From contig CAYJAJ010000003.1 of assembly GCA_964368495.1 (NCBI GenBank), positions 776-64,775 of the forward strand: DNA of 64,000 nucleotides. Reading direction: 5' to 3'. Made by a program: the position numbers and the translations under genes. The DNA comes from an uncultured Holdemania sp. (GTDB lineage Bacteria; Bacillota_I; Bacilli_A; Erysipelotrichales; Erysipelotrichaceae). Positions 1 to 64,000 of the stretch are shown here, one piece after another. Numbering within the stretch: the first letter of the stretch is position 1; each line of letters opens with the position of its first letter. A model generated the notes under the pieces. The model did not search any database. It had not been told where the DNA came from and was given only the letters and a program-made list of their open reading frames with translations.

Positions 1-39
1 AATTTAAATCAAGAAAAAGAAGATTTGGAGGGGTTTAAA

Positions 40-807
40 ATGAAACAAAGAATTATTACAGGATTATTAATAATTGTAGCCGTACTTCCACCGTTATTGC
101 TTGGTGGGTGGGTATTGGATATTTTAATTGCGCTTGTGTCAATTGTTGGTCTTTATGAAATTATGTCAATATCATTTAAAAAATTTCCTTTGCTATTAGG
201 ATTAATTTCTTCAGTGTTGATTTTTAGTTTAGGCAGATTTAGTGAAAATATCTTTATGTTAAGTGTGATTGCGCTTATTTTGATTTTTTGTACAATTCCT
301 GTGTTTAGTGAAGATTATAAAATCGAAGATTGCACATTTATTTTTGCATTTGTTATGCTGCTAGGTTTAGCGCTTCGAAGCGTCTATATGATTTATGATG
401 TATCAAATATGGTTATGCTATTTGTAGTAATAGGTACATATGCAACAGACACTGGAGCCTATTTTTCTGGAAGATTTTTTGGGAAGCATAAATTAAATGA
501 AAGAATTTCACCAAAGAAAACAATAGAAGGATCAATTGGGGGAACAATCATTGGAGCATTGTCAGCCTATTTATTTGCTGTGACGTTTCTTGAACTACCA
601 CAATTGTTGTTAATAAGTGTTAGTATTTGTTTACCAATTTTTGGGCAGATTGGAGATTTAGTATTTAGTGCAGTAAAACGTCATTATAATGTAAAAGACT
701 TCGGAAATTTATTTCCTGGACATGGGGGTATACTAGATCGTGTAGATTCATTGTTGTTTAATTTAATTGTTTATTTGGCTTTAGCGACAATTGTGCCAAT
801 GATTTAG
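40..807 (+). CDS. cdsA: Phosphatidate cytidylyltransferase (CDP-diglyceride synthase)
   Basis: ORF 25..807 trimmed to the ATG at 40, behind a GGAGGGG SD. Polytopic membrane protein with the CdsA C-terminal signature SPKKTIEGSIGG ... GDLVFSAVKRHYNVKDFGNLFPGHGGILDRVDS. cdsA-dxr-rseP synteny. Confidence 0.85.
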   Translation: MKQRIITGLLIIVAVLPPLLLGGWVLDILIALVSIVGLYEIMSISFKKFPLLLGLISSVLIFSLGRFSENIFMLSVIALILIFCTIPVFSEDYKIEDCTFIFAFVMLLGLALRSVYMIYDVSNMVMLFVVIGTYATDTGAYFSGRFFGKHKLNERISPKKTIEGSIGGTIIGALSAYLFAVTFLELPQLLLISVSICLPIFGQIGDLVFSAVKRHYNVKDFGNLFPGHGGILDRVDSLLFNLIVYLALATIVPMI

Positions 808-816
808 GAGAAAAGC

Positions 817-1962
817 ATGAAAAAAATTAGTTTACTTGGTGCAAGTGGCTCAATTGGTATTCAAACTGTTGATGTTTGCTTAGAGCACCCAGATAAGTTT
901 CAAATAAAAGCATTAAGTGTAGGTCAAAATATAAATCAATGCCGTATAATTTTAGATAAATTAAAAGGTGTTGAACTAGTTTGTATTAGTGATGAAAATG
1001 ATGCAAAAATATTACAAAAAGAATATCCAGAAATAAAAATCGTTTTTGGCGACCAAGGCTTAATTGAAGTAGCTACAACAACTTCAACAGATATTTTAGT
1101 CAATGCAGTAGTCGGATATGTTGGTCTTGTGCCCACAATTGAAGCGATAAAGTCTAGAAAAGATATTGCCTTAGCTAACAAAGAAACTTTGGTAGTTGCT
1201 GGAGAAGTTGTGACACAACTCTGCAAGGAAATGAAGGTTAAACTACTTCCTATAGATAGTGAACATTCAGCGATATTTCAAGCACTTCAAGGAAATGAAT
1301 TAAGTGATGTGAAACGTTTGATAATTACAGCTTCTGGTGGATCATTTAGAGAATTAAATAGAAGCCAATTGAAGGATGTAACATTGCAAGATGCATTAAA
1401 ACATCCAAATTGGGCTATGGGATCAAAGATTACAATTGATAGCGCTACGATGATGAATAAGGGATTAGAAGTGATTGAAGCTCATTGGTTATTTGGGTTT
1501 GATTATGATCAAATTGATGTAATTTTACATCCTCAAAGCATTATTCATTCTATGGTTGAATATCATGATAAAGCAGTGATTGCACAACTAGGAACTGCAG
1601 ATATGAGACATCCTATTCAGTATGCATTAAGTTATCCAAGAAGATATTCACATGAAAGCGAAAGCTTAGATTTTGTAAAGCTTCATACACTAACATTCAA
1701 AGAAATGGATTTTGAACGTTTTCCGCTATTGAAACTTGCTTATGATGTAGGTCGTAAAAAAGGGAATTTGGCAGCGGTAATGAATGGTGCTAATGAAATG
1801 GCCAATCAATTATTTAGAGAAGAAAAAATATCATTTTTAAAAATTGAAGAATTGGTTATAGAGGCGTGTGAAAAATGTGAATATAAAAAAAATGTAACAC
1901 TGAATGACTGTCTTCAGGCAAATGAGTGGGGAAAAAATTACGTATTAGAAAGGATTAAATAA
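817..1962 (+). CDS. dxr: 1-deoxy-D-xylulose 5-phosphate reductoisomerase
   Basis: 381 aa. N-terminal LLGASGSIG dinucleotide fold; LANKETLV, PIDSEHSAIFQ, HPNWAMG and MNKGLEVIEA motifs typical of Dxr. Confidence 0.9.
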   Translation: MKKISLLGASGSIGIQTVDVCLEHPDKFQIKALSVGQNINQCRIILDKLKGVELVCISDENDAKILQKEYPEIKIVFGDQGLIEVATTTSTDILVNAVVGYVGLVPTIEAIKSRKDIALANKETLVVAGEVVTQLCKEMKVKLLPIDSEHSAIFQALQGNELSDVKRLIITASGGSFRELNRSQLKDVTLQDALKHPNWAMGSKITIDSATMMNKGLEVIEAHWLFGFDYDQIDVILHPQSIIHSMVEYHDKAVIAQLGTADMRHPIQYALSYPRRYSHESESLDFVKLHTLTFKEMDFERFPLLKLAYDVGRKKGNLAAVMNGANEMANQLFREEKISFLKIEELVIEACEKCEYKKNVTLNDCLQANEWGKNYVLERIK

Positions 1963-1965
1963 ATT

Positions 1966-3027
1966 ATGGATATATTTTATTTTGTAATATTACTTGGTGT
2001 TATAGTTACAATTCATGAGCTAGGACATTTTCTTGTTGCGAAAGCGTTTAATGTATACTGCTCCGAGTTTGCGATTGGTATGGGACCAAAATTATTTAGT
2101 ATTCAAGGAAAAGAGACGAAATATAGTATTCGACTTTTACCGATTGGTGGGTTTGTACAAATGGCAGGTGAAGCAGAAACAGCACTTGAAGGCGTTTGCC
2201 CAGTAAATGTACCGCATGAGCGTACTATCAAAGGGATATCACACCCTAAGCAAATAGCGATTATGCTTGCAGGAATTGTGATGAACTTTCTGTTGGCATT
2301 TGTGCTTTTTGTCGGGATTTTTAGCGCACAGGGAATTTATCAACAAAGTGAAACCGCACAAATTGGAAGTGTAATTCAAAATAGTCCTGCAGAAATAGCT
2401 GGATTTCAAGCTAATGATTTGGTTTTATCTGTGACATATGGCGATGAAGTGTTTTATCCGGAAGTTTTTTCAGACTTAGTGAAGTTCAATGTAGGAAAAG
2501 AAGAATTGCAAAGAATATATGAAGTACAAAGAGGAACTGAGGTCTTAAAACTCACAGTAACTCCAACTTTATTTGAAGAACAAAATGCTTATTTAATAGG
2601 GATTAACGCACTTCAAGAGCATCGATCAATCAGTTTTGTTGAATCAGTTCAATTATCTATTTCGACGATGATTGAGAGTTCAACCTTAATTTTTGACGGA
2701 TTGGTTGATTTATTAAGAGGAAACAATCTTGATCAATTATCAGGTCCTGTAGGTATTTTTACAATAACAGCGCAAGAAGCTTCACAAGGATTAATTAATT
2801 ATCTATGGCTTATTGCAATGTTTTCATTAAATATTGGAATATTAAATGCTTTACCACTGCCTATTTTAGATGGTGGAAGAGCGATATTGTCTGTTGTTGA
2901 AATGGTTAGAGGCAAACCAATTAATCAAAAACTTGAAAATGCACTTATGGGAATTGGGATGGCGTTGTTGTTATCGCTAATGATATTTGCGACATGGCAA
3001 GATATCAGCCGTATAATATTTGGTTAA
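1966..3027 (+). CDS. rseP: RIP site-2 zinc metalloprotease, RseP/RasP family (M50)
   Basis: HELGHF (HExxH) in the first TM segment, a central PDZ-like segment, and a C-terminal NALPLPILDGG motif. Conserved position after dxr. Confidence 0.85.
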   Translation: MDIFYFVILLGVIVTIHELGHFLVAKAFNVYCSEFAIGMGPKLFSIQGKETKYSIRLLPIGGFVQMAGEAETALEGVCPVNVPHERTIKGISHPKQIAIMLAGIVMNFLLAFVLFVGIFSAQGIYQQSETAQIGSVIQNSPAEIAGFQANDLVLSVTYGDEVFYPEVFSDLVKFNVGKEELQRIYEVQRGTEVLKLTVTPTLFEEQNAYLIGINALQEHRSISFVESVQLSISTMIESSTLIFDGLVDLLRGNNLDQLSGPVGIFTITAQEASQGLINYLWLIAMFSLNIGILNALPLPILDGGRAILSVVEMVRGKPINQKLENALMGIGMALLLSLMIFATWQDISRIIFG

Positions 3028-3126
3028 CAATGTCATGTTTTACTAGATAAATACTGACAAATTATCTTATTGATTGTAAAGTAATAGATAGCTCATAGTA
3101 TTAGTTAAAGAAAGTTGAGGAGTTTT

Positions 3127-4140
3127 ATGAAAACAATTCTAGTAACAGGTGGAACAGGGTATATTGGTAGTCACACATGTGTTGAATTAATTAATGCAGG
3201 TTATGAAGTGGTTATACTTGATAATTTGTATAACTCAAGCAAAGAAGTATTGAACCGTATCCAGACAATTACTGGGACGCTTCCTAAATTCTATGAAGTG
3301 GATATCTTGGATAAAGAGGGAATTCGTCAGGTATTTAAGGAAAACAAAATTGATGCAGTGATTCATTTTGCAGGATACAAAGCTGTTGGTGAGTCTGTTG
3401 CAATTCCAATCACTTATTATCAAAATAATATTGCAGGATCATTAAACTTATATCAAGTGATGAGTGAAGAAGGATGCAAAAATGTGGTGTTTAGTTCTAG
3501 TGCTACAGTATATGGAGACCCTCATACTGTACCTATTAAGGAAGATTTCCCACTAAGTACAACGAATCCTTATGGAACGACAAAACTATATAACGAACAA
3601 ATTCTTCGTGATATTTGTGTGTCAGATACAGAGTTTAGTGCAATGTTGCTACGCTATTTTAATCCAATAGGGGCACATAAATCGGGGTTGATTGGCGAAA
3701 CTCCAAAAGGAATACCTAATAATTTAGTTCCGTATATTGCTCAAGTTGCGACCAAGGAACTCGATTATTTGCGTGTATGGGGCAATGATTATGATACAGT
3801 GGATGGAACAGGTGTTCGAGATTATATTCATGTTGTTGACTTAGCTTTAGGACACATTAAAGCCGTAGAATATACAATTGCTCATAAAGGTACTGAAATG
3901 GTCAATTTGGGGACTGGTAAAGGGTATTCGGTTTTACAGGTAAAAGATGCTTATGAAAAAGCAAGCAACAAAAAAATAGCCTATAAAATCATGGAACGTC
4001 GTCCTGGTGATATTGCGACTTGTTATGCTGATACAAAAAAAGCTGAAGAACTATTGAACTGGAAAGCAAAGTTTAATATTGATGAGATGTGCGAATCTTC
4101 ATGGGATTTTCAATGCAAAAATCCAGAAGGAGTAAAATAA
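3127..4140 (+). CDS. galE: UDP-glucose 4-epimerase
   Basis: ORF 3115..4140 trimmed to the ATG at 3127, behind a GAGGAG SD. ILVTGGTGYIGSH Rossmann motif, SSSATVYG, and the YGTTK catalytic YxxxK. Confidence 0.85.
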   Translation: MKTILVTGGTGYIGSHTCVELINAGYEVVILDNLYNSSKEVLNRIQTITGTLPKFYEVDILDKEGIRQVFKENKIDAVIHFAGYKAVGESVAIPITYYQNNIAGSLNLYQVMSEEGCKNVVFSSSATVYGDPHTVPIKEDFPLSTTNPYGTTKLYNEQILRDICVSDTEFSAMLLRYFNPIGAHKSGLIGETPKGIPNNLVPYIAQVATKELDYLRVWGNDYDTVDGTGVRDYIHVVDLALGHIKAVEYTIAHKGTEMVNLGTGKGYSVLQVKDAYEKASNKKIAYKIMERRPGDIATCYADTKKAEELLNWKAKFNIDEMCESSWDFQCKNPEGVK

Positions 4141-4149
4141 TGATATTGA

Positions 4150-4176
4150 CACTATGAAACTCATAGTGTTTTTTTT
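4150..4176 (+). terminator. Intrinsic terminator after galE
   Basis: Hairpin CACTATGA-aac-TCATAGTG followed by T8. Confidence 0.8.
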
Positions 4177-4184
4177 ATATCAAA

Positions 4185-4228
4185 TATAAAAAAGTCACAA
4201 AACAAGAATTTGATCTTGTGATGTGACT
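4185..4228 (-). terminator. Intrinsic terminator after asnA
   Basis: Interrupted hairpin (GTCACA..CAAGA / TCTTG..TGTGAC on the + strand), followed by T6 on the minus strand. Confidence 0.6.
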
Positions 4229-4233
4229 TGGTT

Positions 4234-5235
4234 TTATAGCAGTTGTATATTAGCGTTTTTACATTGTTCTAACATCTCTTTTGGCCAAATACTAGATTGA
4301 ACTTCACCGATGTGCACTTTTTGTAATAACAGCATACACAATCTACTTTGCCCGATACCACCGCCAATTGTGTAGGGCAGTTGTGAATTGATTACGGCTT
4401 GATGATAAGGAAGTTTTAATCTTTCGATATCTCCTGCTTTTTGACATTGAGAAACAATTGAATTTTCATCAACACGAATGCCCATGCTAGAAATTTCCAT
4501 TGCGCAATTAAGTGTGTCAAACCAATAAAGCAAGTCTCCATTCAAAGTCCAATCATCATAATCAGGTGCTCTACCATCATGTTTTTCAAAGTTTGACAAA
4601 TAATCACCAATCTTCATTAAAAATACACAACCGTGTTTTTTTGCTATTTCATTTTCTCTTTCTTTAGGTGACAAGTTAGGATAAAGATTTAGTAATTCCT
4701 GTGAAGTGATGAATGTTACATCCTCAGGAAGAGTATACACCGCCTCAGGATAAACATACCAAACTTCGTGTTCGATGTGTTTGATAACTTTGACAATTGC
4801 TTTAACTGTTTCTTTTAGCATTTCTACTGTACGTTCATCTTTATAAATAACTTTTTCCCAATCCCATTGATCAACATAAGCAGAATGAAGGTTATCTAAT
4901 GTTTCATCTTTCCTAATGGCATTCATATTCGTGTAAATACCTGTATGAGGTAGAAATCCGTAATTTTTCAAAGCCATTCTTTTCCACTTTGCTAAAGAGT
5001 GAATAACTTCTATTTGTTCATTATTCATATCTTTCATTGTAAAAGATACAGCGTCCTCAGTGCCGTTTAAGTCATCATTTAATCCAGAATTTCTTTCTAC
5101 AAATAAAGGAGCGCTAACTCGTTTTAAATTAAGCTGTCTTCCTAATTCTTTTTGAAATTTATCACGAATTATTTTTATCGCTTCTTGTGTTTGGGTTAGT
5201 GTTAATTTTGATTGATAATTTTTAGGATAGTACAT
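4234..5235 (-). CDS. asnA: Aspartate--ammonia ligase (AsnA-type asparagine synthetase)
   Basis: 333-aa minus-strand ORF. Full-length resemblance to AsnA: LTLTQTQEAIKIIRDKF..., SAPLFV, and a class-II aaRS-like core ending GGGIGQSRLCMLLL. SD GAGGTAAAG. Confidence 0.85.
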   Translation of the reverse strand: MYYPKNYQSKLTLTQTQEAIKIIRDKFQKELGRQLNLKRVSAPLFVERNSGLNDDLNGTEDAVSFTMKDMNNEQIEVIHSLAKWKRMALKNYGFLPHTGIYTNMNAIRKDETLDNLHSAYVDQWDWEKVIYKDERTVEMLKETVKAIVKVIKHIEHEVWYVYPEAVYTLPEDVTFITSQELLNLYPNLSPKERENEIAKKHGCVFLMKIGDYLSNFEKHDGRAPDYDDWTLNGDLLYWFDTLNCAMEISSMGIRVDENSIVSQCQKAGDIERLKLPYHQAVINSQLPYTIGGGIGQSRLCMLLLQKVHIGEVQSSIWPKEMLEQCKNANIQLL

Positions 5236-5662
5236 AATCTTTACCTCGCTTACATTACTTTAACTTATATTTACTATAGTTTCAAGCTATAAAAATTCAA
5301 AAGAAAGGTGAATATTAGTGTTGATAGAAAGTGAGACAAATTAGTTGCCTAGAAACTGCATGTGAGTGATTTTATTCAGATGGCTATCTTGCAAGAACAA
5401 ATGCCAACAAAATGAATAAAGTACACCACAATGGTGATAGAATTAACAATCATGAATTAGAAGAATACATTTAATTGTTACTAAAGAAAACTTAGATTAT
5501 TAAGAAAAAAAACTTTAATATGGGCTTTGTTTATGGTATTATTTTTGTGTGAAAGGACGAGATTTTTATGAAGAAAAAATACATTAATTTACCGTTTCTT
5601 TCAAAATGTGAATAAAGTTAACATAGGTATTTAATGTGCCTGTGTTTTTCTTTTATTATTTG

Positions 5663-5733
5663 CTATTGTATAAGTGAGGTAATATGGACCTCAAGTTTCT
5701 ACCTTGTTACCGTAAATGACAAGACTACAAAGT
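5663..5733 (+). promoter_or_regulatory. Purine (guanine-class) riboswitch aptamer
   Basis: CTATTGTATAAGTGAGGTAATATGGACCTCAAGTTTCTACCTTGTTACCGTAAATGACAAGACTACAAAG. It matches the conserved purine-riboswitch core (UAUAA, AUAUGG, AGUUUCUACC, CCGUAAAU, GACUA) with P1/P2/P3 pairings intact. The C in GACUA predicts guanine specificity. Confidence 0.88.
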
Positions 5734-5754
5734 AACAGTTTTTATGTTGCTTTG

Positions 5755-5785
5755 TAGACATTGCATTTTTGCGATGTCTATTTTA
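5755..5785 (+). terminator. Riboswitch expression-platform terminator
   Basis: TAGACATTGC-attttt-GCGATGTCTA followed by TTTT. CTTTGTAG (5750..5757) is complementary to the P1 3' strand CTACAAAG (5725..5732), giving an antiterminator alternative. Confidence 0.75.
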
Positions 5786-5805
5786 ATTATAGAGGAGAAA
5801 AAATT

Positions 5806-6294
5806 ATGAGCGAAAAACCGGTAGTTGGAATCTTAATGGGTTCAAAAAGTGATTTAGACACACTAGAGCACACATTCAAACAATTGGAGGAATTTGGGAT
5901 TCCTTATGAAAAAAATGTTCTAAGTGCTCACCGCACACCTGATGAAACAATTGAATATGCAAAAACAGCATACAATCGTGGATTAAAAGTGATTATTGCT
6001 GCTGCAGGAGGAGCTGCTCATTTAGCAGGAGTTGTTGCAGGATGTACAACATTACCGGTAATCGGTATTCCTATTAAATCAAGTACACTTGATGGGCTTG
6101 ATAGCTTGCTTTCAATTGTTCAAATGCCTGCAGGAGTTCCTGTTGCAACTGTTGCAATTGGTAAAGCAGGAGCAAAAAATGCTGCAGTTTTAACAGCGTC
6201 AATTTTAGGCGCATTTGATGAAAAATATCATGAAGTTATGCTTAAACATAAAGAAGATATGAAGAAAAATGTTTTAGAAAATATGAAAATCTAA
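5806..6294 (+). CDS. purE: 5-(carboxyamino)imidazole ribonucleotide mutase / AIR carboxylase catalytic subunit
   Basis: ORF 5761..6294 begins inside the riboswitch terminator. The ATG at 5806 behind AGAGGAG is the likely start. [16 protein letters not shown] and AGGAAHLAG motifs. Confidence 0.85.
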
Positions 6295-6303
6295 GGGGGA
6301 TTT

Positions 6304-9300
6304 ATGGCTTTAGTTAATAAAAGAATTTTTGTTGAAAAGAAAAAAGGTTTTCAAACTGAGGCTGAAGACATATTTTCAACTTTAAAAGAGAACTTTAATG
6401 TTGAGGCAACCAACGTTCGTAAAATCAATGTTTATGATGTTTTTAATATTGAAGAAGATATTTTGTCTGCTGCAATAAACACTGTTTTTACAGAAGTAAT
6501 GGTTGATGATGTATTAGAAGAGTTAAATTTAAAAAATCAAATGGCAATAGTGATGGAAACATTACCTGGCCAATATGATCAAAGAGCTGATTCTGCAATG
6601 CAGTGTGTTCGTTTGCTTGATCCTAAATCAAATTGCACAATCACTACTGGACAAATCATAATATTAGAAAACAGTAATGAAGAAGAACGTGGTGTTGTAG
6701 AGAATTATTTAATTAATCCAATAGAAACACGTAAAAAAGATTTAAGTAAACTTGAAATAGATGTGAATGTAGAGGTTACACCGCTTGAGAGTTTTGATGG
6801 ATTCATTAATTATGATGAAACAAAATTAAAAGCTTTTCATAAAAAATTAGGATTAGCAATGTCACTTGCTGATTTATTAACTGTGCAAAAATATTTTAAA
6901 GAAGATGAAAATCGTGATCCAAAAGAAACCGAAATTAAAGTATTGGATACTTATTGGTCTGATCACTGCCGTCATACAACTTTTGAAACATGCCTAACGA
7001 GTTTAGAAATAAAATCAGATAAGTTTCATGATAGCATTCAAGCAGCATTTGATTTATATTGTTCATTAAGAAATGAAGCAAAAAGAAATGAAAAACCAAT
7101 GACTTTAATGGATATGGGAACAATTAATGCACGCATATTAAAACAAAGAGGTTTAGCAAATGATGTAGAAGTCTCTAAAGAAATCAATGCTTGCAGTGTT
7201 TTTGTGGATGTGGATGTGGATGGGCAAATTGAAAAATGGCTACTACAATTTAAAAATGAAACTCATAACCACCCAACAGAAATTGAGCCATTTGGTGGTG
7301 CATCGACATGTATTGGAGGAGCTATTCGTGATCCACTTAGTGGACGTAGTTATGTTTATCAAGCCATGCGTATTTCAGGCTGTGCTGATGTTTTAGCGCC
7401 AATTGAAAATACTTTAGCTGGTAAATTGCCTCAAAAAGTTATTAGTAAAAAGGCAACTGCTGGAAATTCATCTTATGGAAATCAAATTGGTTTAGCAACA
7501 ACTTATGTAAAAGAAATTTATCATGATAAATATGTGGCTAAACATATGGAAGTTGGAGCAGTTGTCGGAGCCATTAAAGCTAGTGATGTAAAGCGTATTG
7601 AACCTGATGAAAATGATATCATCATTCTTTTAGGTGGAAGAACTGGACGAGATGGTATTGGTGGAGCTACCGGTTCTAGTAAAGAACATACAATGGCATC
7701 ACTTGATACTTGCGCTAGCGAAGTTCAAAAAGGAAATGCAGTTGAAGAGCGAAAAATTCAACGATTATTTAGAAATCCAGAGTGCACAAAATTAATTAAA
7801 AAATGCAATGATTTTGGTGCTGGTGGAGTATGTGTTGCTATTGGTGAATTAGCTGACGGACTTGTGATTCATCTTGATCAAGTACGTACAAAATATGCAG
7901 GATTAAATGCGACTGAAATTGCGATTAGTGAAAGTCAAGAGCGCATGGCAGTTGTAATTAGAAAAGACGACAAAGAAGCATTCTTAAAGTTAGCGCATTT
8001 AGAAAACTTAGAAGCTTATCAAGTAGCAGAAGTTACTGCAAATCCACGCCTAGTTATGAAATACAAGGATGAGGTTATTGTTGATGTTGCAAGATGGTTT
8101 GTGGATACTGCTGGAGTTCGTCAAAACGCTCAAGTTATCATTAGTGACCAAGATGGCATTAATCCATTTGTAAGTTGTAAGCTAACCAAAGATAACATCT
8201 TAAAAATGATGTCGGATAAAAATGTGGCATGTCAAAAAGGATTAGTAGAAAATTTTGATGCGTCGATTGGGTCAACAACAGTACTGATGCCTTTTGGAGG
8301 TAAAACTCAAATGACACCGACGCAAGCATCTGTTCAAAAACTTCCAGTATTAAGCGGGAAAACGACCACATGTAGTGTTCTTGCTTATGGATATAATCCA
8401 AAGTTAATGGATTACAGTTGCTTTATTGGAGCACAAGCGAGTGTTCTTGATTCTATGGCAAAAACTGTAGCTGTAGGTGGGAATATTGACTCTGTTTATT
8501 TTTCATTTCAAGAATATTTTGAAAGATTAAATCAAGACCCACTTCGCTGGGGGAAAGTTGCGGAAGCGCTTCTTGGAACAATTCATGTGCAAAATTATTT
8601 TAATAAAGCTGCAATTGGTGGAAAGGACTCAATGTCAGGGACATTCAATGAATACAATGTTGTGCCGACATTAATCAGTTTTGCATGTAGTCATGCTAAT
8701 ACAAAAAATATAATTTCTCCAGAATTAAAAGCGAGTGGGAATGTGTTGTCTGTTTATTTACCAAAAATGAATGCAGATGAAACTTTTGATTTAGATAGCT
8801 ATAAAAATAACTTTGAACAAGTAGAATTAGGCATTAAAAACAAAGAAATAATCAGTGCTTATGTTGTTGAAGAAGGTGGAGTTTTAGCAGCTTGCTTTAA
8901 AATGAGTTTTGGAAATAAAATAGGCTTTCATTTACAAAGTGACATTGATTTAATGAAGTATACTGTAGGGGCGATTGTTGTGGAAAGTAGCAAGGAACTT
9001 GCGAATGCAACAAAAATTGGTTTGACTACAGATAAAGATTATGTAGTTAATGAAATCTGTTTATCACAGGATGAAGTGCTTCATGCTTGGACTTCAACTT
9101 TTAATACACTTTATCCAATGAGTGCGAAGGCAAAAACTTCAAAAGCAGAAGTGGTTGACTATAAAACAAATAATAGAGTTAAGGCAAAAAACTGTGTCGA
9201 TGATGTAAAAGTTTGTATTCCTGTGTTTCCAGGAAATAACTGCGAATTTGATATGAAACGTGCTTTTGAAGAAGAAGGTGCTAAAGCAGAAATATTTGTA

Positions 9301-10005
9301 TTTAGAAACCTTACTGAAAAAGATGTTACAGATAGCATTGATGAAATGGTAAAACAAATTGATGCTTGTCATATCTTCGCAATTCCTGGAGGTTTCTCAT
9401 CTGGAGATGAACCTGATGGAAGCGCAAAATTTATCGTTAATGTTTTACAAAATGAAAAAATTAAATCAGCAATTAATCGATTAAAAGAACGTGATGGTCT
9501 GATTTTAGGAATTTGTAATGGTTTCCAAGCGCTAATTAAATCAGGATTGCTTCCATATGGTGAGGTTTCAAACTTAACTGATAAGGATTCAACACTTGTA
9601 AGAAATGACATCAATCGCCATATTTCTGCGATGGTACAAACTAGAGTGGCTTCAAATAACAGTCCTTGGTTACAAGATTTAACTGTGGGAGAAGTTCATA
9701 GTATTGCGGTTAGTCATGGTGAAGGGAAATTTGTGGTTAGTGAGGAAAACCTTAAAAAATACATTGCCAATGGCCAAATTGCTTTCCAATATTGTGATGA
9801 ATTTGGAAATCCTACAATGGATGAACATTATAACTTCAACGGTTCAACATTTGCAATAGAAGGTCTTGTATCAGTTGATGGGAAAGTTTTAGGAAAAATG
9901 GGACATTCTGAGCGTTATTTTGAAGATGTGTTTAAAAATATTCCTGGAAATAAAAAACAGAATATATTTGCTAGTGGTGTAAATTACTTTAGAAAGGACA
10001 AATAA
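6304..10005 (+). CDS. purL: Phosphoribosylformylglycinamidine synthase, single-chain form
   Basis: 1233 aa. FGAM synthetase repeats ([28 protein letters not shown]) fused to a C-terminal class-I glutaminase ([12 protein letters not shown] ... SHGEGKF). Confidence 0.9.
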
Positions 10006-10006
10006 A

Positions 10007-11032
10007 ATGTCAAATCGTTATGAAGAGGCTGGAGTTAGCTTAGAAGCTGGCTATGAATCAGTAGAACGTATTAAAAAGCATGTTGCTCGAACTCAACGTC
10101 TAGGAATGATGAGTTCTATCGGATCTTTTGGTGGTTTATTTGATTTATCTTTGCTTAATTTGAAAGAACCCGTTTTAGTCAGTGGAACAGATGGAGTAGG
10201 GACAAAACTAAAATTAGCATTTTTAATGGATAAACATGATACAATCGGCCAAGATGTAGTGGCGATGTGTGTCAATGATGTTATCGCACAAGGAGCGACA
10301 CCATTATATTTTCTAGATTATATAGCAGTTGGAAAAAACTATCCTGAAAAGATTGAGCAAATTGTAAAAGGCGTTGCAGATGGATGTGTTCTTGCGAACT
10401 GTGCTTTAGTTGGTGGAGAAACTGCAGAAATGCCAGATATGTATGCTGATGATGATTATGATATTGCAGGATTCACTGTTGGTGCAGTTGAAAAAAGCCA
10501 AATCATTACTGGAGAAAAAACAAAAGCAGGAGATGTAGTAATTGGACTTGCGAGTAGTGGTGTGCATTCTAATGGGTTTAGTCTGGTTAGAAAAATTGTT
10601 CTTAAAGATAATCATGTGGATATTAATATGTACATGGATGAATTGAAAACTACTTTAGGAGATGCTTTATTAACTCCGACGCACATTTATGTCAAATCAG
10701 TTTTAAATGTTCTTAAAGAAGTCGATGTGCATGGGATCGCTCATATTACTGGGGGAGGGTTTCATGAAAATATGCCACGTTGTCTTAACAAGGGACTTGG
10801 AATACATATTAATAAAGGGTCATGGGATATACTCCCAATATTTAATGTGTTGCAAAAACTTTCTTCAATGGACGAAAATGAAATGTACAATGTTTTCAAT
10901 ATGGGGATAGGTATGATTTTAGTTGTGGATGAAAAAGATGTAGAAAAAACACTTGAGATCTGTAAAGTCAATAATGAGAAAGCATCTGTTATCGGTTATG
11001 TTACTGATAGTGAAGGGGTTGTGATTGAGTGA
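10007..11032 (+). CDS. purM: Phosphoribosylformylglycinamidine cyclo-ligase (AIR synthetase)
   Basis: 341 aa. [21 protein letters not shown] and HITGGGF motifs. Confidence 0.9.
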
Positions 11033-11601
11033 AAAAAATAGCAGTATTTGCATCCGGTACAGGAACTAATTTCGATGCAATTACAAAATCAATTCAAGAT
11101 GGGTATTTGCGTGCTGAAGTTGTTTTAGTTGTAGTTGATAAACCGTCTGCATTGGTTATTGAAAAAGCTCATAATCAAGGGATAGAAACCTTCGTTTTTA
11201 GCGCAAAAGATTATGAAAATAAAGTTGCTTATGAAAAGGATATTGTAAAAAAATGTCATGAAAAGGGTGTTGAATGGATAGCTCTAGCTGGTTATATGAA
11301 ATTGGTTGGAGAGGTTCTTCTTGATGCTTATGAAAATAAAATTATAAATATTCATCCATCGCTTTTACCTGCTTTTAAAGGAAAAGATGCGATTAAACAA
11401 GCAATTGAATACAACGTAAAAGTTATGGGAGTATCAATTCATTATGTGGATGCGAGTTTAGATGGTGGAAAGATAATTGCTCAACAAGCGTTTAATGTGG
11501 ATGAAAAATTTACAAACGAAGAAATAGAGAAACAAGTACATGAGATTGAACATCAATTGTATCCAAAAACATTAAAAAAATTATTGGAGGATGAAGTATG
11601 A
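11029..11601 (+). CDS. purN: Phosphoribosylglycinamide formyltransferase
   Basis: 190 aa. GTG start overlaps the purM stop. FASGTGTNF ... LAGYMKL ... [12 protein letters not shown] motifs. Confidence 0.88.
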
Positions 11602-13130
11602 GAAGAGCGTTAATTAGTGTTAGTGATAAATCCAATTTGATTCCTTTTGTGAAAGGGTTAGTTGAATGTGGTTTTGAGATTATCTCTACAGGGGGAACTA
11701 AAAAATTTATTGAGGATGCTGGCATTAAAACTATCTCGATTGATGAAGTTACAAATTTTCCTGAGATGTTAGATGGGCGTGTAAAAACACTTCATCCGAA
11801 GATCCATGGAGGATTACTTGCGATTCGTGATAAAGAGAATCATGTGGCAAGCATGAACGAACATCACATTTCACCAATTGATTTAGTGTGTGTTAACTTA
11901 TATCCGTTTAAAGAAACAATTTCTAAAGCGAATTTTACTCACGAGGAAGCAATTGAAAACATAGATATTGGTGGTCCTAGTATGATACGAAGTGCTGCTA
12001 AAAATCATCGTTTTGTAACTGTTGTTACTGATGCATGTGATTACGATGTTGTCTTAAGTGAAATAAAAGAATATCAAGATACAAAATTTGAAACTCGTCA
12101 AAAATTAGCAGCTAAAGCATTTAGAACTACAGCTGCTTATGATGCAATGATTCAAGAATATTTTACTAATTATGTAGAAGAAGAAAACCCAGAAAAAATA
12201 ATAAAAGCATATGATTTAAAACAAACACTGCGTTATGGAGAAAATCCACATCAAGGTGCATCGTTTTATAGCGATATTAAAAAAGTACGCTATTCAATAG
12301 CAACAGCAGTTCAATTACATGGTAAAGAACTTTCTTATAACAACATCCAAGATGCAGCAGCAACACTTCAAATCTTAAAAGAGTTTCATGGTGAACCGGC
12401 AGTGGTTGCGGTTAAACATATGAATCCTTGTGGAGTGGGCATTGCTGAAGATATTACTGAAGCGTGGGAAAAAGCTTATGAATCCGATCCAATTAGCATT
12501 TTTGGAGGAATTGTGGCTTTAAATGAGGAAGTCAATGTTGAAATTGCTGAAGCAATGAGTAAAATCTTTTTAGAAATTATATTAGCTCCTTCCTTTGATA
12601 AAGAAGCATTAGAAATTTTGTCAAAAAAGAAAAATATTCGACTTATGACATTTGATTTAAATGGAGAAGATGCAGAAGATAAATGTGTTAGTGTAAGCGG
12701 TGGATTGTTGATGCAATCTGAAAATCATGTTCAATCTAGTTTTGATAACTGTGAAGTTGTTACAGAATTAATCCCAACAACAGAACAAATGGATGATTGT
12801 TTATTTGGAGAAAAAGTTGTAAAACATGTTAAATCCAATGCAATTGTAATAGTGAAAGATGGACAAACAGTTGGAATTGGAGCTGGACAAATGAATCGTG
12901 TTGGTGCAGCGTTGATTGCATTAAATCAAGCTGGTGAAAAAGCAAAAGGGGCAACATTGGCATCAGATGCTTTCTTTCCAATGAATGACACTGTTGAACT
13001 TGCAAGTAAATATGGTATCGCATGTATTATCCAACCAGGTGGTTCAATCAAAGATCAAGATTCAATTGATATGGCTAATGAAAAAAACATCGCAATGGTT
13101 AAAACTGGAATTAGGCATTTTAAACACTAA
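11598..13130 (+). CDS. purH: Bifunctional AICAR formyltransferase / IMP cyclohydrolase
   Basis: 510 aa. N-terminal MGS-like domain (RALISVSDK ... STGGT ... GRVKTLHP), with YGENPHQ and a C-terminal IIQPGGSIKD. Confidence 0.92.
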   Translation: MRRALISVSDKSNLIPFVKGLVECGFEIISTGGTKKFIEDAGIKTISIDEVTNFPEMLDGRVKTLHPKIHGGLLAIRDKENHVASMNEHHISPIDLVCVNLYPFKETISKANFTHEEAIENIDIGGPSMIRSAAKNHRFVTVVTDACDYDVVLSEIKEYQDTKFETRQKLAAKAFRTTAAYDAMIQEYFTNYVEEENPEKIIKAYDLKQTLRYGENPHQGASFYSDIKKVRYSIATAVQLHGKELSYNNIQDAAATLQILKEFHGEPAVVAVKHMNPCGVGIAEDITEAWEKAYESDPISIFGGIVALNEEVNVEIAEAMSKIFLEIILAPSFDKEALEILSKKKNIRLMTFDLNGEDAEDKCVSVSGGLLMQSENHVQSSFDNCEVVTELIPTTEQMDDCLFGEKVVKHVKSNAIVIVKDGQTVGIGAGQMNRVGAALIALNQAGEKAKGATLASDAFFPMNDTVELASKYGIACIIQPGGSIKDQDSIDMANEKNIAMVKTGIRHFKH

Positions 13131-14380
13131 TGGCTAAGGTACTAGTAATTGGAAGTGGCGGTCGAGAACATGCGATTGCCTACAAATTCAAACAAAGTGC
13201 AAATGTAGAGGAAGTGTTTGTAGCACCTGGAAATCCAGGAATGAGCGATGTTGCTACAATCTTACCAATTGCACAAAATGACTATGAAAAACTTATTATG
13301 TTTGTGAAGGAAAAACAAATTGATTTGACATTTGTTGGTCCAGAAATTCCACTTTGTGATGGAATTGCAGATATTTTTGAAAAAGAGGGTTTACAGGTAT
13401 TCGGTCCAAGTAAAGCAGCTGCAAAACTAGAAGGAAGTAAAGTATTTTGTAAAGAAATTATGAAAAAGTACAATATTCCTACAGCAGCATATGAAAGCTT
13501 TTCAGATTATCATCTTGCACAAGAGTATTTAAGTAAACAAGAGATGCCTATCGTGTTAAAAGCGGATGGATTAGCTGCTGGAAAAGGAGTAATCATCGCC
13601 TTAACGATGGAAGAAGCACAAGCTGCACTGCATGAAATGATGTGCAATAAATTATTTAGTGATGCAGGTTTATCAGTTGTTATTGAAGAATTTTTAGAAG
13701 GTGAAGAGTTTTCTCAATTAGCTTTTGTGAATGGTGACTTAGTTGTACCAATGCAAATTGCCCAAGATCACAAACGTGCATTTGATAATGATGAAGGTTT
13801 AAATACAGGAGGCATGGGAGCTTATACACCAGTAAATCATCTGCCTCAGGTCGCGATAGACGATGCAATTGCGCAAATTATGAAACCAATGGCTCAAGCA
13901 ATGGTTAGTGAAGGAACACCATTTGTAGGAGTTCTATATGGCGGTTGCATGTGGACAAAAAAAGGTGTGAAGACGATTGAATTTAATGTTCGATTTGGTG
14001 ATCCTGAAACTGAGGTTTTACTTCTATCAATGGAAGATGATTTATACGAAGTTTGTATGAAAGTTTTAAATAAGGAAGAAGTTACTTTAACTTGGAGTGA
14101 TGATGCAGTAATCGGTGTTGTTCTTGCAAGTGAAGGATATCCTGAAAACTATACTAAAGGTGCGGTTATTTCTGGATTAAGCGATGTTAATACACCAGTA
14201 TTTCACATGGGTACTGCAATAAATGATGGACAACTCGTGTCAAATGGTGGACGTGTTTTATTTGTAACTGCCAGTGCGAAAACGTTAAAGCAAGCGCAAG
14301 AAATTGTTTATCAAGAAGCTAAAAAAGTAAACTGTGATTCTTTATTTTATCGCAATGATATAGGAAGTAAGGGATTATAA
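13130..14380 (+). CDS. purD: Phosphoribosylamine--glycine ligase
   Basis: 416 aa. KVLVIGSGGREHA, an ATP-grasp core (LKADGLAAGKGV) and EFNVRFGDPE. Confidence 0.92.
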   Translation: MAKVLVIGSGGREHAIAYKFKQSANVEEVFVAPGNPGMSDVATILPIAQNDYEKLIMFVKEKQIDLTFVGPEIPLCDGIADIFEKEGLQVFGPSKAAAKLEGSKVFCKEIMKKYNIPTAAYESFSDYHLAQEYLSKQEMPIVLKADGLAAGKGVIIALTMEEAQAALHEMMCNKLFSDAGLSVVIEEFLEGEEFSQLAFVNGDLVVPMQIAQDHKRAFDNDEGLNTGGMGAYTPVNHLPQVAIDDAIAQIMKPMAQAMVSEGTPFVGVLYGGCMWTKKGVKTIEFNVRFGDPETEVLLLSMEDDLYEVCMKVLNKEEVTLTWSDDAVIGVVLASEGYPENYTKGAVISGLSDVNTPVFHMGTAINDGQLVSNGGRVLFVTASAKTLKQAQEIVYQEAKKVNCDSLFYRNDIGSKGL

Positions 14381-14384
14381 TAAG

Positions 14385-14416
14385 AAAAACTCTCTATCAT
14401 ATGATAGAGAGTTTTT
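14385..14416 (+). terminator. Intrinsic terminator after purD
   Basis: Perfect palindrome AAAAACTCTCTATCAT/ATGATAGAGAGTTTTT. Confidence 0.8.
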
Positions 14417-14573
14417 GATATGCCTTACAAATAAAAAATAAACATTTCTGTTTATAGTAGGGTTATATTATCTCATGCACATTCATTATAACATAGTTAA
14501 TTAAATATTTAAAGAATGTACATGTCATAACATATAATTTATAATAAATATATAGTTATAGGAGGAAACAACT

Positions 14574-15101
14574 ATGAAAATCGAAATAATTGGTAAAAAC
14601 ATTACAGTTACAGATGGAATGAGAACAAAGATTGAAAATAAGCTTAATTTTTTAGAAAAATATTTCTTGATTGATGAAGAAACTTCGGCAAGAGTAGTGG
14701 TTCGTGTGTATCCTAATAATCAAAAAATTGAAGTAACTATCCCAACAAAAATGGCAATCTTAAGAGCAGAGGTGGTTCACGATGACTTATATGCTGCTAT
14801 TGACTTGGTTATTGATAAATTAGAAGATCAAATTCGTCGTCAAAAAACGCGTTTATCAAAAAAACATAAAGAAAAATTGGCGATGTCATTCATTGAAGAA
14901 GAGAATGTTGTGATTGAACCTACAGATGTTATTGTTAGAACTAAAACAGTGAATGCAGAAGTAATGGATTTAGAAGAAGCAATTATGCGTATGGAAATGT
15001 TGAATCATAGTTTCTTTATCTTTACTGATGAAGAAACTGATCAAATTGCGGTTGTATACAAACGTAATGATGGCGGATATGGCTGCATTGAAACTGAATA
15101 A
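14574..15101 (+). CDS. hpf: Ribosome hibernation promoting factor (long HPF)
   Basis: 175 aa. N-terminal S30AE/RaiA fold (KIEIIGKNITVTDGMR...) plus the C-terminal dimerisation domain typical of Firmicutes long HPF (...FIFTDEETDQIAVVYKRNDGGYGCIE). Confidence 0.85.
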   Translation: MKIEIIGKNITVTDGMRTKIENKLNFLEKYFLIDEETSARVVVRVYPNNQKIEVTIPTKMAILRAEVVHDDLYAAIDLVIDKLEDQIRRQKTRLSKKHKEKLAMSFIEEENVVIEPTDVIVRTKTVNAEVMDLEEAIMRMEMLNHSFFIFTDEETDQIAVVYKRNDGGYGCIETE

Positions 15102-15110
15102 GATATTGAG

Positions 15111-15141
15111 AACACAGTGAAAACTGTGTTTTTCTTTTTTT
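15111..15141 (+). terminator. Intrinsic terminator after hpf
   Basis: AACACAGT-gaaa-ACTGTGTT followed by a T-rich run. Confidence 0.75.
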
Positions 15142-15208
15142 GTTGCATAAATTAGACAAATTTCACAGAGGGTAACAAAGTAGACTTAGTAATAGAAAGG
15201 AGAAAATC

Positions 15209-15928
15209 GTGGAAACTTATATTGAAGTTACTTGGTTGCTTTTACTGTTTATAACGTTAAGTGCACATTTATTGGCTAATGCCTTACTTTATCAAGTTAC
15301 AAACATGCCAAAAATAGTTGTGGTTTCACTAATCTCAACAACGCTCTCTACGCTGTATTATTCGAGTTTTGTAGGATTATTTTTAATTAAAATTATAGAA
15401 TGCATTTGTATATATAAATCGAATATAAAAGCAAGTATGCAAATGCTGATCATTCATCTTTTTTATTTGTCTATTGGTTTAGTTTGGACACACGGTAAAA
15501 TAGTGTGGATATTACTTTTTGTAAGAGATTCAAATACATCATGGATTGGTTTCTTAATTTTTTTAGTATTTGTAAATGTTGTTGTGAAAGTAATAGTAAC
15601 ACCAAAATTTGTAAAAAATGAATATGAAATGGAATTCTTGCTTGAACTGAATAACCATCAGCAACGGTGTATGGGATTTATTGATACTGGTAATTCCCTA
15701 AGTTATAAAAAGAAACCAGTTCTATTTTTATCAAATGATTATTTGAAGTTAACAAAAGATTTAGAAGGGCAGATTTTACATTATAAAACTGTAAATAAAG
15801 TATCTAGTTGTGTAGTATTTCCGTGTAAAGTACTAATAAATAAAACATGGAAGAAAGCCTATGTTTCCTACAGTGAACATATAAATAAGCCAATTGACTG
15901 TTTATTAAACCCACGGTTGTTTTACTAA
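15209..15928 (+). CDS. spoIIGA: Sigma-E processing aspartic peptidase SpoIIGA
   Basis: 239 aa, GTG start behind GAAAGGAG. N-terminal multi-TM region, then the GFIDTGN (DTG) motif. Stop overlaps the sigE start (TAATG). Confidence 0.75.
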   Translation: METYIEVTWLLLLFITLSAHLLANALLYQVTNMPKIVVVSLISTTLSTLYYSSFVGLFLIKIIECICIYKSNIKASMQMLIIHLFYLSIGLVWTHGKIVWILLFVRDSNTSWIGFLIFLVFVNVVVKVIVTPKFVKNEYEMEFLLELNNHQQRCMGFIDTGNSLSYKKKPVLFLSNDYLKLTKDLEGQILHYKTVNKVSSCVVFPCKVLINKTWKKAYVSYSEHINKPIDCLLNPRLFY

Positions 15929-16626
15929 TGAAAAAGCTATTTTATTGGATAAAAAGATTATTAAACTTAGAAGATACAGTTTTCTTTATTCAAGGTAATG
16001 ATGTGCTTCCTCATCCATTAAGTAAGGAGGAAGAACATGCAGCACTTTTGTTGTTAGAATCAGGTGATGTAGGTGCAAGAGACTTGTTGATTGAACATAA
16101 CCTAAGATTGGTTGTGTATATTGCAAAACGATATGAAACAAATCCTATTTTTATGGAGGACTTGATCAGTATTGGATCGATTGGTTTAATCAAAGCAGTT
16201 AACACATTTAAGATGGATAAAAATATTAAATTGGTTACGTATGCATCACGTTGTATCGAGAATGAAATACTCATGTATTTGAGAAAAAAAAGTCGACGAA
16301 AGAGTGAAGTATCTTTTGACGAACCATTGAATGTGGATTATGATGGCAATGAATTGCTATTAGGGGACATTCTAGGTACTCCCAATGATGTAGTAATTCA
16401 AGAATTTTATGCACAAGAAGATAAAAGACAACTAAATGATGCAATGAAAACGTTGGATGAAAATGAAAAAATGATTCTTAAAATGCGCTATGGTTTGGAT
16501 TGTGAAGAAAAAACACAGAAAGATATAGCAGATGTACTGGGTATATCTCAATCCTATATTTCTCGATTAGAGAAAAAAATATTAGCGAAATTAAAAAATC
16601 ATTTAATTAAACAAGAATTAAAATAA
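15928..16626 (+). CDS. sigE: Sporulation sigma factor E (pro-sigma-E)
   Basis: 232 aa. N-terminal pro-sequence, then NDVLPHPLSKEEE. Sigma-70 region 2 (NLRLVVYIAKRY, DLISIGSIGLIKAV) and region 4 HTH (TQKDIADVLGISQSYISRLEKK). Confidence 0.85.
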   Translation: MKKLFYWIKRLLNLEDTVFFIQGNDVLPHPLSKEEEHAALLLLESGDVGARDLLIEHNLRLVVYIAKRYETNPIFMEDLISIGSIGLIKAVNTFKMDKNIKLVTYASRCIENEILMYLRKKSRRKSEVSFDEPLNVDYDGNELLLGDILGTPNDVVIQEFYAQEDKRQLNDAMKTLDENEKMILKMRYGLDCEEKTQKDIADVLGISQSYISRLEKKILAKLKNHLIKQELK

Positions 16627-17262
16627 ACAAATGATAGTAAGAAATGTACCGTAGGCAATTAACATTGGAACAAAAGTATTTGTTTGATTATATATGTAAG
16701 AAGTACAAGTTGAAATTAGAAAAATATATGTGATGTTTGGAATAAGTGCAGCTCCTGTAACTGGTAAATAAGTTACAGAGGCAAATATTGCAAATGAAAT
16801 ACCTGATAAGGCAATAATTATTTTTTCATTCCCTGATATTTTCAGTCGATCTGTTAAACTCTTAAATACAATCAAAAACAGTGTCGCATATGTAAATGTA
16901 TATGCTAAAATTATGATTGGACTAAATAAAAGATAAGAATTCAAAACTTCTCTTTCCGGAATCCATATTGGCGCTTGTATCCATCGAACATTAACAAAGT
17001 TGATAATTAGTAAAATCACTAATGCGATAACTGAAAAATACACACCATCTTTTAAATTAGCAGAAAAGCGATGAATGTGCGTTTCTAGTGTTTTAAAGTT
17101 GAGTATAATTAGGATTAAACTTATTGTATGAATAACAAATGTAGTAGAAATTGTTGTATTAAGTGTGAAGTTGTTTGTGTAGTTAATGGCTGAAGGTATT
17201 AGAAAAAATAAACCTAAATTAATAAAAATTTGCCATAAAGGTATTTTAGTTGGACTGTTCAT
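16618..17262 (-). CDS. Polytopic membrane protein, unknown function
   Basis: 214-aa minus-strand ORF with a GGAGGA SD. About 6-7 hydrophobic segments. Converges on sigE, with a 9-nt overlap of the 3' ends. Confidence 0.55.
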   Translation of the reverse strand: MNSPTKIPLWQIFINLGLFFLIPSAINYTNNFTLNTTISTTFVIHTISLILIILNFKTLETHIHRFSANLKDGVYFSVIALVILLIINFVNVRWIQAPIWIPEREVLNSYLLFSPIIILAYTFTYATLFLIVFKSLTDRLKISGNEKIIIALSGISFAIFASVTYLPVTGAALIPNITYIFLISTCTSYIYNQTNTFVPMLIAYGTFLTIICLF

Positions 17263-17384
17263 AATTTTCCTCCATTTATCTATTTTATGTTAAAAATGCA
17301 AATTTGTACAGAGATGATAAAAATATGTGTTTTTTCATAGGAATTAATTTTTTTTGGAGAATATATAGAATAGGAGGAACTAAT

Positions 17385-17711
17385 ATGTATGATGAAAGTT
17401 TAACTATACAGCAAAAAGAACAGATAATGAATTATTTAATGAAATGTTATCGAAAGTCTTATAATAGAATTAAAAAAGAAGAAAGCATGGAAGTAAGGGA
17501 AAATCATACAGTATACTTGCACGATAAAGCAACTTGTTTGTTAGTTGATGAAGCTTTACAAGAACTAAAAATGGAAGAAAGAAGAATAATTTTAAATGAT
17601 TATTTATATCTTGTGGATGAGCAATGGTACATGGGATATTATACAAAAAATACTTATTTACAGATAAAACACAAAGCTGTGGACCAATTTTTGCGTTGCT
17701 TGCATACATGA
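17385..17711 (+). CDS. Small hypothetical protein, possible sigma-70 region-4 / ArpU-like regulator
   Basis: ORF 17304..17711 trimmed to the ATG at 17385, behind a TAGGAGGA SD. The C-terminal pattern ERRIILNDYLYL...YYTKNTYLQIKHKAVDQFLRCL resembles the HTH tail of ArpU / small sigma-like regulators. The assignment is weak. Confidence 0.35.
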   Translation: MYDESLTIQQKEQIMNYLMKCYRKSYNRIKKEESMEVRENHTVYLHDKATCLLVDEALQELKMEERRIILNDYLYLVDEQWYMGYYTKNTYLQIKHKAVDQFLRCLHT

Positions 17712-17741
17712 AAGATGATAGGATGAAAACGAGGTGGTTAG

Positions 17742-17993
17742 ATGAATATTGAAGATTTAGTGATGACAATTGTAACTGAAAAGTTAAGTAAAACATCGAT
17801 TTATACTACAGAAACTCAATTTGATAAATTAGGATTGGATTCTATGGATATCATGGCGATAGCATTAAAAGTTGAACAGCAATGTGATGTTACTTTTGAA
17901 GATAATCAGATATTGAAGTTTTCATGTGTGCAAGACATTGTAGATAACATAAGAGCACAAAATGAAAATAATATTTATATTAGTGAAAAATAA
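17742..17993 (+). CDS. Acyl/peptidyl carrier protein-like (phosphopantetheine attachment motif)
   Basis: 83 aa. LGLDSMDIMAIALKVEQQCDVTFED fits the carrier-protein DSx serine motif and helix II. No adjacent synthase or ligase. Confidence 0.6.
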   Translation: MNIEDLVMTIVTEKLSKTSIYTTETQFDKLGLDSMDIMAIALKVEQQCDVTFEDNQILKFSCVQDIVDNIRAQNENNIYISEK

Positions 17994-18011
17994 GTTAAAA
18001 TAAGTTAAAAT

Positions 18012-18036
18012 AAAAGGTGAGAGCACCTTTTATTTT
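18012..18036 (+). terminator. Hairpin after the carrier-protein gene
   Basis: AAAAGGTG-agag-CACCTTTT followed by ATTTT. May be a partial terminator/attenuator, because the next gene starts 16 nt later. Confidence 0.5.
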
Positions 18037-18051
18037 GAAATGAGGATAACA

Positions 18052-18522
18052 ATGAAAAAAGTGGTATTTATTTCGTCTACTGGAGGACATTTAAAAGAAC
18101 TGTTGCAACTTCAACCTATCTTTGGTGAAGTAAAGGCAACAATAATAACAGAAAAGACGAAATCAAATGAAAATTTATATAAAGAACTTAAGTGTGCGGT
18201 GAAGTATTTGATTTATGGTACAAAGAAAAATTTACTTAGCTATCTTTTTGTTTTTGGGTTTAATAGTGTTAAATCACTTTTCTTATTTATTAAAATAAGA
18301 CCTGATGTAATCGTAACAACAGGCACACATACTGCTGTTCCAATGTGCTTCATTGCACATTTCTTCAAAAAGAAAGTGATTTGGATAGAAACCTTTGCCA
18401 ATAGTAAAACACCAACACAGGCAGGAAAAATAGTATATCCAATTGCTGATACTTTTATAGTGCAGTGGGAAAGTATGTTAGAACTATATCCAAATGCAGT
18501 TTTAGGGGGGTGGATTTTTTAA
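18052..18522 (+). CDS. Alg14-like glycosyltransferase membrane subunit (PssD/CpsF-type)
   Basis: Trimmed to the ATG at 18052 (SD GAGGA). KKVVFISSTGGHLKELLQL ... VTTGTHTAVP pattern, about 156 aa. Pairs with the Alg13-like gene downstream. Confidence 0.6.
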   Translation: MKKVVFISSTGGHLKELLQLQPIFGEVKATIITEKTKSNENLYKELKCAVKYLIYGTKKNLLSYLFVFGFNSVKSLFLFIKIRPDVIVTTGTHTAVPMCFIAHFFKKKVIWIETFANSKTPTQAGKIVYPIADTFIVQWESMLELYPNAVLGGWIF

Positions 18523-18998
18523 TGATTTTAGTTACATTAGGGACACAAGATAAAGAATTTACACGTCTACTTAAAATGCTTGAAGATGCAATCGTCCAAT
18601 TAGAAATAAAAGATGAGGTACTTGTGCAAGCGGGGTATACTAAGTATGAAAGCAGTCGTATGCAAATATTTGACTATATCGGTATGAGTGAATATGATCA
18701 GCTTTTAAAGAAATGTGACTTGTTAGTTACCCATGGTGGAGTTGGCACAATGTTGACAGCACTACAAATGAATAAAAAGATTATTGCATGTCCAAGGCTG
18801 GCAAAATATGAAGAACATCACAATGATCATCAACAAGAGATTGTTGACAGTTTCAGCAAAAAAGGGTATATTCTAGCATGTAACAATTTAGATGAGTTAG
18901 TTGAGGTTTTAAAACAAGCCGAAAAGTTTACTCCAAATAAGTTTGAAAGTAATCATGTTCGATTTTTAGAGCTAATAAAAAAAGAAATCGGTGTTTAA
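18522..18998 (+). CDS. Alg13-like glycosyltransferase catalytic subunit (PssE/CpsG-type, GT28 C-terminal domain)
   Basis: Trimmed to the ATG at 18522, which overlaps the upstream stop (TAATG). MILVTLGTQDKEFTRLL ... LLVTHGGVGTM ... HHNDHQQE. Confidence 0.6.
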   Translation: MILVTLGTQDKEFTRLLKMLEDAIVQLEIKDEVLVQAGYTKYESSRMQIFDYIGMSEYDQLLKKCDLLVTHGGVGTMLTALQMNKKIIACPRLAKYEEHHNDHQQEIVDSFSKKGYILACNNLDELVEVLKQAEKFTPNKFESNHVRFLELIKKEIGV

Positions 18999-19027
18999 AC
19001 TGTTAATTGTTAAATAAGGAGTAGTTA

Positions 19028-19942
19028 ATGGAAAGTTCAGGTTTAATTAAAGATAAAGAATTTAAAGAAATATTAAATCAAATAGGCTTTGGCATATTAT
19101 TGTATTTAGGCATTATTTTTATTGTTTATTTTGGGTATTATTATTTTATAGATAATTATCCACACATAGTAGAAAACTATGTTTTGGAGTCGATCACAAT
19201 GACTCTTGAAATAATAGTTAGTATATGTACATATTATGTGCCGTTTGCAATGATTTCTAAAATTGTCAAAATAAGTCAAAAGAATGTTTTAAAATTTCCA
19301 AATATAAAAATAAAAAGTCTTTTTGCATATACATGCATGTTGATTTCTGCTTATTTTTTAATTGTGTTTTTATTTAGTGGAATATATGCAGTGTTTGGAG
19401 TGCACAATCAGATAAACAGTGTTTATTTTTCAAGTGAAACTGTTTTGTTTCGCGTTATTTATTGTCTTTATTTTGTTTTGTTGCTTCCTTTTTTTGAAGA
19501 ATATGCATTTAGAGGTGTGATTTTACAACTAACAAGTAAGTTTGGTGCTATTTTTGCAATGGTATTAACATCGCTAATTTATGGTTTGTTTTTGTTGGGG
19601 CGTGGAGATTTTTTTACAAATGTAGTAATTAGCTTGATTTTATCTTTAATCGCAATGATGTATCAAAGTATAATTCCTGGGGTCATTATGCGTATGGGAT
19701 TAAATTTACTAATTGTGGGATCGATTTATTTACCAGCGGAATATAGTTGGAGTATCGGTTTTATTGCAATAATTTCATATATTGTTACTGCATACCATTT
19801 ATTTAAAAGTAGAAATAAACAAATTGTATTAAATGAAGCTATATCATTTAGAAAATCGTGGAAAATTTTCTTTTCATCTTTTGTGATGATAGGAGCTCTT
19901 ATTTTGTTAATTGCAAAAGGAGCATATTACTTTATTAATTAA
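19028..19942 (+). CDS. CPBP family intramembrane glutamic endopeptidase (CAAX protease/Abi-like)
   Basis: 304 aa, multi-TM. FFEEYAFRGVILQ (EExxxR motif). Confidence 0.65.
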   Translation: MESSGLIKDKEFKEILNQIGFGILLYLGIIFIVYFGYYYFIDNYPHIVENYVLESITMTLEIIVSICTYYVPFAMISKIVKISQKNVLKFPNIKIKSLFAYTCMLISAYFLIVFLFSGIYAVFGVHNQINSVYFSSETVLFRVIYCLYFVLLLPFFEEYAFRGVILQLTSKFGAIFAMVLTSLIYGLFLLGRGDFFTNVVISLILSLIAMMYQSIIPGVIMRMGLNLLIVGSIYLPAEYSWSIGFIAIISYIVTAYHLFKSRNKQIVLNEAISFRKSWKIFFSSFVMIGALILLIAKGAYYFIN

Positions 19943-19946
19943 TAGT

Positions 19947-20034
19947 GAGGAGTTGGCCGAGCGGTTTAAGGCACCATCTTGGAAAGGTGGCGAAGTGAAA
20001 GCTTCCGTGAGTTCGAATCTCATGCTCCTCGCCA
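19947..20034 (+). tRNA. tRNA-Ser (anticodon GGA)
   Basis: Manual cloverleaf. Acceptor GAGGAGT/GCTCCTC, D arm GCC-GAGCGGTTTAA-GGC, anticodon stem CCATC/GGTGG with loop TTGGAAA (GGA). Long variable arm, T arm GTGAG-TTCGAAT-CTCAT, encoded CCA. Starts 5 nt after the CPBP stop. Confidence 0.9.
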
Positions 20035-20062
20035 AAAAAAATTAAAACTAAATCCCATGTTC

Positions 20063-20092
20063 TTGCGAATCCTAACTCAAATATAGTATAAT
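20063..20092 (+). promoter_or_regulatory. Putative sigma-A promoter
   Basis: TTGCGA - 18 nt - TATAAT, located 50 nt upstream of the 20145 ORF. Confidence 0.5.
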
Positions 20093-20144
20093 TTTTAAGT
20101 TTCTATAAATGCACACGAATACTATATTTTGGAGGATTTAAACT

Positions 20145-21005
20145 ATGGAAAAATTACAAATTTTAAGAGAAAACAAAGACTGGTCTAATTTGGCTATTGA
20201 ATATTATAATCTAGGTGTTAAAGCCATGGAAGATAAAGATAATATCAAGGCTACATTATGGCTAAATCGTAGCAATGCTATTTACAATGCACAAGATGAA
20301 ATATTTTTATCAGTTGATGAAGAGTTAGAAGATGATTGTTCATGTCGAATAGGTGAGCTTGAGGATATAGACAATATATATAACAGTTTCCCAGAATATA
20401 CACAAGCAAGATTAAGTGAACTGTCGAATCCACAAGTGGGCATAGTCGGTTTGTTTTCGATTGCAAGGCTAGTGCCGCTGCTTAATAACCTATCAAAATT
20501 AGCGGGATGTGAACTTTTGGGTGAAATCGATAAGGTAGTAAATATTGTCTTAAAATCATACTCTTCTGGGGTTTCTGGGCAAGAATTTCAATTCATGTCA
20601 GATCTTGCAGGAGAACTTTATCGATTTGCAGATAGTGAACATTACTGGGGAAACACACAAACAATTCAAGGAGCTAATAATCAGCCGTTTGAGGTTTTTG
20701 ATTTGCATGCAATGACAGGTGTTATTCAAGAGTTAACGACATATCTTTTGGATTTGTGCGATTCTTTAACCGCTTTATCTCAAGGCAACACACCACCGCC
20801 ATCAAGCTGTGGTATTGTCAATTGCACGCTGCTTGTTGATTACTACGCAAGAATGACAAACAGTAACATTAATGAAATCCCAGAAGTAAAAGCTGAAATA
20901 TCCAGAATAAATGATGATTTTGATTTTATCACATCAAAAATTTCATTTGAAGATATAAGTAGTAGAGTAAGTTATTATAAAAATTTAGATATTTTAAAAT
21001 TATAA
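20145..21005 (+). CDS. Hypothetical protein (no recognisable family)
   Basis: 286-aa ORF with a GGAGGA SD, its own promoter-like element and a strong terminator. No motif that I recognise. Confidence 0.6.
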   Translation: MEKLQILRENKDWSNLAIEYYNLGVKAMEDKDNIKATLWLNRSNAIYNAQDEIFLSVDEELEDDCSCRIGELEDIDNIYNSFPEYTQARLSELSNPQVGIVGLFSIARLVPLLNNLSKLAGCELLGEIDKVVNIVLKSYSSGVSGQEFQFMSDLAGELYRFADSEHYWGNTQTIQGANNQPFEVFDLHAMTGVIQELTTYLLDLCDSLTALSQGNTPPPSSCGIVNCTLLVDYYARMTNSNINEIPEVKAEISRINDDFDFITSKISFEDISSRVSYYKNLDILKL

Positions 21006-21036
21006 TGCATATCAAATAAATTAAATTAATAAATAG

Positions 21037-21066
21037 CAGCTTCCGTTTTAAAGGAAGCTGTTTTTT
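21037..21066 (+). terminator. Intrinsic terminator
   Basis: CAGCTTCC-gttttaaa-GGAAGCTG followed by T6. Confidence 0.8.
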
Positions 21067-21233
21067 ATACTGAAATTCTCTTGGTGAGTCATAGTGGATA
21101 TTTTAATAGATGAAGAAAGATATTTTAAAACTTTGTGTGTTGTATGACACACTTGAATAATTTTCATGTTATACTAAGTTTAGCGAATGAGCATTTAAGA
21201 TATGTGAATAGTATATATATGAAGGAGAGGCAT

Positions 21234-22733
21234 ATGGGCAAATTAAGAAGTTATTTATGTTTAGATTTAAAGTCATTTTATGCATCTGTTGAATGTATAG
21301 AAAGAGGTCTTGATCCAATTAAGACAAATCTTGTGGTTGCAGATGAATCCCGTACTGATAAATCAATATGCTTAGCAGTAACACCAGCGATAAAATCATT
21401 GGGAATAAATGGTCGTCCACGCTTATTTGAAGTTAAGCAAAAAATTAATGAAATAAACCGTGAACGATTAAGAAAAAATGGTGGACCATTTCGATTTAAG
21501 TCTTGTAATATTGATGAAGTAAAAAATGAGAATGTAGAGATTGGATTTATAGTTGCAACGCCAAGAATGGCCCACTACATTTTGTATAGCACCAAAGTAT
21601 ATGAAGTATACTGTAAAACAGTTTCCCGAGATGATATGCATATTTATTCTGTTGATGAAGTGTTCATGGATATTACAAGCTATTTATCTATTTATAAGTG
21701 TACTCCATATGAGTTAGCTGAAAAAATGATTAAGGATGTTTTATCAACGACAGGAATAACTGCAACAGCAGGGATAGGAACAAACCCATATTTGGCTAAA
21801 GTGGCGATGGATATTGTGGCTAAACATGTGGAAGCGGATGAAAATGGAATTCGTATTGCAACACTAGATGAAATTTCTTATCGTGAATTACTATGGAATC
21901 ATCGGCCACTTACAGACTTTTGGAGAGTAGGAAGAGGTTATGAAAAGAAATTAGAGCAATATAATTTAATGACGATGGGAGACATTGCACGATGTTCGAT
22001 AGAAGATGAAGAATTACTTTATAAGCTTTTTGGAATTAATGCAGAATTGTTGATTGATCATGCTTGGGGAGAGGAATCATGTACGATGAAACACATCAAG
22101 GAATACAAACCCGAGTTTAACTCACTAGGAAGTGGACAAGTGTTGCATTGTGCCTATACTGCAGAAGCGGCAAAAATTGTGTTAAAAGAAATGGTAGAAA
22201 CAATGGCACTAAGTTTGACACAAAAACGTTTAATGACTAAACAACTAACGCTCTATGTTGGATATGATGTTGAAAATTGTACAGATGCCAGCATAAGTAA
22301 ATTGTATCAAGGTGAAATTAAAGTTGATTCCTATGGTAGGAAAGTACCGAAACATAGTTCAGGGGTAGTTAATTTAAAAATAGTAACTTCTTCGGAAAAA
22401 TTGATGGTTGAAGCAATGATTAAGAAATTCAATGAAATAGTTAACCCGATTCTGCTTATAAGAAGGATATCGATTAGTGCAAATAAACTACAAGAAGAAA
22501 CATTTGATGTGTTTGATAAGGTAGTACAACTTGATTTGTTTCATGATACTCTAGATGATGAAAATAAAAGAAAAAAGGAAATTCTTGAATTAAAAGAAGA
22601 ATACCAAGTTATGAAAACAGTGAATGATATAAAAAAAAGATACGGAAAAAATAAAATATTGAAGGCATCCAGTTTATTGGACGAAGCAACACAAAAAGAA
22701 AGGAATGAACAAATTGGAGGACACAAAGCATAA
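21234..22733 (+). CDS. Y-family DNA polymerase (UvrX/ImpB-like translesion polymerase)
   Basis: ORF 21135..22733 trimmed to the ATG at 21234, behind GAAGGAGAGG. LDLKSFYASVECIERGLDP, YSVDEVFMDIT and GIGTNPYLAKVAMD motifs of the UmuC/DinB superfamily. Confidence 0.8.
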   Translation: MGKLRSYLCLDLKSFYASVECIERGLDPIKTNLVVADESRTDKSICLAVTPAIKSLGINGRPRLFEVKQKINEINRERLRKNGGPFRFKSCNIDEVKNENVEIGFIVATPRMAHYILYSTKVYEVYCKTVSRDDMHIYSVDEVFMDITSYLSIYKCTPYELAEKMIKDVLSTTGITATAGIGTNPYLAKVAMDIVAKHVEADENGIRIATLDEISYRELLWNHRPLTDFWRVGRGYEKKLEQYNLMTMGDIARCSIEDEELLYKLFGINAELLIDHAWGEESCTMKHIKEYKPEFNSLGSGQVLHCAYTAEAAKIVLKEMVETMALSLTQKRLMTKQLTLYVGYDVENCTDASISKLYQGEIKVDSYGRKVPKHSSGVVNLKIVTSSEKLMVEAMIKKFNEIVNPILLIRRISISANKLQEETFDVFDKVVQLDLFHDTLDDENKRKKEILELKEEYQVMKTVNDIKKRYGKNKILKASSLLDEATQKERNEQIGGHKA

Positions 22734-23124
22734 ATATGAAGATATAATTTACTTAAATAAGCCTATATCAAAAAAGCATAAAGAAATGTCTTTAAAAAAC
22801 AGAGCAGCACAATTTGCACCTTTTGCTGCAGTAGTAGGTCATAGTGAATCTGTTAATGAGGTGGCAAGATTAACAAATATGAAACTTGATTTGGATGAAC
22901 AAGCAAAAGAAGAGATTAATAGAAGTTTAAATTTGCTTCTAAGTGATGAATATCAAGACAGCGTTGCTACATTTGTAGTATTTAAAGAAGATATTAAAAA
23001 GTCAGGTGGAGAATATATTGAAATTAAAGGAAAAATAAAAAGATTTGATGAAGTTAACCAAGTGCTACACTTGGTAGATAAAAGGATAATTAAAATTGAT
23101 AATCTAATAGAAGTAATTATTTAA
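22705..23124 (+). CDS. YolD-like protein (accessory partner of Y-family polymerase)
   Basis: 139 aa. The RAAQFAPFAAVVGH motif and the position directly after (and overlapping) the polymerase gene mirror the uvrX-yolD / yqjW-yqzH pairs of Bacillus. The exact start is uncertain (ATG 22705 or TTG 22714). Confidence 0.55.
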   Translation: MNKLEDTKHKYEDIIYLNKPISKKHKEMSLKNRAAQFAPFAAVVGHSESVNEVARLTNMKLDLDEQAKEEINRSLNLLLSDEYQDSVATFVVFKEDIKKSGGEYIEIKGKIKRFDEVNQVLHLVDKRIIKIDNLIEVII

Positions 23125-23189
23125 AACTGAATGATTTATAAATATTTTGATATGGTATAATTTATGTAATTAGAGAAGGGGAAAGCTTT

Positions 23190-23945
23190 ATGAATAATAT
23201 TTTAGAATTGCTTAATAACCCACTGCTGTATTTGATATCAGGGATTATTATATGTACAGTAATTGTTTTTTCATTGATTTTATTTGTGAAATCATATCGT
23301 GCAGGTATAGCAATTGGCATGGATAAGAAAAGGCTTTTAAGATCAATCACTGCGAGTGCTACTTTCACAGTCTTACCGAGTGTTAGTATTTTACTTGGTG
23401 TTATTGCATTATCAGGTAGTTTAGGAATGCCACTTCCATGGCTTAGGTTGTCTGTGATTGGTGCGCTACATTATGAAACAAGTGTTGCGGACATTGCTGC
23501 AAGAAGCATGGGAATGAGTGGTTTAAATGTTGCAGAAATGACACCAGAAGCTTTTTCGACAATTGCATTGGTTATGTCTGTTGGAATTATTTGGGGTATG
23601 GTCGGATCGATATTTTTCTTAAAAAAATATTTATCAATTGTGAGTAAGAAAAACAAAAATAACGATACCAATAAAGAAGGTAAAAAAGGCAGAGGTCTTG
23701 GCGATGTAATGATGGCTGCGATGTTTATTGGATTAATTAGTGCCTATTTAGGTAGTTATGTTGGAACATTCACATCGATGGGGGATATTTATCCACTTTT
23801 AACTGGTATGTTTGCGGCAATAGCCATGGGTATATTTGAAAGTATTCAAAAGAAGTTTAATGTTCAGTGGCTAGAAAATTTTTCTCTTGCAGCAAGTATG
23901 TTAATTGCAATGACTCTTGTAGTTGTTGTAGGAATTGTAGTTTAG
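23190..23945 (+). CDS. Integral membrane protein, unknown family
   Basis: 251 aa, about 6 TM segments with a charged central loop (KKNKNNDTNKEGKKGRG). First gene of a five-ORF + strand cluster. Confidence 0.6.
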   Translation: MNNILELLNNPLLYLISGIIICTVIVFSLILFVKSYRAGIAIGMDKKRLLRSITASATFTVLPSVSILLGVIALSGSLGMPLPWLRLSVIGALHYETSVADIAARSMGMSGLNVAEMTPEAFSTIALVMSVGIIWGMVGSIFFLKKYLSIVSKKNKNNDTNKEGKKGRGLGDVMMAAMFIGLISAYLGSYVGTFTSMGDIYPLLTGMFAAIAMGIFESIQKKFNVQWLENFSLAASMLIAMTLVVVVGIVV

Positions 23946-23957
23946 GAGGATGATGAA

Positions 23958-24638
23958 ATGAATGATAGACAAAAAGAAGAAACTTTTTCAAAGTTTAACG
24001 ATCAAATTCATTTTATTGGTCGAGTTGGAATGGGTGTTTTATTAATATTGTTTGTAACGGCGCCTTTCGCTATGGGTATGGTAGTTGGTGCAATGCCAAA
24101 TATTCCGGCATTTTTAAAAGGGATAGTTCAAGTGCTACCAGTATATCTTATTTCAAGTGTTGTTGAATTCTTAATATTTGCACCGCTCCTTGGTGCTGGA
24201 GGTAGCTATTTAGCATTTGTGACTGGGAACTTAACTAATTTAAAAATACCTTGTGCTATTAACGCTCGTGATATAGTCGGTACAAAAGTAAATACTCCAG
24301 AAAATGAGATTGTGTCAACCATCTCTATCGCTACATCGGCACTTGTCACCACTGTAATTGTTGCACTAGGTGTAATCATGATGGCTCCACTTCAACCTCT
24401 TCTTCAAAATCCAGTGTTGACACCAGCGTTTAACAATGTTGTGCCTGCATTGTTTGGAGCATTAGGCTACAAATATTTTAAAGGGAATATGAAAATCGCA
24501 GCAATTCCACTAATCCTTTTATCAGCACTTTGTGTTTTTGTGCCAAGTGCGATCTCTTCAGTAGGTTTTTTAATTATACCTAGTGGGGGTCTAGCGATTG
24601 GAATTGCTTGGTTTCTTTATAAAAAGGAAAGGAAGTAG
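23958..24638 (+). CDS. Integral membrane protein, unknown family
   Basis: 226 aa, about 6 TM segments. SD GGAGGA. Confidence 0.6.
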   Translation: MNDRQKEETFSKFNDQIHFIGRVGMGVLLILFVTAPFAMGMVVGAMPNIPAFLKGIVQVLPVYLISSVVEFLIFAPLLGAGGSYLAFVTGNLTNLKIPCAINARDIVGTKVNTPENEIVSTISIATSALVTTVIVALGVIMMAPLQPLLQNPVLTPAFNNVVPALFGALGYKYFKGNMKIAAIPLILLSALCVFVPSAISSVGFLIIPSGGLAIGIAWFLYKKERK

Positions 24639-24646
24639 GTTAAATA

Positions 24647-26002
24647 ATGGATAAACAAATAACAAATAGAGCAGAATTTTATGCTCAGAAACTTTCTATA
24701 CTTATTCAAAAGGAAACAATCTCAGTAAAGGGAGAGCAAGATAAAACAAAATTTTTAGAATTTCATCAATTATTGGAAAAAGCCTATCCGCAAGTTCATG
24801 CTCATTGTGAAAAAATTGAACTCAATGGAAATTTGTTATTTAAGTGGAAAGGTAAATGCTCTCAAAATCCAATATTATTTTTAAGTCATCATGATATTGT
24901 AGAAGCAACAGGGAAGTGGGATCATGAACCATTTAGTGGAGAAATTTTGCAGTATGAAGGAAATAGAGTCATATGGGGTAGAGGAACAGTAGATACGAAG
25001 GCAAGTTTGTCATGTTTTATGCAAGCAGCTGAAGAACTTATTGAAGAAGGATTCGTCCCAAATTGTGATGTTTATTTGGCTAGCAGTTGTACGGAAGAAA
25101 TTGGTGGAGAAGGTGGTCCGCTGATTGCGAACTATTTAAAAGAACAGGGAGTATTTTTATCGATGCTTATGGATGAGGGTGGTATGATTATGCCTGAACC
25201 AATGGCTGGAGCTAAAGGAACATTTGCGATGATTGGTGTGCTTGAAAAAGGATATGGAGATATCAAGTTTATTGCTAAAGGAATTGGTGGTCATGCAAGT
25301 GCTCCACCTAAAAATACACCTATTGAAAGGTTGGCAAACTTTATTTGTCATATTGAAAAGCATAATCCATTTGTATGTAAATTTCCTAACACAGTAAAAG
25401 AAACATTTAAAAGAATGGCTCCTACAATGTCATTTCCTATGAAGCAAATATTTAAAAATTTGTGGTTTTTTGAACCAATTTTAACAAAATACATGCCAAG
25501 CATTAATACACTTGGTGCAGCAATGCTTAGAACGACCATTGCTTTTACTACGCAAAAAGGAAGCGATGGGTATAATGTTATTCCACAAGAAGCTTATGTG
25601 ACAGCTAATTTACGATTTATTCCTCATCAATCAACAGATGAATCAATTAAACTGTTAACAGAAATTGCTGCGAAATATGATATTGAAACAGAAGTATTGT
25701 ATCGAGGATACCCTACTAAAGAAGTGGACATTAATGGAAAACCCTTTAAATTAGTTGAAAAAACAATTGCTGAAATGTTTCCGGGAGTGATTGTTAGTCC
25801 TTACGTGATGACAGGGGGAACCGATGCTCGCTTCTTTAATGAAGTTTGTGATCACTGTTTAAGGTTTGCGCCGCTACGCATTAATAAACAACAGTTTTCG
25901 AGTATTCATGCATTAAATGAAAACATTAATATTGATTGTTTACCTGATGGAGTAGACTTTTATAAAAAGATTATACTTTCTCAAGAAGCGAATAATAAAT
26001 AA
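24647..26002 (+). CDS. M20/M25/M40 family metallopeptidase
   Basis: 451 aa. LSHHDIV ... WGRGTVDTK ... CTEEIGGEGG ... DEGG ... GGHAS pattern of M20 dipeptidase/carboxypeptidase. Confidence 0.75.
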   Translation: MDKQITNRAEFYAQKLSILIQKETISVKGEQDKTKFLEFHQLLEKAYPQVHAHCEKIELNGNLLFKWKGKCSQNPILFLSHHDIVEATGKWDHEPFSGEILQYEGNRVIWGRGTVDTKASLSCFMQAAEELIEEGFVPNCDVYLASSCTEEIGGEGGPLIANYLKEQGVFLSMLMDEGGMIMPEPMAGAKGTFAMIGVLEKGYGDIKFIAKGIGGHASAPPKNTPIERLANFICHIEKHNPFVCKFPNTVKETFKRMAPTMSFPMKQIFKNLWFFEPILTKYMPSINTLGAAMLRTTIAFTTQKGSDGYNVIPQEAYVTANLRFIPHQSTDESIKLLTEIAAKYDIETEVLYRGYPTKEVDINGKPFKLVEKTIAEMFPGVIVSPYVMTGGTDARFFNEVCDHCLRFAPLRINKQQFSSIHALNENINIDCLPDGVDFYKKIILSQEANNK

Positions 26003-26070
26003 AGGGTAAGAATAAAATTTGATGCATTCAAATGATAAAGGCAATAAATACGAAGAAGCGAGGAAGAGAT

Positions 26071-27117
26071 ATGAAAGTAAATTTACAAGATATAAAGAAT
26101 TATGCAGAAGAATGTTTAGCGATTGATAGTCCTACAGGGTATACATCTAATATTATCAATTATATTAAAAATGTTGTGGAAGGTTTAGGTTTTTCTGTTG
26201 AAATGAGCAATAAGGGATCTTGCATTATTAAGGTTGTAGGACAAAGGAAAGAAAAAGTGATTGGACTGAGTGCGCATGTTGACACTTTGGGTTTGATGGT
26301 GCGCTCAATTAAAAACAATGGGACATTAGCATTTACTATGTTAGGAGGTCCAATACTTAATACTTTGGATGGTGAATATTGTCGTATAATTACGCGAGAT
26401 AATAAAATTTATACAGGAACTATCTTGTCAAAAAGTAGCGCTGTTCATGTGTATAAGGATGCGAATACACTTTCAAGAGATGAAGAAATGATGGAAGTTA
26501 GACTTGATGAAATAGTTAAAAATAAAGAAGATGTGCTTAAACTAGGTATTAATTCAGGGGATATTATTTGCATAGATCCAAAAACAACAATTACAGATAG
26601 TGGGTTTATTAAAAGTCGTTTTTTAGATGATAAAATAGCAGTAGCAATTTTACTTGGAGTGCTTAAAAGCATTTCAGAAGATAAACAAAAACTTCCTTAT
26701 ACCACATATTTCATGATTTCTACGTATGAAGAAGTAGGGCATGGTAGTAGCTATATACCAAGTGATATTACTGAGCTAGTTTCAGTAGATATGGGATGTG
26801 TTGGAAAAGATTTAAACGGTAGTGAATTTGATGTTTCTATCTGTGCTAAAGATTCAAGTGGACCGTATGATTATGCATTAGTTTCAAAATTCATTGAGCT
26901 ATCTAAAAAAATGAACATAAATTATGCGGTGGACATTTATCCTTATTATGGTTCAGATACAAGTGCTGCGCTTCGGGCTGGAAACAACATCAAAGGTGGA
27001 TTAATTGGTCCAGGTGTTGCAGCAAGTCATGGTATGGAAAGAACACATATTCAAGGTGTAGACAACACGTGTCAATTAATTGTTGCATATTTATTGGATT
27101 ATGAAGAAATACACTAG
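26071..27117 (+). CDS. M42 family glutamyl aminopeptidase-like metallopeptidase
   Basis: ORF trimmed to the ATG at 26071 (SD GAGGAAGAG). SPTGYT, SAHVDTLG, FLDDKIAVA, YEEVGHGS and VDMG motifs of the M42 family. Confidence 0.75.
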   Translation: MKVNLQDIKNYAEECLAIDSPTGYTSNIINYIKNVVEGLGFSVEMSNKGSCIIKVVGQRKEKVIGLSAHVDTLGLMVRSIKNNGTLAFTMLGGPILNTLDGEYCRIITRDNKIYTGTILSKSSAVHVYKDANTLSRDEEMMEVRLDEIVKNKEDVLKLGINSGDIICIDPKTTITDSGFIKSRFLDDKIAVAILLGVLKSISEDKQKLPYTTYFMISTYEEVGHGSSYIPSDITELVSVDMGCVGKDLNGSEFDVSICAKDSSGPYDYALVSKFIELSKKMNINYAVDIYPYYGSDTSAALRAGNNIKGGLIGPGVAASHGMERTHIQGVDNTCQLIVAYLLDYEEIH

Positions 27118-27364
27118 TAAAGAAGCGTTAGATTTGCTTAATGAAATGGAAATACTGATGTGTATTAATAACAAAGGAAATTCTTTTTTTGCAAAAAAAG
27201 GAGATAAAATTTTTGTTAAAAGCAATAGTTTCACATATCGTATATCTATTGATGAATTTAAAAATTTGTATCAAGATGAAAGTTTTGTCATTCATGAAAT
27301 AATCAAAAAAGAGGAAGTCAATCTTGAAAAAGATGATGAATATTATGCTTGGAAACATAAATAA
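27101..27364 (+). CDS. Small hypothetical protein
   Basis: 87 aa from the ATG at 27101. It overlaps the last 17 nt of the M42 gene in another frame. No recognisable motif. Confidence 0.35.
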   Translation: MKKYTSKEALDLLNEMEILMCINNKGNSFFAKKGDKIFVKSNSFTYRISIDEFKNLYQDESFVIHEIIKKEEVNLEKDDEYYAWKHK

Positions 27365-27375
27365 GAAGTAAATAT

Positions 27376-27409
27376 AGATAGTGCTTTTCGCATTATCTTT
27401 TTATTTTTT
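27376..27409 (+). terminator. Intrinsic terminator
   Basis: AGATAGTGC-ttttc-GCATTATCT followed by a T-rich run. Confidence 0.7.
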
Positions 27410-27451
27410 AAAGAATTTGGTTTCCTTATTTTTTTGTCAGCAGAATAATTC

Positions 27452-27480
27452 TTGAAAGAATTGTTAAAAACTTGTAGAAT
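27452..27480 (+). promoter_or_regulatory. Putative sigma-A promoter of the yqeG operon
   Basis: TTGAAA - 17 nt - TAGAAT. Confidence 0.5.
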
Positions 27481-27538
27481 AGTACAATAGAGGTTTATGT
27501 TGAGCCTGTAAATGAAAAGATTAAACTAGGAGTAAAAC

Positions 27539-28075
27539 ATGATTGTAAGATTTTTTAAGCCTAATAGTTATATAAAAAATGTATATCAACTTGATGTTGA
27601 AAAGCTAGCGATAGATGGTTATAAATTGCTTCTTTGTGATATTGACAATACACTTGTAGCTTATGATGTTAAAGAAGCGACACCACAAGCTTTGCAGTTT
27701 TTCAAAAGATGTAAAACTGTAGGACTTAAAGTTGTGCTGTGTTCCAATAATACTCATGAGCGTGTATCTGTATTTGCTAATAGCGCATCTTTGGATTTTG
27801 TTTCATTTTTTTGTAAACCATTAAAGAAAAATTATAAAAATATTTTAAAGAAATACAATGTCCAAATTGATGAGATAGTTTGCGTTGGAGACCAGCTTTG
27901 CACTGATATTTTAGGTGGAAATCGTTTTAAAATACATACTGTATTTCTTGATCCATTTGTAAATGTAGATAGTGGTTATACTAAATATAGCAGGTTTATT
28001 GAAAGAAGATTGTTGTCATATTTAAAATTTAGAAAAAAAATGGTTAAGGGAGAGTATTATGGCTATAAAATGTAA
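27539..28075 (+). CDS. yqeG: YqeG-family HAD-IIIA phosphatase
   Basis: 178 aa. LLLCDIDNTLV, and synteny with yqeH. Confidence 0.8.
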   Translation: MIVRFFKPNSYIKNVYQLDVEKLAIDGYKLLLCDIDNTLVAYDVKEATPQALQFFKRCKTVGLKVVLCSNNTHERVSVFANSASLDFVSFFCKPLKKNYKNILKKYNVQIDEIVCVGDQLCTDILGGNRFKIHTVFLDPFVNVDSGYTKYSRFIERRLLSYLKFRKKMVKGEYYGYKM

Positions 28076-29117
28076 AGGCTGCGGAATCAATTTGCAATAT
28101 GATGACCCTAAAAAGTTAGGATATAGTCCTAAAAAAGAAGCTGAGTATTGTAAAAGATGTTTTAGACTAACTCATTATGATGACAATATTGTGTCTATGA
28201 AGGAAGGTATTGAAGAAGCAGATGTGCTGCAAAAAGCCTTTAAAACAGATGGATTAATCGTATGGGTTGTCGACTGTGTTGATTTTGAATCTGGAATATT
28301 AAAAGGAATGAATCGCCATTTTATGGGAAGAGATATTATTTTTGTGCTTACTAAATGTGATTTGCTTCCAAAAACAATGAGTGATGAAAAACTATACTCA
28401 TTCATGATTCATAGATTTAAGGAGTTGAATCTAAATTTTAAAGGGATTAGTTTAGTTCATCAAAATAATGATAGTGATATAGATAACTTAAAACAGATGA
28501 TTGAAAGTTGTAATAAAAGTAAGCAGGTTCTGTTTATGGGGAAGGCAAATGCAGGAAAAAGCACGCTTTTAAATGCTCTGTTAAATCGTCGTGATTTAAC
28601 AGTCACTCGTTATCCTGGAACAACCTTAGATTTCAATGAAATACAAGTGAATGGTGAAACTTGGATTGATACTCCTGGTTTAACAAATCATGAAAGCATG
28701 TTGATTGCAGTGAAGGATGAAAGCTTAAAAGCGATGCTGCCAGATTCAAGAATGAAACCACAAATTTATCAATTATGGGAAAATCAAAGTTTCGCAATTG
28801 GTGGGTTATGTCGGATTGATTGTTTTACTGATAAATCAACATCAATTGTGTTTTATGTGAGTAATCGATTAACAATACATCGTGGAAAGCAAATCACTGC
28901 AGATGAATTGTGGTATAATCATCAAGGGGAACTACTTGTGCCAACAACTATCGATGAATTTAAAACATTCAGAAAGTATACTTTTAATGGATTTAAAGGA
29001 AAACAAGATATTAATGTGTTTGGTTTAGGGTGGTTATCTTTCACTGATGAAATAAAAAAAATAGAAATTTATGTACCAAAAAGTGTTAATATGACACTAA
29101 GAAAGGCAATGATATGA
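28059..29117 (+). CDS. yqeH: Ribosome biogenesis GTPase YqeH
   Basis: 352 aa. N-terminal zinc ribbon (CKGCG ... CKRCF) and a circularly permuted GTPase (LTKCDLL ... GKANAGKSTLLN ... DTPG). Confidence 0.85.
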   Translation: MAIKCKGCGINLQYDDPKKLGYSPKKEAEYCKRCFRLTHYDDNIVSMKEGIEEADVLQKAFKTDGLIVWVVDCVDFESGILKGMNRHFMGRDIIFVLTKCDLLPKTMSDEKLYSFMIHRFKELNLNFKGISLVHQNNDSDIDNLKQMIESCNKSKQVLFMGKANAGKSTLLNALLNRRDLTVTRYPGTTLDFNEIQVNGETWIDTPGLTNHESMLIAVKDESLKAMLPDSRMKPQIYQLWENQSFAIGGLCRIDCFTDKSTSIVFYVSNRLTIHRGKQITADELWYNHQGELLVPTTIDEFKTFRKYTFNGFKGKQDINVFGLGWLSFTDEIKKIEIYVPKSVNMTLRKAMI

Positions 29118-29404
29118 TATTAAATAACAAACAAAAAAGCCATTTGAAATCAATGGCAAACAAGCTTAGAGCATTGTTTCAAGTTGGAAAAGATGGGTGT
29201 ACACCTAATTTAATTAAAACAGTAGATAATGCATTAGAAGCACATGAATTAGTTAAAATTTCATGTTTAAAAAGTTGTGATGCTGATGTAAGAGAAATTG
29301 CATTTGATATTTCTTCTGCAACAAACAGTAACATTGTACAAATTATTGGAAGAACATTTATTTTATATCGCAAAAGTAAGGATAGTAAAATAATATTACC
29401 ATGA
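29114..29404 (+). CDS. yhbY: Ribosome assembly RNA-binding protein YhbY (CRM domain)
   Basis: 96 aa. LNNKQKSHLKSMANKLRALFQVGKDG ... HELVKI. Confidence 0.85.
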   Translation: MILNNKQKSHLKSMANKLRALFQVGKDGCTPNLIKTVDNALEAHELVKISCLKSCDADVREIAFDISSATNSNIVQIIGRTFILYRKSKDSKIILP

Positions 29405-30420
29405 AAAAAGTTGCCATATTAGGTGGCAGTTTTGATCCTATTCATAATGGGCATATTGAAATTGCAAAAAAAGTACGTAAGGCACTTTGTATTGATGAAG
29501 TCTGGTTTATGCCAGCACTTTTAACTCCATTGAAGGATAGAACTCTTACACCGTTTAAAGATCGATGTGAAATGATAAAACTTGCGATAAAGCCTTATCG
29601 CAAATTTAAGCTGTGTACACTTGAAAAAACACTATCTGTTCCCAATTACACGATACATACTGTAAGAAAGTTAAAGCAAATTAATCCTAAAGTGAAATTT
29701 TATTGGATAATTGGGGATGATCAATATAGTCAATTTAACTCTTGGAAAAACAGTGATGAATTAAAAAAAGATGTACAGATTGTTTGTGTGAAGCGTCATG
29801 ATAAAGTAATAAATGAAGATAATCGTGTTATTTTCTTAAATCATGTAAATCAAATTGAAAGTTCAACTGCGGTTCGTTTTGGGAGTTTTAATCAAGTGTG
29901 TAAAAGTGTAAAAAAATATATTCTTGATAAACAACTTTACATTGATGAAATTGTGAAATCAAAAATGTCTGATAAAAGATATTGTCACAGTATTTCTACT
30001 GCGAAAACATGTGCAAAATTAGCAAAAGCACATGGTGTGGATGTGAAAACTGCTTATTTGTGTGGATTACTCCATGATTATACAAAAGAATTGGACATAG
30101 AAGAGTCAACTAAAATTATGAGTGCATATTTCAAAGATTATTTAAGCAAAAGTAACAAAATATGGCACCAATGGACTGCAAAAATTGTAATTAAGAATAA
30201 ATTAGGGTTAGTGGATAAAAAAATACTCAACGCAATTGGGCAACATTCAACAGGTGAAGGAAATTCAAAATTGTGTAAAATAGTATACATTGCAGACAAA
30301 ATAGAGCCTTTACGTCCATATGATGTATCAAGGTACATGCACGTTAGTCTCAATGATTTAAACGAAGGTGCAAAATTAGTTAAAGAAGATCAAATAAAAA
30401 TACTGAAGAGAGGAAAGTAA
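29401..30420 (+). CDS. nadD: Fused nicotinate-nucleotide adenylyltransferase (NadD) / YqeK HD-domain hydrolase
   Basis: 339 aa in one frame. N-terminal GGSFDPIHNGH ... ESSTAVR (NadD). C-terminal RYCHSISTAKTCAKLA ... LLHDYTKE ... GQHSTGE ... YIADKIEP (HD domain, YqeK). Confidence 0.85.
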   Translation: MKKVAILGGSFDPIHNGHIEIAKKVRKALCIDEVWFMPALLTPLKDRTLTPFKDRCEMIKLAIKPYRKFKLCTLEKTLSVPNYTIHTVRKLKQINPKVKFYWIIGDDQYSQFNSWKNSDELKKDVQIVCVKRHDKVINEDNRVIFLNHVNQIESSTAVRFGSFNQVCKSVKKYILDKQLYIDEIVKSKMSDKRYCHSISTAKTCAKLAKAHGVDVKTAYLCGLLHDYTKELDIEESTKIMSAYFKDYLSKSNKIWHQWTAKIVIKNKLGLVDKKILNAIGQHSTGEGNSKLCKIVYIADKIEPLRPYDVSRYMHVSLNDLNEGAKLVKEDQIKILKRGK

Positions 30421-30424
30421 ACAC

Positions 30425-30763
30425 ATGTCTGAATTATTATCATTAGTTGTAAAAGAAATGGAACAACATCATGCTACTGATTTAAAGGTACTTGATTTTA
30501 AAGGTGTATCACCAGATTATGATTATTTTGTGATTGGAACTGTCTCTAATGTCAGACTTGCATGGGCATTAGTGGATTATGTTCAAGAAGCATTAGAAGA
30601 ACAAGGATATTCTGTAAGAAAAATAGAGGGAGATCGCCAAAGTACATGGATTTTAATTGACTGCTTTGAAGTTGTGATTCATTTGTTTTCAAGTGAAGAT
30701 CGTGCAATGTATGGTTTAGATAAATTATGGGCTGATCGTCCAACAATAAAAGTTGAATTATGA
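30425..30763 (+). CDS. rsfS: Ribosome silencing factor
   Basis: 112 aa. DYFVIGTVSNVRLAWALVDYV ... WILIDCFEVVIHLF. Confidence 0.85.
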   Translation: MSELLSLVVKEMEQHHATDLKVLDFKGVSPDYDYFVIGTVSNVRLAWALVDYVQEALEEQGYSVRKIEGDRQSTWILIDCFEVVIHLFSSEDRAMYGLDKLWADRPTIKVEL

Positions 30764-31464
30764 TTTATGATCGTTTAGCAGTTGTTTATGACGATTTATT
30801 TAAAGATGATAAAGCCACAAAACGTTGGGTAAAATTTGTAAAAGATAGATTGAAAAGCGAAAGTAAGATTCTTGAACTTGCGTGTGGGTCAGGTGAAATG
30901 GCCATTGCACTTGCGAATGAAGGATATTCAATTTTAGCAAGTGATAGCTCAACTATGATGTTAAAACAATTAGAAAATAAACAAAAAAATCGAATCGAAA
31001 CAATGAATTTAGATATGTGTAATTTTAATTTGGAAAAAAGATTTGATGGAGTTTGTTGCTTTTGTGACAGTGTAAATTATTGCGCGTCTATGGATGATTT
31101 TAGAAGCATGTGTCAATGTGCATATCATCATTTAAATAATGGAGGTTATTTCCTTTTCGATATGCATACACCTTATCGCTTAGAAGAGTTTAAGGAAATG
31201 TATATTGAAGAAGGTAAGTGTACAAATTGTCAGTATCAATGGACATTAATTGCACAAGATAGTAGTATTCATCATCACTTTAGTTTCTGGTTTGATGATG
31301 GTAGTTTTCATCAAGAAATGCATGAACAAAAAATATTTAGTTATTTAGAAGTAAAAGATTGTATGAACGAAATAGGATTTGATGTTGAAGTGTTTACTGA
31401 TTTTGATAAATTGGGAATTCATGATGGTGAAAAATATTTTATTGTTGGGAGGAAAAAAACATGA
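30760..31464 (+). CDS. Class I SAM-dependent methyltransferase (YqeM-like)
   Basis: 234 aa. ILELACGSGEMAI motif I. Conserved position after rsfS. Confidence 0.7.
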   Translation: MIYDRLAVVYDDLFKDDKATKRWVKFVKDRLKSESKILELACGSGEMAIALANEGYSILASDSSTMMLKQLENKQKNRIETMNLDMCNFNLEKRFDGVCCFCDSVNYCASMDDFRSMCQCAYHHLNNGGYFLFDMHTPYRLEEFKEMYIEEGKCTNCQYQWTLIAQDSSIHHHFSFWFDDGSFHQEMHEQKIFSYLEVKDCMNEIGFDVEVFTDFDKLGIHDGEKYFIVGRKKT

Positions 31465-32156
31465 TTGCAATTATTGCGGCAATGAGTGAAGAAGTAGATG
31501 CAGTTGTAAGTTTGATGGACGATGCTAAAGAAGAAGTGATTAGCAATTTCAAGTTCAATAAAGGAAAGTTAAGTGGTGCTGATATTGTTGTTTTGCAGTG
31601 TGGAATAGGTAAAGTAGCTGCGGCGTTAGGTACAGCAGTTTTATTTGAAAATTATGAAGTGGAATATGTAATCAATACTGGTGTGGCTGGTGGATTGTTA
31701 ATACAACAAGAAGTACTTGATGTTGTAGTTTCAACGCAAGTTGCTCATCATGATATTGAGGGTCCATTTTTTCCTAAAGGCTATGAACATAATCGATTTG
31801 TATATGATGCAGATAAAACACTTATTGATATAGTAAGTAGTGTAATTAAAGAAAATGATCGAGTGTTTATTGGACCTGTTGCCTCGGGAGATTGCTTCGT
31901 GCATACAAAGGCACAAGTGGAAAAAATCTTAAATGAATACCCAGAGTCAATATGTGCCGAGATGGAAGCTGCAGGTATTGCACAAGTATGTAGGCATTAT
32001 AATAAACCTTTTGTTGTAGTGCGCTCATTAAGCGATGTAGCAACTAAAGAGGGTAATGAAATGCAATATGATAAATTTGTAGTTTTAGCGTGTGAGCGTG
32101 GAGCGAATTGGTGCAAGAAATTTATAGGGGAAATGAAATTGAGAAAACTATGCTAG
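31461..32156 (+). CDS. mtnN: 5'-methylthioadenosine/S-adenosylhomocysteine nucleosidase
   Basis: 231 aa. IAIIAAMSEEV ... GIGKVAAA ... GVAGG ... EMEAAGIAQV ... VRSLSD. Confidence 0.88.
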   Translation: MIAIIAAMSEEVDAVVSLMDDAKEEVISNFKFNKGKLSGADIVVLQCGIGKVAAALGTAVLFENYEVEYVINTGVAGGLLIQQEVLDVVVSTQVAHHDIEGPFFPKGYEHNRFVYDADKTLIDIVSSVIKENDRVFIGPVASGDCFVHTKAQVEKILNEYPESICAEMEAAGIAQVCRHYNKPFVVVRSLSDVATKEGNEMQYDKFVVLACERGANWCKKFIGEMKLRKLC

Positions 32157-32749
32157 AGTGGCTTAGTGAATTATTAAATCAAGTTAGTTCTGTGACATTT
32201 TGGGTAGAAATATTTTCAGCATTTAGGGGGCTAGGGCCAATTGCACCTATTCTATTAGCGCTAATTGAAAGCATTGTGCCGGCATTGCCATTAATGATGA
32301 TTGTTACATTCAACATTGGGGCATATGGGGCGTTTTGGGGCTTTGTGTTTTCATGGATAGGAAATGTTTTGGGTTCGATACTTGTGTTTTTATTTTTTAG
32401 ATTCGTTATTAAAAAGTTAGTCTTGAACTGGTTAATAAAATATCCACCTATTGATAAAGGACTACAATTTGTAGCAAAAGCAAATCAAAGCATATTATTC
32501 TTAGTAGCTATATTTCCGTTTACGCCTAGTTCGATTTTGAATGTGTGCTTTGGATTATCAGACTTTGATAAGAAGACTTACATTATCACTATAGCCAGCG
32601 CAAAAATGTTTATGATTTTCTTTTTAACCCTATTTGGTAACAGTTTTATGATGGCATTTGAGAATCCAATATATTTTGTTGTTTCGATTGCATTATTGGG
32701 GTTGTTGATGTGGATATCACGTTATTTTTCAAAAAAAAGTGGCTTATAG
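32150..32749 (+). CDS. TVP38/TMEM64 (DedA-related) family membrane protein
   Basis: ORF trimmed to the ATG at 32150, which overlaps the mtnN stop. IVPALPLMMI ... GAFWGFVFSWIGNVLGSILVFLFFR pattern. Confidence 0.6.
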   Translation: MLEWLSELLNQVSSVTFWVEIFSAFRGLGPIAPILLALIESIVPALPLMMIVTFNIGAYGAFWGFVFSWIGNVLGSILVFLFFRFVIKKLVLNWLIKYPPIDKGLQFVAKANQSILFLVAIFPFTPSSILNVCFGLSDFDKKTYIITIASAKMFMIFFLTLFGNSFMMAFENPIYFVVSIALLGLLMWISRYFSKKSGL

Positions 32750-32776
32750 TAAATAATTAATGAAAAGTAATTAACG

Positions 32777-32803
32777 AAAGCAGTTTAAATACCTGCTTTT
32801 TTT
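32777..32803 (+). terminator. Intrinsic terminator
   Basis: AAAGCAG-tttaaatac-CTGCTTT followed by TTTT. Confidence 0.75.
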
Positions 32804-32887
32804 GTGCGCTAATTGTTTATTTATAGTATATTTAGTCTTTTTATCATTTTAAAAAAGTGTTACAATTACAAGAAAAAGGAGTTAACT

Positions 32888-34045
32888 ATGAGAAGTGAAG
32901 AGTTTATAAATAAATACAAAGTGGTGAGAAAAAATACTAATTGCATAAAATGGGAAGCGATTAAAAATTACAATGTTGATGATTTATTGCCGATATGGAT
33001 TGCTGATGCAGAATTTAAAACAGCTCCAGAAATATTGAATGCAATGAAGAATGTAGCAGACTTTGGTGTGTTTGGATACATTAGTAATCCAATAAATTAT
33101 ATTGAATCTTTTATTAATTGGGAAAAGAAATATAATTATGAAGTCAATAGTGAATGGGTACGATGTTCTACAGGGGTTTTAAATTTAGTCATTTGGGCAC
33201 TGAAAGCATTAATAAAACCACAGGAGGAAGTTTTGTTGTTAACACCTATTTATCCTCCATTTAGAAATTGCATAGAAGCTGCAGGTGGAACGATTAAGTG
33301 CTTTTGTTTAACGAATAATAATGGATATTACACGATTGATTTTGACGCTCTTGAAAATTATTTAAAACAAAACAACATTAAAGCATTCATTCATTGTAAT
33401 CCGCATAATCCAGTAGGACGTGTTTGGACAATGCAGGAACAAAATCAATTGGTTGCTTTAATGGAAAAATACAACATTAAGATTATTGCAGACGAAATTC
33501 ATCAAGATTTATCATTTGAAAAATTTATTCCTACTGCAATCGCGCTTGATAAAAGATATAGTAAGCGTACAATTACGGTTTCCTCAAACAGTAAAACATA
33601 CAGCATTGCAGGTTGTTCGATTGCACAGGCTATAATTGAAGATGATGAACTAAGAGAAAAGTTTGATTTGATTGTTTCAAAAGTAGTTCAAGCTCCAACT
33701 CCAATTATGAACTTTGCAGCAAGTGAAGCAGGATACAGCGGTTGTGAGGAATGGTTAGAAGGCTTTAAGGATACAATAATGATTAATGAAAAGAAATTGA
33801 TTGCAGCTTTTGAAAATACAAAAGTTGTGATTAGCCCACTTGAAGGAACATATTTGGCTTGGATGGATTTTACTAGAATTGTTGAGCCGGAGAAACTCAA
33901 AGAGAAATTGATTTACGAGGCAAAAATCTTGCCGAATTTTGGGGAAACTTTTGGAGATGAAACTTTAGGTTTCATTCGTTTAAATTTGGCGGTTGATTGC
34001 GATACATTGGATAATGCAATTAAACGTTTAAAAAGTATACTGTAA
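32888..34045 (+). CDS. patB: PatB/MalY-type PLP-dependent C-S lyase (cystathionine beta-lyase family)
   Basis: ORF trimmed to the ATG at 32888 (SD AAAAGGAG). NCIKWE ... LPIWIADAEF ... PIYPPF ... NPHNPVGRVW ... SSNSKTYSIAG (PLP lysine). Confidence 0.7.
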   Translation: MRSEEFINKYKVVRKNTNCIKWEAIKNYNVDDLLPIWIADAEFKTAPEILNAMKNVADFGVFGYISNPINYIESFINWEKKYNYEVNSEWVRCSTGVLNLVIWALKALIKPQEEVLLLTPIYPPFRNCIEAAGGTIKCFCLTNNNGYYTIDFDALENYLKQNNIKAFIHCNPHNPVGRVWTMQEQNQLVALMEKYNIKIIADEIHQDLSFEKFIPTAIALDKRYSKRTITVSSNSKTYSIAGCSIAQAIIEDDELREKFDLIVSKVVQAPTPIMNFAASEAGYSGCEEWLEGFKDTIMINEKKLIAAFENTKVVISPLEGTYLAWMDFTRIVEPEKLKEKLIYEAKILPNFGETFGDETLGFIRLNLAVDCDTLDNAIKRLKSIL

Positions 34046-34070
34046 AAGAAGATTAAGTTCTTCTTTTTTA
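34044..34070 (+). terminator. Intrinsic terminator after patB
   Basis: AAAAGAAG-attaagtt-CTTCTTTT followed by TT. Confidence 0.7.
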
Positions 34071-34335
34071 ATTTTTTAATAAAAAAAGCGATTTTTTAAA
34101 ACTTCTTTTAAATTTGTAGTATGTACTAAAAAAACTAAATATTGAAAGTAATGTGTAAAAATGCAATTTATTTTGTGTATATCATATTGATTACACTGTT
34201 GTGTTTTATAAATATTCAAATTAAACATTATCTAGAAATTATTTAAATGCACAATATTTTGCTGAAAAATGGCATATGACATTTAATATGATTTAGATAC
34301 AATACTTAATATGTGTTCATTTTTAAGGAGGAAAT

Positions 34336-34410
34336 ATGGGGATAATTATAAATCAATCAAGTCAAATGAAATTCACAAACAACACAAAAGTTTTGGTAAT
34401 ATATGATTAG
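34336..34410 (+). CDS. Candidate 24-aa small ORF (MGIIINQSSQMKFTNNTKVLVIYD)
   Basis: Not in the ORF track (below the size cutoff). A near-perfect SD (AAGGAGG) lies 4 nt before the ATG. The ORF ends 21 nt before the HTH-TPR regulator start. Confidence 0.35.
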   Translation: MGIIINQSSQMKFTNNTKVLVIYD

Positions 34411-34431
34411 TGAAGAAGAAGTAGATAAAAT

Positions 34432-35646
34432 ATGCTAAATAATGATCTGGGATTTTATTTAAAAACAGTTAGAATCTTTAATGGAATTACTAAAAAAACT
34501 ATTTGTGAACAATGCAATATCAAAACACAGTATCTTACAAAATTAGAAAATAACACAGAAGCAACTTTTATAGAAAATAGAAAAAAAGAAGAATTATTAA
34601 TGGCTTTAATTAAAAAGCCGAAACTAAATCAAACTACATTACAAAGAAATATGAATTTGGTTAATGAATTTTTTGAAAGCTTTATTGAAGGGGATCAAAA
34701 AAACATGAAAAGAGTTCTTGACCTACTTCAACAAGATAGAACATTATGTAGTAGCAGTTGTTTTTCATATTTTGTATTTGTTAAATTGATTGCAGGTATT
34801 GAATTTAACAACATCGATTATGAATTTGAAGTTTATTATGATGTTGCGAGTAAAACATATACCCATTTAAACGACGAAATGAAAGCGCTTTACTTCGTTG
34901 CGGTTGGAAAGTATGAACGTAGTAGCCTTAATAAAGAGAAAGAATATTATTTTAAAAAGGCGTTAAGTTATACAAATGATGAAAAAATTTGTGGTCTAAT
35001 TTATTATTACTGTTGTTTAAATGATTTGAGTATTGGAAGAAACATTCAAGCTTTTAATCACATAAAAAATGCGAGTGATATATTTCAAAAATCAAACATG
35101 TATATTCGATATGCATCAACTATTTCTGTTTTAGCGCTTATTTATGTAGTGATGAATGAATTTAATGAAGCGATAAGAATATTTAATCAATCAATTAAAT
35201 GCGCGAAAATGCTTAATTTAAACCAAGTACTTGCAGAAAGTTATGAAAACATGGCATGTGGATATATGTTGATGGAGAAATATGAAGATGTAGACAAATA
35301 CTGCTTAGAGGCAATTAAGTATAAAAGTGACAACAAACTTATCTATTTCTATAATAGTTATTCATTGTATAAATTAAACCAAAACAAAAGATGCAATGAA
35401 TGGATTGAAAAAGGATTGAAAAGTGGTCGTGTAGATAATGACTTAATTAAATTATTGAATATTATGAAAGTATTAAACAACAAGCATAAAAATGCAATTG
35501 TATTACTAGAGAAGTTTGTTTTACATAAAAACAAACATATCAATTCAATTAATGCAAAACTTTTATGTAAAGAGTTAGTAAAATTTAAAAGAGATCAAAA
35601 AATGTTTAAAGAGGCATTGTTTTATTTGGAGTGTATTGGTAAATAA
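34432..35646 (+). CDS. HTH (XRE-type) plus TPR-repeat transcriptional regulator, RRNPP-like architecture
   Basis: 404 aa. N-terminal LGFYLKTVRIFNGITKKTICEQCNIKTQYLTKLENN (XRE HTH). The rest is all-helical with TPR-like repeats (e.g. AESYENMACGYMLMEKYEDVDKYCLEAIKY). Confidence 0.6.
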   Translation: MLNNDLGFYLKTVRIFNGITKKTICEQCNIKTQYLTKLENNTEATFIENRKKEELLMALIKKPKLNQTTLQRNMNLVNEFFESFIEGDQKNMKRVLDLLQQDRTLCSSSCFSYFVFVKLIAGIEFNNIDYEFEVYYDVASKTYTHLNDEMKALYFVAVGKYERSSLNKEKEYYFKKALSYTNDEKICGLIYYYCCLNDLSIGRNIQAFNHIKNASDIFQKSNMYIRYASTISVLALIYVVMNEFNEAIRIFNQSIKCAKMLNLNQVLAESYENMACGYMLMEKYEDVDKYCLEAIKYKSDNKLIYFYNSYSLYKLNQNKRCNEWIEKGLKSGRVDNDLIKLLNIMKVLNNKHKNAIVLLEKFVLHKNKHINSINAKLLCKELVKFKRDQKMFKEALFYLECIGK

Positions 35647-35724
35647 ATACACAAATACATAATAGAACTACTTGCAATTTATCACACTTTTTGAGAAAAT
35701 ATTAAAAGATAGAAGGTGTTCATT

Positions 35725-36054
35725 ATGAGTAAAATGTGTAATTTAGATGTTCAGAATATTTTAGATATTGAATTTCATATCGATTTTAAAGGATATTCTG
35801 CAGTTGAAGTTGATCGTTTATTGGATATAGTTATTGAAGATTATCAAATCTATGATGAAAAAATTGCTTCAATGAATGAACAATTTATAGCACAAGAGAG
35901 AGTTATTGCCTCGTTAAAGGCAAAGATTATTGAACTTGAAGGTAAAGCGAAAGCATTTAAAGATACAGAAAATGAACCTGTCTCTCAATTAGATATTATT
36001 AAAAGAATTTCTAAGTTAGAGGAAGCTGTCTACAAGGAAAAAACAATTGATTAA
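35725..36054 (+). CDS. gpsB: Cell cycle protein GpsB (DivIVA-domain)
   Basis: 109 aa from the ATG at 35725. DVQNILDIEFHIDFKGYSAVEVDRLLDIVIEDYQ is the DivIVA/GpsB N-terminal domain, followed by a C-terminal coiled coil. gpsB-rnpB synteny as in Bacillus. Confidence 0.75.
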   Translation: MSKMCNLDVQNILDIEFHIDFKGYSAVEVDRLLDIVIEDYQIYDEKIASMNEQFIAQERVIASLKAKIIELEGKAKAFKDTENEPVSQLDIIKRISKLEEAVYKEKTID

Positions 36055-36398
36055 CATTCGGGTAATCGCTGGCTATTGCTAGAGGAAAGTCCATGCTCGC
36101 ACAATCTGAGATGATTGTAGTGTTTGTGCTAACTTAAAAAATAAGGTTAGGCAGGTAACTGACGGCTGAATGAACTCCTAAGGGAAACTATGGAGAACAT
36201 CTTTAAAAGTGTCACAGTGACGTAGTCTACTTGGAAACTTGTAGAGTGGAACGAGATAAACCCCACAAGCGAGAAACCCAAATTTGGTAGGGGAACTCTG
36301 TAAAGTGAATTGAAATGATACAGGGGCATACTTATTGTATGCAGATAAATGATTGCCACCTTGAAAAAGGGACAAAACATGGCTTATAGAATGTTGAT
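36050..36398 (+). ncRNA. rnpB: RNase P RNA, type B
   Basis: ATTAACATTCGGGTAATCGCTGG...GAGGAAAGTCCATGCTCGCAC...ACAAAACATGGCTTATAGAATGTTGAT. Conserved type-B core sequences. A 10-bp P1 pairs 36050..36059 with 36389..36398. About 349 nt. Confidence 0.9.
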
Positions 36399-36404
36399 GA
36401 ATAA

Positions 36405-36433
36405 AGAGAAAACAGTATGTTTTCTCTTTTTTT
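36405..36433 (+). terminator. Intrinsic terminator after rnpB
   Basis: AGAGAAAAC-agtat-GTTTTCTCT followed by T6. Confidence 0.85.
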
Positions 36434-36566
36434 CATTATTAAAATACCTTTATGCAATATTTATTTAATAAAACTATCGCATATTTTATTAAATTAGTCT
36501 AAAATAAGTGAATACTTTACTTTTATTCCTTGAATGGTATAATATCAATATGGTCGGAGGGAGATA

Positions 36567-37457
36567 ATGAAAAATTTAGGTGAAAAACTAAAATTAAAAA
36601 GAGAATCTTTAGGTATTTCTCTTGAAGAGATGAGCAATAAAACAAAAATTCAACCCCACTATTTAAAAGCGCTTGAATCTGGCGATATTTCTTTGTTTGA
36701 AGAGGATATTGCTTATTTGCGTTATTTTTTGCGATTTTACTGCAAAGTAGTTGAGATAGATTTTGAAGATATCAAAGATGAGTTTAGTGAAATTATGGGT
36801 GAATATAACCAAACATTACAACTTAAAAAACAAAATCCACATGCTGAAAAACAAGCATTGATTGATGCTAGAATAAAGGAGTCAAGAGCTAAGCTTAAAA
36901 TAGAAAAGAAAAAAATAGATTATTCATTAATCTCTCTTATAATGGTTGTTGTACTTGTTGCTGGAATTTTAGTTGCATTTATGTTTACATTTGGTCCTGA
37001 ATTTTTAGCAAATAATGATAATGAAGAAACGACACCTCCTATAATAACGCCATTACCTACAGATGAAACTGGCACTACTGAAACGGATATGGATGTTGAA
37101 GAAGATCCATTAAGTAAACCACTTGATGTAACTGCGTTAGCTGATGGAATAAATTATGAAATAAGAGGTTGGACTGAGGATGAATTAATTTCTATTCGTG
37201 TTGAATACAATGCTGATACATGGATGAAAGTTTTGTATAATGATGTGGCTAGTGATAATCCTGCAAGTAAAATTTATTATCCAGGAGAGAGTATGGAAGT
37301 TTTACAAAAAGCAACTAGTGATTTAAAGATTACACTTCATTTTGGAATGATTAAAGGAAATACAATTTTTATTAATAATGAAGAGTTTACTTTAGCTGAT
37401 AATGCTAAAGATCTTACTAGGGGGCAACAAATCCATTTTGTTTTGAAAGGAGAATAA
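36567..37457 (+). CDS. rodZ: RodZ/YmfM-like HTH membrane protein
   Basis: 296 aa. N-terminal XRE-type HTH (LGEKLKLKRESLGISLEEMSNKTKIQPHYLKALESGD), a single TM and a C-terminal beta-rich domain. Position upstream of pgsA-recA as for B. subtilis ymfM. Confidence 0.6.
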   Translation: MKNLGEKLKLKRESLGISLEEMSNKTKIQPHYLKALESGDISLFEEDIAYLRYFLRFYCKVVEIDFEDIKDEFSEIMGEYNQTLQLKKQNPHAEKQALIDARIKESRAKLKIEKKKIDYSLISLIMVVVLVAGILVAFMFTFGPEFLANNDNEETTPPIITPLPTDETGTTETDMDVEEDPLSKPLDVTALADGINYEIRGWTEDELISIRVEYNADTWMKVLYNDVASDNPASKIYYPGESMEVLQKATSDLKITLHFGMIKGNTIFINNEEFTLADNAKDLTRGQQIHFVLKGE

Positions 37458-37458
37458 A

Positions 37459-38061
37459 ATGAACTTACCCAATAAGTTAACTATTGCAAGAATATGCATG
37501 GTTCCTATTCTTGTATTGATTTATATTTTTCCCTATGCGCAATTTAATATTGATGTGATTAAATTTCAATTTGGTGGAGCTACAGGTGTATCGATATCTT
37601 TAATTAACATCTTTGTTTTAGTAATTTTTTTAATAGCAAGTATTACTGATTATGTTGATGGTTATATTGCTAGAAAACATAATTTAATTACTACATTTGG
37701 TAAATTTGCTGATCCAATAGCAGATAAATTACTTGTTAATACAATGTTTATATTATTTGCATCACAAGGTATTATTCCAGTAGTGCCTGTAATTATTATG
37801 ATTTGCAGAGATATTGTTGTTGATGGATGTCGAATGATTGCAATAAACAATGGAGTTGTTGTAGCTGCAGGAGCGATTGGAAAATTAAAAACGGTTCTTC
37901 AGATGGGAACAGTAATTTTTGTTTTAACTAATAATTTACCATTTGAATTATGGAGAATTCCTTTTACAGATTTCTTGCTTTGGTTTACAGCTTTTGTTAG
38001 TGTTGCTGGAGGAATATCATATTTTAATCAACTAAAAGAATTTATTTTTGAAAGTAAATAG
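37459..38061 (+). CDS. pgsA: CDP-diacylglycerol--glycerol-3-phosphate 3-phosphatidyltransferase
   Basis: 200 aa. LPNKLTIARI ... DYVDGYIARKHNLITTFGKFADPIADK (CDP-alcohol phosphatidyltransferase motif). Confidence 0.88.
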   Translation: MNLPNKLTIARICMVPILVLIYIFPYAQFNIDVIKFQFGGATGVSISLINIFVLVIFLIASITDYVDGYIARKHNLITTFGKFADPIADKLLVNTMFILFASQGIIPVVPVIIMICRDIVVDGCRMIAINNGVVVAAGAIGKLKTVLQMGTVIFVLTNNLPFELWRIPFTDFLLWFTAFVSVAGGISYFNQLKEFIFESK

Positions 38062-38105
38062 GAAAATTGCTTAATTGGTGTATATAGTAAATGTAGGAGG
38101 TTTAT

Positions 38106-39110
38106 ATGAGCACAAAAACAAACAATAAAGACGCGCTATTAGAGGAAGCTTTAAAAGCGATAGAAAAACAATATGGAAAAGGATCAATTATGAAACTAGG
38201 AGATCGAGCTAGTGTAGATATTGACGCAATTAGCTCTGGTTCTATTTCTATTGACTTTGCACTTGGGATTGGAGGATATCCAAAAGGCAGAATTTGTGAA
38301 GTATATGGCCCTGAGTCTTCTGGAAAGACTACTTTAGCTCTTCACGCGATAGCTGAATGTCAAAAAGCAGGAGGTCGTGCAGCATTTATTGATGCTGAAA
38401 ATGCTATTGATCCTACTTATGCAAAAAGACTAGGTGTAAATATCGATGATTTGATTTTATCTCAACCTGATTCAGGAGAACAAGCACTAGAAATTACCGA
38501 AATGTTAATTCGTAGTGGAGCGATTGATTTAATTGTAATTGATTCAGTTGCAGCCCTTGTTCCACAAGCAGAACTTGATGGTGAAATGGGTGATGCTCAA
38601 GTAGGGCTTCAAGCACGTTTAATGTCGAAAGCAATGCGTAAATTGGCTGGAGTTATGAATCGTAGCGAATGTACTGCAATTTTTATCAATCAATTAAGAG
38701 AAAAAGTTGGAATCATGTTTGGAAACCCAGAAACAACTCCTGGTGGAAGAGCACTAAAATTTTATTCTTCAATTCGACTCGATGTTCGAAAAGGAGAAGC
38801 TTTGAAATCTGGAACTGATATTATCGGAAACAAAGTAAATGTTAAGGTAGTTAAAAATAAAGTTGCACCGCCATTTAAAATTGCGCCAATTGAAATAATG
38901 TATGGTGAAGGAATTAGCCATATAGGAGAAGTAATTAATTTAGGAGTTGATTTGGATATTATCCAAAAAAGTGGTGCATGGTTTTCATACAATGGAGAAA
39001 AAATTGGCCAAGGTAGAGATGCTGTTCGACAATTTTTAATCGCAAATCCTAATTTAGATTTGGAAATTACTGCTAAAATTAAAGAAAAACTATTTAATCA
39101 AGAGGCTTAA
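38106..39110 (+). CDS. recA: Recombinase A
   Basis: 334 aa. GPESSGKTT (Walker A), [19 protein letters not shown] and [11 protein letters not shown]. Confidence 0.97.
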
Positions 39111-39125
39111 GCTCTTGATTTTTTT
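39097..39125 (+). terminator. Intrinsic terminator after recA
   Basis: ATCAAGAG-gcttaag-CTCTTGAT followed by T6. The hairpin includes the stop codon. Confidence 0.75.
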
Positions 39126-39248
39126 AATATTAGTGAAATTTATTTCAATTTATCGAACTTATTTTGTATATTCCTTGTGAAAATTATCAAAAAATTGTAT
39201 TATATTAGAGAGTAAATCTCAAAATGATTTTGAATGGAGGAATTGAAA

Positions 39249-40805
39249 ATGAATGAATTATCACTTTCTTCCGTTTTATTCGGTATAGTTGGAGTTTTTG
39301 TAGGGGTTGTCTTAATGATGATGGCTTCAAAAATTGGATTGAATCGAGCAAGTCAAAAAGCACAGATTCTAATAGAGGATGCTGAAAGACAAGCAGAAAA
39401 TACAATTAGACAAGCTATTTTAGATGGACGAACACAAGTTTATGAACTTAAACTTGAAGCAGAAAAAGAAGTAAAAGAAGGAAAAATTGAAATTCAAGAT
39501 TTAGAAGCTAAATTAACACGTCGTGAAGATAATTTAAACTATCGCGACCAAAATTTAACGGAAAAAGAAAAACAACTTGAATCAAAAAATCAAAAAATTA
39601 CTGATAAACTAGCTGTATTAGAAAAAATGGAAGCAGAATTACAAACAAAATTAGACATACAAATTAATGAATTAGAACGAGTGGCTTCAATGAGTGCTTC
39701 AGAAGCAAGAATAGAGCTAATGGAAGCGGTTGAAAAGAAAATGGATAAGGAAGTTTCCGCATATATTCGCGATCGCGAAGAAGATGCGAAAACTCGTGCA
39801 AATGATGCATCAAGAAATATTATTGCATTAGCTATTCAACGTTATGCACAAGAGGAAACACAAGAACGTACAGTTTCTGTTGTAGGATTGCCTTCAGAAG
39901 AAATGAAGGGGCGAATTATTGGACGTGAAGGTCGTAATATTAAAGCGATTGAACAGGCAACAGGCGTTGATTTAATTATTGATGATACTCCAGAAGCAAT
40001 TACAATAAGTTGTTTCGACCCGATTCGTCGTGAAATTGCACGCTTGGCACTGGAAACTTTAATTCGTGATGGTAGAATACAACCAGGAAGAATTGAAGAA
40101 GTTGTACAAAAAGTGACGAAAGAGTTAAATGAAACAATGCTTAAGGCTGGAGAAAATGCAGTGTTCAAACTAGGTATTGGTCGAATTGATAAAGAACTTG
40201 TTAAGTTATTAGGACGTCTTAAATATCGTTATAGTTATGGACAAAATGGTCTTGATCACAGTATGGAAGTTGCAGCACTTGCTGGAATGATGGCTGCTGA
40301 GCTAGGACTTAATCAATCTTTGGCAAAAAGAGCCGGATTATTACATGACATTGGTAAATCAATTGATTTTGAACAAGATGGTAGCCATGTAGAACTAGGT
40401 GTTAAGGTTGCAAAAAAACGTGGAGAAGATGATATTGTAATTAATGCAATTCAATCACATCATGGTGATGTTGAAGCAACACATCTTATCTCGAATCTTG
40501 TTGCTGCTGCTGATGCGTTAAGTGCGGCAAGACCTGGGGCACGATTTGAAAGCTTTGAAAATTACATTAATCGTCTTGAACAATTAGAAGGTATCGCAAA
40601 TAAATTTGATGGTGTAAGTAAAACCTATGCAATTCAAGCAGGTCGTGAAATTCGTGTATTAGTTGTTCCTGAACAAGTAGATGATTCAACTTGTCATAAG
40701 ATGGCTAGAGACATTCGCGATAAGATTGAAAGTGAATTAACTTACCCAGGGCAAATAAAAGTTACAGTCATTCGTGAAACTAGAGCAAGTGAGTTAGCAA
40801 AATAA
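39249..40805 (+). CDS. rny: Ribonuclease Y
   Basis: ORF trimmed to the ATG at 39249 (SD GGAGGA). N-terminal TM, coiled coil, KH domain ([13 protein letters not shown]) and HD domain (LLHDIGK ... HHGD). Confidence 0.93.
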
Positions 40806-41576
40806 ATGAATTTATTATTTTTAGGAGATGTTGTAGGTAAATCAGGGAGAAACATTGTAAGTAAACATTTTCATGATTTAGTAATACAATATCAAATAGA
40901 TTGTACAATAATCAATGCAGAAAATGCGGCGCATGGTAAAGGAATTACCCGCCGCATTTATCAACAATTCGTTGATTTGGGTGTTGATATGCTTACAATG
41001 GGAAATCATACATTTTCAAAAGGAGAATTGCTTGATTTTATTGATGAAAGCGATCGATTAATAAAGCCGATGAATTTACTTCCTTTAAATAAAGGAAAAA
41101 GCTGTAAGGTTTTAGAAATCAAAGGTCGAAAGATCGGAATTGTTAACCTATGCGGTCAAGTATTTATGGATCGTGTTGAAAGAACACCATATGAATGTAT
41201 GGATGAAATTGTTGAGACCCACGATGCTGAGAAATATTTTGTTGATTTTCACGGAGAAACAACAAGCGAAAAAATAACATTTGCACATGTCTTTAAAAAT
41301 CAGTGTGTAGCTGTATGTGGAACACACACTCATGTTCAAACCGCTGATGAACGTTTGTTGGATGGTTGTGCATTTATAAGTGATGTTGGCATGTGTGGAG
41401 CTTATGATAGTGTGCTTGGACGTGATAAAGAAGAAGTAATAAAGCTTGTAGTTCATAAAGAATCTACTCGTTATACTGTAGCGGAAGGTGATGCAGTCTT
41501 ATGTGGAGTAGTGATTCAAATTGATGACGAAACACTAAATGCAACATCGATAAAAAGAATTCAAATTAGACCTTAA
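40806..41576 (+). CDS. ymdB: 2',3'-cyclic-nucleotide 2'-phosphodiesterase YmdB (metallophosphoesterase)
   Basis: 256 aa. LLFLGDVVGKSGR ... NAENAAHGKG ... GNHTF ... DFHGETTSEK ... GTHTHVQTAD. Confidence 0.88.
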   Translation: MNLLFLGDVVGKSGRNIVSKHFHDLVIQYQIDCTIINAENAAHGKGITRRIYQQFVDLGVDMLTMGNHTFSKGELLDFIDESDRLIKPMNLLPLNKGKSCKVLEIKGRKIGIVNLCGQVFMDRVERTPYECMDEIVETHDAEKYFVDFHGETTSEKITFAHVFKNQCVAVCGTHTHVQTADERLLDGCAFISDVGMCGAYDSVLGRDKEEVIKLVVHKESTRYTVAEGDAVLCGVVIQIDDETLNATSIKRIQIRP

Positions 41577-41627
41577 TCATAAACCTCTTTCTTCAACCAT
41601 AAACTAATGAAGAAAGGGGTATTTTTT

Positions 41628-41891
41628 ATGGAAATATTGAAAGTTTCGAGTAAATCAAATCCAAGTAGTGTTGCAGGTGCAATATATAATGCAGTCAAAG
41701 ATGAACCAAAAATTGAGATTAACATTGTAGGTGCAGGAGCATTGAATCAAGCGATCAAGGCAATTGCAATTGCACGAGGATTTTTAGCACCCATTGGAAT
41801 TGAATGTGTATGTATTCCTGCATTTATGGATGTGGAGATTGATGGGAAATTACGAACTGCCATCAAACTTATTGTTCAAAAACAAGAATAA
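41628..41891 (+). CDS. spoVS: Stage V sporulation protein S
   Basis: ORF trimmed to the ATG at 41628. MEILKVSSKSNPSSVAGAI ... GAGALNQAIKAIAIARGF ... CIPAF ... RTAIKLIV. Confidence 0.9.
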   Translation: MEILKVSSKSNPSSVAGAIYNAVKDEPKIEINIVGAGALNQAIKAIAIARGFLAPIGIECVCIPAFMDVEIDGKLRTAIKLIVQKQE

Positions 41892-41924
41892 TGCTATAAT
41901 AACTCCATAAAGGAGGCTAGTACA

Positions 41925-42098
41925 ATGCCAGTAAAAGTAGAAGTTGAAACTTGCATCGGTTGTGGTGCATGTGTGGGTGTCTGTCCCGTTACTGCTCTTG
42001 ATTTAAATGCAGAGGGAAAAGCAGTTTGTGATGAAGGAATTTGCATCGATTGTGGAGCATGTGTAGGAACTTGCCCAGTATCGGCAATTAGTCAATAA
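41925..42098 (+). CDS. fdx: 2x[4Fe-4S] ferredoxin (57 aa)
   Basis: Not in the ORF track (below the size cutoff). SD AGGAGG 5 nt upstream of the ATG. MPVKVEVETCIGCGACVGVCPVTALDLNAEGKAVCDEGICIDCGACVGTCPVSAISQ has two CxxCxxCxxxCP motifs. Confidence 0.85.
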   Translation: MPVKVEVETCIGCGACVGVCPVTALDLNAEGKAVCDEGICIDCGACVGTCPVSAISQ

Positions 42099-42122
42099 AA
42101 AGATCGTTAACGGTCTTTTTTT
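42099..42122 (+). terminator. Intrinsic terminator after the ferredoxin gene
   Basis: AAAGATCG-ttaa-CGGTCTTT (one G-U pair) followed by a T run. Confidence 0.7.
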
Positions 42123-42349
42123 AATTATGACTAGTTAATTAGGTTTTTTCATGCACAAAGTCAAGTTGAGAATATTTTATTTTAATTAATATTTCTTTAT
42201 AATTCATTATTTAGTAAAAATAGATTTTTTAAACTCCAGTGCGGAGTTCTTTATCTCTTGTTGAAAGTATTTTTATTTCGTTTTCTTAATTTACTTCTAG
42301 TGCAAAGTGTGCTGTTAGTGTAAAATATAAAATGGAAATCGAGGTATTT

Positions 42350-43504
42350 ATGAAAATATCAAAAAATGAGTTTTTATTAGCAATTAGTTTCTTTCTTGTG
42401 TATTTTGCATTTTCTGTGCCGATGGGGTACATGCAAACATATTTAAATTACCTTGGATATGATGCAATGGAAAGAGGACTAATTTTTACAATAAGTGCAA
42501 TAACAACAATTGTATTTCAATTTGTTGCAGGATTTTTATGTGATTATTTTAAGAGTGATAAAAAAGTATTCAATATTTTTATGATTTTAGCTACAATTAC
42601 TGTTTACATCACATTCAGTTATACAAATGAAATGTTTTATCTTCATTTGCTTTTTGTTTCTCTAGTTAATGGCGTTTGTCGTAGTTTGTTTGTTATTCAA
42701 GATACATGGTGTTTGGAAACTGATGAAACGTGTAAGGCCCATTTTGGACCTTTGCGTTCTTTAGGGGCTATTGGGTGGATGGCTGGAACTACAGTAGTTT
42801 CAGTTTTAATATCTAATTATGGATATGATATTTTAGGTCTTGCATTTTGTGTTATGTCAATAATTAATATCGTGTGTGCAATGCTTATGCAAGATGCAGT
42901 AAAAATAGAAAGTAATGTCAATGAAAAAATAAAACTGGGTGACTTAAAAATATTGTTTAAAAACAAAAAATATGTATTAGTCATATGCATCTTTTTGGTT
43001 ATTAATATCATTGCCACTGCTGATCAATATACTGTTATTGACAAAATGATGATGCTTGGAGCAAGTGAAACCTTAGTAGGTCAACGTTGGACCATTCAGG
43101 CTTTTACTGAACTTCCATTATTTTTAGCAGGAGCATGGTTGATTAGAAGATTTGGTGATTATAAATTAATGGTGTTTGGTACAATGATTTTCATAGTGAA
43201 ATTTATTGCTTATGCGCTTGCACCTACACCCGAAATGATGATTGTGGCATGTTGCCTTCAAGGGTTGTCATATCCCCTAACAATGATTACTTCAAAAACT
43301 CTTGTGGATGAAAACACACCAAAAGAATTGCGAGCAAGTGGACAAACAGTAGCTAGCTCAATTTATGTAGGATTAGCGCTGTTAATTACGCCTATTTTTG
43401 CATCATTTTTGTCAGGTGCGGTTGGAATAGATACAACATTATTCATCTTTGCACTTAGTGGTTTGTTTTCACTGTATTTTGCATATTTGTATAAAAAAGT
43501 TTAG
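42350..43504 (+). CDS. MFS transporter
   Basis: ORF trimmed to the ATG at 42350. About 12 TM segments, 384 aa. Substrate unknown. Confidence 0.65.
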   Translation: MKISKNEFLLAISFFLVYFAFSVPMGYMQTYLNYLGYDAMERGLIFTISAITTIVFQFVAGFLCDYFKSDKKVFNIFMILATITVYITFSYTNEMFYLHLLFVSLVNGVCRSLFVIQDTWCLETDETCKAHFGPLRSLGAIGWMAGTTVVSVLISNYGYDILGLAFCVMSIINIVCAMLMQDAVKIESNVNEKIKLGDLKILFKNKKYVLVICIFLVINIIATADQYTVIDKMMMLGASETLVGQRWTIQAFTELPLFLAGAWLIRRFGDYKLMVFGTMIFIVKFIAYALAPTPEMMIVACCLQGLSYPLTMITSKTLVDENTPKELRASGQTVASSIYVGLALLITPIFASFLSGAVGIDTTLFIFALSGLFSLYFAYLYKKV

Positions 43505-43514
43505 GAGATTGTAT

Positions 43515-44315
43515 ATGATAAAACTTGCCGTATTTGACATGGATGGAACACTATTAAGTGATGATAAAACTGTTTTAGCTTCAACAGTTAAAGCACTTAG
43601 AAAACTTAAGGAAAACAATATTGCACTAGCTCTAGCTACAGGAAGACCCTTTTTTGGTGTAAGTAAAGAAATTATCGAAACTTGCCAAATTGACTATTTA
43701 ATATGTTGCAATGGAAATGCTGCTTATGATGCTTTTGGAAACGTACTTTATCAAACAAAAATACCAAATGAAACAATAGAACTGTTAACATGCGAAATGT
43801 CAAAGGATAACATTGCTTTATTTTTTGAATTTAAAGATGTTGCTTGTGCATACAGTAATTACGTTAAGTGCCATGAAAGATTTAATAGCATTTATAAAAA
43901 CAATAACTTTTTAAAAGATGATACTCAAAATAAAAATTATCACAACAAGATACCTGCAATACAAGCCGCTTGCTATATGAGTGAAATACAGGCAAAGAAA
44001 TATATTCAAACATTCTCAGATTATGACTTTATACATTATGGAAGTGATGGTTATGATATTGTTAAAAAAGGAATCAGCAAAGTAACAGGGATAGAGGTAG
44101 TTTGTAAAGAAATAGCAATTAAGCTTGAAAATGTAATTGCCTTTGGAGATCATTTAAATGATTTACAAATGATCAAAAAATGCAAGATAGGTGTTGCTAT
44201 GGGTAATGCGATTAATGAGATAAAAGATGTAGCTGATTTTATTACGAAGTCAAATAATGAAAACGCAATTGCAACAGCTTGTGAAAGTTTAGGATTGATA
44301 TCAATTATAAAATAA
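43515..44315 (+). CDS. Cof-type HAD-IIB phosphatase
   Basis: ORF trimmed to the ATG at 43515 (SD AGGAG). LAVFDMDGTLL ... ATGRP ... GDHLNDLQM ... GVAMGNA. Confidence 0.75.
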   Translation: MIKLAVFDMDGTLLSDDKTVLASTVKALRKLKENNIALALATGRPFFGVSKEIIETCQIDYLICCNGNAAYDAFGNVLYQTKIPNETIELLTCEMSKDNIALFFEFKDVACAYSNYVKCHERFNSIYKNNNFLKDDTQNKNYHNKIPAIQAACYMSEIQAKKYIQTFSDYDFIHYGSDGYDIVKKGISKVTGIEVVCKEIAIKLENVIAFGDHLNDLQMIKKCKIGVAMGNAINEIKDVADFITKSNNENAIATACESLGLISIIK

Positions 44316-44390
44316 TTCAAGATGTTACCTATAGAAATTATTATTATAAAGTGGTATACTTCAAAGTGCTTTAGTTAAGGAGAAACAATA

Positions 44391-45836
44391 ATGGCTAATA
44401 AAAAAAATTATCAATTACCTTCATTTAAGGATGCAAAAGTAAGAACAAGACAAAACGTGGAAATTCAAAGAGAATCTTTTGCTATTGAAGGGCATATAAA
44501 GAACATCGGATTAGGAAAAAAATATTATTTGCGTACATATGGTTGTCAGGCAAATGAAAGAGATTCGGAAACAATAACTGGAATACTTAATTCATTAGGG
44601 TTTAGTCGTTGTACTAACGAAGAAGAGGCGGACTTAATTTTACTTAATACTTGTGCAATTCGAAAGAATGCAGAAGATAAAGTGCTTGGAGAATTAGGAC
44701 TGTTAAAGCGACTTAAAAAAACAAACCCAGACTTATTATTTGGGATTTGTGGATGCATGTCACAGGAAGAGGAAATAGTACGTACAATACTTCAAAAGTA
44801 TACACATGTTGATTTAATTTTCGGAACTCACAACATCCATCGATTACCAGTTTTACTCTATCAGGCAATGATTGCGAAAGAAAAAACGGTTGAAGTATAT
44901 TCAAAAGAAGGTGAAGTGATTGAAAACTTACCTGTTGAGCGATTTGGAAAACATAAAGCGTGGGTTAATATTATGTATGGCTGCGATAAATTTTGTACCT
45001 ATTGTATCGTTCCATATACACGCGGTAAAGAACGAAGTCGCTTATTTGAGGATATTTTGGATGAAATAAAAGTTCTTAAAGAACAAAATTATAAAGAAGT
45101 AACTTTGCTTGGTCAAAATGTTAATGCGTATGGCAAAGATATTTATAAAGATAAAGGATTGGCAGAACTTTTAGAAGCAGTAGCTCAGTTGAATATCGAA
45201 CGTATTCGTTTTACTACCTCGCATCCTTATGACTTTGAAGAAGAGTTAGTCGATGTGATTGCAAAATATCCGAATATTATGCCATTTATGCACTTGCCAG
45301 TGCAATCTGGAAATAATGAAATACTGAAAATTATGGGGCGTCGTTATACTGTAGAAAAATTTAAGTCGATTTTTGATAAGTTCAAAAAAACGATTCCAAA
45401 TTGTACATTTAGTACGGATATTATTGTAGGTTTCCCAAATGAAACAGAGGAACAATTTCAAGACACAATGGATTTATTAGATTATTGTCAGTTTGATAAT
45501 GTGTTTTCATTTATATATAGTCCACGTGAGGGAACCCCTGCAGCAAAAATGGAAGATAATGTTTTAAAAGAGGTAAAAGAAGAACGATTACAACGCTTAA
45601 ATGCAAAAATTAATTATTATACAAATTTAAGAAATCAAGTATGGATTAATAAAACAGTAAAAGTGTTAGTAGATGGACTTTCAAAGAAAAATGATCAGGT
45701 ATACAGTGGTTATACAGAAGAATATAAATTAGTTAATTTTACTGGTAAAAATGTTAAAGTTGCCGACATAGTAGAAGTAAAAATTAATAATGCAAAATCA
45801 TGGACATTAGATGGAGAAATGATAGAAGTTGAATAA
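44391..45836 (+). CDS. miaB: tRNA-i6A37 methylthiotransferase
   Basis: 481 aa. YLRTYGCQANERDSE (UPF0004 domain), radical SAM CDKFCTYCIVP, and a C-terminal TRAM domain. Confidence 0.85.
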   Translation: MANKKNYQLPSFKDAKVRTRQNVEIQRESFAIEGHIKNIGLGKKYYLRTYGCQANERDSETITGILNSLGFSRCTNEEEADLILLNTCAIRKNAEDKVLGELGLLKRLKKTNPDLLFGICGCMSQEEEIVRTILQKYTHVDLIFGTHNIHRLPVLLYQAMIAKEKTVEVYSKEGEVIENLPVERFGKHKAWVNIMYGCDKFCTYCIVPYTRGKERSRLFEDILDEIKVLKEQNYKEVTLLGQNVNAYGKDIYKDKGLAELLEAVAQLNIERIRFTTSHPYDFEEELVDVIAKYPNIMPFMHLPVQSGNNEILKIMGRRYTVEKFKSIFDKFKKTIPNCTFSTDIIVGFPNETEEQFQDTMDLLDYCQFDNVFSFIYSPREGTPAAKMEDNVLKEVKEERLQRLNAKINYYTNLRNQVWINKTVKVLVDGLSKKNDQVYSGYTEEYKLVNFTGKNVKVADIVEVKINNAKSWTLDGEMIEVE

Positions 45837-45850
45837 TTCAACTTCTTTTT
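45824..45850 (+). terminator. Intrinsic terminator after miaB
   Basis: AGAAGTTGAA-taa-TTCAACTTCT followed by TTTT. The loop is the stop codon. Confidence 0.7.
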
Positions 45851-45907
45851 CTGTATAAAAAGCCTACAGTTGTGATACCATAAGGTTAAATTAAATAGGA
45901 GAAGGTT

Positions 45908-48601
45908 ATGAAAAGCAAACAAATTTACTTAATATGTATTTTATTGATGAGTTTTATTAGTTATCCTGTGTTTGCACAAGATAGCCAATATGTTGTGAAG
46001 GACTTAATAAGTGATACAGTTGTAGCGACTGCAAGCACTATAAGTCAAGCAAATATAGTTTATGAAGAAAACAAACAGTTATATGAAGAATTGGCAATTT
46101 TACAAGATGAACGAATTATAGATGTTGAATATGGGATATTGTCTATACCAATTGATTCAGAAGGTTGCACATACAATTATGAATTTACAAACGATATCAC
46201 AAAACAGGCAGGTTATGTGAATGGATGTTATGGAAAAGATGCATTATTTTTGGGGATGAATGACTCAAAAACAAGTGTAAAGTTCATGATAAGCGGTGCA
46301 GTAGGTTGGGGAGATGCAGAAGATATTACAATCATTCCTTATTCAAAGATAAATCAATTGACTAGTTATGTTGTGATTGATGAAAATTTGTATCATCAAG
46401 TTAAAACAGATTTAAATAGCGATAAATATAATTCTTTAATTAATTTGGGGAATGCACCAGAGTATTTAGAAGAAAACAAAATTTATTTAAGTTATGATGG
46501 GCACTATTTTTATGATGAAGATCAATTTAGAGAAATGAGTGATGATGCTAGAAGTAATACATTCACATCTTCAATAAATGAATATGATCCTTTTTTTAAT
46601 TATTATCAGTATGTAACACATCGTACAATAAGCAATGTAAGTGAAGATATGTTAAAAGAGTATCTAAGAGATGAACTTAAAATAAGTGAATCAATAAGCA
46701 ATTACAACGATCAAAACAAAGATTCCATTCATGATGTTTTAACACAATCACAGTATTATAATTATGAAACATCATTTCATCAAAATCAAAATCGATTTGG
46801 GTCAAATGCATTGATGATGTTGGCTCTTTCCATGAATGAAAGTGCCACTGGAAGAAGTTCTTTAGCATATACAAGAAATAATTTGTTTGGTCACGCTGCT
46901 TATGATAGCGATGTAGAGAAAAATGCATCAAGATACTATAATGTATTTAATTCAGTTTATAGTCATGCAAAAAATTATATTTCTAAAAGTTATCTTAATC
47001 CAGATAAATTTCAATATCATGGTGGATATTTTGGCGATAAAGCAAGTGGTATGAATGTAAGTTATGCATCAGATCCTTACTGGGGAGAGAAAGCCGCTCA
47101 ACACTATTATCAACTTGATGAACAATTCGCTTTTGCTGACTTAAACAGTGTTGCACTTGCCATTAAAACATCTAATAAAAATATATCAATCTTTGATGAA
47201 AACAATGAAGTTTTGTATCGAAGTGGAAACAATCCTTACATGAGTTTTGTGGTGCTGGATGAAACAGATGAAATGTTTAAGATTCAAATTGATCCGGTAA
47301 TCTATGATGATTTCAATGATGAGGGAAGCTATGATTTTCAAAAAAATGTTGGATATATTTTTAAGGATGAAATCGATGTATTGTACAATGAAGACAAAAT
47401 TAGTGAAAATGAATATATTACTGTTACATTGGATGCAAATGGAGGTTATTTCTATAATGGAGAAGCTACTTTATCGTATCAAGTAAAAAAAGGTGATAAA
47501 ATTAGTGTTGAAATACCACTAAAAGAAAACGCCATCTTCGATGACTGGAATGAAGAAGTTAGTTATGCTGAAAATAATAATACATATGTTGCGAATTATA
47601 AAGAAATAGAATCAATAAATATGCACACTTTACCACCAACTATTTTAGAATACTATGACAGAATTGATTTAACAGGTGGTTCAATAGAGGTTGTTTATAA
47701 AAATAAAGAAACTGAGATAATTGAATTAAATAGTTCGATGGTATCGGGATATATAGTGAATGAAGTTGGTTTTCAAGATGTTGTTGTGAGTTATGGTGGA
47801 GCTAAGACCTCTTATGTTCTTGAAGTTTCGATGGAATTAGAGGAAGAACGTCTGCTAATCCTTGATTTAATTAGTCAGGTTTTTGAAAATTTAAATAAAG
47901 AAGGCGAATTCATAGAGGAAGATTTTAATTTGCTAGAAAAATTAAATAGTCATTTCTTAAGTTATGGGGTACCCTACATGACGTTTAATGAAACTAGAGC
48001 GTTAGATGAAATTTTCTACAACGCACTTAAAGATGATCTTCATACTGTTATATCAAAAAATGAGGTAAATCTTGCACTTAGTGGACTTTATCTACATGCA
48101 GACTACACTGAAGTTACAAAGGACAAATTTATCAAAGATACAATTCGTATAAGTTATGAGGATGCGAAGGGAAGTGAGCTTGTAAAAGATGTTTCCTCTG
48201 CTAACAATCTGGAAGTAGTACATTCTTTTAAACTAAATGGCAAGTACAATTTTGATGACTTAAGGTTAAATGATTATGTGTTAGTTTCACTTGATATTCC
48301 AGAAGGAATATCAAGCAATCAAATTATACAAGTACTTCAAGAAAGTGATGGCCATGTCATAAAATTATCTACGATTCAAACTGAAAATAAACTTGTATTC
48401 AAGACAAATGAATTCTCAACTTTCACAATTACGACAAGAAATTCTGTTAATGAATATAATTCAGAGGATGTTGTCGAAACAGTATATTTTGAAAATAATG
48501 GATTTAATATTTATGCTGTAATGAGCACTTTATTTATAGTGCTTGTTGTATCAATTTTATCAATTATTTTAATATTATATTCAAAGAAAAAGTTCAAATG
48601 A
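45908..48601 (+). CDS. Secreted, membrane-anchored cell-wall hydrolase-like protein (GH73 glucosaminidase domain plus Ig-like/beta-repeat domains)
   Basis: 897 aa. Signal peptide (LICILLMSFISYPVFAQD) and a glucosaminidase-like block (NALMMLALSMNESATGRSSLAYTRNNLFGHAAYD). Also a Listeria-Bacteroides-type repeat (VTLDANGGYF...FDDWN), a Big_3-like segment and a C-terminal TM anchor. Confidence 0.65.
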   Translation: MKSKQIYLICILLMSFISYPVFAQDSQYVVKDLISDTVVATASTISQANIVYEENKQLYEELAILQDERIIDVEYGILSIPIDSEGCTYNYEFTNDITKQAGYVNGCYGKDALFLGMNDSKTSVKFMISGAVGWGDAEDITIIPYSKINQLTSYVVIDENLYHQVKTDLNSDKYNSLINLGNAPEYLEENKIYLSYDGHYFYDEDQFREMSDDARSNTFTSSINEYDPFFNYYQYVTHRTISNVSEDMLKEYLRDELKISESISNYNDQNKDSIHDVLTQSQYYNYETSFHQNQNRFGSNALMMLALSMNESATGRSSLAYTRNNLFGHAAYDSDVEKNASRYYNVFNSVYSHAKNYISKSYLNPDKFQYHGGYFGDKASGMNVSYASDPYWGEKAAQHYYQLDEQFAFADLNSVALAIKTSNKNISIFDENNEVLYRSGNNPYMSFVVLDETDEMFKIQIDPVIYDDFNDEGSYDFQKNVGYIFKDEIDVLYNEDKISENEYITVTLDANGGYFYNGEATLSYQVKKGDKISVEIPLKENAIFDDWNEEVSYAENNNTYVANYKEIESINMHTLPPTILEYYDRIDLTGGSIEVVYKNKETEIIELNSSMVSGYIVNEVGFQDVVVSYGGAKTSYVLEVSMELEEERLLILDLISQVFENLNKEGEFIEEDFNLLEKLNSHFLSYGVPYMTFNETRALDEIFYNALKDDLHTVISKNEVNLALSGLYLHADYTEVTKDKFIKDTIRISYEDAKGSELVKDVSSANNLEVVHSFKLNGKYNFDDLRLNDYVLVSLDIPEGISSNQIIQVLQESDGHVIKLSTIQTENKLVFKTNEFSTFTITTRNSVNEYNSEDVVETVYFENNGFNIYAVMSTLFIVLVVSILSIILILYSKKKFK

Positions 48602-48625
48602 TTAGATTCACAATCTTTTTACAAT

Positions 48626-48639
48626 TGAAAGCGATTTCA
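48626..48639. promoter_or_regulatory. Catabolite-responsive element (cre, CcpA-type) upstream of the pfl locus
   Basis: TGAAAGCGATTTCA matches the commonly cited cre consensus TGWAANCGNTNWCA at all 14 positions. Palindromic arms TTGAAA/TTTCAA. Lies 78 nt upstream of the pflB ATG. Confidence 0.55.
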
Positions 48640-48716
48640 AATTTATTTGTGATTATTTTACTTTCTTTTGTGCTTAAAATAAAGTAAAATAATAGCGATA
48701 AATAAGGAGAATTAAA

Positions 48717-50774
48717 ATGAAAGAAATCTATAAAGGATTTAATGATGGAGTTTGGTCAAAGGAAATAAATGTTCGTAATTTCATTCAAAAAAATTATACT
48801 CCATATGATGGAGATGAGTCATTTTTATGTGAACCTACAAAAGCTACTGTTGAATTATGGAATCAAGTAATGGATTTAACAATGCAAGAAAGAGAAGCTG
48901 GTGGGGTTCTTGATATGGATACCAAAGTTATCTCTACAATTACTTCACATGCTGCGGGGTATTTGAATAAAGATTTGGAAACAATTGTTGGATTTCAAAC
49001 TGAGAAACCATTTAAAAGATCATTACAACCATATGGTGGTATTCGCATGGCCGAAAAAGCTTGTAGTGATAATGGGTATGAGGTAGCACAAGAAATCAGT
49101 GATTTTTTCAGCGTTCATCGCAAAACACATAATGCTGGTGTATTTGATGCCTATACTCCAGAAATGCGTGATTGTCGCTCAAGTCACATTATTACAGGAT
49201 TACCAGACGCTTACGGTCGTGGACGTATTATTGGGGATTATCGCCGTGTTGCTTTATATGGTGTCGATCGTTTAATTGAAGATAAACAAGCTCAAAAAGA
49301 TTCAACACGAACTATTATGTATTCGAATGTTATTCGTGAACGTGAAGAATTATCTGAACAAGTTCGTGCATTAAAAGATTTAAGAGAATTAGGAAAGATT
49401 TATGGCTTTGATATTTCAAAGCCTGCAAAAGATACAAAAGAAGCTATTCAATGGTTGTATTTTGGGTATCTAGCAGCTGTTAAAGAACAAAATGGTGCAG
49501 CAATGTCACTTGGTAGAACTTCTACATTTATTGATATTTATGCAGAAAGAGATTTACAAAATAATGTGTATACTGAAGAAGAGATTCAAGAATTTGTTGA
49601 TCACTTTGTAATGAAATTACGCTTAATTAAATTTGCACGTACCCCTGAATACAATGAATTATTCTCAGGAGATCCAACTTGGGTGACTGAGGTTCTAGGT
49701 GGTATCGGAATTGATGGGCGTCATTTAGTTACTAAAAGCTCATTCCGTTATTTACATACACTAAAAAATCTAGGAACTTCTCCTGAGCCAAATTTAACGG
49801 TTTTATGGAGTCCTCGCTTACCTATGAATTTTAAACGCTTCTGTGCAAAAACATCAATTGAATCATCATCCATTCAATATGAAAATGATGATTTAATGAG
49901 AGTTAGTCATGGTGATGATTATGCTATTGCATGCTGTGTTTCATCAATGATTTTAGGTAAAGAAATGCAATTTTTTGGAGCTCGTGCTAATTTAGCGAAA
50001 TGCTTGTTATATGCCATCAATGGTGGTGTTGATGAAATTTCAAAAAAACAAGTAGGACCTCGTTATAAAGCAGTTACAGGTGACTACCTTGAGTATGATG
50101 ATGTAATGGAAAAATATGAAGACATGATGAAATGGTTAGCACGCGTTTATGTTAATACATTAAACATCATTCATTATATGCATGATAAATATTGTTATGA
50201 AAAATTACAAATGTCATTGCACGATAAAAATGTAAAAAGATGGTTTGCTACAGGTATAGCAGGACTATCGGTAGTTGCAGATTCATTGTCAGCAATTAAA
50301 TACGGTAAAGTAAAAGTTATTCGTGATGAGGATGGAATTGTTGTTGATTATCAAATTGAAGGAGATTTCCCGAAATATGGTAATGATGATGATCGTGTTG
50401 ATGATATCGCTAATGAAATTGTATCGATGTTTATGGCATACATTCGTGGTAACCACACTTATCGTGGAGGAATTCCTACAACTTCAATTTTAACAATTAC
50501 ATCGAATGTCGTTTATGGAAAAAACACTGGTTCAACACCTGATGGTAGAAAGTTTGGAGAACCATTTGCACCTGGTGCAAACCCAATGCATCGTCGTGAT
50601 GAAAAAGGTGCGGTTGCATCATTAGCATCAGTTTCAAAATTACCGTTCTCTGATGCACAAGATGGTATTTCAAATACATTCTCAATCGTTCCTAATGCAC
50701 TTGGAAAAGAAATAATTATGGGTTCAGAAATTGATGTTGATATGGATCTTGATGAGGTTGAAAATAACGAATGA
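48717..50774 (+). CDS. pflB: Pyruvate formate-lyase catalytic core, lacking the C-terminal glycyl-radical domain
   Basis: 685 aa. Collinear with PflB from the N-terminus ([25 protein letters not shown]) through the active-site IACCVSSM to [10 protein letters not shown]. It then has a 21-aa acidic tail and a TGA. There is no RVSGY motif in this ORF. Confidence 0.85.
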
Positions 50775-51010
50775 GCCAAAATAAGCTGATTGATGATATT
50801 ATTGCACAACTTGATAAAAATATTGAAAATGGAATTGGTCATGTAAATGTACAAGTAAAGGGTAATGATGTGACACTTGAAAAAATTACTAAAAATGAAA
50901 CAGATTTTCAAAAAGAAGTAGAAAAATTTAGTAGTGTTGAATGCCAAGGAAATACGGCATGCTGTAGTCCAACATTAATGGATGGACTAGATATCGTGGA
51001 GGAAGAATAA
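50771..51010 (+). CDS. 79-aa paralogue of the PFL glycyl-radical domain lacking the radical glycine
   Basis: The ATG overlaps the pflB-core TGA (ATGA). Same length as the next ORF and collinear with it ([24 protein letters not shown] vs [23 protein letters not shown]). It has EKFSSVE where RVSGYAV is expected, and contains TACCSPT. Confidence 0.6.
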
Positions 51011-51011
51011 G

Positions 51012-51251
51012 ATGGAACAAAAAAATCAAATTGATAATTTAGTGCAATTACTAGATGGTTATATTGAAAAAGGTGGTCATCATTTAAATGTAAATGTATT
51101 TACAAAAGAAACATTATTAGATGCACAAAAACATCCTGAGAAATATCCACAATTAACAGTGCGTGTTAGTGGATATGCGGTTAATTTTAATAAATTAACT
51201 AAAGCTCAACAAGATGAAGTTATCACAAGAACATTTCATGAACAAATCTAA
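51012..51251 (+). CDS. Stand-alone glycyl-radical domain (GrcA-like; equals the detached PflB C-terminus)
   Basis: 79 aa. GGAGGA SD 8 nt upstream of the [58 protein letters not shown] is the canonical PFL glycyl-radical signature. Confidence 0.85.
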
Positions 51252-51253
51252 TT

Positions 51254-52003
51254 ATGTTACAGGGTAAAATTCATTCTGTAGAAAGTTTTGGAACAGTAGA
51301 CGGACCTGGGATACGCTTTATTGTGTTTATGCAAGGTTGTCCACTTCGCTGTTTATACTGCCATAACCCAGATACGTGGAGTATGCATAGTGAGACATTA
51401 ATGAGTATTTCTGAAATATTAAATCAATATAAGCGCAATGAACAATTTTATCGTGATGGTGGAATTACATGTACTGGTGGAGAACCGCTTTTACAAATAG
51501 ATTTCCTGATTGAACTATTTCGTGAGGCAAAAAAACTAGGTATTCATACTTGTCTTGATACATCAGGGATTTGCTTTACACGCTTACAAATTGATAAATA
51601 TAAACAACTTGCGTCTGTGTGTGATTTAGTGCTTTTGGATATCAAACATATCGACGAAGAGATACATCATAAATTAACTGGAAGCAGTAATAAAAACATT
51701 CAAGAATTTTTAGCGTTTTTAGATGAAGAAAATGTTCCGGTTTGGATTCGTCATGTTTATATTGATGAACAATTTAATAGCAAAGAAATGTTAAGAAAGT
51801 TAGGACAGTTTATTGGTCAATACAGAAATGTGAAAGCCGTTGATGTGCTTCCGTATCATACTATGGGAAAAAATAAGTATGAAAAGTTGAATATTGAATA
51901 TCCATTACAAGGATATAAAGATGTAAATATTGAAACTGCAAAATCAGCACGAAATGAAATTTTACGTGGTATCAAAGATATTAGGACAACAAAAAATAAG
52001 TAA
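51254..52003 (+). CDS. pflA: Pyruvate formate-lyase activating enzyme (radical SAM)
   Basis: 249 aa. SVESFGTVDGPGIRFIVFMQGCPLRCLYCHNPDTW (CxxxCxxC) and TCTGGEPLLQ. Confidence 0.92.
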   Translation: MLQGKIHSVESFGTVDGPGIRFIVFMQGCPLRCLYCHNPDTWSMHSETLMSISEILNQYKRNEQFYRDGGITCTGGEPLLQIDFLIELFREAKKLGIHTCLDTSGICFTRLQIDKYKQLASVCDLVLLDIKHIDEEIHHKLTGSSNKNIQEFLAFLDEENVPVWIRHVYIDEQFNSKEMLRKLGQFIGQYRNVKAVDVLPYHTMGKNKYEKLNIEYPLQGYKDVNIETAKSARNEILRGIKDIRTTKNK

Positions 52004-52006
52004 GTA

Positions 52007-52047
52007 ATCACACTTCATTAATTTGAATAATGGAGTGTGATTTTTTT
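52007..52047 (+). terminator. Intrinsic terminator after pflA
   Basis: 14-bp stem ATCACACTTCATTA / TAATGGAGTGTGAT (one G-U pair), loop atttgaa, followed by T6. Confidence 0.85.
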
Positions 52048-52259
52048 AATTTATAAAAATCGTTAGTATTTAACAATTAGTGGTGCTTTGTAGAATTTCT
52101 ATAGTATAATAGATATTGTGAAAAACAGAATCAAGATTCATAAATCAGTTTAAGTTAAAGACGAGATAAAACAATAAAGATTAAAATGAAACCATTTCTT
52201 TTTGTTTTATGTAACATTATTTGCAAAACAGGTTGGTTATAAAAATGGAGGAAAATTGC

Positions 52260-53330
52260 ATGAAACAAATGATGTGGGCTATAGTTAAAGATAAGATGGA
52301 TGTTGGAGTAACGTTAAAACAAGTACCAGTACCTGAAGTAAAAAAAAATGATATTAAAATAAAAATTAAAACAGCATCAATATGCGGTACAGATGTCCAT
52401 ATCTACATTTGGAATGATTGGGCAAAAAAGACAATTAAACCTGGACAAGTTATTGGACATGAATATGTAGGTGAAATAGTTGAAATTGGCGAAAATGTAG
52501 AAGGATTCAATATTGGAGATATAGTAAGTGGAGAAGGTCATATTGTATGTGGACATTGTAGAAATTGTTTAGCAGGGAACTATCATTTGTGTCCTAATAC
52601 ATCGGGAGTCGGAGTTAATCGTGATGGTGCATTCGCAGAATATTTGGTTATTCCATCAAAAAATGCATGGCATGTCAATCCTGAAGTCAAAGAAGAATTG
52701 TATTCATGTTATGATCCATTTGGAAATGCTGTGCACACTGCACTTGCTTATCCGTTAGTTGGAGAGGATGTCTTAATTACTGGTGCAGGACCAATTGGTT
52801 GTATGGCTGCTGCCATCGCTCGACATGTTGGTGCAAGACATGTTGTAGTTACAGATGTGAATGAGTATCGTTTGGAGCTTGCAAAAAAATTAGGGGCTAC
52901 ATGCACCGTAAATGTTGCAAAAGAAAAAATAGAAGATGCTATGAAAAAGCTCAAAATGAAAGAAGGTTTTGATGTTGGGCTTGAAATGTCAGGAAATAAA
53001 TATGCTTTTCATGATATGGTTCATGCTATGAGTAATGGTGGTAAAATTGCTGTGCTTGGATTACTTCCATCAAATACATCAATTAATTGGGAAGAAGTTA
53101 TTTTTAACCAACTCACAATCCGTGGAATATATGGACGAAAAATATGGGATACATGGTATAAAATGGACATGATGATTCAAAGTGGATTGAATATTGAGCC
53201 AATCATAACTCACCACTTTGATGCAATTGATTATGAAAAAGGGTTTGAGATAATGGTAAGTGGAAAAAGTGGTAAAGTTGTGCTCGATTTTACTAAATTA
53301 AAAGATTTTAAAGGAGCGAATTATGAATAA
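52260..53330 (+). CDS. tdh: L-threonine 3-dehydrogenase (zinc-dependent)
   Basis: ORF trimmed to the ATG at 52260 (GGAGGA 7 nt upstream). [34 protein letters not shown] and GAGPIG motifs. Confidence 0.85.
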
Positions 53331-54525
53331 AACTGAGGCATTAAAGTATTATAAGGATACGGTTGAATCAATTATTGATGATGGGCTTTTTAAAGGGGAA
53401 AGTCCAATTTCATCATCTCAAAGTGCACACATTAAACTAAGTAATGGCAAAGAAGTTTTGAATATGTGTGCAAATAATTACTTGGGACTTGGCAATAATC
53501 AAAAATGTATCGATGCAGCTAAAAAAACAGTTGATGAAAAAGGCTATGGATTAGCTTCCGTACGCTTTATTTGTGGTACGCAGGATATACATAATCAATT
53601 AGAAAAAAATATAAGTGAATTTTTAAATATGGATGATACCATTTTATATAGTTCATGCTATGATGCAAACGGAGGTTTATTTGAAACACTTTTAACTGCA
53701 GAAGATGCAATTATAAGCGATGAATTAAACCATGCTTCTATTATTGATGGTATACGCCTGTGTAAAGCAAAAAGGTTTCGCTATAAAAACAACAACATGG
53801 ACGATTTAAGAAGTCAACTAGTTGCTGCAGATGAAGCAGGAGCGAGAATTAAAATGATTGCGACAGATGGTGTGTTTTCAATGGATGGAATTATTGCTAA
53901 TTTAAAAGATATCTGTGATTTGGCAGAAGAATTTAATGCATTAGTTATGGTGGATGATTCTCATTCAGTTGGTTTTGTAGGTAAAACTGGAAAAGGAACT
54001 GCAGAATATTGTGATGTGATGGGACGTGTAGACATTATTACTGGTACCTTAGGTAAGGCGTTAGGAGGAGCTTCAGGCGGGTTTACTTCGGCTAGAAAAG
54101 AAATCGTTGATTTGCTTCGTCAAAGAAGTCGCCCCTATTTGTTTTCGAATACTTTAGCACCGTTTATTGTAGGAGCTAGCATTGAAGTGTTTAATTTAAT
54201 TAGCCATGATAAGTCACTACGCGACACTTTGGAGCATTTAACAAAAACATATCGTGATGCACTCACTGAAGCTGATTTTGACATTATTGATGGGGTTCAT
54301 CCTATCGTACCAATTATGCTATACGATGAAAAATTAGCTGCAAAATTTGCAAAAAAAATGATGGATAAAGGTGTGTATGTTGTGTCTTTTTCTTATCCTG
54401 TTGTCCCAAAAGGGAAAGCACGAATTAGAACTCAAGTAAGTGCTGCTCATACAAAAGAGGATATTGATTTTGTTGTTAAATGCTTGAAGGAAGTACGAGA
54501 AGAAATAAACCAGGAATTGAAATAA
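53323..54525 (+). CDS. kbl: Glycine C-acetyltransferase (2-amino-3-ketobutyrate CoA ligase)
   Basis: 400 aa. [29 protein letters not shown] (PLP lysine). Overlaps tdh by 8 nt. Confidence 0.88.
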
Positions 54526-54546
54526 GGTAAAATTTGAGGTGAATAA

Positions 54547-55065
54547 ATGAAGCAAATTATGGATCAAGATGCGATTAGAAGAAGTTTGGTTAGAATTGCA
54601 CATGAAGTAGTAGAGAAAAACAAGGGTGTTGATAATTTAATCCTGGTGGGTATAAAAACTAGAGGTTCTTTTTTAGCGAAAAGAATGAGTGAAATGATAA
54701 GTCATTTTGAAGGTGTTGATGTGCCGTATTGTGATATTGACATACAATTTTGGAGAGATGATAAACCAAAAGAGAATGTTGAAACAATCGAAAAAATTAA
54801 TTACGATGTAAAAGATAAAATTATTGTGTTAGTTGATGATGTTTTGTATAAAGGAAGAACAGTGAGAGCGGCAATGGATGGGATCATGTACAATGGACGT
54901 GCTAAAGAAATACATTTAGCAGTTCTTGTTGATAGAGGACACCGTGAATTGCCAATACGTGCAGATTATGTTGGTAAGAATGTTCCAACATCAGATAGCG
55001 AAGATATCAAGGTTCTTTTGAGTGAAATTGATGATGTTGAAGGAGTATATATTACCACAAATTAA
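54547..55065 (+). CDS. pyrR: Bifunctional pyrimidine operon regulator / uracil phosphoribosyltransferase PyrR
   Basis: 172 aa. [15 protein letters not shown] ... [16 protein letters not shown] ... [25 protein letters not shown]. Confidence 0.88.
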
Positions 55066-55257
55066 AAGGAACGATTTTTAAGATAGTGTGATTGTGATGG
55101 ATACAGGATTTTTTGTAAATTGTCACAATCATTTATATTTTTCAAGTGAAGTGTAAATATTTAAAAAATAAAATACTTGATTTAAAGGATATAAAATTCT
55201 GAAGGTAAAATTTTTTTTGGTATTCGTGATATAATAATTATTATTTGGGGGTAAAGC

Positions 55258-56661
55258 ATGAAATCATTACTTAATTTGTTTCGTTGGCAATCGATGATCA
55301 AATCAGATAAAATCATAGGTGAAATTCCAAGCAACAAAGCGATTTATATGCGTACCTTTAATATTGCGTGGCCAAGTGCTGTAGAGAGTGTTTTAATTGC
55401 CCTTATTGTGGCGGTAGATATGATGATGGTGGGGAATTTAGGTGCTGAAGCAATTTCTGCAGTTGGAATTACAACGCAGCCTAAATTTTTTATTTTGGCA
55501 ACTATTATTGCGTTAAATACTGGAATTGTAGTTTTGGTATCACGAAGAAAAGGACAAAACGATGAGAATAGTGCAAACAATTATTTAAGACAAGCCGTAG
55601 TGTTGTCTATTATGTTTAGTTTTGTTTTATCACTTACTGGAGCGATATTTGCGAAACCATTTTTATTGTTTTCAGGGGCAAACAATGATTATATTGATTT
55701 AGCTGTTTCTTATTTTAGAATCATTATGTTTGGAAATTTCTTTTATAGTGTTGCATTAACATTTACCGCTGCACAAAGAGGTGCCGGGAATACACGTGTT
55801 TCGATGACTACAAATATTGCAGCTAATCTATTTAATTTAGTATTTAATGCATTGCTTATTAATGGTTTATTTTTCTTTCCAAAGATGGGGGTTAATGGTG
55901 CAGCAGTTGCAACAGTAATCGGGAACCTTGTTGCTTTTATGATTGCACTTTATTCAATTACAAGAAAAGGAAAATTTTTGTATTTAGATATGAAAAAGTT
56001 TAAAGGTTTTGATATGCAAACACTAAATGATATTAAGCGCATTTCCTTTAGTTCATTAATAGAACAGTTTTTTATTCGTTTTGGTTTTTTAATGTACTCA
56101 AAATCAGTTGCCGGACTGGGGACAGTAGATTTCGCGGCACATCTGGTTTGTATGCAAATGATGTCAATAAGCTTTTCCTTTGGAGATGGGCTTTCTATCG
56201 CGAATACTTCACTTGTCGGACAAAACCTAGGGGCAAAACGGCCAGATATGGCGTTGATTCACGCAAAAATATCGCAAAGATTAGGTTTTAGCATTGCAGT
56301 TTTCTTGTCGTTATTTATTACATTTTTTAGAGTTGAATTAGTCAGTTTATTTACTAATGATGTTGCTGTTATTGCGGCAACAAGTCTTCCGATGATATTA
56401 ATATCAGTGACTGTGTTATTTCAAATACCGCAAGTTATTGTAGTTGGTAGTTTAAGGGGAGCAGGAGATGTTAAATTTGTAGCGATGTTGATGCTTATTA
56501 GTGTTTCAATAATTAGGCCTGGATTAGCATGGCTTTTATGCTATCCTTTTGAATTAGGTCTTGTTGGAGCATGGATTGCATTACTGCTTGATCAAATCAC
56601 TAGAAACGGATTAAGTGCAATACGGTTTAGACAAGCAAAATGGTTACATATCAAAGTATAA
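55258..56661 (+). CDS. MATE family efflux transporter
   Basis: 467 aa, 12 TM. Typical MATE repeats (AWPSAVESVL ... GLGTV ... GQNLGAKRPD). Confidence 0.8.
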   Translation: MKSLLNLFRWQSMIKSDKIIGEIPSNKAIYMRTFNIAWPSAVESVLIALIVAVDMMMVGNLGAEAISAVGITTQPKFFILATIIALNTGIVVLVSRRKGQNDENSANNYLRQAVVLSIMFSFVLSLTGAIFAKPFLLFSGANNDYIDLAVSYFRIIMFGNFFYSVALTFTAAQRGAGNTRVSMTTNIAANLFNLVFNALLINGLFFFPKMGVNGAAVATVIGNLVAFMIALYSITRKGKFLYLDMKKFKGFDMQTLNDIKRISFSSLIEQFFIRFGFLMYSKSVAGLGTVDFAAHLVCMQMMSISFSFGDGLSIANTSLVGQNLGAKRPDMALIHAKISQRLGFSIAVFLSLFITFFRVELVSLFTNDVAVIAATSLPMILISVTVLFQIPQVIVVGSLRGAGDVKFVAMLMLISVSIIRPGLAWLLCYPFELGLVGAWIALLLDQITRNGLSAIRFRQAKWLHIKV

Positions 56662-56728
56662 TAGTTTGTATTTTTATTTGGTTTAATAACGTAAAAAATG
56701 ATGAAAAAATTTAATGATATTCATTATA

Positions 56729-56770
56729 AATAATCGATAAGTAGACAATCGATTATTTTTGTTTTTTTTT
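56729..56770 (+). terminator. Intrinsic terminator after the MATE gene
   Basis: Perfect 10-bp stem AATAATCGAT / ATCGATTATT, 9-nt loop, then TTTGTTTTTTTTT. Confidence 0.85.
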
Positions 56771-56782
56771 ATAAATAAAATG

Positions 56783-56811
56783 TTTAAAAAATCACATGAA
56801 AGCGGTATAAT
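56783..56811 (+). promoter_or_regulatory. Putative sigma-A promoter of the PFOR gene, with an overlapping cre-like box
   Basis: TTTAAA - 17 nt - TATAAT. TGAAAGCGGTATAA (56797..56810) matches the cre consensus at 13 of 14 positions and overlaps the -10. Confidence 0.45.
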
Positions 56812-56839
56812 TAATTTATTAAACCACAGGAGGGATATT

Positions 56840-59800
56840 ATGTCAAAAACGTTTATGACAATGGATGGAAACTCAGCTGCTGCACATACGGCTTATGCTT
56901 TTACTGAAGTAGCTGCAATTTATCCGATTACACCATCATCACCAATGGCTGAAATGGTGGATGCATGGGCTTCACAAGGACGCAAAAACATCTTCGACAC
57001 AATTGTGAAAGTTGCTGAACTTCAAGCAGAAGGTGGAGCAGCTGGAGCAGTTCATGGTGCTTTACAAGGTGGCGCATTAGCTACTACATTTACTGCATCA
57101 CAAGGTTTATTGTTGATGATTCCTAATCTTTATAAAATGGCTGGTGAATTGCTTCCAGGTGTTATCCATGTTGCTGCAAGGGCTATTGCAGGTCGCGCAT
57201 TAAATATTTTTGGAGATCATGAAGATGTTTATGCAGCAAGACAAACGGGAGTCTGTATGATTGCATCTCATTCAGTTCAAGAAGCCATGGACTTGGGTGG
57301 GATTGCTCATTTAGCTGCAATTAAAACTTCATCTCCATTTGTTCATTTTTTTGATGGATTTAGAACATCTCATGAAATTCAAAAAATTGAAGTTATGGAT
57401 CAAGAATTTTTAAAGAGTCTATGTGATATGGACGCGGTAGAACGATTCAAAGCAAGTGCACTAAATCCACATTCAAATCCGATTACTCGTGGTGGTGCAG
57501 AAAATGATGATATTTTCTTCACTGGGCGTGAAGCACAAAATAAACATTACGAAAATATCGCAGATGTAGTTGCAGACTATATGAAAAAAGTAAGTGAGCA
57601 TACTGGTCGCGAATATGCGCCTTTTACATATTATGGTGCACCTGATGCTGATCGTGTAGTCGTTGCAATGGGGTCAGTGACTGAAACTGCAAAAGAAGCA
57701 ATTGATACAATGAATGCAAATGGGGAAAAAGTAGGATTAATTAAAGTGCATTTATATCGTCCATTTTCACCTAAATATTTAACATCAGTGTTGCCAAAAA
57801 GTGTTAAAAAAATAGCTGTACTTGATCGTACGAAAGAAATCGGAACAAGAGAGCCACTTTATTTAGATGTGCTTCACGTACTTAAAAATGAAGATATTTT
57901 AGTTATTGGTGGTCGTTATGGTATGGGATCTCGAAACACGACGCCAAGCCAAATTAATGCAGTATTCAATGAACTAAACAAAGAGTGCCCAAAAGATGAG
58001 TTTACAATTGGGATTAATGATGATGTAACTAATTTAAGTTTAACTGAAAATCCTGAATTCACAGTTAAAAGAGATTATGCATCTTGTCTATTTTTTGGTT
58101 TAGGTTCTGATGGAACAGTATCTGCAAACAAAAATGCGATTAAAATCATTGGGGATAATACTGATAAATATTCACAAGCATATTTCCAATATGATTCTAA
58201 AAAAGCTGGTGGGGTAACTCGTTCTCATTTACGTTTTGGTCCTTCTCCAATTCGTTCTACATATTATGTTGAAGATGCTGATTTTGTATCATGTTCACTG
58301 GATGCTTATGCATTTAAATATGATCTAGTTCGTAACTTAAAAAAAGGCGGGACATTCTTATTGAATACTACATTTACTGCTGAGGAAATCGAAAGTCATC
58401 TTCCTAATCGATTACTAGCAGGTCTTGCTAAAAAAGATGCGAAGTTTTATATCATTGATGCAACTGAAATTGCACAAAAAATCGGTATGGGTCGTCGTAC
58501 GAATACAATTTTACAATCGGCATTCTTTGCGTTAAATGAACAAATTATGCCATATTCAGAGGCTGTCGAATATATGAAATCGGCTGCTAAAAAATCATAT
58601 TCTAGTAAAGGTGAGGAAATTGTTGAATTAAACTATAAAGCCATCGATAATGGAAAAGAAGGGTTAGTTGCGATTCCTGTTAAATCTGAATGGGCTAGCT
58701 TACCTTATGATAGTGGACGTAAATTATTAGGTGATGATTATTTTGATAATCATGTTGCGGTAATTAATGGACTTGAGGGTTATGATTTACCAGTGTCTAA
58801 CTTTACTAAATATGGTATTTTAGATGGGTCTATGAACAACAATGTTTCATTCTATGAAAAACGTACAATTGCAACTCAAGTGCCAACATGGAAGTCAGAT
58901 AACTGTATTCAATGTGGATTCTGTTCATTTGTGTGCCCTCATGCAACAATCCGACCATTCTTATTAACAGATGAAGAAGTTAAAAATGCTCCGATTGATT
59001 TTAAAACAATTAAAGCAATGGGGAAAGGTGTAGAAGATTTAAATTATCGCATTCAAGTATCTCCTGCTAACTGTGTTGGTTGTGGTTTATGTGTGGTTGA
59101 ATGTCCTGGAAAAGCAGGGAATAAAGCACTTGAAATGGTAGATGTTAATGCAGAAATTGACCAAGAACCTCTTGCAGATTATCTATATAAGCACACTGAA
59201 TATAAAACAGAATATTTCCCTGTAACAACAGTTAAAGGTTCACAATTTGCTATGCCTTACTTTGAAGTATCAGGAGCATGCCCTGGATGTGGAGAAACTC
59301 CATACTACAAATTAGTATCACAACTATTTGGTAAAGATATGATGGTGGCAAATGCAACTGGATGTTCAAGTATCTATTCAGGTTCAACTCCATCAACTCC
59401 ATTTGTGAATGATAAAGATGGTAATGGAGTTGCATGGGCTAATAGTTTATTTGAAGATAATGCTGAGTATGGGTTTGGTATGGCATTAGCTCAAAATTAC
59501 AAACAAGCTCGTGTTTATGAATTGATTGAAAATAATTTGGATTCAGACTGTAAAGAAGTGTTTGAAAAATATTTAGCTGCAAATGGTAATAGGGATTTAC
59601 AACGCGCTGTTAAAGACGAATTGTTATCAGCAGTTAAAGCTAGTTCAAATAAAGATGTGAAGGAATTATTAAGATTTGAGCGCGATTTAGTTAGTAAGTC
59701 AATGTGGATTATCGGTGGAGATGGATGGGCCTATGATATTGGTTATGGTGGTCTTGATCATGTTATTGCAAATAACTTGAATGTAAATATTTTAGTTCTT

Positions 59801-60334
59801 GATACTGAAGTTTACTCTAACACTGGAGGACAATCATCAAAATCATCTCAAGCTGCATCAATTGCTAAGTTCACTGCAGGTGGTAAAGCAACTGCTAAAA
59901 AAGATTTAGGACAAATTGCTATGGCTTATGGACATGTTTATGTTGCTCAAATTGCTATGGGAGCTAACAAACAACAAACATTAAATGCAATTAAAGAAGC
60001 TGAAAGTTATAATGGACCTTCACTAATTATCGCTTATTCACCATGTGTTGAACATGGTATAAAAGGTGGACTTGCAAATCACCAAAGAACTCAAGCGAAA
60101 GCTGTTGAGGCTGGATACTTGTCTTTATATCGTTTTGATCCACGTAAAGAACAACCACTATCAATTGATAGTAAAGAACCTAACTGGGATACTTTCTTAG
60201 ACTTTGTAATGTCAGAAACTCGCTATAGCCAATTACCTGTTATTAAAGGTGAATCAGCTTATGAAATGTTAGAAAATACATTGAAAGATGCTAAAAAACG
60301 TTGGTCTAAGTTAGTTAAATTATCAAAAGACTAA
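56840..60334 (+). CDS. nifJ: Pyruvate:ferredoxin (flavodoxin) oxidoreductase
   Basis: ORF trimmed to the ATG at 56840 (SD AGGAGGG). About 1164 aa. MDGNSAAAHTAYAFTEVAAIYPITPSSPM, two ferredoxin-type clusters (CIQCGFCSFVCP, CVGCGLCVVECP) and the TPP motif GGDGWAYDIGYGGLDH. Confidence 0.93.
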   Translation: MSKTFMTMDGNSAAAHTAYAFTEVAAIYPITPSSPMAEMVDAWASQGRKNIFDTIVKVAELQAEGGAAGAVHGALQGGALATTFTASQGLLLMIPNLYKMAGELLPGVIHVAARAIAGRALNIFGDHEDVYAARQTGVCMIASHSVQEAMDLGGIAHLAAIKTSSPFVHFFDGFRTSHEIQKIEVMDQEFLKSLCDMDAVERFKASALNPHSNPITRGGAENDDIFFTGREAQNKHYENIADVVADYMKKVSEHTGREYAPFTYYGAPDADRVVVAMGSVTETAKEAIDTMNANGEKVGLIKVHLYRPFSPKYLTSVLPKSVKKIAVLDRTKEIGTREPLYLDVLHVLKNEDILVIGGRYGMGSRNTTPSQINAVFNELNKECPKDEFTIGINDDVTNLSLTENPEFTVKRDYASCLFFGLGSDGTVSANKNAIKIIGDNTDKYSQAYFQYDSKKAGGVTRSHLRFGPSPIRSTYYVEDADFVSCSLDAYAFKYDLVRNLKKGGTFLLNTTFTAEEIESHLPNRLLAGLAKKDAKFYIIDATEIAQKIGMGRRTNTILQSAFFALNEQIMPYSEAVEYMKSAAKKSYSSKGEEIVELNYKAIDNGKEGLVAIPVKSEWASLPYDSGRKLLGDDYFDNHVAVINGLEGYDLPVSNFTKYGILDGSMNNNVSFYEKRTIATQVPTWKSDNCIQCGFCSFVCPHATIRPFLLTDEEVKNAPIDFKTIKAMGKGVEDLNYRIQVSPANCVGCGLCVVECPGKAGNKALEMVDVNAEIDQEPLADYLYKHTEYKTEYFPVTTVKGSQFAMPYFEVSGACPGCGETPYYKLVSQLFGKDMMVANATGCSSIYSGSTPSTPFVNDKDGNGVAWANSLFEDNAEYGFGMALAQNYKQARVYELIENNLDSDCKEVFEKYLAANGNRDLQRAVKDELLSAVKASSNKDVKELLRFERDLVSKSMWIIGGDGWAYDIGYGGLDHVIANNLNVNILVLDTEVYSNTGGQSSKSSQAASIAKFTAGGKATAKKDLGQIAMAYGHVYVAQIAMGANKQQTLNAIKEAESYNGPSLIIAYSPCVEHGIKGGLANHQRTQAKAVEAGYLSLYRFDPRKEQPLSIDSKEPNWDTFLDFVMSETRYSQLPVIKGESAYEMLENTLKDAKKRWSKLVKLSKD

Positions 60335-60537
60335 ATTTTAATAATAACTACTGATATAGTAGAATAATCACTAAGTTTGTCTATTAAGAATTTTAAACAA
60401 ATGATTTGTGTATAAATTTCTAACTATTTCTAAATAACACTTTCATTAATCTAGTGGTTATTTCTGTTGAAACTTTGATAAATTTTGAATTATTTAGGAA
60501 AATGATATAGAATAACTAATAGTATTGATAAAGGAAT

Positions 60538-60921
60538 ATGGGTATGGATAATAAAATAAAAATCAACTCAGAAATAGAGATTACACTGGATATGATAGGT
60601 GGAAAATGCAAACCACTAATTCTATATATCTTAATAAAAGACGGTAAAAAACGTTTTAATGAGTTACTACGATTCATCACAACAATTTCTCAAAAAACAC
60701 TGACAAATCAACTTAGAGAACTTGAGGCAGATGGTTTAATCTATAGAAAATCTTATGACAGTATTCCACCAAAAGTAGAATATTCGATTACAGAAGAAGG
60801 TGCCTCACTTGTTAAAATCTTAGATTTAATGTGTGTTTGGGGTCATGGACATAACAATGGAAAATATGAAGTTGTTAATGACATTAGTGAACTATGTGCT
60901 ATTAATTGTGATTGTGAATGA
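60538..60921 (+). CDS. HxlR (DUF24) family transcriptional regulator
   Basis: 127 aa. IGGKCKPLILYILIKDGKKRFNELLRFITTISQKTLTNQLRELEADGLIYRKSYDSIPPKVEYSITEEG. Unusual Cys-rich C-terminal tail CAINCDCE. Confidence 0.8.
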   Translation: MGMDNKIKINSEIEITLDMIGGKCKPLILYILIKDGKKRFNELLRFITTISQKTLTNQLRELEADGLIYRKSYDSIPPKVEYSITEEGASLVKILDLMCVWGHGHNNGKYEVVNDISELCAINCDCE

Positions 60922-60928
60922 TGAAAAC

Positions 60929-60968
60929 AAAGGTTTATGTGGTTGAATAACTACTTAAACCTTTTTTT
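60929..60968 (+). terminator. Intrinsic terminator after hxlR-like gene
   Basis: AAAGGTTTA / TAAACCTTT 9-bp stem, 18-nt loop, followed by a T run. Confidence 0.6.
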
Positions 60969-61041
60969 GTGGTTACCTATAATTAACTTAGTGAAAAAAA
61001 AGTGCGTACTTGTTTTTTCTTGTTTATTCAACTAAACTTTA

Positions 61042-61058
61042 ACAGTAAATATTACTGT
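61042..61058. promoter_or_regulatory. Candidate operator palindrome upstream of the permease gene
   Basis: ACAGTA-aatat-TACTGT: perfect 6-bp inverted arms, 36 nt upstream of the permease ATG. Confidence 0.35.
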
Positions 61059-61093
61059 ATAGCAAAAAATATTAGACAAGGAGGAATTCAATT

Positions 61094-62200
61094 ATGGATT
61101 TTATTTACGAGTTATTTATCAACTGGGGATTTTCTGATAGCGTATCAAGGGTAGTTTCATTTTTTCTATTTGAAATTATGTATTTAAGCACAATATTAAT
61201 GATAGGACTTACAGTGTTTACCTTTATTAGAGTTCGATTTTTAGGCAATGATTTTGCAGAGAAATTGCAAAAAAAGCCAAAATGGCTTGTGTATTTAGGT
61301 ATGGCACTTTTAGGGATTATCTCTCCCTTTTGTTCTTGTAGTACGATTCCGGTGTTTGTATCTTTTTCAGCATTGGGTGTTCCAACAGGTGCATTATTTG
61401 TCTTTTTGATAACTTCACCTATGGTGCAAGAAGCATCACTGATTTTACTTTTAACAGAGTTTGGTATTCCTGTTGCGATTGTTTATGTACTCTTAGGAGT
61501 TCTTGCGGGTATGATTGTGGGAACGATTATCTCAAGAGCAAAAGATAGTGATTTGTTTAATGAAAGTGTACTTGCAAAAAGAGAAAATCGTCAAAGCAAA
61601 GTCCAACCAATAACTGTATTTTGCTGTGATAATGTAAAACCATCTATATCAAGTTGCTGTGGTGATACTGAGACAAGCACACAAACTACAAGTTGCTGTG
61701 ATGATACTGAAGGCTCAACTGTGTCAAGTTGTTGTGGATCTGATGATGGTCACTCAACTAGAGAGATTGATCCTAAAAGAAATCCGCTCAAATATTCTAT
61801 GAATGAAGCGGTTGCAATTATGAAACGTACATTTAAGTTTATTGTAATTGGCATTGCAGTAGGATCTTTCATTTATGGATTGGTTCCTGAGGAGTTAATA
61901 CAGAATCTGCTTGGAACTTCAAATACGATTGCACCGGTTCTTGCAACCTTAGTGGGTATACCTATTTATGCTGATGATGTTGCCCTTATTCCAATAGCTA
62001 AAACATTAGTAGATGCAGGCGCAGGGCTTGGAACTGCATTAGCCTTTGTTATGTCGTCAGCTGTTGTATCTATTCCATCGTTTATTATGCTAGGCGCAGC
62101 ACTAAAAAAGAAAACTCTTGTAAAGTTGGCGGCTTCTTTGAGCATACTAATTATAATTATTGGTTATATATTTAATTTTATATCACCATTTATTATGTAA
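61094..62200 (+). CDS. Predicted permease (DUF318/ArsP-like family) with a cysteine-rich cytoplasmic loop
   Basis: 368 aa, two multi-TM halves. SPFCSCSTIPVF motif in the first half. Central loop FCCDN...SCCGD...SCCDD...SCCGSDDGH. Confidence 0.55.
   Translation: MDFIYELFINWGFSDSVSRVVSFFLFEIMYLSTILMIGLTVFTFIRVRFLGNDFAEKLQKKPKWLVYLGMALLGIISPFCSCSTIPVFVSFSALGVPTGALFVFLITSPMVQEASLILLLTEFGIPVAIVYVLLGVLAGMIVGTIISRAKDSDLFNESVLAKRENRQSKVQPITVFCCDNVKPSISSCCGDTETSTQTTSCCDDTEGSTVSSCCGSDDGHSTREIDPKRNPLKYSMNEAVAIMKRTFKFIVIGIAVGSFIYGLVPEELIQNLLGTSNTIAPVLATLVGIPIYADDVALIPIAKTLVDAGAGLGTALAFVMSSAVVSIPSFIMLGAALKKKTLVKLAASLSILIIIIGYIFNFISPFIM
61618..61753 (+). repeat. In-frame tandem repeat encoding four CC-(D/G) motifs
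   Basis: Units AGTTGCTGTGGTGATACTGAGACAAGC... (61652..61690), AGTTGCTGTGATGATACTGAAGGCTCA... (61691..61726) and AGTTGTTGTGGATCTGATGAT... (61727..61753), plus a diverged unit at 61618..61651. Confidence 0.7.
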
Positions 62201-62248
62201 AGGCTAGATGGTGATAAAACATAGAAATTGTTGACTAATAGGAGGTTT

Positions 62249-62572
62249 ATGAAAATAATATTTGACGGAAAAGAAGTAACAGGAAATGAAAATGCAACAA
62301 ATCTAGTAGAATTTTTAGATGAACAAGGTATTGAGATAGTGGCACCTTGCTTTCGAAGTAAAAGAGCAGGTGGCTGTTGCTCTGCATGTGGATTAGAAGT
62401 AGATGGTAAAAAGGAATTTGCCTGTACTTTAAAGCCTAAAAATGGAATGAAAATTGTTTACAATCGACAAGATTTAATCAATGATCGTAAAGAAAAATTT
62501 CTTGAATTTCAAAAAGTGTTAAAAGAGGGTAAGGAAAATTCTTGTTGTAAGTGTTCATGTAAAAACTGTTAA
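62249..62572 (+). CDS. Small 2Fe-2S ferredoxin-like protein (NuoG N-terminal/Fer2_4-like) with a Cys-rich tail
   Basis: ORF trimmed to the ATG at 62249 (SD AGGAGG). IFDGKEV ... APCFRSKRAGGCCSACGLEVDGKKEFACTLKPKNGMKIV fits the C-x8-C-x2-C-x11-C pattern. C-terminus NSCCKCSCKNC. Confidence 0.5.
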   Translation: MKIIFDGKEVTGNENATNLVEFLDEQGIEIVAPCFRSKRAGGCCSACGLEVDGKKEFACTLKPKNGMKIVYNRQDLINDRKEKFLEFQKVLKEGKENSCCKCSCKNC

Positions 62573-62611
62573 GCATTAATAATTTTTTGGTTGTTGTTAG
62601 ATTTTTAAAAT

Positions 62612-62646
62612 AAGGAGTGGCTGTTCGGTAGCCACTTCTTATTTTT
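62612..62646 (+). terminator. Intrinsic terminator
   Basis: AAGGAGTGGCT-gttcggt-AGCCACTTCTT followed by ATTTTT. Confidence 0.75.
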
Positions 62647-62784
62647 GATAAAAATCCTCCTTGCCATATTATTTAAGTAAAGTTATATATCGCAAATATA
62701 ATGAATATAAATAAATAATAAAGAAAAATTAATATTAATTAACTTGTTTAGTTTCTATATTTTGATTATACTAATATAAGAAAG

Positions 62785-63795
62785 TTGGTGACGGTTTTGA
62801 AAGTATTACTCTACTTTGAAGCGGAGAAAATGATACAGACATCTGGAATAGGTCGAGCGCTTAAGCATCAACAAGCAGCTTTAGATTATGTCTCTGTAGA
62901 GTGGACTTGTGATCCGAGCGATGACTATGATATTCTTCATATTAATACTGTTGGAATAACTAGTTCATCAATAATTACAAAAGCTAGAAAATTGGGAAAA
63001 CCAATAATATATCACGCTCATTCTACTGAAGAAGATTTCCGTAATTCTTTTGTTTTATCTAATCAAATTGCGCCATTTTTTAAAAAGCATTTAGTTAATT
63101 TGTATTCAATGGCAGACACTATTTTAACGCCTACACCATATAGTAAATCATTATTGGAAGGCTATGGCATAGATGTGCCAATTGTAGCAATTTCGAATGG
63201 AATTGATTTGGATCGATTCAATTATGAAATAGAAAAAGAGATTGCTTATAAAAAATATTTTAATCTGAGAGAAGATCAAAAAGTTGTTTTATCTGTGGGA
63301 CTATATTTTGAAAGAAAAGGAATTTTAGATTTCATTGAAGTTGCTAAAAGACTTCCTGAATATACATTTATATGGTTTGGTTTTACACCATTAATTAGTG
63401 TTCCTCAAAACATAAGAGATGTAATTGAATCACATCCAAAAAATGTTATTTTTCCAGGATATGTAAAAGGTCCGATTATTGAAGGAGCATACTTAAGTGC
63501 AGATTGTTTTTTCTTTCCATCACACGAGGAAACAGAGGGAATTGTCGTGCTTGAGGCATTAGCATCATATCAAAATTGTGTATTAAGAGATATTGGAGTA
63601 TTTGAACCGTGGTTGCATGATAAGGTTGATTGCTATAAAGGTAATACAGTTGACGAGTTCGTAGAACTTGTAAAAGGGGTAGTTGAAAAAACACTTCCAG
63701 ATGTATCAAAAGAAGCAAGAGAGGTTGCACAAAAACGAAGTATTGCTGAGGTTGGTAAGCAATTAAAAAAAATATACGAAGAAATTTTAAAATAG
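62785..63795 (+). CDS. GT4-family glycosyltransferase (glycolipid synthase-like)
   Basis: 336 aa. Start uncertain (TTG 62785 or TTG 62800, giving MKVLLYFE). SGIGRALKHQ ... a C-terminal EETEGIVVLEALA (E-x7-E) motif of GT4 retaining transferases. Confidence 0.7.
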   Translation: MVTVLKVLLYFEAEKMIQTSGIGRALKHQQAALDYVSVEWTCDPSDDYDILHINTVGITSSSIITKARKLGKPIIYHAHSTEEDFRNSFVLSNQIAPFFKKHLVNLYSMADTILTPTPYSKSLLEGYGIDVPIVAISNGIDLDRFNYEIEKEIAYKKYFNLREDQKVVLSVGLYFERKGILDFIEVAKRLPEYTFIWFGFTPLISVPQNIRDVIESHPKNVIFPGYVKGPIIEGAYLSADCFFFPSHEETEGIVVLEALASYQNCVLRDIGVFEPWLHDKVDCYKGNTVDEFVELVKGVVEKTLPDVSKEAREVAQKRSIAEVGKQLKKIYEEILK

Positions 63796-63804
63796 GGAAA
63801 TTGT

Positions 63805-64000
63805 ATGAAAAAGAAAAAAAATACGGCGCTCATCAATATTTTTCTTATTGTATTTTTTACAGTTTTAGTATTGTGGTTAGCACTGAGAAACAATTTTAAT
63901 GAAGTAATGGGAGTAATTAGCCAAGTTAGTTTAACTTGGGTTTTAGTTGTTCTTGGGGTAGCTATGCTTAAACAAATAATTATAGGATATATTATTATGG
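63805..64000 (+). CDS. Membrane protein, 5' partial at the window edge (possibly flippase-like/UPF0104 lysylphosphatidylglycerol-synthase TM-domain family)
   Basis: ATG at 63805. MKKKKNTALINIFLIVFFTVLVLWLALRNNFNEVMGVISQVSLTWVLVVLGVAMLKQ... runs off the window. The family guess is based only on the N-terminal pattern and the GT4 neighbour. Confidence 0.4.
   Translation, partial: MKKKKNTALINIFLIVFFTVLVLWLALRNNFNEVMGVISQVSLTWVLVVLGVAMLKQIIIGYIIM

Follow-up and report, generated by a model that had tools for sequence, protein, structure and literature searches.

A four-gene operon in an uncultured Holdemania likely encodes a naturally split pyruvate formate-lyase

Results

Architecture of the locus

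The window, by which we mean the whole 64,000-nucleotide stretch of Holdemania sp. DNA that was analyzed, is AT-rich (32% GC) and contains a compact run of four genes on the + strand. The first of these (48717..50774) is an open reading frame of 685 amino acids and encodes the barrel of a pyruvate formate-lyase (PFL), here termed the core. It is followed by a middle gene for a conserved, uncharacterized small protein of 79 residues (50771..51010) and by a minigene, also of 79 residues, for a glycyl-radical subunit (51012..51251). The last gene is pflA (51254..52003), whose 249-residue product is the PFL-activating radical-SAM enzyme; it scores 286 bits against TIGR02493 (cutoff 231.75) and carries Radical_SAM and Fer4_12 domains.

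The junctions are tight throughout. The ATG of the middle gene overlaps the TGA of the core (ATGA), and the two junctions that follow read TAAgATG and TAAttATG, the latter placing the pflA ATG 2 nt past the TAA of the minigene. Shine-Dalgarno sequences can be read 7 nt 5′ of the core ATG (AAGGAG, 48704..48709, + strand) and 8 nt 5′ of the minigene ATG (GGAGGA, 50998..51003, + strand). On the + strand, no terminator-like site was found from the start of the core through the stop of pflA. From there to the end of the scanned region a single such hairpin with a T-run was seen, directly 3′ of pflA (52006..52052, + strand); its 15-pair stem (52006..52042) is followed by TTTTTAATTT, and it corresponds to the end of the operon. 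A search for Rfam families within the operon returned no match. Approximately 80 nt upstream, a palindrome read by eye (TTGAAAGCGATTTCAA, 48625..48640, + strand) fits the CcpA cre consensus, which we take to be WTGNAANCGNWNNCW; this candidate cre is a possible catabolite control site.

An initial annotation of this DNA had proposed a core ORF that contains ACCVS but not RVSGY and stops at a TGA at 50772..50774, a separate radical ORF with its own Shine-Dalgarno sequence, and pflA immediately beyond, all of which are borne out by the ORFs and the sequence. It had also described three cistrons, with the 240 nt between core and minigene as a gap. There are in fact four, the overlooked one being the middle gene, which fills this interval with an ORF conserved in relatives.

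One PFL profile divided between two polypeptides

Many fermenting anaerobes rely on PFL as their central enzyme for cleaving pyruvate. In textbooks and reviews it is a single chain, in which the radical domain must swing from the barrel for activation. The core aligns with Escherichia coli PFL (1H16; E 1.5e-290) over residues 4–665 (E. coli 10–677), and scores 723 bits against Pfam PF02901. Against TIGR01255 it reaches 1081.2 bits, above the curated cutoff of 994.2, and covers positions 2–662 of 744. The adjacent catalytic cysteines Cys406 and Cys407 lie in AIACCVS (codons 49932..49937), and this pair (C418/C419 in E. coli) is invariant in 75 related cores. Mean column identity is 88% among 20 homologs. 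Together with the dedicated PflA, the barrel and the cysteine pair are as expected of a PFL; the RVSGY loop, normally on the same polypeptide, is instead on a separate ORF. The PFL-like part of the core runs to residue 664 and is succeeded by an acidic C-terminal tail (50709..50771, + strand). On these alignments, the core is predicted to lack the last barrel strand and the glycine finger. An AF2 model of the core, for which the alignment was shallow and confined to sequences of ≥82% identity, was uninformative (pLDDT 38.7).

The minigene takes up the PFL profile where the core leaves it, matching positions 663–743 of the 744 in TIGR01255. Pfam Gly_radical is divided in the same way, with positions 1–48 in the core and 49–106 in the minigene, such that the PFL profile is split cleanly, with nothing lost and nothing overlapping. 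The minigene aligns with E. coli PFL residues 683–757 (E 1.4e-23), and its predicted radical glycine, Gly54 in RVSGY (codon 51171..51173), aligns to E. coli Gly734. Judged from these matches, it supplies exactly the elements that the core is missing: a helix, the strand GGHHLNVNV, the RVSGY loop and the C-terminal helix.

By profile, the minigene product is a member of NCBIfam NF038360 (165.8 bits, cutoff 158; positions 2–78 of 78), for which the curated name is “autonomous glycyl radical cofactor GrcA3.” It falls below the cutoff of the GrcA equivalog TIGR04365 (95.6 bits versus 170), where it matches positions 67–125 of 126 only. Aligned with E. coli YfiD (residues 68–126), it is without the disordered N-terminal half of that protein (∼60 amino acids) and has an extra helix before the strand. 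Its 90%-identity cluster comprises 633 members, those with names being called GrcA, GrcA3 or “pyruvate-formate lyase.”

A small free protein bearing the RVSGY loop is also found in E. coli, where GrcA (YfiD) accompanies PflB, and in phage T4 (Y06I), and free radical modules are conventionally regarded as an emergency repair kit in both. The minigene might similarly encode a YfiD-type spare part for a full-length PFL elsewhere in the genome, with the adjacent core inactive or serving some other role. The validated modules YfiD and Y06I are indeed repair parts, a repair role is implied by the NCBI name and by the model short name rad_fix_GrcA3, and the genome is seen here through a 64-kb window only. 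However, a spare part has no need of the exact fit seen here, in which the minigene starts precisely at the end of the core in the PFL profile, and E. coli YfiD overlaps PFL only from approximately residue 693. The strong conservation of the core, its invariant cysteine pair and its score above the TIGR01255 cutoff also argue against an inactive protein, as does its position, always directly 5′ of the minigene and pflA. No second PFL was found in the 64-kb window. We consider the spare-part explanation improbable; the best reading of the sequences is a PFL that would be obligately composed of two subunits, core and GrcA3.

Conservation of the split among relatives

The initial annotation had suggested asking whether the split is conserved in related genomes, and it is. 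Among the 80 closest PFL loci from species-representative genomes, 78 are split at the same point. They derive from Lachnospiraceae, Oscillospiraceae, Erysipelotrichaceae, Coriobacteriia (Atopobiaceae/Collinsella) and Spirochaetes. The core is 85% identical to those of the cultured species Holdemania filiformis and H. massiliensis, and H. massiliensis has the four genes in exactly this order, with products of 685, 79, 80 and 266 amino acids. Nearly all of the 120 best protein matches to the core are 679–706 amino acids long; the three exceptions (P0289, P0290 and P0373), all metagenome proteins, are assembly artifacts with internal duplications. Many of the bacteria with a split PFL come from gut samples.

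The acidic tail, previously described as unrelated sequence, is of a type typical of split cores. Tails of relatives have the consensus K-E-D-x-V-F-x-G-D-I-E-L-D-L, H. filiformis has KEIITSGDLEVELELDEIESNE, and the tail is absent from the two unsplit relatives.

Sequencing or assembly errors, or a recent mutation that turns a single pflB into a pseudogene, typically show up as a stop within a normally continuous gene, and artifacts such as the three above do occur among the public metagenome proteins of this family. Against such an origin, 78 of 80 independent genomes share this architecture, as do genomes of isolates, and all parts are under purifying selection, which is strong for the minigene (median dN/dS ∼0.07; 0.26 for the middle gene). 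Every cistron has its own ribosome-binding site: SD-like sites lie 5′ of the minigene in 65 of 67 distinct relatives and 5′ of the middle gene in 24 of 27. In addition, the stretch between core and minigene, read in another frame, codes for a conserved protein. The comparative data in practice already refute an error or pseudogene, to which we assign a negligible probability. The earlier proposal of a functional split is thus supported by conservation, purifying selection, ribosome-binding sites, the adjacency of pflA and the placement of the terminator.

We also considered whether one full-length PflB could be produced by recoding, with the TGA read as tryptophan, by programmed frameshifting or by bypass of the 240 nt. 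The AT-rich genome and the shared reading frame of core and minigene, which are 237 nt apart, are compatible with this idea. However, translation through the TGA would meet a TAA 24 codons on (50844..50846), and TGA ends 5 of the 49 long ORFs in the window, as an ordinary stop; an alternative genetic code or read-through is rejected on these grounds. Fusion by frameshift or bypass is rejected in view of the variable geometry in relatives, where the minigene is offset from the core stop by approximately −43 to +650 nt, in all frames and with no shared slippery site, and of the ribosome-binding site of each gene, the minigenes having their own ATG and Shine-Dalgarno sequence. The ORF that lies between core and minigene is, in its own right, conserved and subject to selection. 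Recoding is therefore very unlikely, and we return to the two-subunit enzyme as the preferred reading.

A conserved middle protein and a cysteine motif

Orthologs of the middle gene occupy the same position in ∼30 of the 80 loci. The family, comprising proteins of 60–85 amino acids encoded between the split core and GrcA3, was detected only through a profile built from synteny-derived sequences; a single-sequence homology search with the middle protein returned only the self-match. The protein of the window aligns end to end with the family (E 3.7e-24, against a profile that includes this protein) and has all five invariant residues: D15, H24, N26, C58 and C64. A search with the family found 2,087 database clusters at E ≤ 1e-3. 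Among the matches listed, none has a Pfam domain, and the named clusters are all “hypothetical protein.” One candidate, P0232 (813 amino acids), with nine matches to the middle profile, was rejected as a glutamate-rich coiled-coil repeat protein that matches spuriously.

The N terminus of the family, (I/V)DDLVxxLD...G-x-G-H-x-N-V, resembles a part of GrcA3. Residues 2–34 of the middle protein (50774..50872, + strand) form a helix-strand segment homologous to the GrcA3 N terminus (hhalign, middle alignment A1 versus A2: probability 96.5%, E 7.9e-10, 33 columns), and 27 of 28 family members give weak matches to NF038360. The first 33 residues of GrcA3, those matched by the middle protein, align with E. 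coli PFL at ∼683–712. At the DNA level, no significant repeat was found between the middle gene and the minigene, and the homology is seen at the profile level only. The AF2 model of the middle protein alone has a helix (3–19) and a strand (25–30), at low confidence (pLDDT 57).

The C terminus carries a cysteine motif (50942..50992, + strand), in which C58 and C64 flank QGNTA and the family consensus is C-x4-6-A-C-x-x-P-T-L-x-x-G-L-D. Across 28 sequences Cys58 and Cys64 are invariant, with A63, P67, T68, L69 and G72 nearly so. In 31 of the 80 loci the motif is instead fused onto the tail of the core. It is wholly absent from some split lineages, such as Collinsella, so the motif is not essential for the split enzyme. 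A partner cysteine specific to the lineages with the motif was looked for among the cores, and none was found. The middle protein also gave no significant match, in Pfam or NCBIfam, to the small subunits of multi-subunit glycyl radical enzymes.

Discussion

The operon described here most likely encodes a naturally split PFL, and this arrangement has in part been recognized before. NCBI names a GrcA3 family, and PFL cores that lack a radical domain are in the PDB, which makes the arrangement less new than had been supposed. Among structures, the core is best matched by the two entries concerned, 38lb and 38la (“Formate acetyltransferase”; 1,139 and 1,108 bits); they come from other organisms and are ∼70% identical to the core, as judged by eye from the alignment. 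Only core chains in these entries matched our queries, and the minigene matches neither. Past ALGK, the 38lb chain reads SGNVMFGECDMCEMKELDDVSKIDFKTVDFTIENKPDCACAA, a cysteine-bearing tail of the kind seen in split cores. This chain shares 83% identity with cores from Atopobiaceae/Olsenella. A literature search for a natural split PFL, or for use of the name GrcA3, returned nothing relevant.

Other glycyl radical enzymes have several subunits. Benzylsuccinate synthase (α-β-γ) and 4-hydroxyphenylacetate decarboxylase (large and small subunits) join a large catalytic glycyl radical subunit to small accessory ones, of which some are rich in cysteine. There the large subunit keeps the glycyl radical domain, and Fe-S clusters are bound by the small ones. 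Here, in contrast, it is the radical domain that forms the separate subunit, and the middle protein has just two invariant cysteines.

The closest functional precedent is GrcA/YfiD of E. coli, which is activated by PflA and passes its radical intermolecularly to the cysteine pair of PFL (PMC8683613; PMC12338860). It supports PFL catalysis in trans both in vivo and in vitro (PMC12338860; PMC8683613), and with it PflB-G734A regains formate production in vivo (PMC12338860); a radical domain in trans can therefore drive PFL. In E. coli, however, PflB has a radical domain of its own and GrcA is a backup after oxygen cleavage. Here, where the core has no such domain, the radical would have to come from the small protein alone. 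Although the NF038360 name implies a repair part, the context found here points to an obligate subunit, as the adjacent core is without the domain in 78 of 80 loci. Supply of the radical module in trans is supported by these comparisons of sequence.

From the observed anatomy, homologies, conservation and selection, we infer how such an enzyme could assemble, the order in which it might be activated, the exchange of its subunits and what the cysteine motif may do. PflA would first take a hydrogen from Gly54 of GrcA3. As GrcA3 is a small free protein, the large enzyme would have no need to open for this step. The helix and strand of GrcA3 would then dock in the vacant socket of the core and the glycyl radical would move intermolecularly to Cys407, after which catalysis may proceed as in canonical PFL. 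Upon exposure to oxygen, cleavage at the radical glycine would cost the small subunit alone, which could be exchanged and would in that sense be a cheap, replaceable part.

The middle protein is best read as an accessory, without an assigned role, that would act alongside the two-subunit PFL. Because its N terminus is a paralog of the docking segment of GrcA3, it probably binds the GrcA3 socket on the core or sits beside it. If it takes that socket, a simple 1:1 assembly of core and GrcA3 would be contested. More tentatively, and we think this rather unlikely, the middle protein or the tail-fused cysteine motif may be an undescribed regulatory or guard subunit that plugs the empty socket. The GrcA3-like helix and strand would serve as the plug and would put the two invariant cysteines at the site of the glycine finger. 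Until activated GrcA3 arrives, the protein could serve as a placeholder or a chaperone; another possibility is a thiol switch by which the radical site is blocked or quenched under oxidizing conditions. If this were true, the enzyme would have both an exchangeable “fuse” (GrcA3) and an exchangeable “dummy plug” (the middle protein).

The middle protein and its cysteine motif constitute an unannotated family tied specifically to split PFL, and the comparative data reveal that, in a large block of bacteria, a gene of its own encodes the radical domain. Should the split enzyme prove active as inferred, oxygen damage would cost these bacteria a 79-residue protein rather than a chain of ∼760 residues, and their enzymes would be natural models for the access of the activase to the glycine and for the docking of the radical domain. 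A radical module acting in trans would then be the normal state in these bacteria, and not a backup.

A Pyruvate Formate-Lyase Divided between Two Genes

Pyruvate formate-lyase (PFL) is cleanly partitioned here between a 685 amino acid PflB core (48717..50774, + strand), which carries the active-site motif AIACCVS (Cys406/Cys407), and a 79 amino acid glycyl-radical minigene (51012..51251, + strand). The core sequence tracks PFL as far as residue 664, then runs into an acidic tail and a TGA. In profile searches, positions 1–48 of Pfam Gly_radical fall in the core and 49–106 in the minigene, and the 744-position NCBIfam equivalog TIGR01255 divides into 2–662 and 663–743, with the core by itself scoring 1081 bits (cutoff 994). 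Core residues 4–665 align with residues 10–677 of E. coli PFL (1H16), and minigene residues 8–77 with 683–757, such that Gly54 corresponds to Gly734. The ORF table and raw sequence bear out all coordinates of the initial annotation, which had proposed this split.

The minigene has a Shine-Dalgarno (SD) sequence 8 nt upstream of its ATG, and the activase gene pflA (51254..52003, + strand) starts 2 nt past its stop. Junctions within the operon read ATGA, TAAgATG and TAAttATG. A terminator-like hairpin (52006..52042, + strand) lies immediately 3′ of pflA and is the sole one on this strand between the core start and the end of the scanned region; an Rfam search of the operon gave no family match. 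About 80 nt upstream of the operon, the perfect palindrome TTGAAAGCGATTTCAA (48625..48640) fits the CcpA cre consensus and is a candidate site for catabolite control of the operon. A 144 amino acid antisense ORF (50513..50947, − strand) overlaps the core end and the gene that follows it, and is best regarded as spurious because it lies opposite two conserved genes.

The Split Is Conserved and under Selection

We scanned GTDB representatives, one genome per species, with the core protein and retained the best 80 loci. Conservation in related genomes is extensive: 78 of these loci encode a core lacking RVSGY and a separate ∼80 amino acid ORF bearing it, at offsets from overlapping to ∼650 nt downstream. 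They come from Lachnospiraceae, Oscillospiraceae/Acutalibacteraceae, Erysipelotrichaceae, other Bacilli, Atopobiaceae, Collinsella and Spirochaetes (Sphaerochaetaceae and relatives). Of the 120 best core matches in a large protein database, almost all are 679–706 amino acids long. The closest named ones, from the Erysipelotrichaceae Holdemania filiformis and H. massiliensis, are 85% identical and 685 amino acids long, making a Holdemania relative the most likely source of the window. All four genes recur at the H. massiliensis locus (685, 79, 80 and 266 amino acids). Three longer public metagenome predictions among the top matches (P0289, P0290 and P0373; 805, 821 and 740 amino acids) are most likely artefacts of assembly, with exact internal duplications of 50–130 residues.

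The two unsplit loci, L034 (4001..6226) and L036 (4001..6229), encode single-chain PFLs without the acidic tail. Both sit inside the split clade of a neighbor-joining tree without bootstrap, and so may be secondary re-fusions.

This conservation, purifying selection (median pairwise dN/dS of 0.07 for the minigene) and separate SD sites (SD-like in 65 of 67 distinct minigene upstream regions) establish that the split is real, and not a sequencing error, a pseudogene or a recoding site. Reading the TGA as sense reaches a TAA 24 codons on; TGA is an ordinary stop in this 32% GC window, ending 5 of 49 long ORFs. No second PFL was found within the 64 kb.

The Intervening Gene Shares a Segment with GrcA3

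The 240 nt between core and minigene hold, unnoticed in the initial annotation, a further 79 amino acid ORF (50771..51010), the middle gene. ORFs occupy the same place in related loci with gaps of roughly 150–650 nt. A single-sequence search returned only the middle protein itself, and we aligned 28 middle-position proteins to give the consensus M-D-x-K-x-x-IDDLVKMLD-x-x-MA-x-GVGH-x-NVD...VQTMGC-x-DCSRTPLACSVPTL-x-x-GLDD, in which D15, H24, N26, C58 and C64 are invariant and G23, A63, P67, T68, L69 and G72 nearly so. This profile matches 2087 clusters at E ≤ 1e-3; among the matches listed, proteins are ∼67–77 amino acids long without a Pfam domain, and those named are all “hypothetical protein.” HMMER, run exhaustively over cluster representatives, gave 227 families at 50% identity, and the listed ones are almost all 36–140 amino acids long; the sole large match, a coiled-coil protein, is spurious. 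Three ORFs of 88–140 amino acids (P0157, P0166 and P0195) end in ∼30–40 residues of the Lachnospiraceae-type C terminus (VQTMGC.DCSRTPLACSVPTL..GLDD) behind unrelated N termini, and probably reflect starts called wrongly or chimeric contigs, not new architectures. Median dN/dS for the middle gene is 0.26, and an SD-like site precedes 24 of 27 copies.

The first 33 residues of the middle protein are homologous to the first 33 of GrcA3, the minigene's family (profile-profile probability 96.5%, E 7.9e-10), and 27 of the 28 family members weakly match the GrcA3 model. The shared segment, a helix and the GGHHLNVNV strand, aligns with ∼683–712 of E. coli PFL. Past residue 34, sequence comparison found no similarity to the glycine loop.

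The Cysteine Motif Occurs in Free and Tethered Forms

The split takes three forms. About 30 of the 80 loci share the layout seen here, a short acidic core tail, middle gene and GrcA3. In 31, which lack the middle gene, the core tail itself carries the cysteine motif as a fusion (...FAGDIEVDLDCSNGACASPTLFEGLD..., or the shorter ...EPDCACCEPN...). The remaining ∼17, mostly from the over-sampled Collinsella lineage, have the short tail only, and the motif is dispensable in some lineages. The first two forms interleave in the core neighbor-joining tree (midpoint-rooted, no bootstrap), suggesting repeated conversion between a non-covalent and a covalently tethered motif. The retained functional piece seems to be the cysteine motif, not the helix-strand. 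No core cysteine column is specific to motif-bearing lineages, which leaves a disulfide or metal partner within the core unsupported.

The split-core tail consensus K-E-D-Q-V-F-A-G-D-I-E-L-D (50709..50750), a very short stretch, loosely resembles E. coli PFL 678–694 (KDDEVRKTNLAGLMDGY). Possibly the tail is a decayed relic of the helix with which GrcA3 and the middle protein now begin; if so, three copies of one segment would derive from old tandem duplications.

Known Relatives

The minigene belongs to NCBIfam NF038360, “autonomous glycyl radical cofactor GrcA3” (165.8 versus a cutoff of 158 bits), and falls outside the E. coli-type GrcA model (95.6 versus 170 bits), lacking the disordered N-terminal half of YfiD. 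Its 90%-identity cluster has 633 members; of 40 read, 7 are named by their source, as GrcA, GrcA3 or “pyruvate-formate lyase.” The top PDB matches of the core are 38lb (739 amino acids) and the distinct 38la (687 amino acids, ending ...LGKE), both “Formate acetyltransferase”; the minigene matches neither. Most of the 38lb tail, read via queries padded with X residues, is ...ALGKSGNVMFGECDMCEMKELDDVSKIDFKTVDFTIENKPDCACAA...; the protein has the look of a naturally split core with a cysteine tail and shares 83% identity with cores from Atopobiaceae/Olsenella. Such proteins have thus already come before database curators and at least one structural group, yet a full-text literature search turned up no publication about GrcA3 or a naturally split PFL. 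A 2026 glycyl radical enzyme review and a 2021 YfiD paper count only YfiD and Y06I among identified or validated free radical modules, and both present them as repair parts.

A Proposed Route for the Radical

PflA takes a hydrogen from Gly734 of PFL, after which the radical passes to Cys419; oxygen cuts the chain at the radical glycine. PflA can also activate E. coli GrcA/YfiD and T4 Y06I, both of which restore activity of cleaved PFL. GrcA restores formate production in vivo to full-length PflB-G734A, showing that Gly-to-Cys419 transfer between molecules suffices (PMC12338860, Table 1).

Beyond the established anatomy, homology, conservation and selection of the split PFL, we propose that free GrcA3 would be activated by PflA, dock its helix-strand in the socket left open by the core and pass its radical on to Cys407, so that oxygen would destroy the small subunit only. 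With its copy of the docking segment, the middle protein probably occupies that socket or a place next to it, presenting its two cysteines there; it may serve as a placeholder, assembly factor, redox switch or something else, each a reading of low confidence. The split originally described is confirmed and its functional interpretation supported; judged from sequence, the locus likely encodes a working two-subunit PFL.

Genomic Neighborhood and Significance

Directly 5′ of the operon, an 897 amino acid ORF (45908..48601) has a signal-like sequence at its N terminus and a hydrophobic anchor at its C terminus, and is likely a surface protein. Directly 3′ of the terminator, ORFs 52221..53330 and 53323..54525 overlap by 8 nt; by eye we take them to be a putative zinc alcohol-dehydrogenase-type threonine 3-dehydrogenase and glycine C-acetyltransferase (Kbl), which, if correctly named, form a threonine-to-glycine/acetyl-CoA pair. 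The window also contains a class B RNase P RNA (36054..36391, 293 bits), consistent with a Bacillota source, a purine riboswitch (5646..5747, 80.5 bits) upstream of ORF 5806..6294, and tRNA-Ser(GGA) (19947..20034).

Split PFL is very widespread and not peculiar to the source genome; this locus is an ordinary example, and by itself less novel for that. As an architecture, split PFL appears undescribed in the literature searched, including the proposed obligate radical subunit acting in trans, the conserved split-core tail and the unannotated small-protein/cysteine-motif accessory.

Follow-up and report, generated by a model that had tools for sequence, protein, structure and literature searches.

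Sequence comparison indicates that ORF2, a small open reading frame in a 64,000-nt stretch of an uncultured Holdemania sp. contig (the window), encodes a genuine small protein that is conserved and has so far gone undescribed. Its sequence and surroundings are best explained if pyruvate formate-lyase (PFL), naturally split here, has ORF2 as a true third protein. By sequence ORF2 is a chimera, in which residues 1–33 are an ancient copy of the radical domain's docking half and residues 48–79 form a module with two cysteines, P-T-L-x-E-G-L-D and an acidic end. PFL, the founding member of the glycyl radical enzymes, holds a central place in the anaerobic metabolism of gut Firmicutes. With a PFL that is split by design and accompanied by ORF2, docking, exchange and protection of the radical domain could be studied in a natural system whose parts are genetically separable. 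Such a PFL touches two questions in the field: how the buried radical domain leaves the barrel for activation, and by what means a spare part such as YfiD recognises a damaged enzyme and gets into it.

Organization of the split PFL operon

The locus contains the following features (window coordinates).

48717..50774, forward strand: truncated pyruvate formate-lyase core, 685 aa, stopping after the ALGK motif plus a 21-residue extension
50709..50771, forward strand: acidic C-terminal extension of the core, 21 residues, alternating hydrophobic and acidic, no cysteine
50771..51010, forward strand: ORF2, ATG start, 79 aa, small protein of an unnamed family specific to split-PFL operons
50771..50869, forward strand: ORF2 residues 1–33, helix (3–19) and beta-strand G-x-G-H-V-N-V-x-V, assigned by hhalign, BLASTP and AF2
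50912..50995, forward strand: ORF2 residues 48–75, two-cysteine module K-x-V-x-x-x-S-x-E-C58-x5-C64-x-x-P67-T-L69-x-D-G72-L-D74
50942–50944 and 50960–50962, forward strand: codons of ORF2 C58 and C64
50996–51007, forward strand: ORF2 acidic tail, directly after the two-cysteine module
51012..51251, forward strand: GrcA3, autonomous glycyl-radical domain, 79 aa, RVSGYAV, Gly54
51254..52003, forward strand: pyruvate formate-lyase activating enzyme PflA, radical SAM (TIGR02493, 286 bits; cutoff 231.75)
52006..52042, forward strand: intrinsic-terminator-like hairpin with a T-run, closing the operon

The gene order core–ORF2–GrcA3–PflA constitutes one four-gene operon. No terminator-like sites occur between the core, ORF2, GrcA3 and PflA genes and one follows pflA, in keeping with the tight packing of ORF2 with the other three genes. 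An earlier sequence-only reading of this DNA had correctly recorded the 79-aa, ATG-initiated frame followed by a second frame of 79 aa, as well as the overlap of the ORF2 start with the TGA stop of the core as ATGA (50771–50774).

The core matched TIGR01255 with 1081 bits over profile positions 2–662 of 744, and its Pfam matches comprised PFL-like and the first half of Gly_radical. It shares 63% identity with E. coli PflB in an alignment that stops at ALGK (E. coli PflB K676). The core corresponds to PflB residues 1–676 and GrcA3 to residues 676–759, with M1 of GrcA3 falling at about residue 676. The acidic extension of the core has no counterpart in E. coli PflB in this alignment; a pattern for the acidic strand, drawn too strictly for a quantitative reading, matched 50 of 73 cores. 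GrcA3 scored 165.8 bits on NCBIfam NF038360, over the 158-bit cutoff, and 85.7 bits on Pfam Gly_radical (PF01228, profile positions 49–106). It contains no cysteine and no Cys/Ser/Thr junction residue.

ORF2 residues 1–33 are homologous to the radical-domain docking half

Profile comparison related the ORF2 family to the GrcA3 family with an hhalign probability of 95.7% (E=9.6e-9), over the first 36 columns only, and pairwise BLASTP between ORF2 and the neighbouring radical minigene gave E=1e-6, which places the N-terminal similarity proposed earlier beyond chance. Among ORF2 family members, 37 of 49 matched the NCBIfam GrcA3 model below threshold; the window ORF2 itself reached 13.7 bits (E=0.05) on NF038360, at profile positions 3–42 only, and gave no match to PF01228 (22.2-bit cutoff).

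With the radical domain mapped onto PflB 683–757, ORF2 residues 1–33 are homologous to PflB 682–709, a helix and barrel strand beta10, and to the docking half at the N-terminus of GrcA3. ORF2 residues D15, H24, N26 and V29 coincide with D690, H704, N706 and V709, which are conserved among glycyl radical enzymes, PflB included. The strand motif G-H-x-N-[VI] occurs in all 138 of 138 family members examined, and His24 is invariant in the main ORF2 family, being lost in a few members (L018/L023 and L081). The helix and beta10 segment (..IDNLVxLLDGY..GGHHLNVNV), the barrel-completing part of GrcA3, is present in ORF2 by sequence. Completing the barrel of the core is the only known role of this docking half.

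Beyond this segment the resemblance ends. The glycyl loop R-V-x-G-[YF] is absent from the ORF2 family, where the sole conserved late glycine lies in E-G-L-D, and the C-terminal helix that follows the loop (..LTxxQQxxVIxRTF) is missing from ORF2 both in hhalign and in the AF2 model, which has no helix past residue 19. Because it lacks the loop and this helix, ORF2 would not be activatable by PflA, and we classify it as a radical-domain paralogue predicted to be unable to carry the radical. Its earlier description as glycine-less holds for the RVxG[YF] context, in which EKFSSVE does stand opposite RVSGYAV and S54 opposite the radical Gly54 in ungapped register, but not for the whole protein, in which G72 of E-G-L-D is nearly invariant.

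The extent of the homology had been overestimated. Gapless similarity, thought to span about 50 residues, covers only about residues 1–33/36; extending the BLASTP alignment needs an 8-residue gap, and ungapped identity between ORF2 and the radical minigene over residues 30–50 is just 4 of 21. The equal length of 79 aa, to which that reading had drawn attention, is a coincidence, since the family ranges from 62 to 89 aa and GrcA3 from 79 to 82 aa.

The AF2 monomer model of ORF2 was of low confidence (pLDDT 58.5), with a helix at residues 3–19, strands at 27–36 and a disordered cysteine module. For GrcA3, AF2 gave a pLDDT of about 40 for residues 1–28 and 77–87 for residues 29–79, with helices at 32–40 and 64–75; in these models ORF2 retains only the part of GrcA3 that corresponds to the poorly modelled residues 1–28. 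No sequence relative of ORF2 with E<0.06 was found in the PDB, and Foldseek with the low-confidence model, a weak test of fold, returned no match with E<3.9, only noise.

The two-cysteine module occurs either in ORF2 or at the core C-terminus

Members of the ORF2 family share the motif I-D-D-I-V-x-x-L-D ... G-x-G-H-[VM]-N-[VI] and, further along, C-x(5-6)-C-x-x-P-T-L-x-[ED]-G-[LM]-D ahead of an acidic tail (median net charge −5). Invariant columns of the family are C58, C64, P67, L69 and G72, and the window ORF2 carries D15, G23, H24, C58, C64, P67, L69, G72 and D74 of this motif. The two invariant cysteines are spaced C-x6-C in 122 of 135 members. An adjacent C64–C65 pair does stand at the C-terminus of the window ORF2, as had been noted; as a family signature it fails, with vicinal cysteines in only 2 of 135 members.

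The same module was found in the C-terminal tails of cores from split-PFL operons that lack ORF2. A module HMM scored above 10 bits on 27 of 50 such tails versus none of 2,500 shuffles (shuffle maximum 7.2 bits), and at least two cysteines were present in the tails of 49 of the 50 cores, with a spacing of 1 to 6. Examples are the tails of L012 (...GDIEVDFECTDGACMSPTLFEGLDAE) and L042 (...FELEPDCACCEPNASLDSEE), which carry the C-x(n)-C-x-x-P-[TN]-L-x-E-G-L-D and acidic module; they lie at the split junction like ORF2, but are attached to the core and lack the helix-strand segment. The ORF2 cysteine module is homologous to these tails. The C-terminal third of ORF2, previously read as having diverged from the radical domain, is no altered glycyl loop but an independent conserved module.

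ORF2 and the core cysteine tail show a complementary, mutually exclusive distribution. Cores of ORF2-bearing (type-B) operons extend 14–25 residues past ALGK, and none of 22 has a cysteine in its last 32 aa. Absence of ORF2 from relatives that keep the split had been named in the sequence-only reading as evidence against its proposal, and about three-quarters of split-PFL operons do lack it; the module, however, is fused to the core in those operons, and its function is therefore kept rather than lost.

ORF2 defines a large, syntenic protein family

An exhaustive HMMER search with ORF2 recovered 29 clusters at the 50% identity level (E<1e-3), and a profile search recovered at least 2,334 clusters at the 90% identity level, of 62–116 aa, every one named 'hypothetical'; the window ORF2 scored 95 bits against the family profile. 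A word-indexed search with ORF2 alone returned only itself, no contig turned up in a look-up of the exact window protein, and a metagenome scan with the window ORF2 alone found no close relative; a tighter subfamily alignment gave matches. No Pfam or NCBIfam model covers the family, no Pfam family matched at E<=1, and no paper describing it was found. ORF2 thereby defines a large protein family that is currently nameless, and the C-terminal cysteine tails of ORF2-less cores are likewise undescribed.

The synteny of ORF2 is exclusive: its gene lies between a truncated PFL core and GrcA3 in 61 of 61 loci, made up of 21 among 80 species-level genome loci, 5 reached by starting from three members picked independently and, in metagenomes, 35 of 35. 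The PFL cores beside it measure 678–697 aa in every member examined. Cultured carriers include Clostridium sp. Marseille-P2415, Lacrimispora brassicae and Hungatella.

Comparison with known systems

Like ORF2, the autonomous glycyl radical cofactors (E. coli YfiD/GrcA, T4 Y06I and NCBIfam GrcA2/GrcA3) are small stand-alone derivatives of the radical domain. YfiD/GrcA-type cofactors and ORF2 are both encoded with PFL and PflA and both possess the helix and beta10 docking segment. ORF2 differs in lacking the RVxG[YF] loop and the C-terminal helix and in carrying a two-cysteine module that no GrcA has, and would therefore be no spare radical carrier.

Small subunits of about 60–90 aa are encoded beside the catalytic subunit in benzylsuccinate synthase (BssB/BssC) and 4-hydroxyphenylacetate decarboxylase (HpdC), where they bind close to the radical domain and influence its dynamics (reviewed in PMC13450708). 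Those proteins hold a [4Fe-4S] cluster through four cysteines and are unrelated to the radical domain, whereas ORF2 has two invariant cysteines and a radical-domain-derived N-terminus. In the class III ribonucleotide reductase NrdD, a C-terminal Cys4 zinc site stands beside the glycyl radical domain and is needed for its positioning; this site comprises four cysteines, arranged in the catalytic chain as two CxxC pairs, and does not resemble ORF2 in sequence.

E. coli PFL truncated at residue 695 is fully active with YfiD once activated, yet binds YfiD poorly (PMC8683613; PMC13450708), and residues 696–733, the beta10 segment, are required for YfiD binding (Andorfer et al. 2021, PMC8683613). 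Residues 696–733 of the oxygen-cleaved enzyme, the 'recognition element' for YfiD, match ORF2 in the beta10 segment, in having no functional glycyl loop and in occurring beside a separate radical-bearing protein; they are a covalent leftover of oxidative damage, whereas ORF2 has a gene of its own and an added cysteine module. ORF2 contains a conserved, radical-less copy of exactly the helix and beta10 segment critical for spare-part binding in E. coli, joined to the two-cysteine module found, in ORF2 or as core tail, in every split PFL. In a 2026 review spare parts figure as rescue devices alone, and neither a natural split nor a small subunit of PFL is mentioned (PMC13450708).

Proposed mechanism and alternative explanations

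We tentatively favour the reading of ORF2 as a non-activatable 'dummy cartridge' or accessory subunit that delivers its cysteine module from the radical-domain socket, a reading that falls a little short of an even call. From the sequence features we infer socket docking, displacement by GrcA3 and a role for the cysteines, as follows. ORF2 would be synthesised together with the core, and its helix and strand would enter the vacant radical-domain socket of a radical-free core. Docking would put the cysteine module at the split junction or the active-site entrance, where it may stabilise or protect the open barrel and the catalytic cysteines or perform redox or metal chemistry. PflA-activated GrcA3 would afterwards occupy the socket. 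In ORF2-less operons, the core-tethered tail would perform the equivalent job in cis. The 'socket cap' and 'assembly factor' roles suggested earlier appear to be the best functional candidates.

Several observations count against this model. The tail of ORF2-less cores lacks the helix-strand segment, and the function of the cysteine module must therefore not need socket occupancy. If ORF2 and GrcA3 compete, a strictly co-transcribed competitor for one socket looks costly. The members without His24 also weigh against it.

In a wider and more doubtful form, the naturally split PFLs, widespread in gut Bacillota, may be hitherto unrecognised three-part 'cartridge' enzymes, with a long-lived core, a replaceable GrcA3 and an obligatory two-cysteine element, present either as the core tail or as an ORF2 dummy that plugs the socket of radical-free protomers and controls radical-domain exchange, protection or switching-off. 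The plugged protomer could be the silent protomer of a half-of-sites dimer. In that case the tPFL+YfiD system engineered in E. coli would already exist in nature, with an extra component that solves its problem of weak binding and exposure.

It is unlikely, on present evidence, that ORF2 or the core tail instead serves as an adaptor or clamp within the holoenzyme, recruiting GrcA3 and keeping it on the core by beta-sheet or helix packing on the N-terminal half of GrcA3 or through a Cys2-His metal site. Such a clamp would make up for the lost covalent link, much as oxygen-cleaved E. coli PFL needs residues 696–733 to bind YfiD; E. coli PFL without these residues gives no measurable YfiD binding (PMC8683613). 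The tail is fixed covalently exactly at the docking site of the GrcA3 N-terminus (core end K676, GrcA3 M1 at about 676), and the prevalent C-x6-C spacing together with the invariant His24 of the main family would suit a small metal site. However, ORF2 keeps beta10-type residues, and if it were inserted in the barrel, GrcA3's own beta10 would be excluded; cysteine spacing in core tails is variable, and GrcA3 has no cysteine. The GGHH motif of GrcA3 is not split-specific either: the occurrence of GHH in the unsplit HypD weakens the idea of a 'GGHH metal clamp' peculiar to split enzymes.

A redox guard or radical quencher is a distinctly improbable alternative, which overlaps with the dummy-cartridge model rather than excluding it. 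The two thiols of the module would lie near Cys418/Cys419 or the glycyl radical, acting as resolving cysteines against over-oxidation of the large core or as an H-atom donor, a built-in 'deactivase'. The two cysteines are the most conserved feature of both architectures, and the module is acidic and flexible in the AF2 model. PFL is highly oxygen-sensitive, and the split makes its radical part replaceable (PMC8683613, PMC13450708). Against this idea, no thioredoxin-like partner is conserved nearby.

We consider it very improbable that ORF2 is an Fe-S or other metal-binding small subunit of the benzylsuccinate synthase (beta/gamma) or 4-hydroxyphenylacetate decarboxylase (gamma) type. It is, like them, a small protein with conserved cysteines encoded beside a glycyl radical enzyme catalytic subunit, but it has two invariant cysteines and not the four required for a [4Fe-4S] site, its database searches gave neither a Pfam match nor a PDB sequence relative, and its N-terminus stems from the radical domain itself.

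Selection, translation and evolutionary origin

In the least saturated pairs, the dN/dS of ORF2 was 0.074 (at dS 0.30) and 0.063, versus 0.018–0.034 for the core and 0.027–0.056 for GrcA3. Between the window and L004, ORF2 shares 46% amino acid identity, versus 84–87% for the core and GrcA3. Across loci, the distance from the core stop to the ORF2 start varies from −17 to +63 nt; where an intergenic gap exists ORF2 has its own Shine-Dalgarno sequence, and elsewhere the genes overlap by ATGA or by 8 nt.

The faster evolution of ORF2 relative to its neighbours and one degenerate copy (L081) might point to a non-functional in-frame remnant of tandem duplication or a mis-called ORF, but a decaying duplicate, as once suggested, is refuted by the dN/dS of 0.06–0.07, the conserved Shine-Dalgarno sequences, the motif invariant over at least 2,334 clusters, the synteny of 61 loci and the complementarity with core tails, leaving this explanation scarcely credible.

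Equally far-fetched is a RiPP-like precursor, with a leader and a Cys-rich core, matured by the adjoining radical SAM enzyme, or a frameshift or read-through product continuous with the PFL core: a small cysteine-containing peptide is indeed encoded next to a radical SAM gene, with a start that overlaps the stop of the PFL core, but that neighbour is an equivalog-level PflA with no SPASM or RRE domain, and in most relatives the cysteine module forms the tail of a 700-aa enzyme. The variable spacing with separate Shine-Dalgarno sequences means that there is no conserved frameshift site, and reading TGA as a sense codon yields nonsense and then a stop. The ordinary activase PflA and the lack of a junction residue in GrcA3 led us to reject RiPP and intein-like readings alike.

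A test for gene conversion or recent duplication involving ORF2 and the GrcA3 of the same operon was negative: cognate pairs (similarity score 48.3) are no closer than non-cognate pairs (47.2), and the duplication is therefore old. Two routes may account for the present distribution. ORF2 may have come first, the module having been fused to the core by a later in-frame deletion, or the tail may have come first, with a later tandem duplication spanning the junction and creating ORF2. When the cores were placed in a neighbour-joining tree with E. coli PflB as root, operons with ORF2 did not group together but fell into a basal clade, the clade of the window and a number of Lachnospiraceae branches.

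A split PFL operon with an additional small gene

The PFL of the window is encoded as a truncated core and a separate glycyl-radical minigene (ORF3, GrcA3), with a small open reading frame (ORF2) between them and the gene for PflA, the activating enzyme, downstream.

Features of the PFL operon
48717-50774, +, PFL core, 685 aa, covering TIGR01255 profile positions 2-662 of 744
50771-51010, +, ORF2, 79 aa, no Pfam family
51012-51251, +, ORF3 (GrcA3), 79 aa, NF038360 at 165.8 bits against a 158-bit cutoff, motif RVSGYAV
51254-52003, +, PflA, TIGR02493, 286 bits
52006-52042, 3' of pflA, terminator-like site, rated good

The four genes are tightly packed on the same strand (+), and no terminator-like site was found inside the cluster. 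The ATG of ORF2 overlaps the core stop codon (ATGA), and a 1-nt spacing separates ORF2 from ORF3, which scores above the cutoff of the NCBIfam model "autonomous glycyl radical cofactor GrcA3" (NF038360). The core shares 63% identity with E. coli PflB in an alignment that runs up to ALGK (K676, numbered as in the mature E. coli protein). Many split cores continue after ALGK with an acidic stretch alternating with hydrophobic residues (e.g., GDIEVDLD), which might form a strand. The window core ends in such a stretch (50709-50771) and E. coli PflB lacks it; the search pattern used for it in cores was too strict for quantification.

ORF2 belongs to a conserved family confined to split PFL operons

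A word-indexed search for ORF2 relatives returned the window protein alone. Scanning 1.84 billion representatives exhaustively with HMMER yielded 29 clusters, and a profile search yielded at least 2,334 clusters at 90% identity, all small and all unnamed or annotated as "hypothetical protein". Hosts include Lachnospiraceae, Hungatella, Lacrimispora, Clostridium sp. Marseille-P2415, Holdemania and Ruminococcus, among others. Neither Pfam (2025 copy) nor NCBIfam release 20 contains the family, and no relative was found in the PDB.

Alignments revealed six invariant residues (D15, G23, H24, C58, C64 and P67) and three near-invariant ones (L69, G72 and D74). The G-H-x-N strand is present in 138/138 members and C...C-x-x-P in 135, the other three being fragments; of these 135, 122 have a cysteine spacing of 6 and 127 contain P-T-L. 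For ORF2, the ortholog pairs least affected by saturation gave dN/dS values of 0.074 (dS 0.30) and 0.063, compared with 0.018-0.034 for the core and 0.027-0.056 for GrcA3. ORF2 thus evolves faster than its neighbours and is clearly under purifying selection. It carries its own AGGAGG-type ribosome-binding site wherever an intergenic gap exists, and at loci without a gap its start overlaps the core stop.

The sequence-only reading described the locus correctly apart from the extent of one alignment (see below), and the conservation and dN/dS check that it proposed came out in favour of a selected gene; family size, selection and invariant residues together refute one of its three suggestions, a decaying duplicate. 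Two features that it emphasized lose their significance: the vicinal Cys-Cys of the window protein recurs in only 2/135 members, and the equal length of ORF2 and GrcA3 (79/79) is coincidental because typical members span 62-89 aa.

Genomic context was surveyed in 80 species-level genome loci, fetched with GrcA3 as the query. All 80 represent split PFL, with a core of ~680-720 aa followed by a separate GrcA3 and usually by PflA, and 21 carry an ORF2-family gene between core and GrcA3. The same position was occupied by three members picked independently from the protein search and by ORF2 in 35/35 metagenome loci retrieved by ORF2 pattern; no member was seen in another context among the genome and metagenome loci examined.

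Several loci show local variation. Divergent or degenerating ORF2 copies occur in L081 (4742-4936; His and P-T-L motif lost), L018 (4730-4963) and L023 (2253-2486); the Ruminococcus copies among them read G-T-G-R in place of G-x-G-H and end in ...ACAQPNE, and pflA is missing downstream in several operons with divergent-type ORF2. The ORF2-bearing loci L086 (1476-1676, -) and L090 (1509-1700, -) have a small, divergently oriented DUF1858 (PF08984) gene just upstream of the operon, missing at that position in the window. In L033, an unrelated 124-aa ORF (4517-4891) lies between a core with a C-terminal Cys tail and GrcA3, in a gap of 606 nt versus the usual <100 nt. One 111-aa GrcA3 (P0002; L001, 345-680) contains an internal direct duplication of ~29 residues, which may be an assembly artefact of its 2.3-kb metagenome contig.

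The N-terminal part derives from the radical domain

Pairwise BLASTP of ORF2 against GrcA3 gave E=1e-6, with 32% identity across 59 residues and one gap of 8 residues. When the two families were compared profile to profile, 36 columns only were matched (ORF2 residues 1-33; 95.7% probability), and 37/49 ORF2-family members matched the GrcA3 model below threshold, always via the N-terminus. Sequence comparison detected no relationship to the radical domain past residue 33, and ORF2 lacks both glycyl loop and C-terminal helix. The N-terminus of an ORF2 resembles the GrcA3 of its own operon no more closely than it resembles foreign GrcA3, indicating that the duplication is old and not kept by gene conversion.

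The PDB alignment between GrcA3 and E. coli PFL pairs residue 8 of GrcA3 with T683, which places ORF2 residues 7-29 on PFL 682-709, a surface helix and barrel strand beta10. The residues common to ORF2, GrcA3, PflB and other glycyl radical enzymes (L-D at positions 14-15; H-x-N-[VI]-x-V at positions 24-29) are those of the helix and beta10, which argues that the N-terminal segment still sits in a PFL-like environment, the beta10 slot of the barrel. AlphaFold monomers of both proteins begin with a helix (3-19); beyond it, ORF2 shows a short hairpin only, the remainder being disordered (pLDDT 58.5), and GrcA3 reaches pLDDT 77-87 from residue 29 on versus ~40 for residues 1-28. The half retained by ORF2 is exactly the half not confidently predicted in the GrcA3 monomer, and the sole known role of that half is completing the PFL core.

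The C-terminal part matches a two-Cys tail of ORF2-less cores

Split cores without ORF2 extend past ~20 residues after ALGK into a tail, as in ...GDIEVDFECTDGACMSPTLFEGLDAE (L012, core 2863-4983) and ...DIEVELDCANGACASPTLFEGLDAE (L060), with L042 as another example. Tails of this kind carry C-x(n)-C-x-x-P-T-L-F-E-G-L-D and an acidic motif, as at the end of ORF2. Two types were distinguished: ...D-C-x2-4-(G)A-C-x-x-P-T-L-F-E-G-L-D plus acidic residues, and a shorter E-P-D-C-A-C-C-E-P-N in Blautia, Sellimonas and other Lachnospiraceae. An HMM built solely from ORF2 residues 48-75 scored >10 bits on 27/50 ORF2-less tails, against a maximum of 7.2 bits among 2,500 shuffled tails; the shorter variant accounts for most of the other tails. 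Cysteines are distributed in a complementary way: at least two occur in the last 32 residues of 49/50 ORF2-less cores, and none in that segment of the 22 cores counted as ORF2-bearing. L035, one of these 22, is in reality a tailed core with a frameshift. Nothing comparable exists at this position in E. coli PflB.

Because its end matches core tails elsewhere, ORF2 is a chimera of a radical-domain N-terminal docking half and a junction module. The earlier view of the C-terminal third as a diverged radical loop does not hold; the similarity to the minigene is real but covers residues 1-33 rather than about 50, and ORF2 is, as proposed, an old paralogue, though a partial one, that cannot carry the radical. 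ORF2 and the core tail form a fusion/fission pair: the split state is universally accompanied by a two-Cys module, in cis (tail) or in trans (ORF2). The tail of ORF2-less cores is itself conserved and undescribed. A two-Cys junction module in apparently every split PFL, as tail or separate ORF2, is a broader finding that deserves follow-up.

Possible roles and relation to known systems

We consider it very likely that ORF2 is a genuine accessory protein of split PFL, chimeric in build and maintained by selection. How it acts is more tentative, and the model we prefer falls somewhat short of an even chance: ORF2 would be a non-activatable dummy cartridge, made together with the core, that would occupy the socket of the radical-free core, bring its Cys module to the junction or to the entrance of the active site, and yield the socket to PflA-activated GrcA3. 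In ORF2-less enzymes, an equivalent task would fall to the tethered tail. The cap or assembly role suggested by the sequence-only reading is plausible.

Experiments in E. coli bear on the beta10 slot as the docking site. A core cut off after residue 695 reaches full activity with YfiD once it has been activated, its binding of YfiD is too weak to measure, and YfiD binding needs the 696-733 segment left in oxygen-cleaved PFL (PMC8683613, PMC13450708). As the chief alternative to the dummy cartridge, ORF2 might be a clamp or adaptor that remains on the enzyme and keeps GrcA3 in place. A redox guard or quencher role of the thiols is compatible with either the dummy cartridge or the clamp. Four other readings are unlikely. 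ORF2 has two invariant cysteines where an Fe-S small subunit with a [4Fe-4S] site needs four; the neighbouring PflA lacks the SPASM or RRE domain expected for maturing a RiPP precursor; variable spacing between core stop and ORF2 start speaks against a frameshift product; and purifying selection speaks against a pseudogene.

ORF2 is filed among the proteins that serve glycyl radical enzymes as accessories or spare parts. It would work like GrcA but is no member of that family, because three of the four defining GrcA features fail; with the small subunits of benzylsuccinate synthase and HPA decarboxylase it has nothing more in common than small size and an accessory character. Full-text search found nothing on GrcA3 or split PFL, and a June 2026 review of glycyl radical enzymes presents spare-part proteins as rescue devices only and reports no small subunit for PFL (PMC13450708).

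Origin and neighbouring features

In a neighbour-joining tree of cores, ORF2-bearing operons occupy a basal clade and the window clade (together with Holdemania MAGs at 84% core identity) and are scattered among Lachnospiraceae, with tail-bearing cores nested at several places. Two one-step routes fit the data: an in-frame deletion fusing the module to the core, and a tandem duplication reaching from the tail across the stop into the 5' part of grcA3, which would yield exactly the ORF2 chimera.

The PFL operon is followed by threonine dehydrogenase-like (ADH_N/Zn-ADH) and glycine C-acetyltransferase-like (Aminotran_1_2) genes (52221-54525), a pair found likewise downstream of the operon in L004, a Holdemania MAG locus; this suggests an Erysipelotrichaceae member as the source of the window. 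An ORF of 897 aa (45908-48601) lies directly upstream of the operon; it has a hydrophobic, signal-like segment at the N-terminus and a membrane anchor at the C-terminus. Three RNA features lie elsewhere in the window, and the class of the RNase P RNA among them fits a Bacillota genome.

RNA features of the window
5646-5747, purine riboswitch, 80.5 bits
19947-20031, tRNA
36054-36391, RNase P RNA class B, 293 bits
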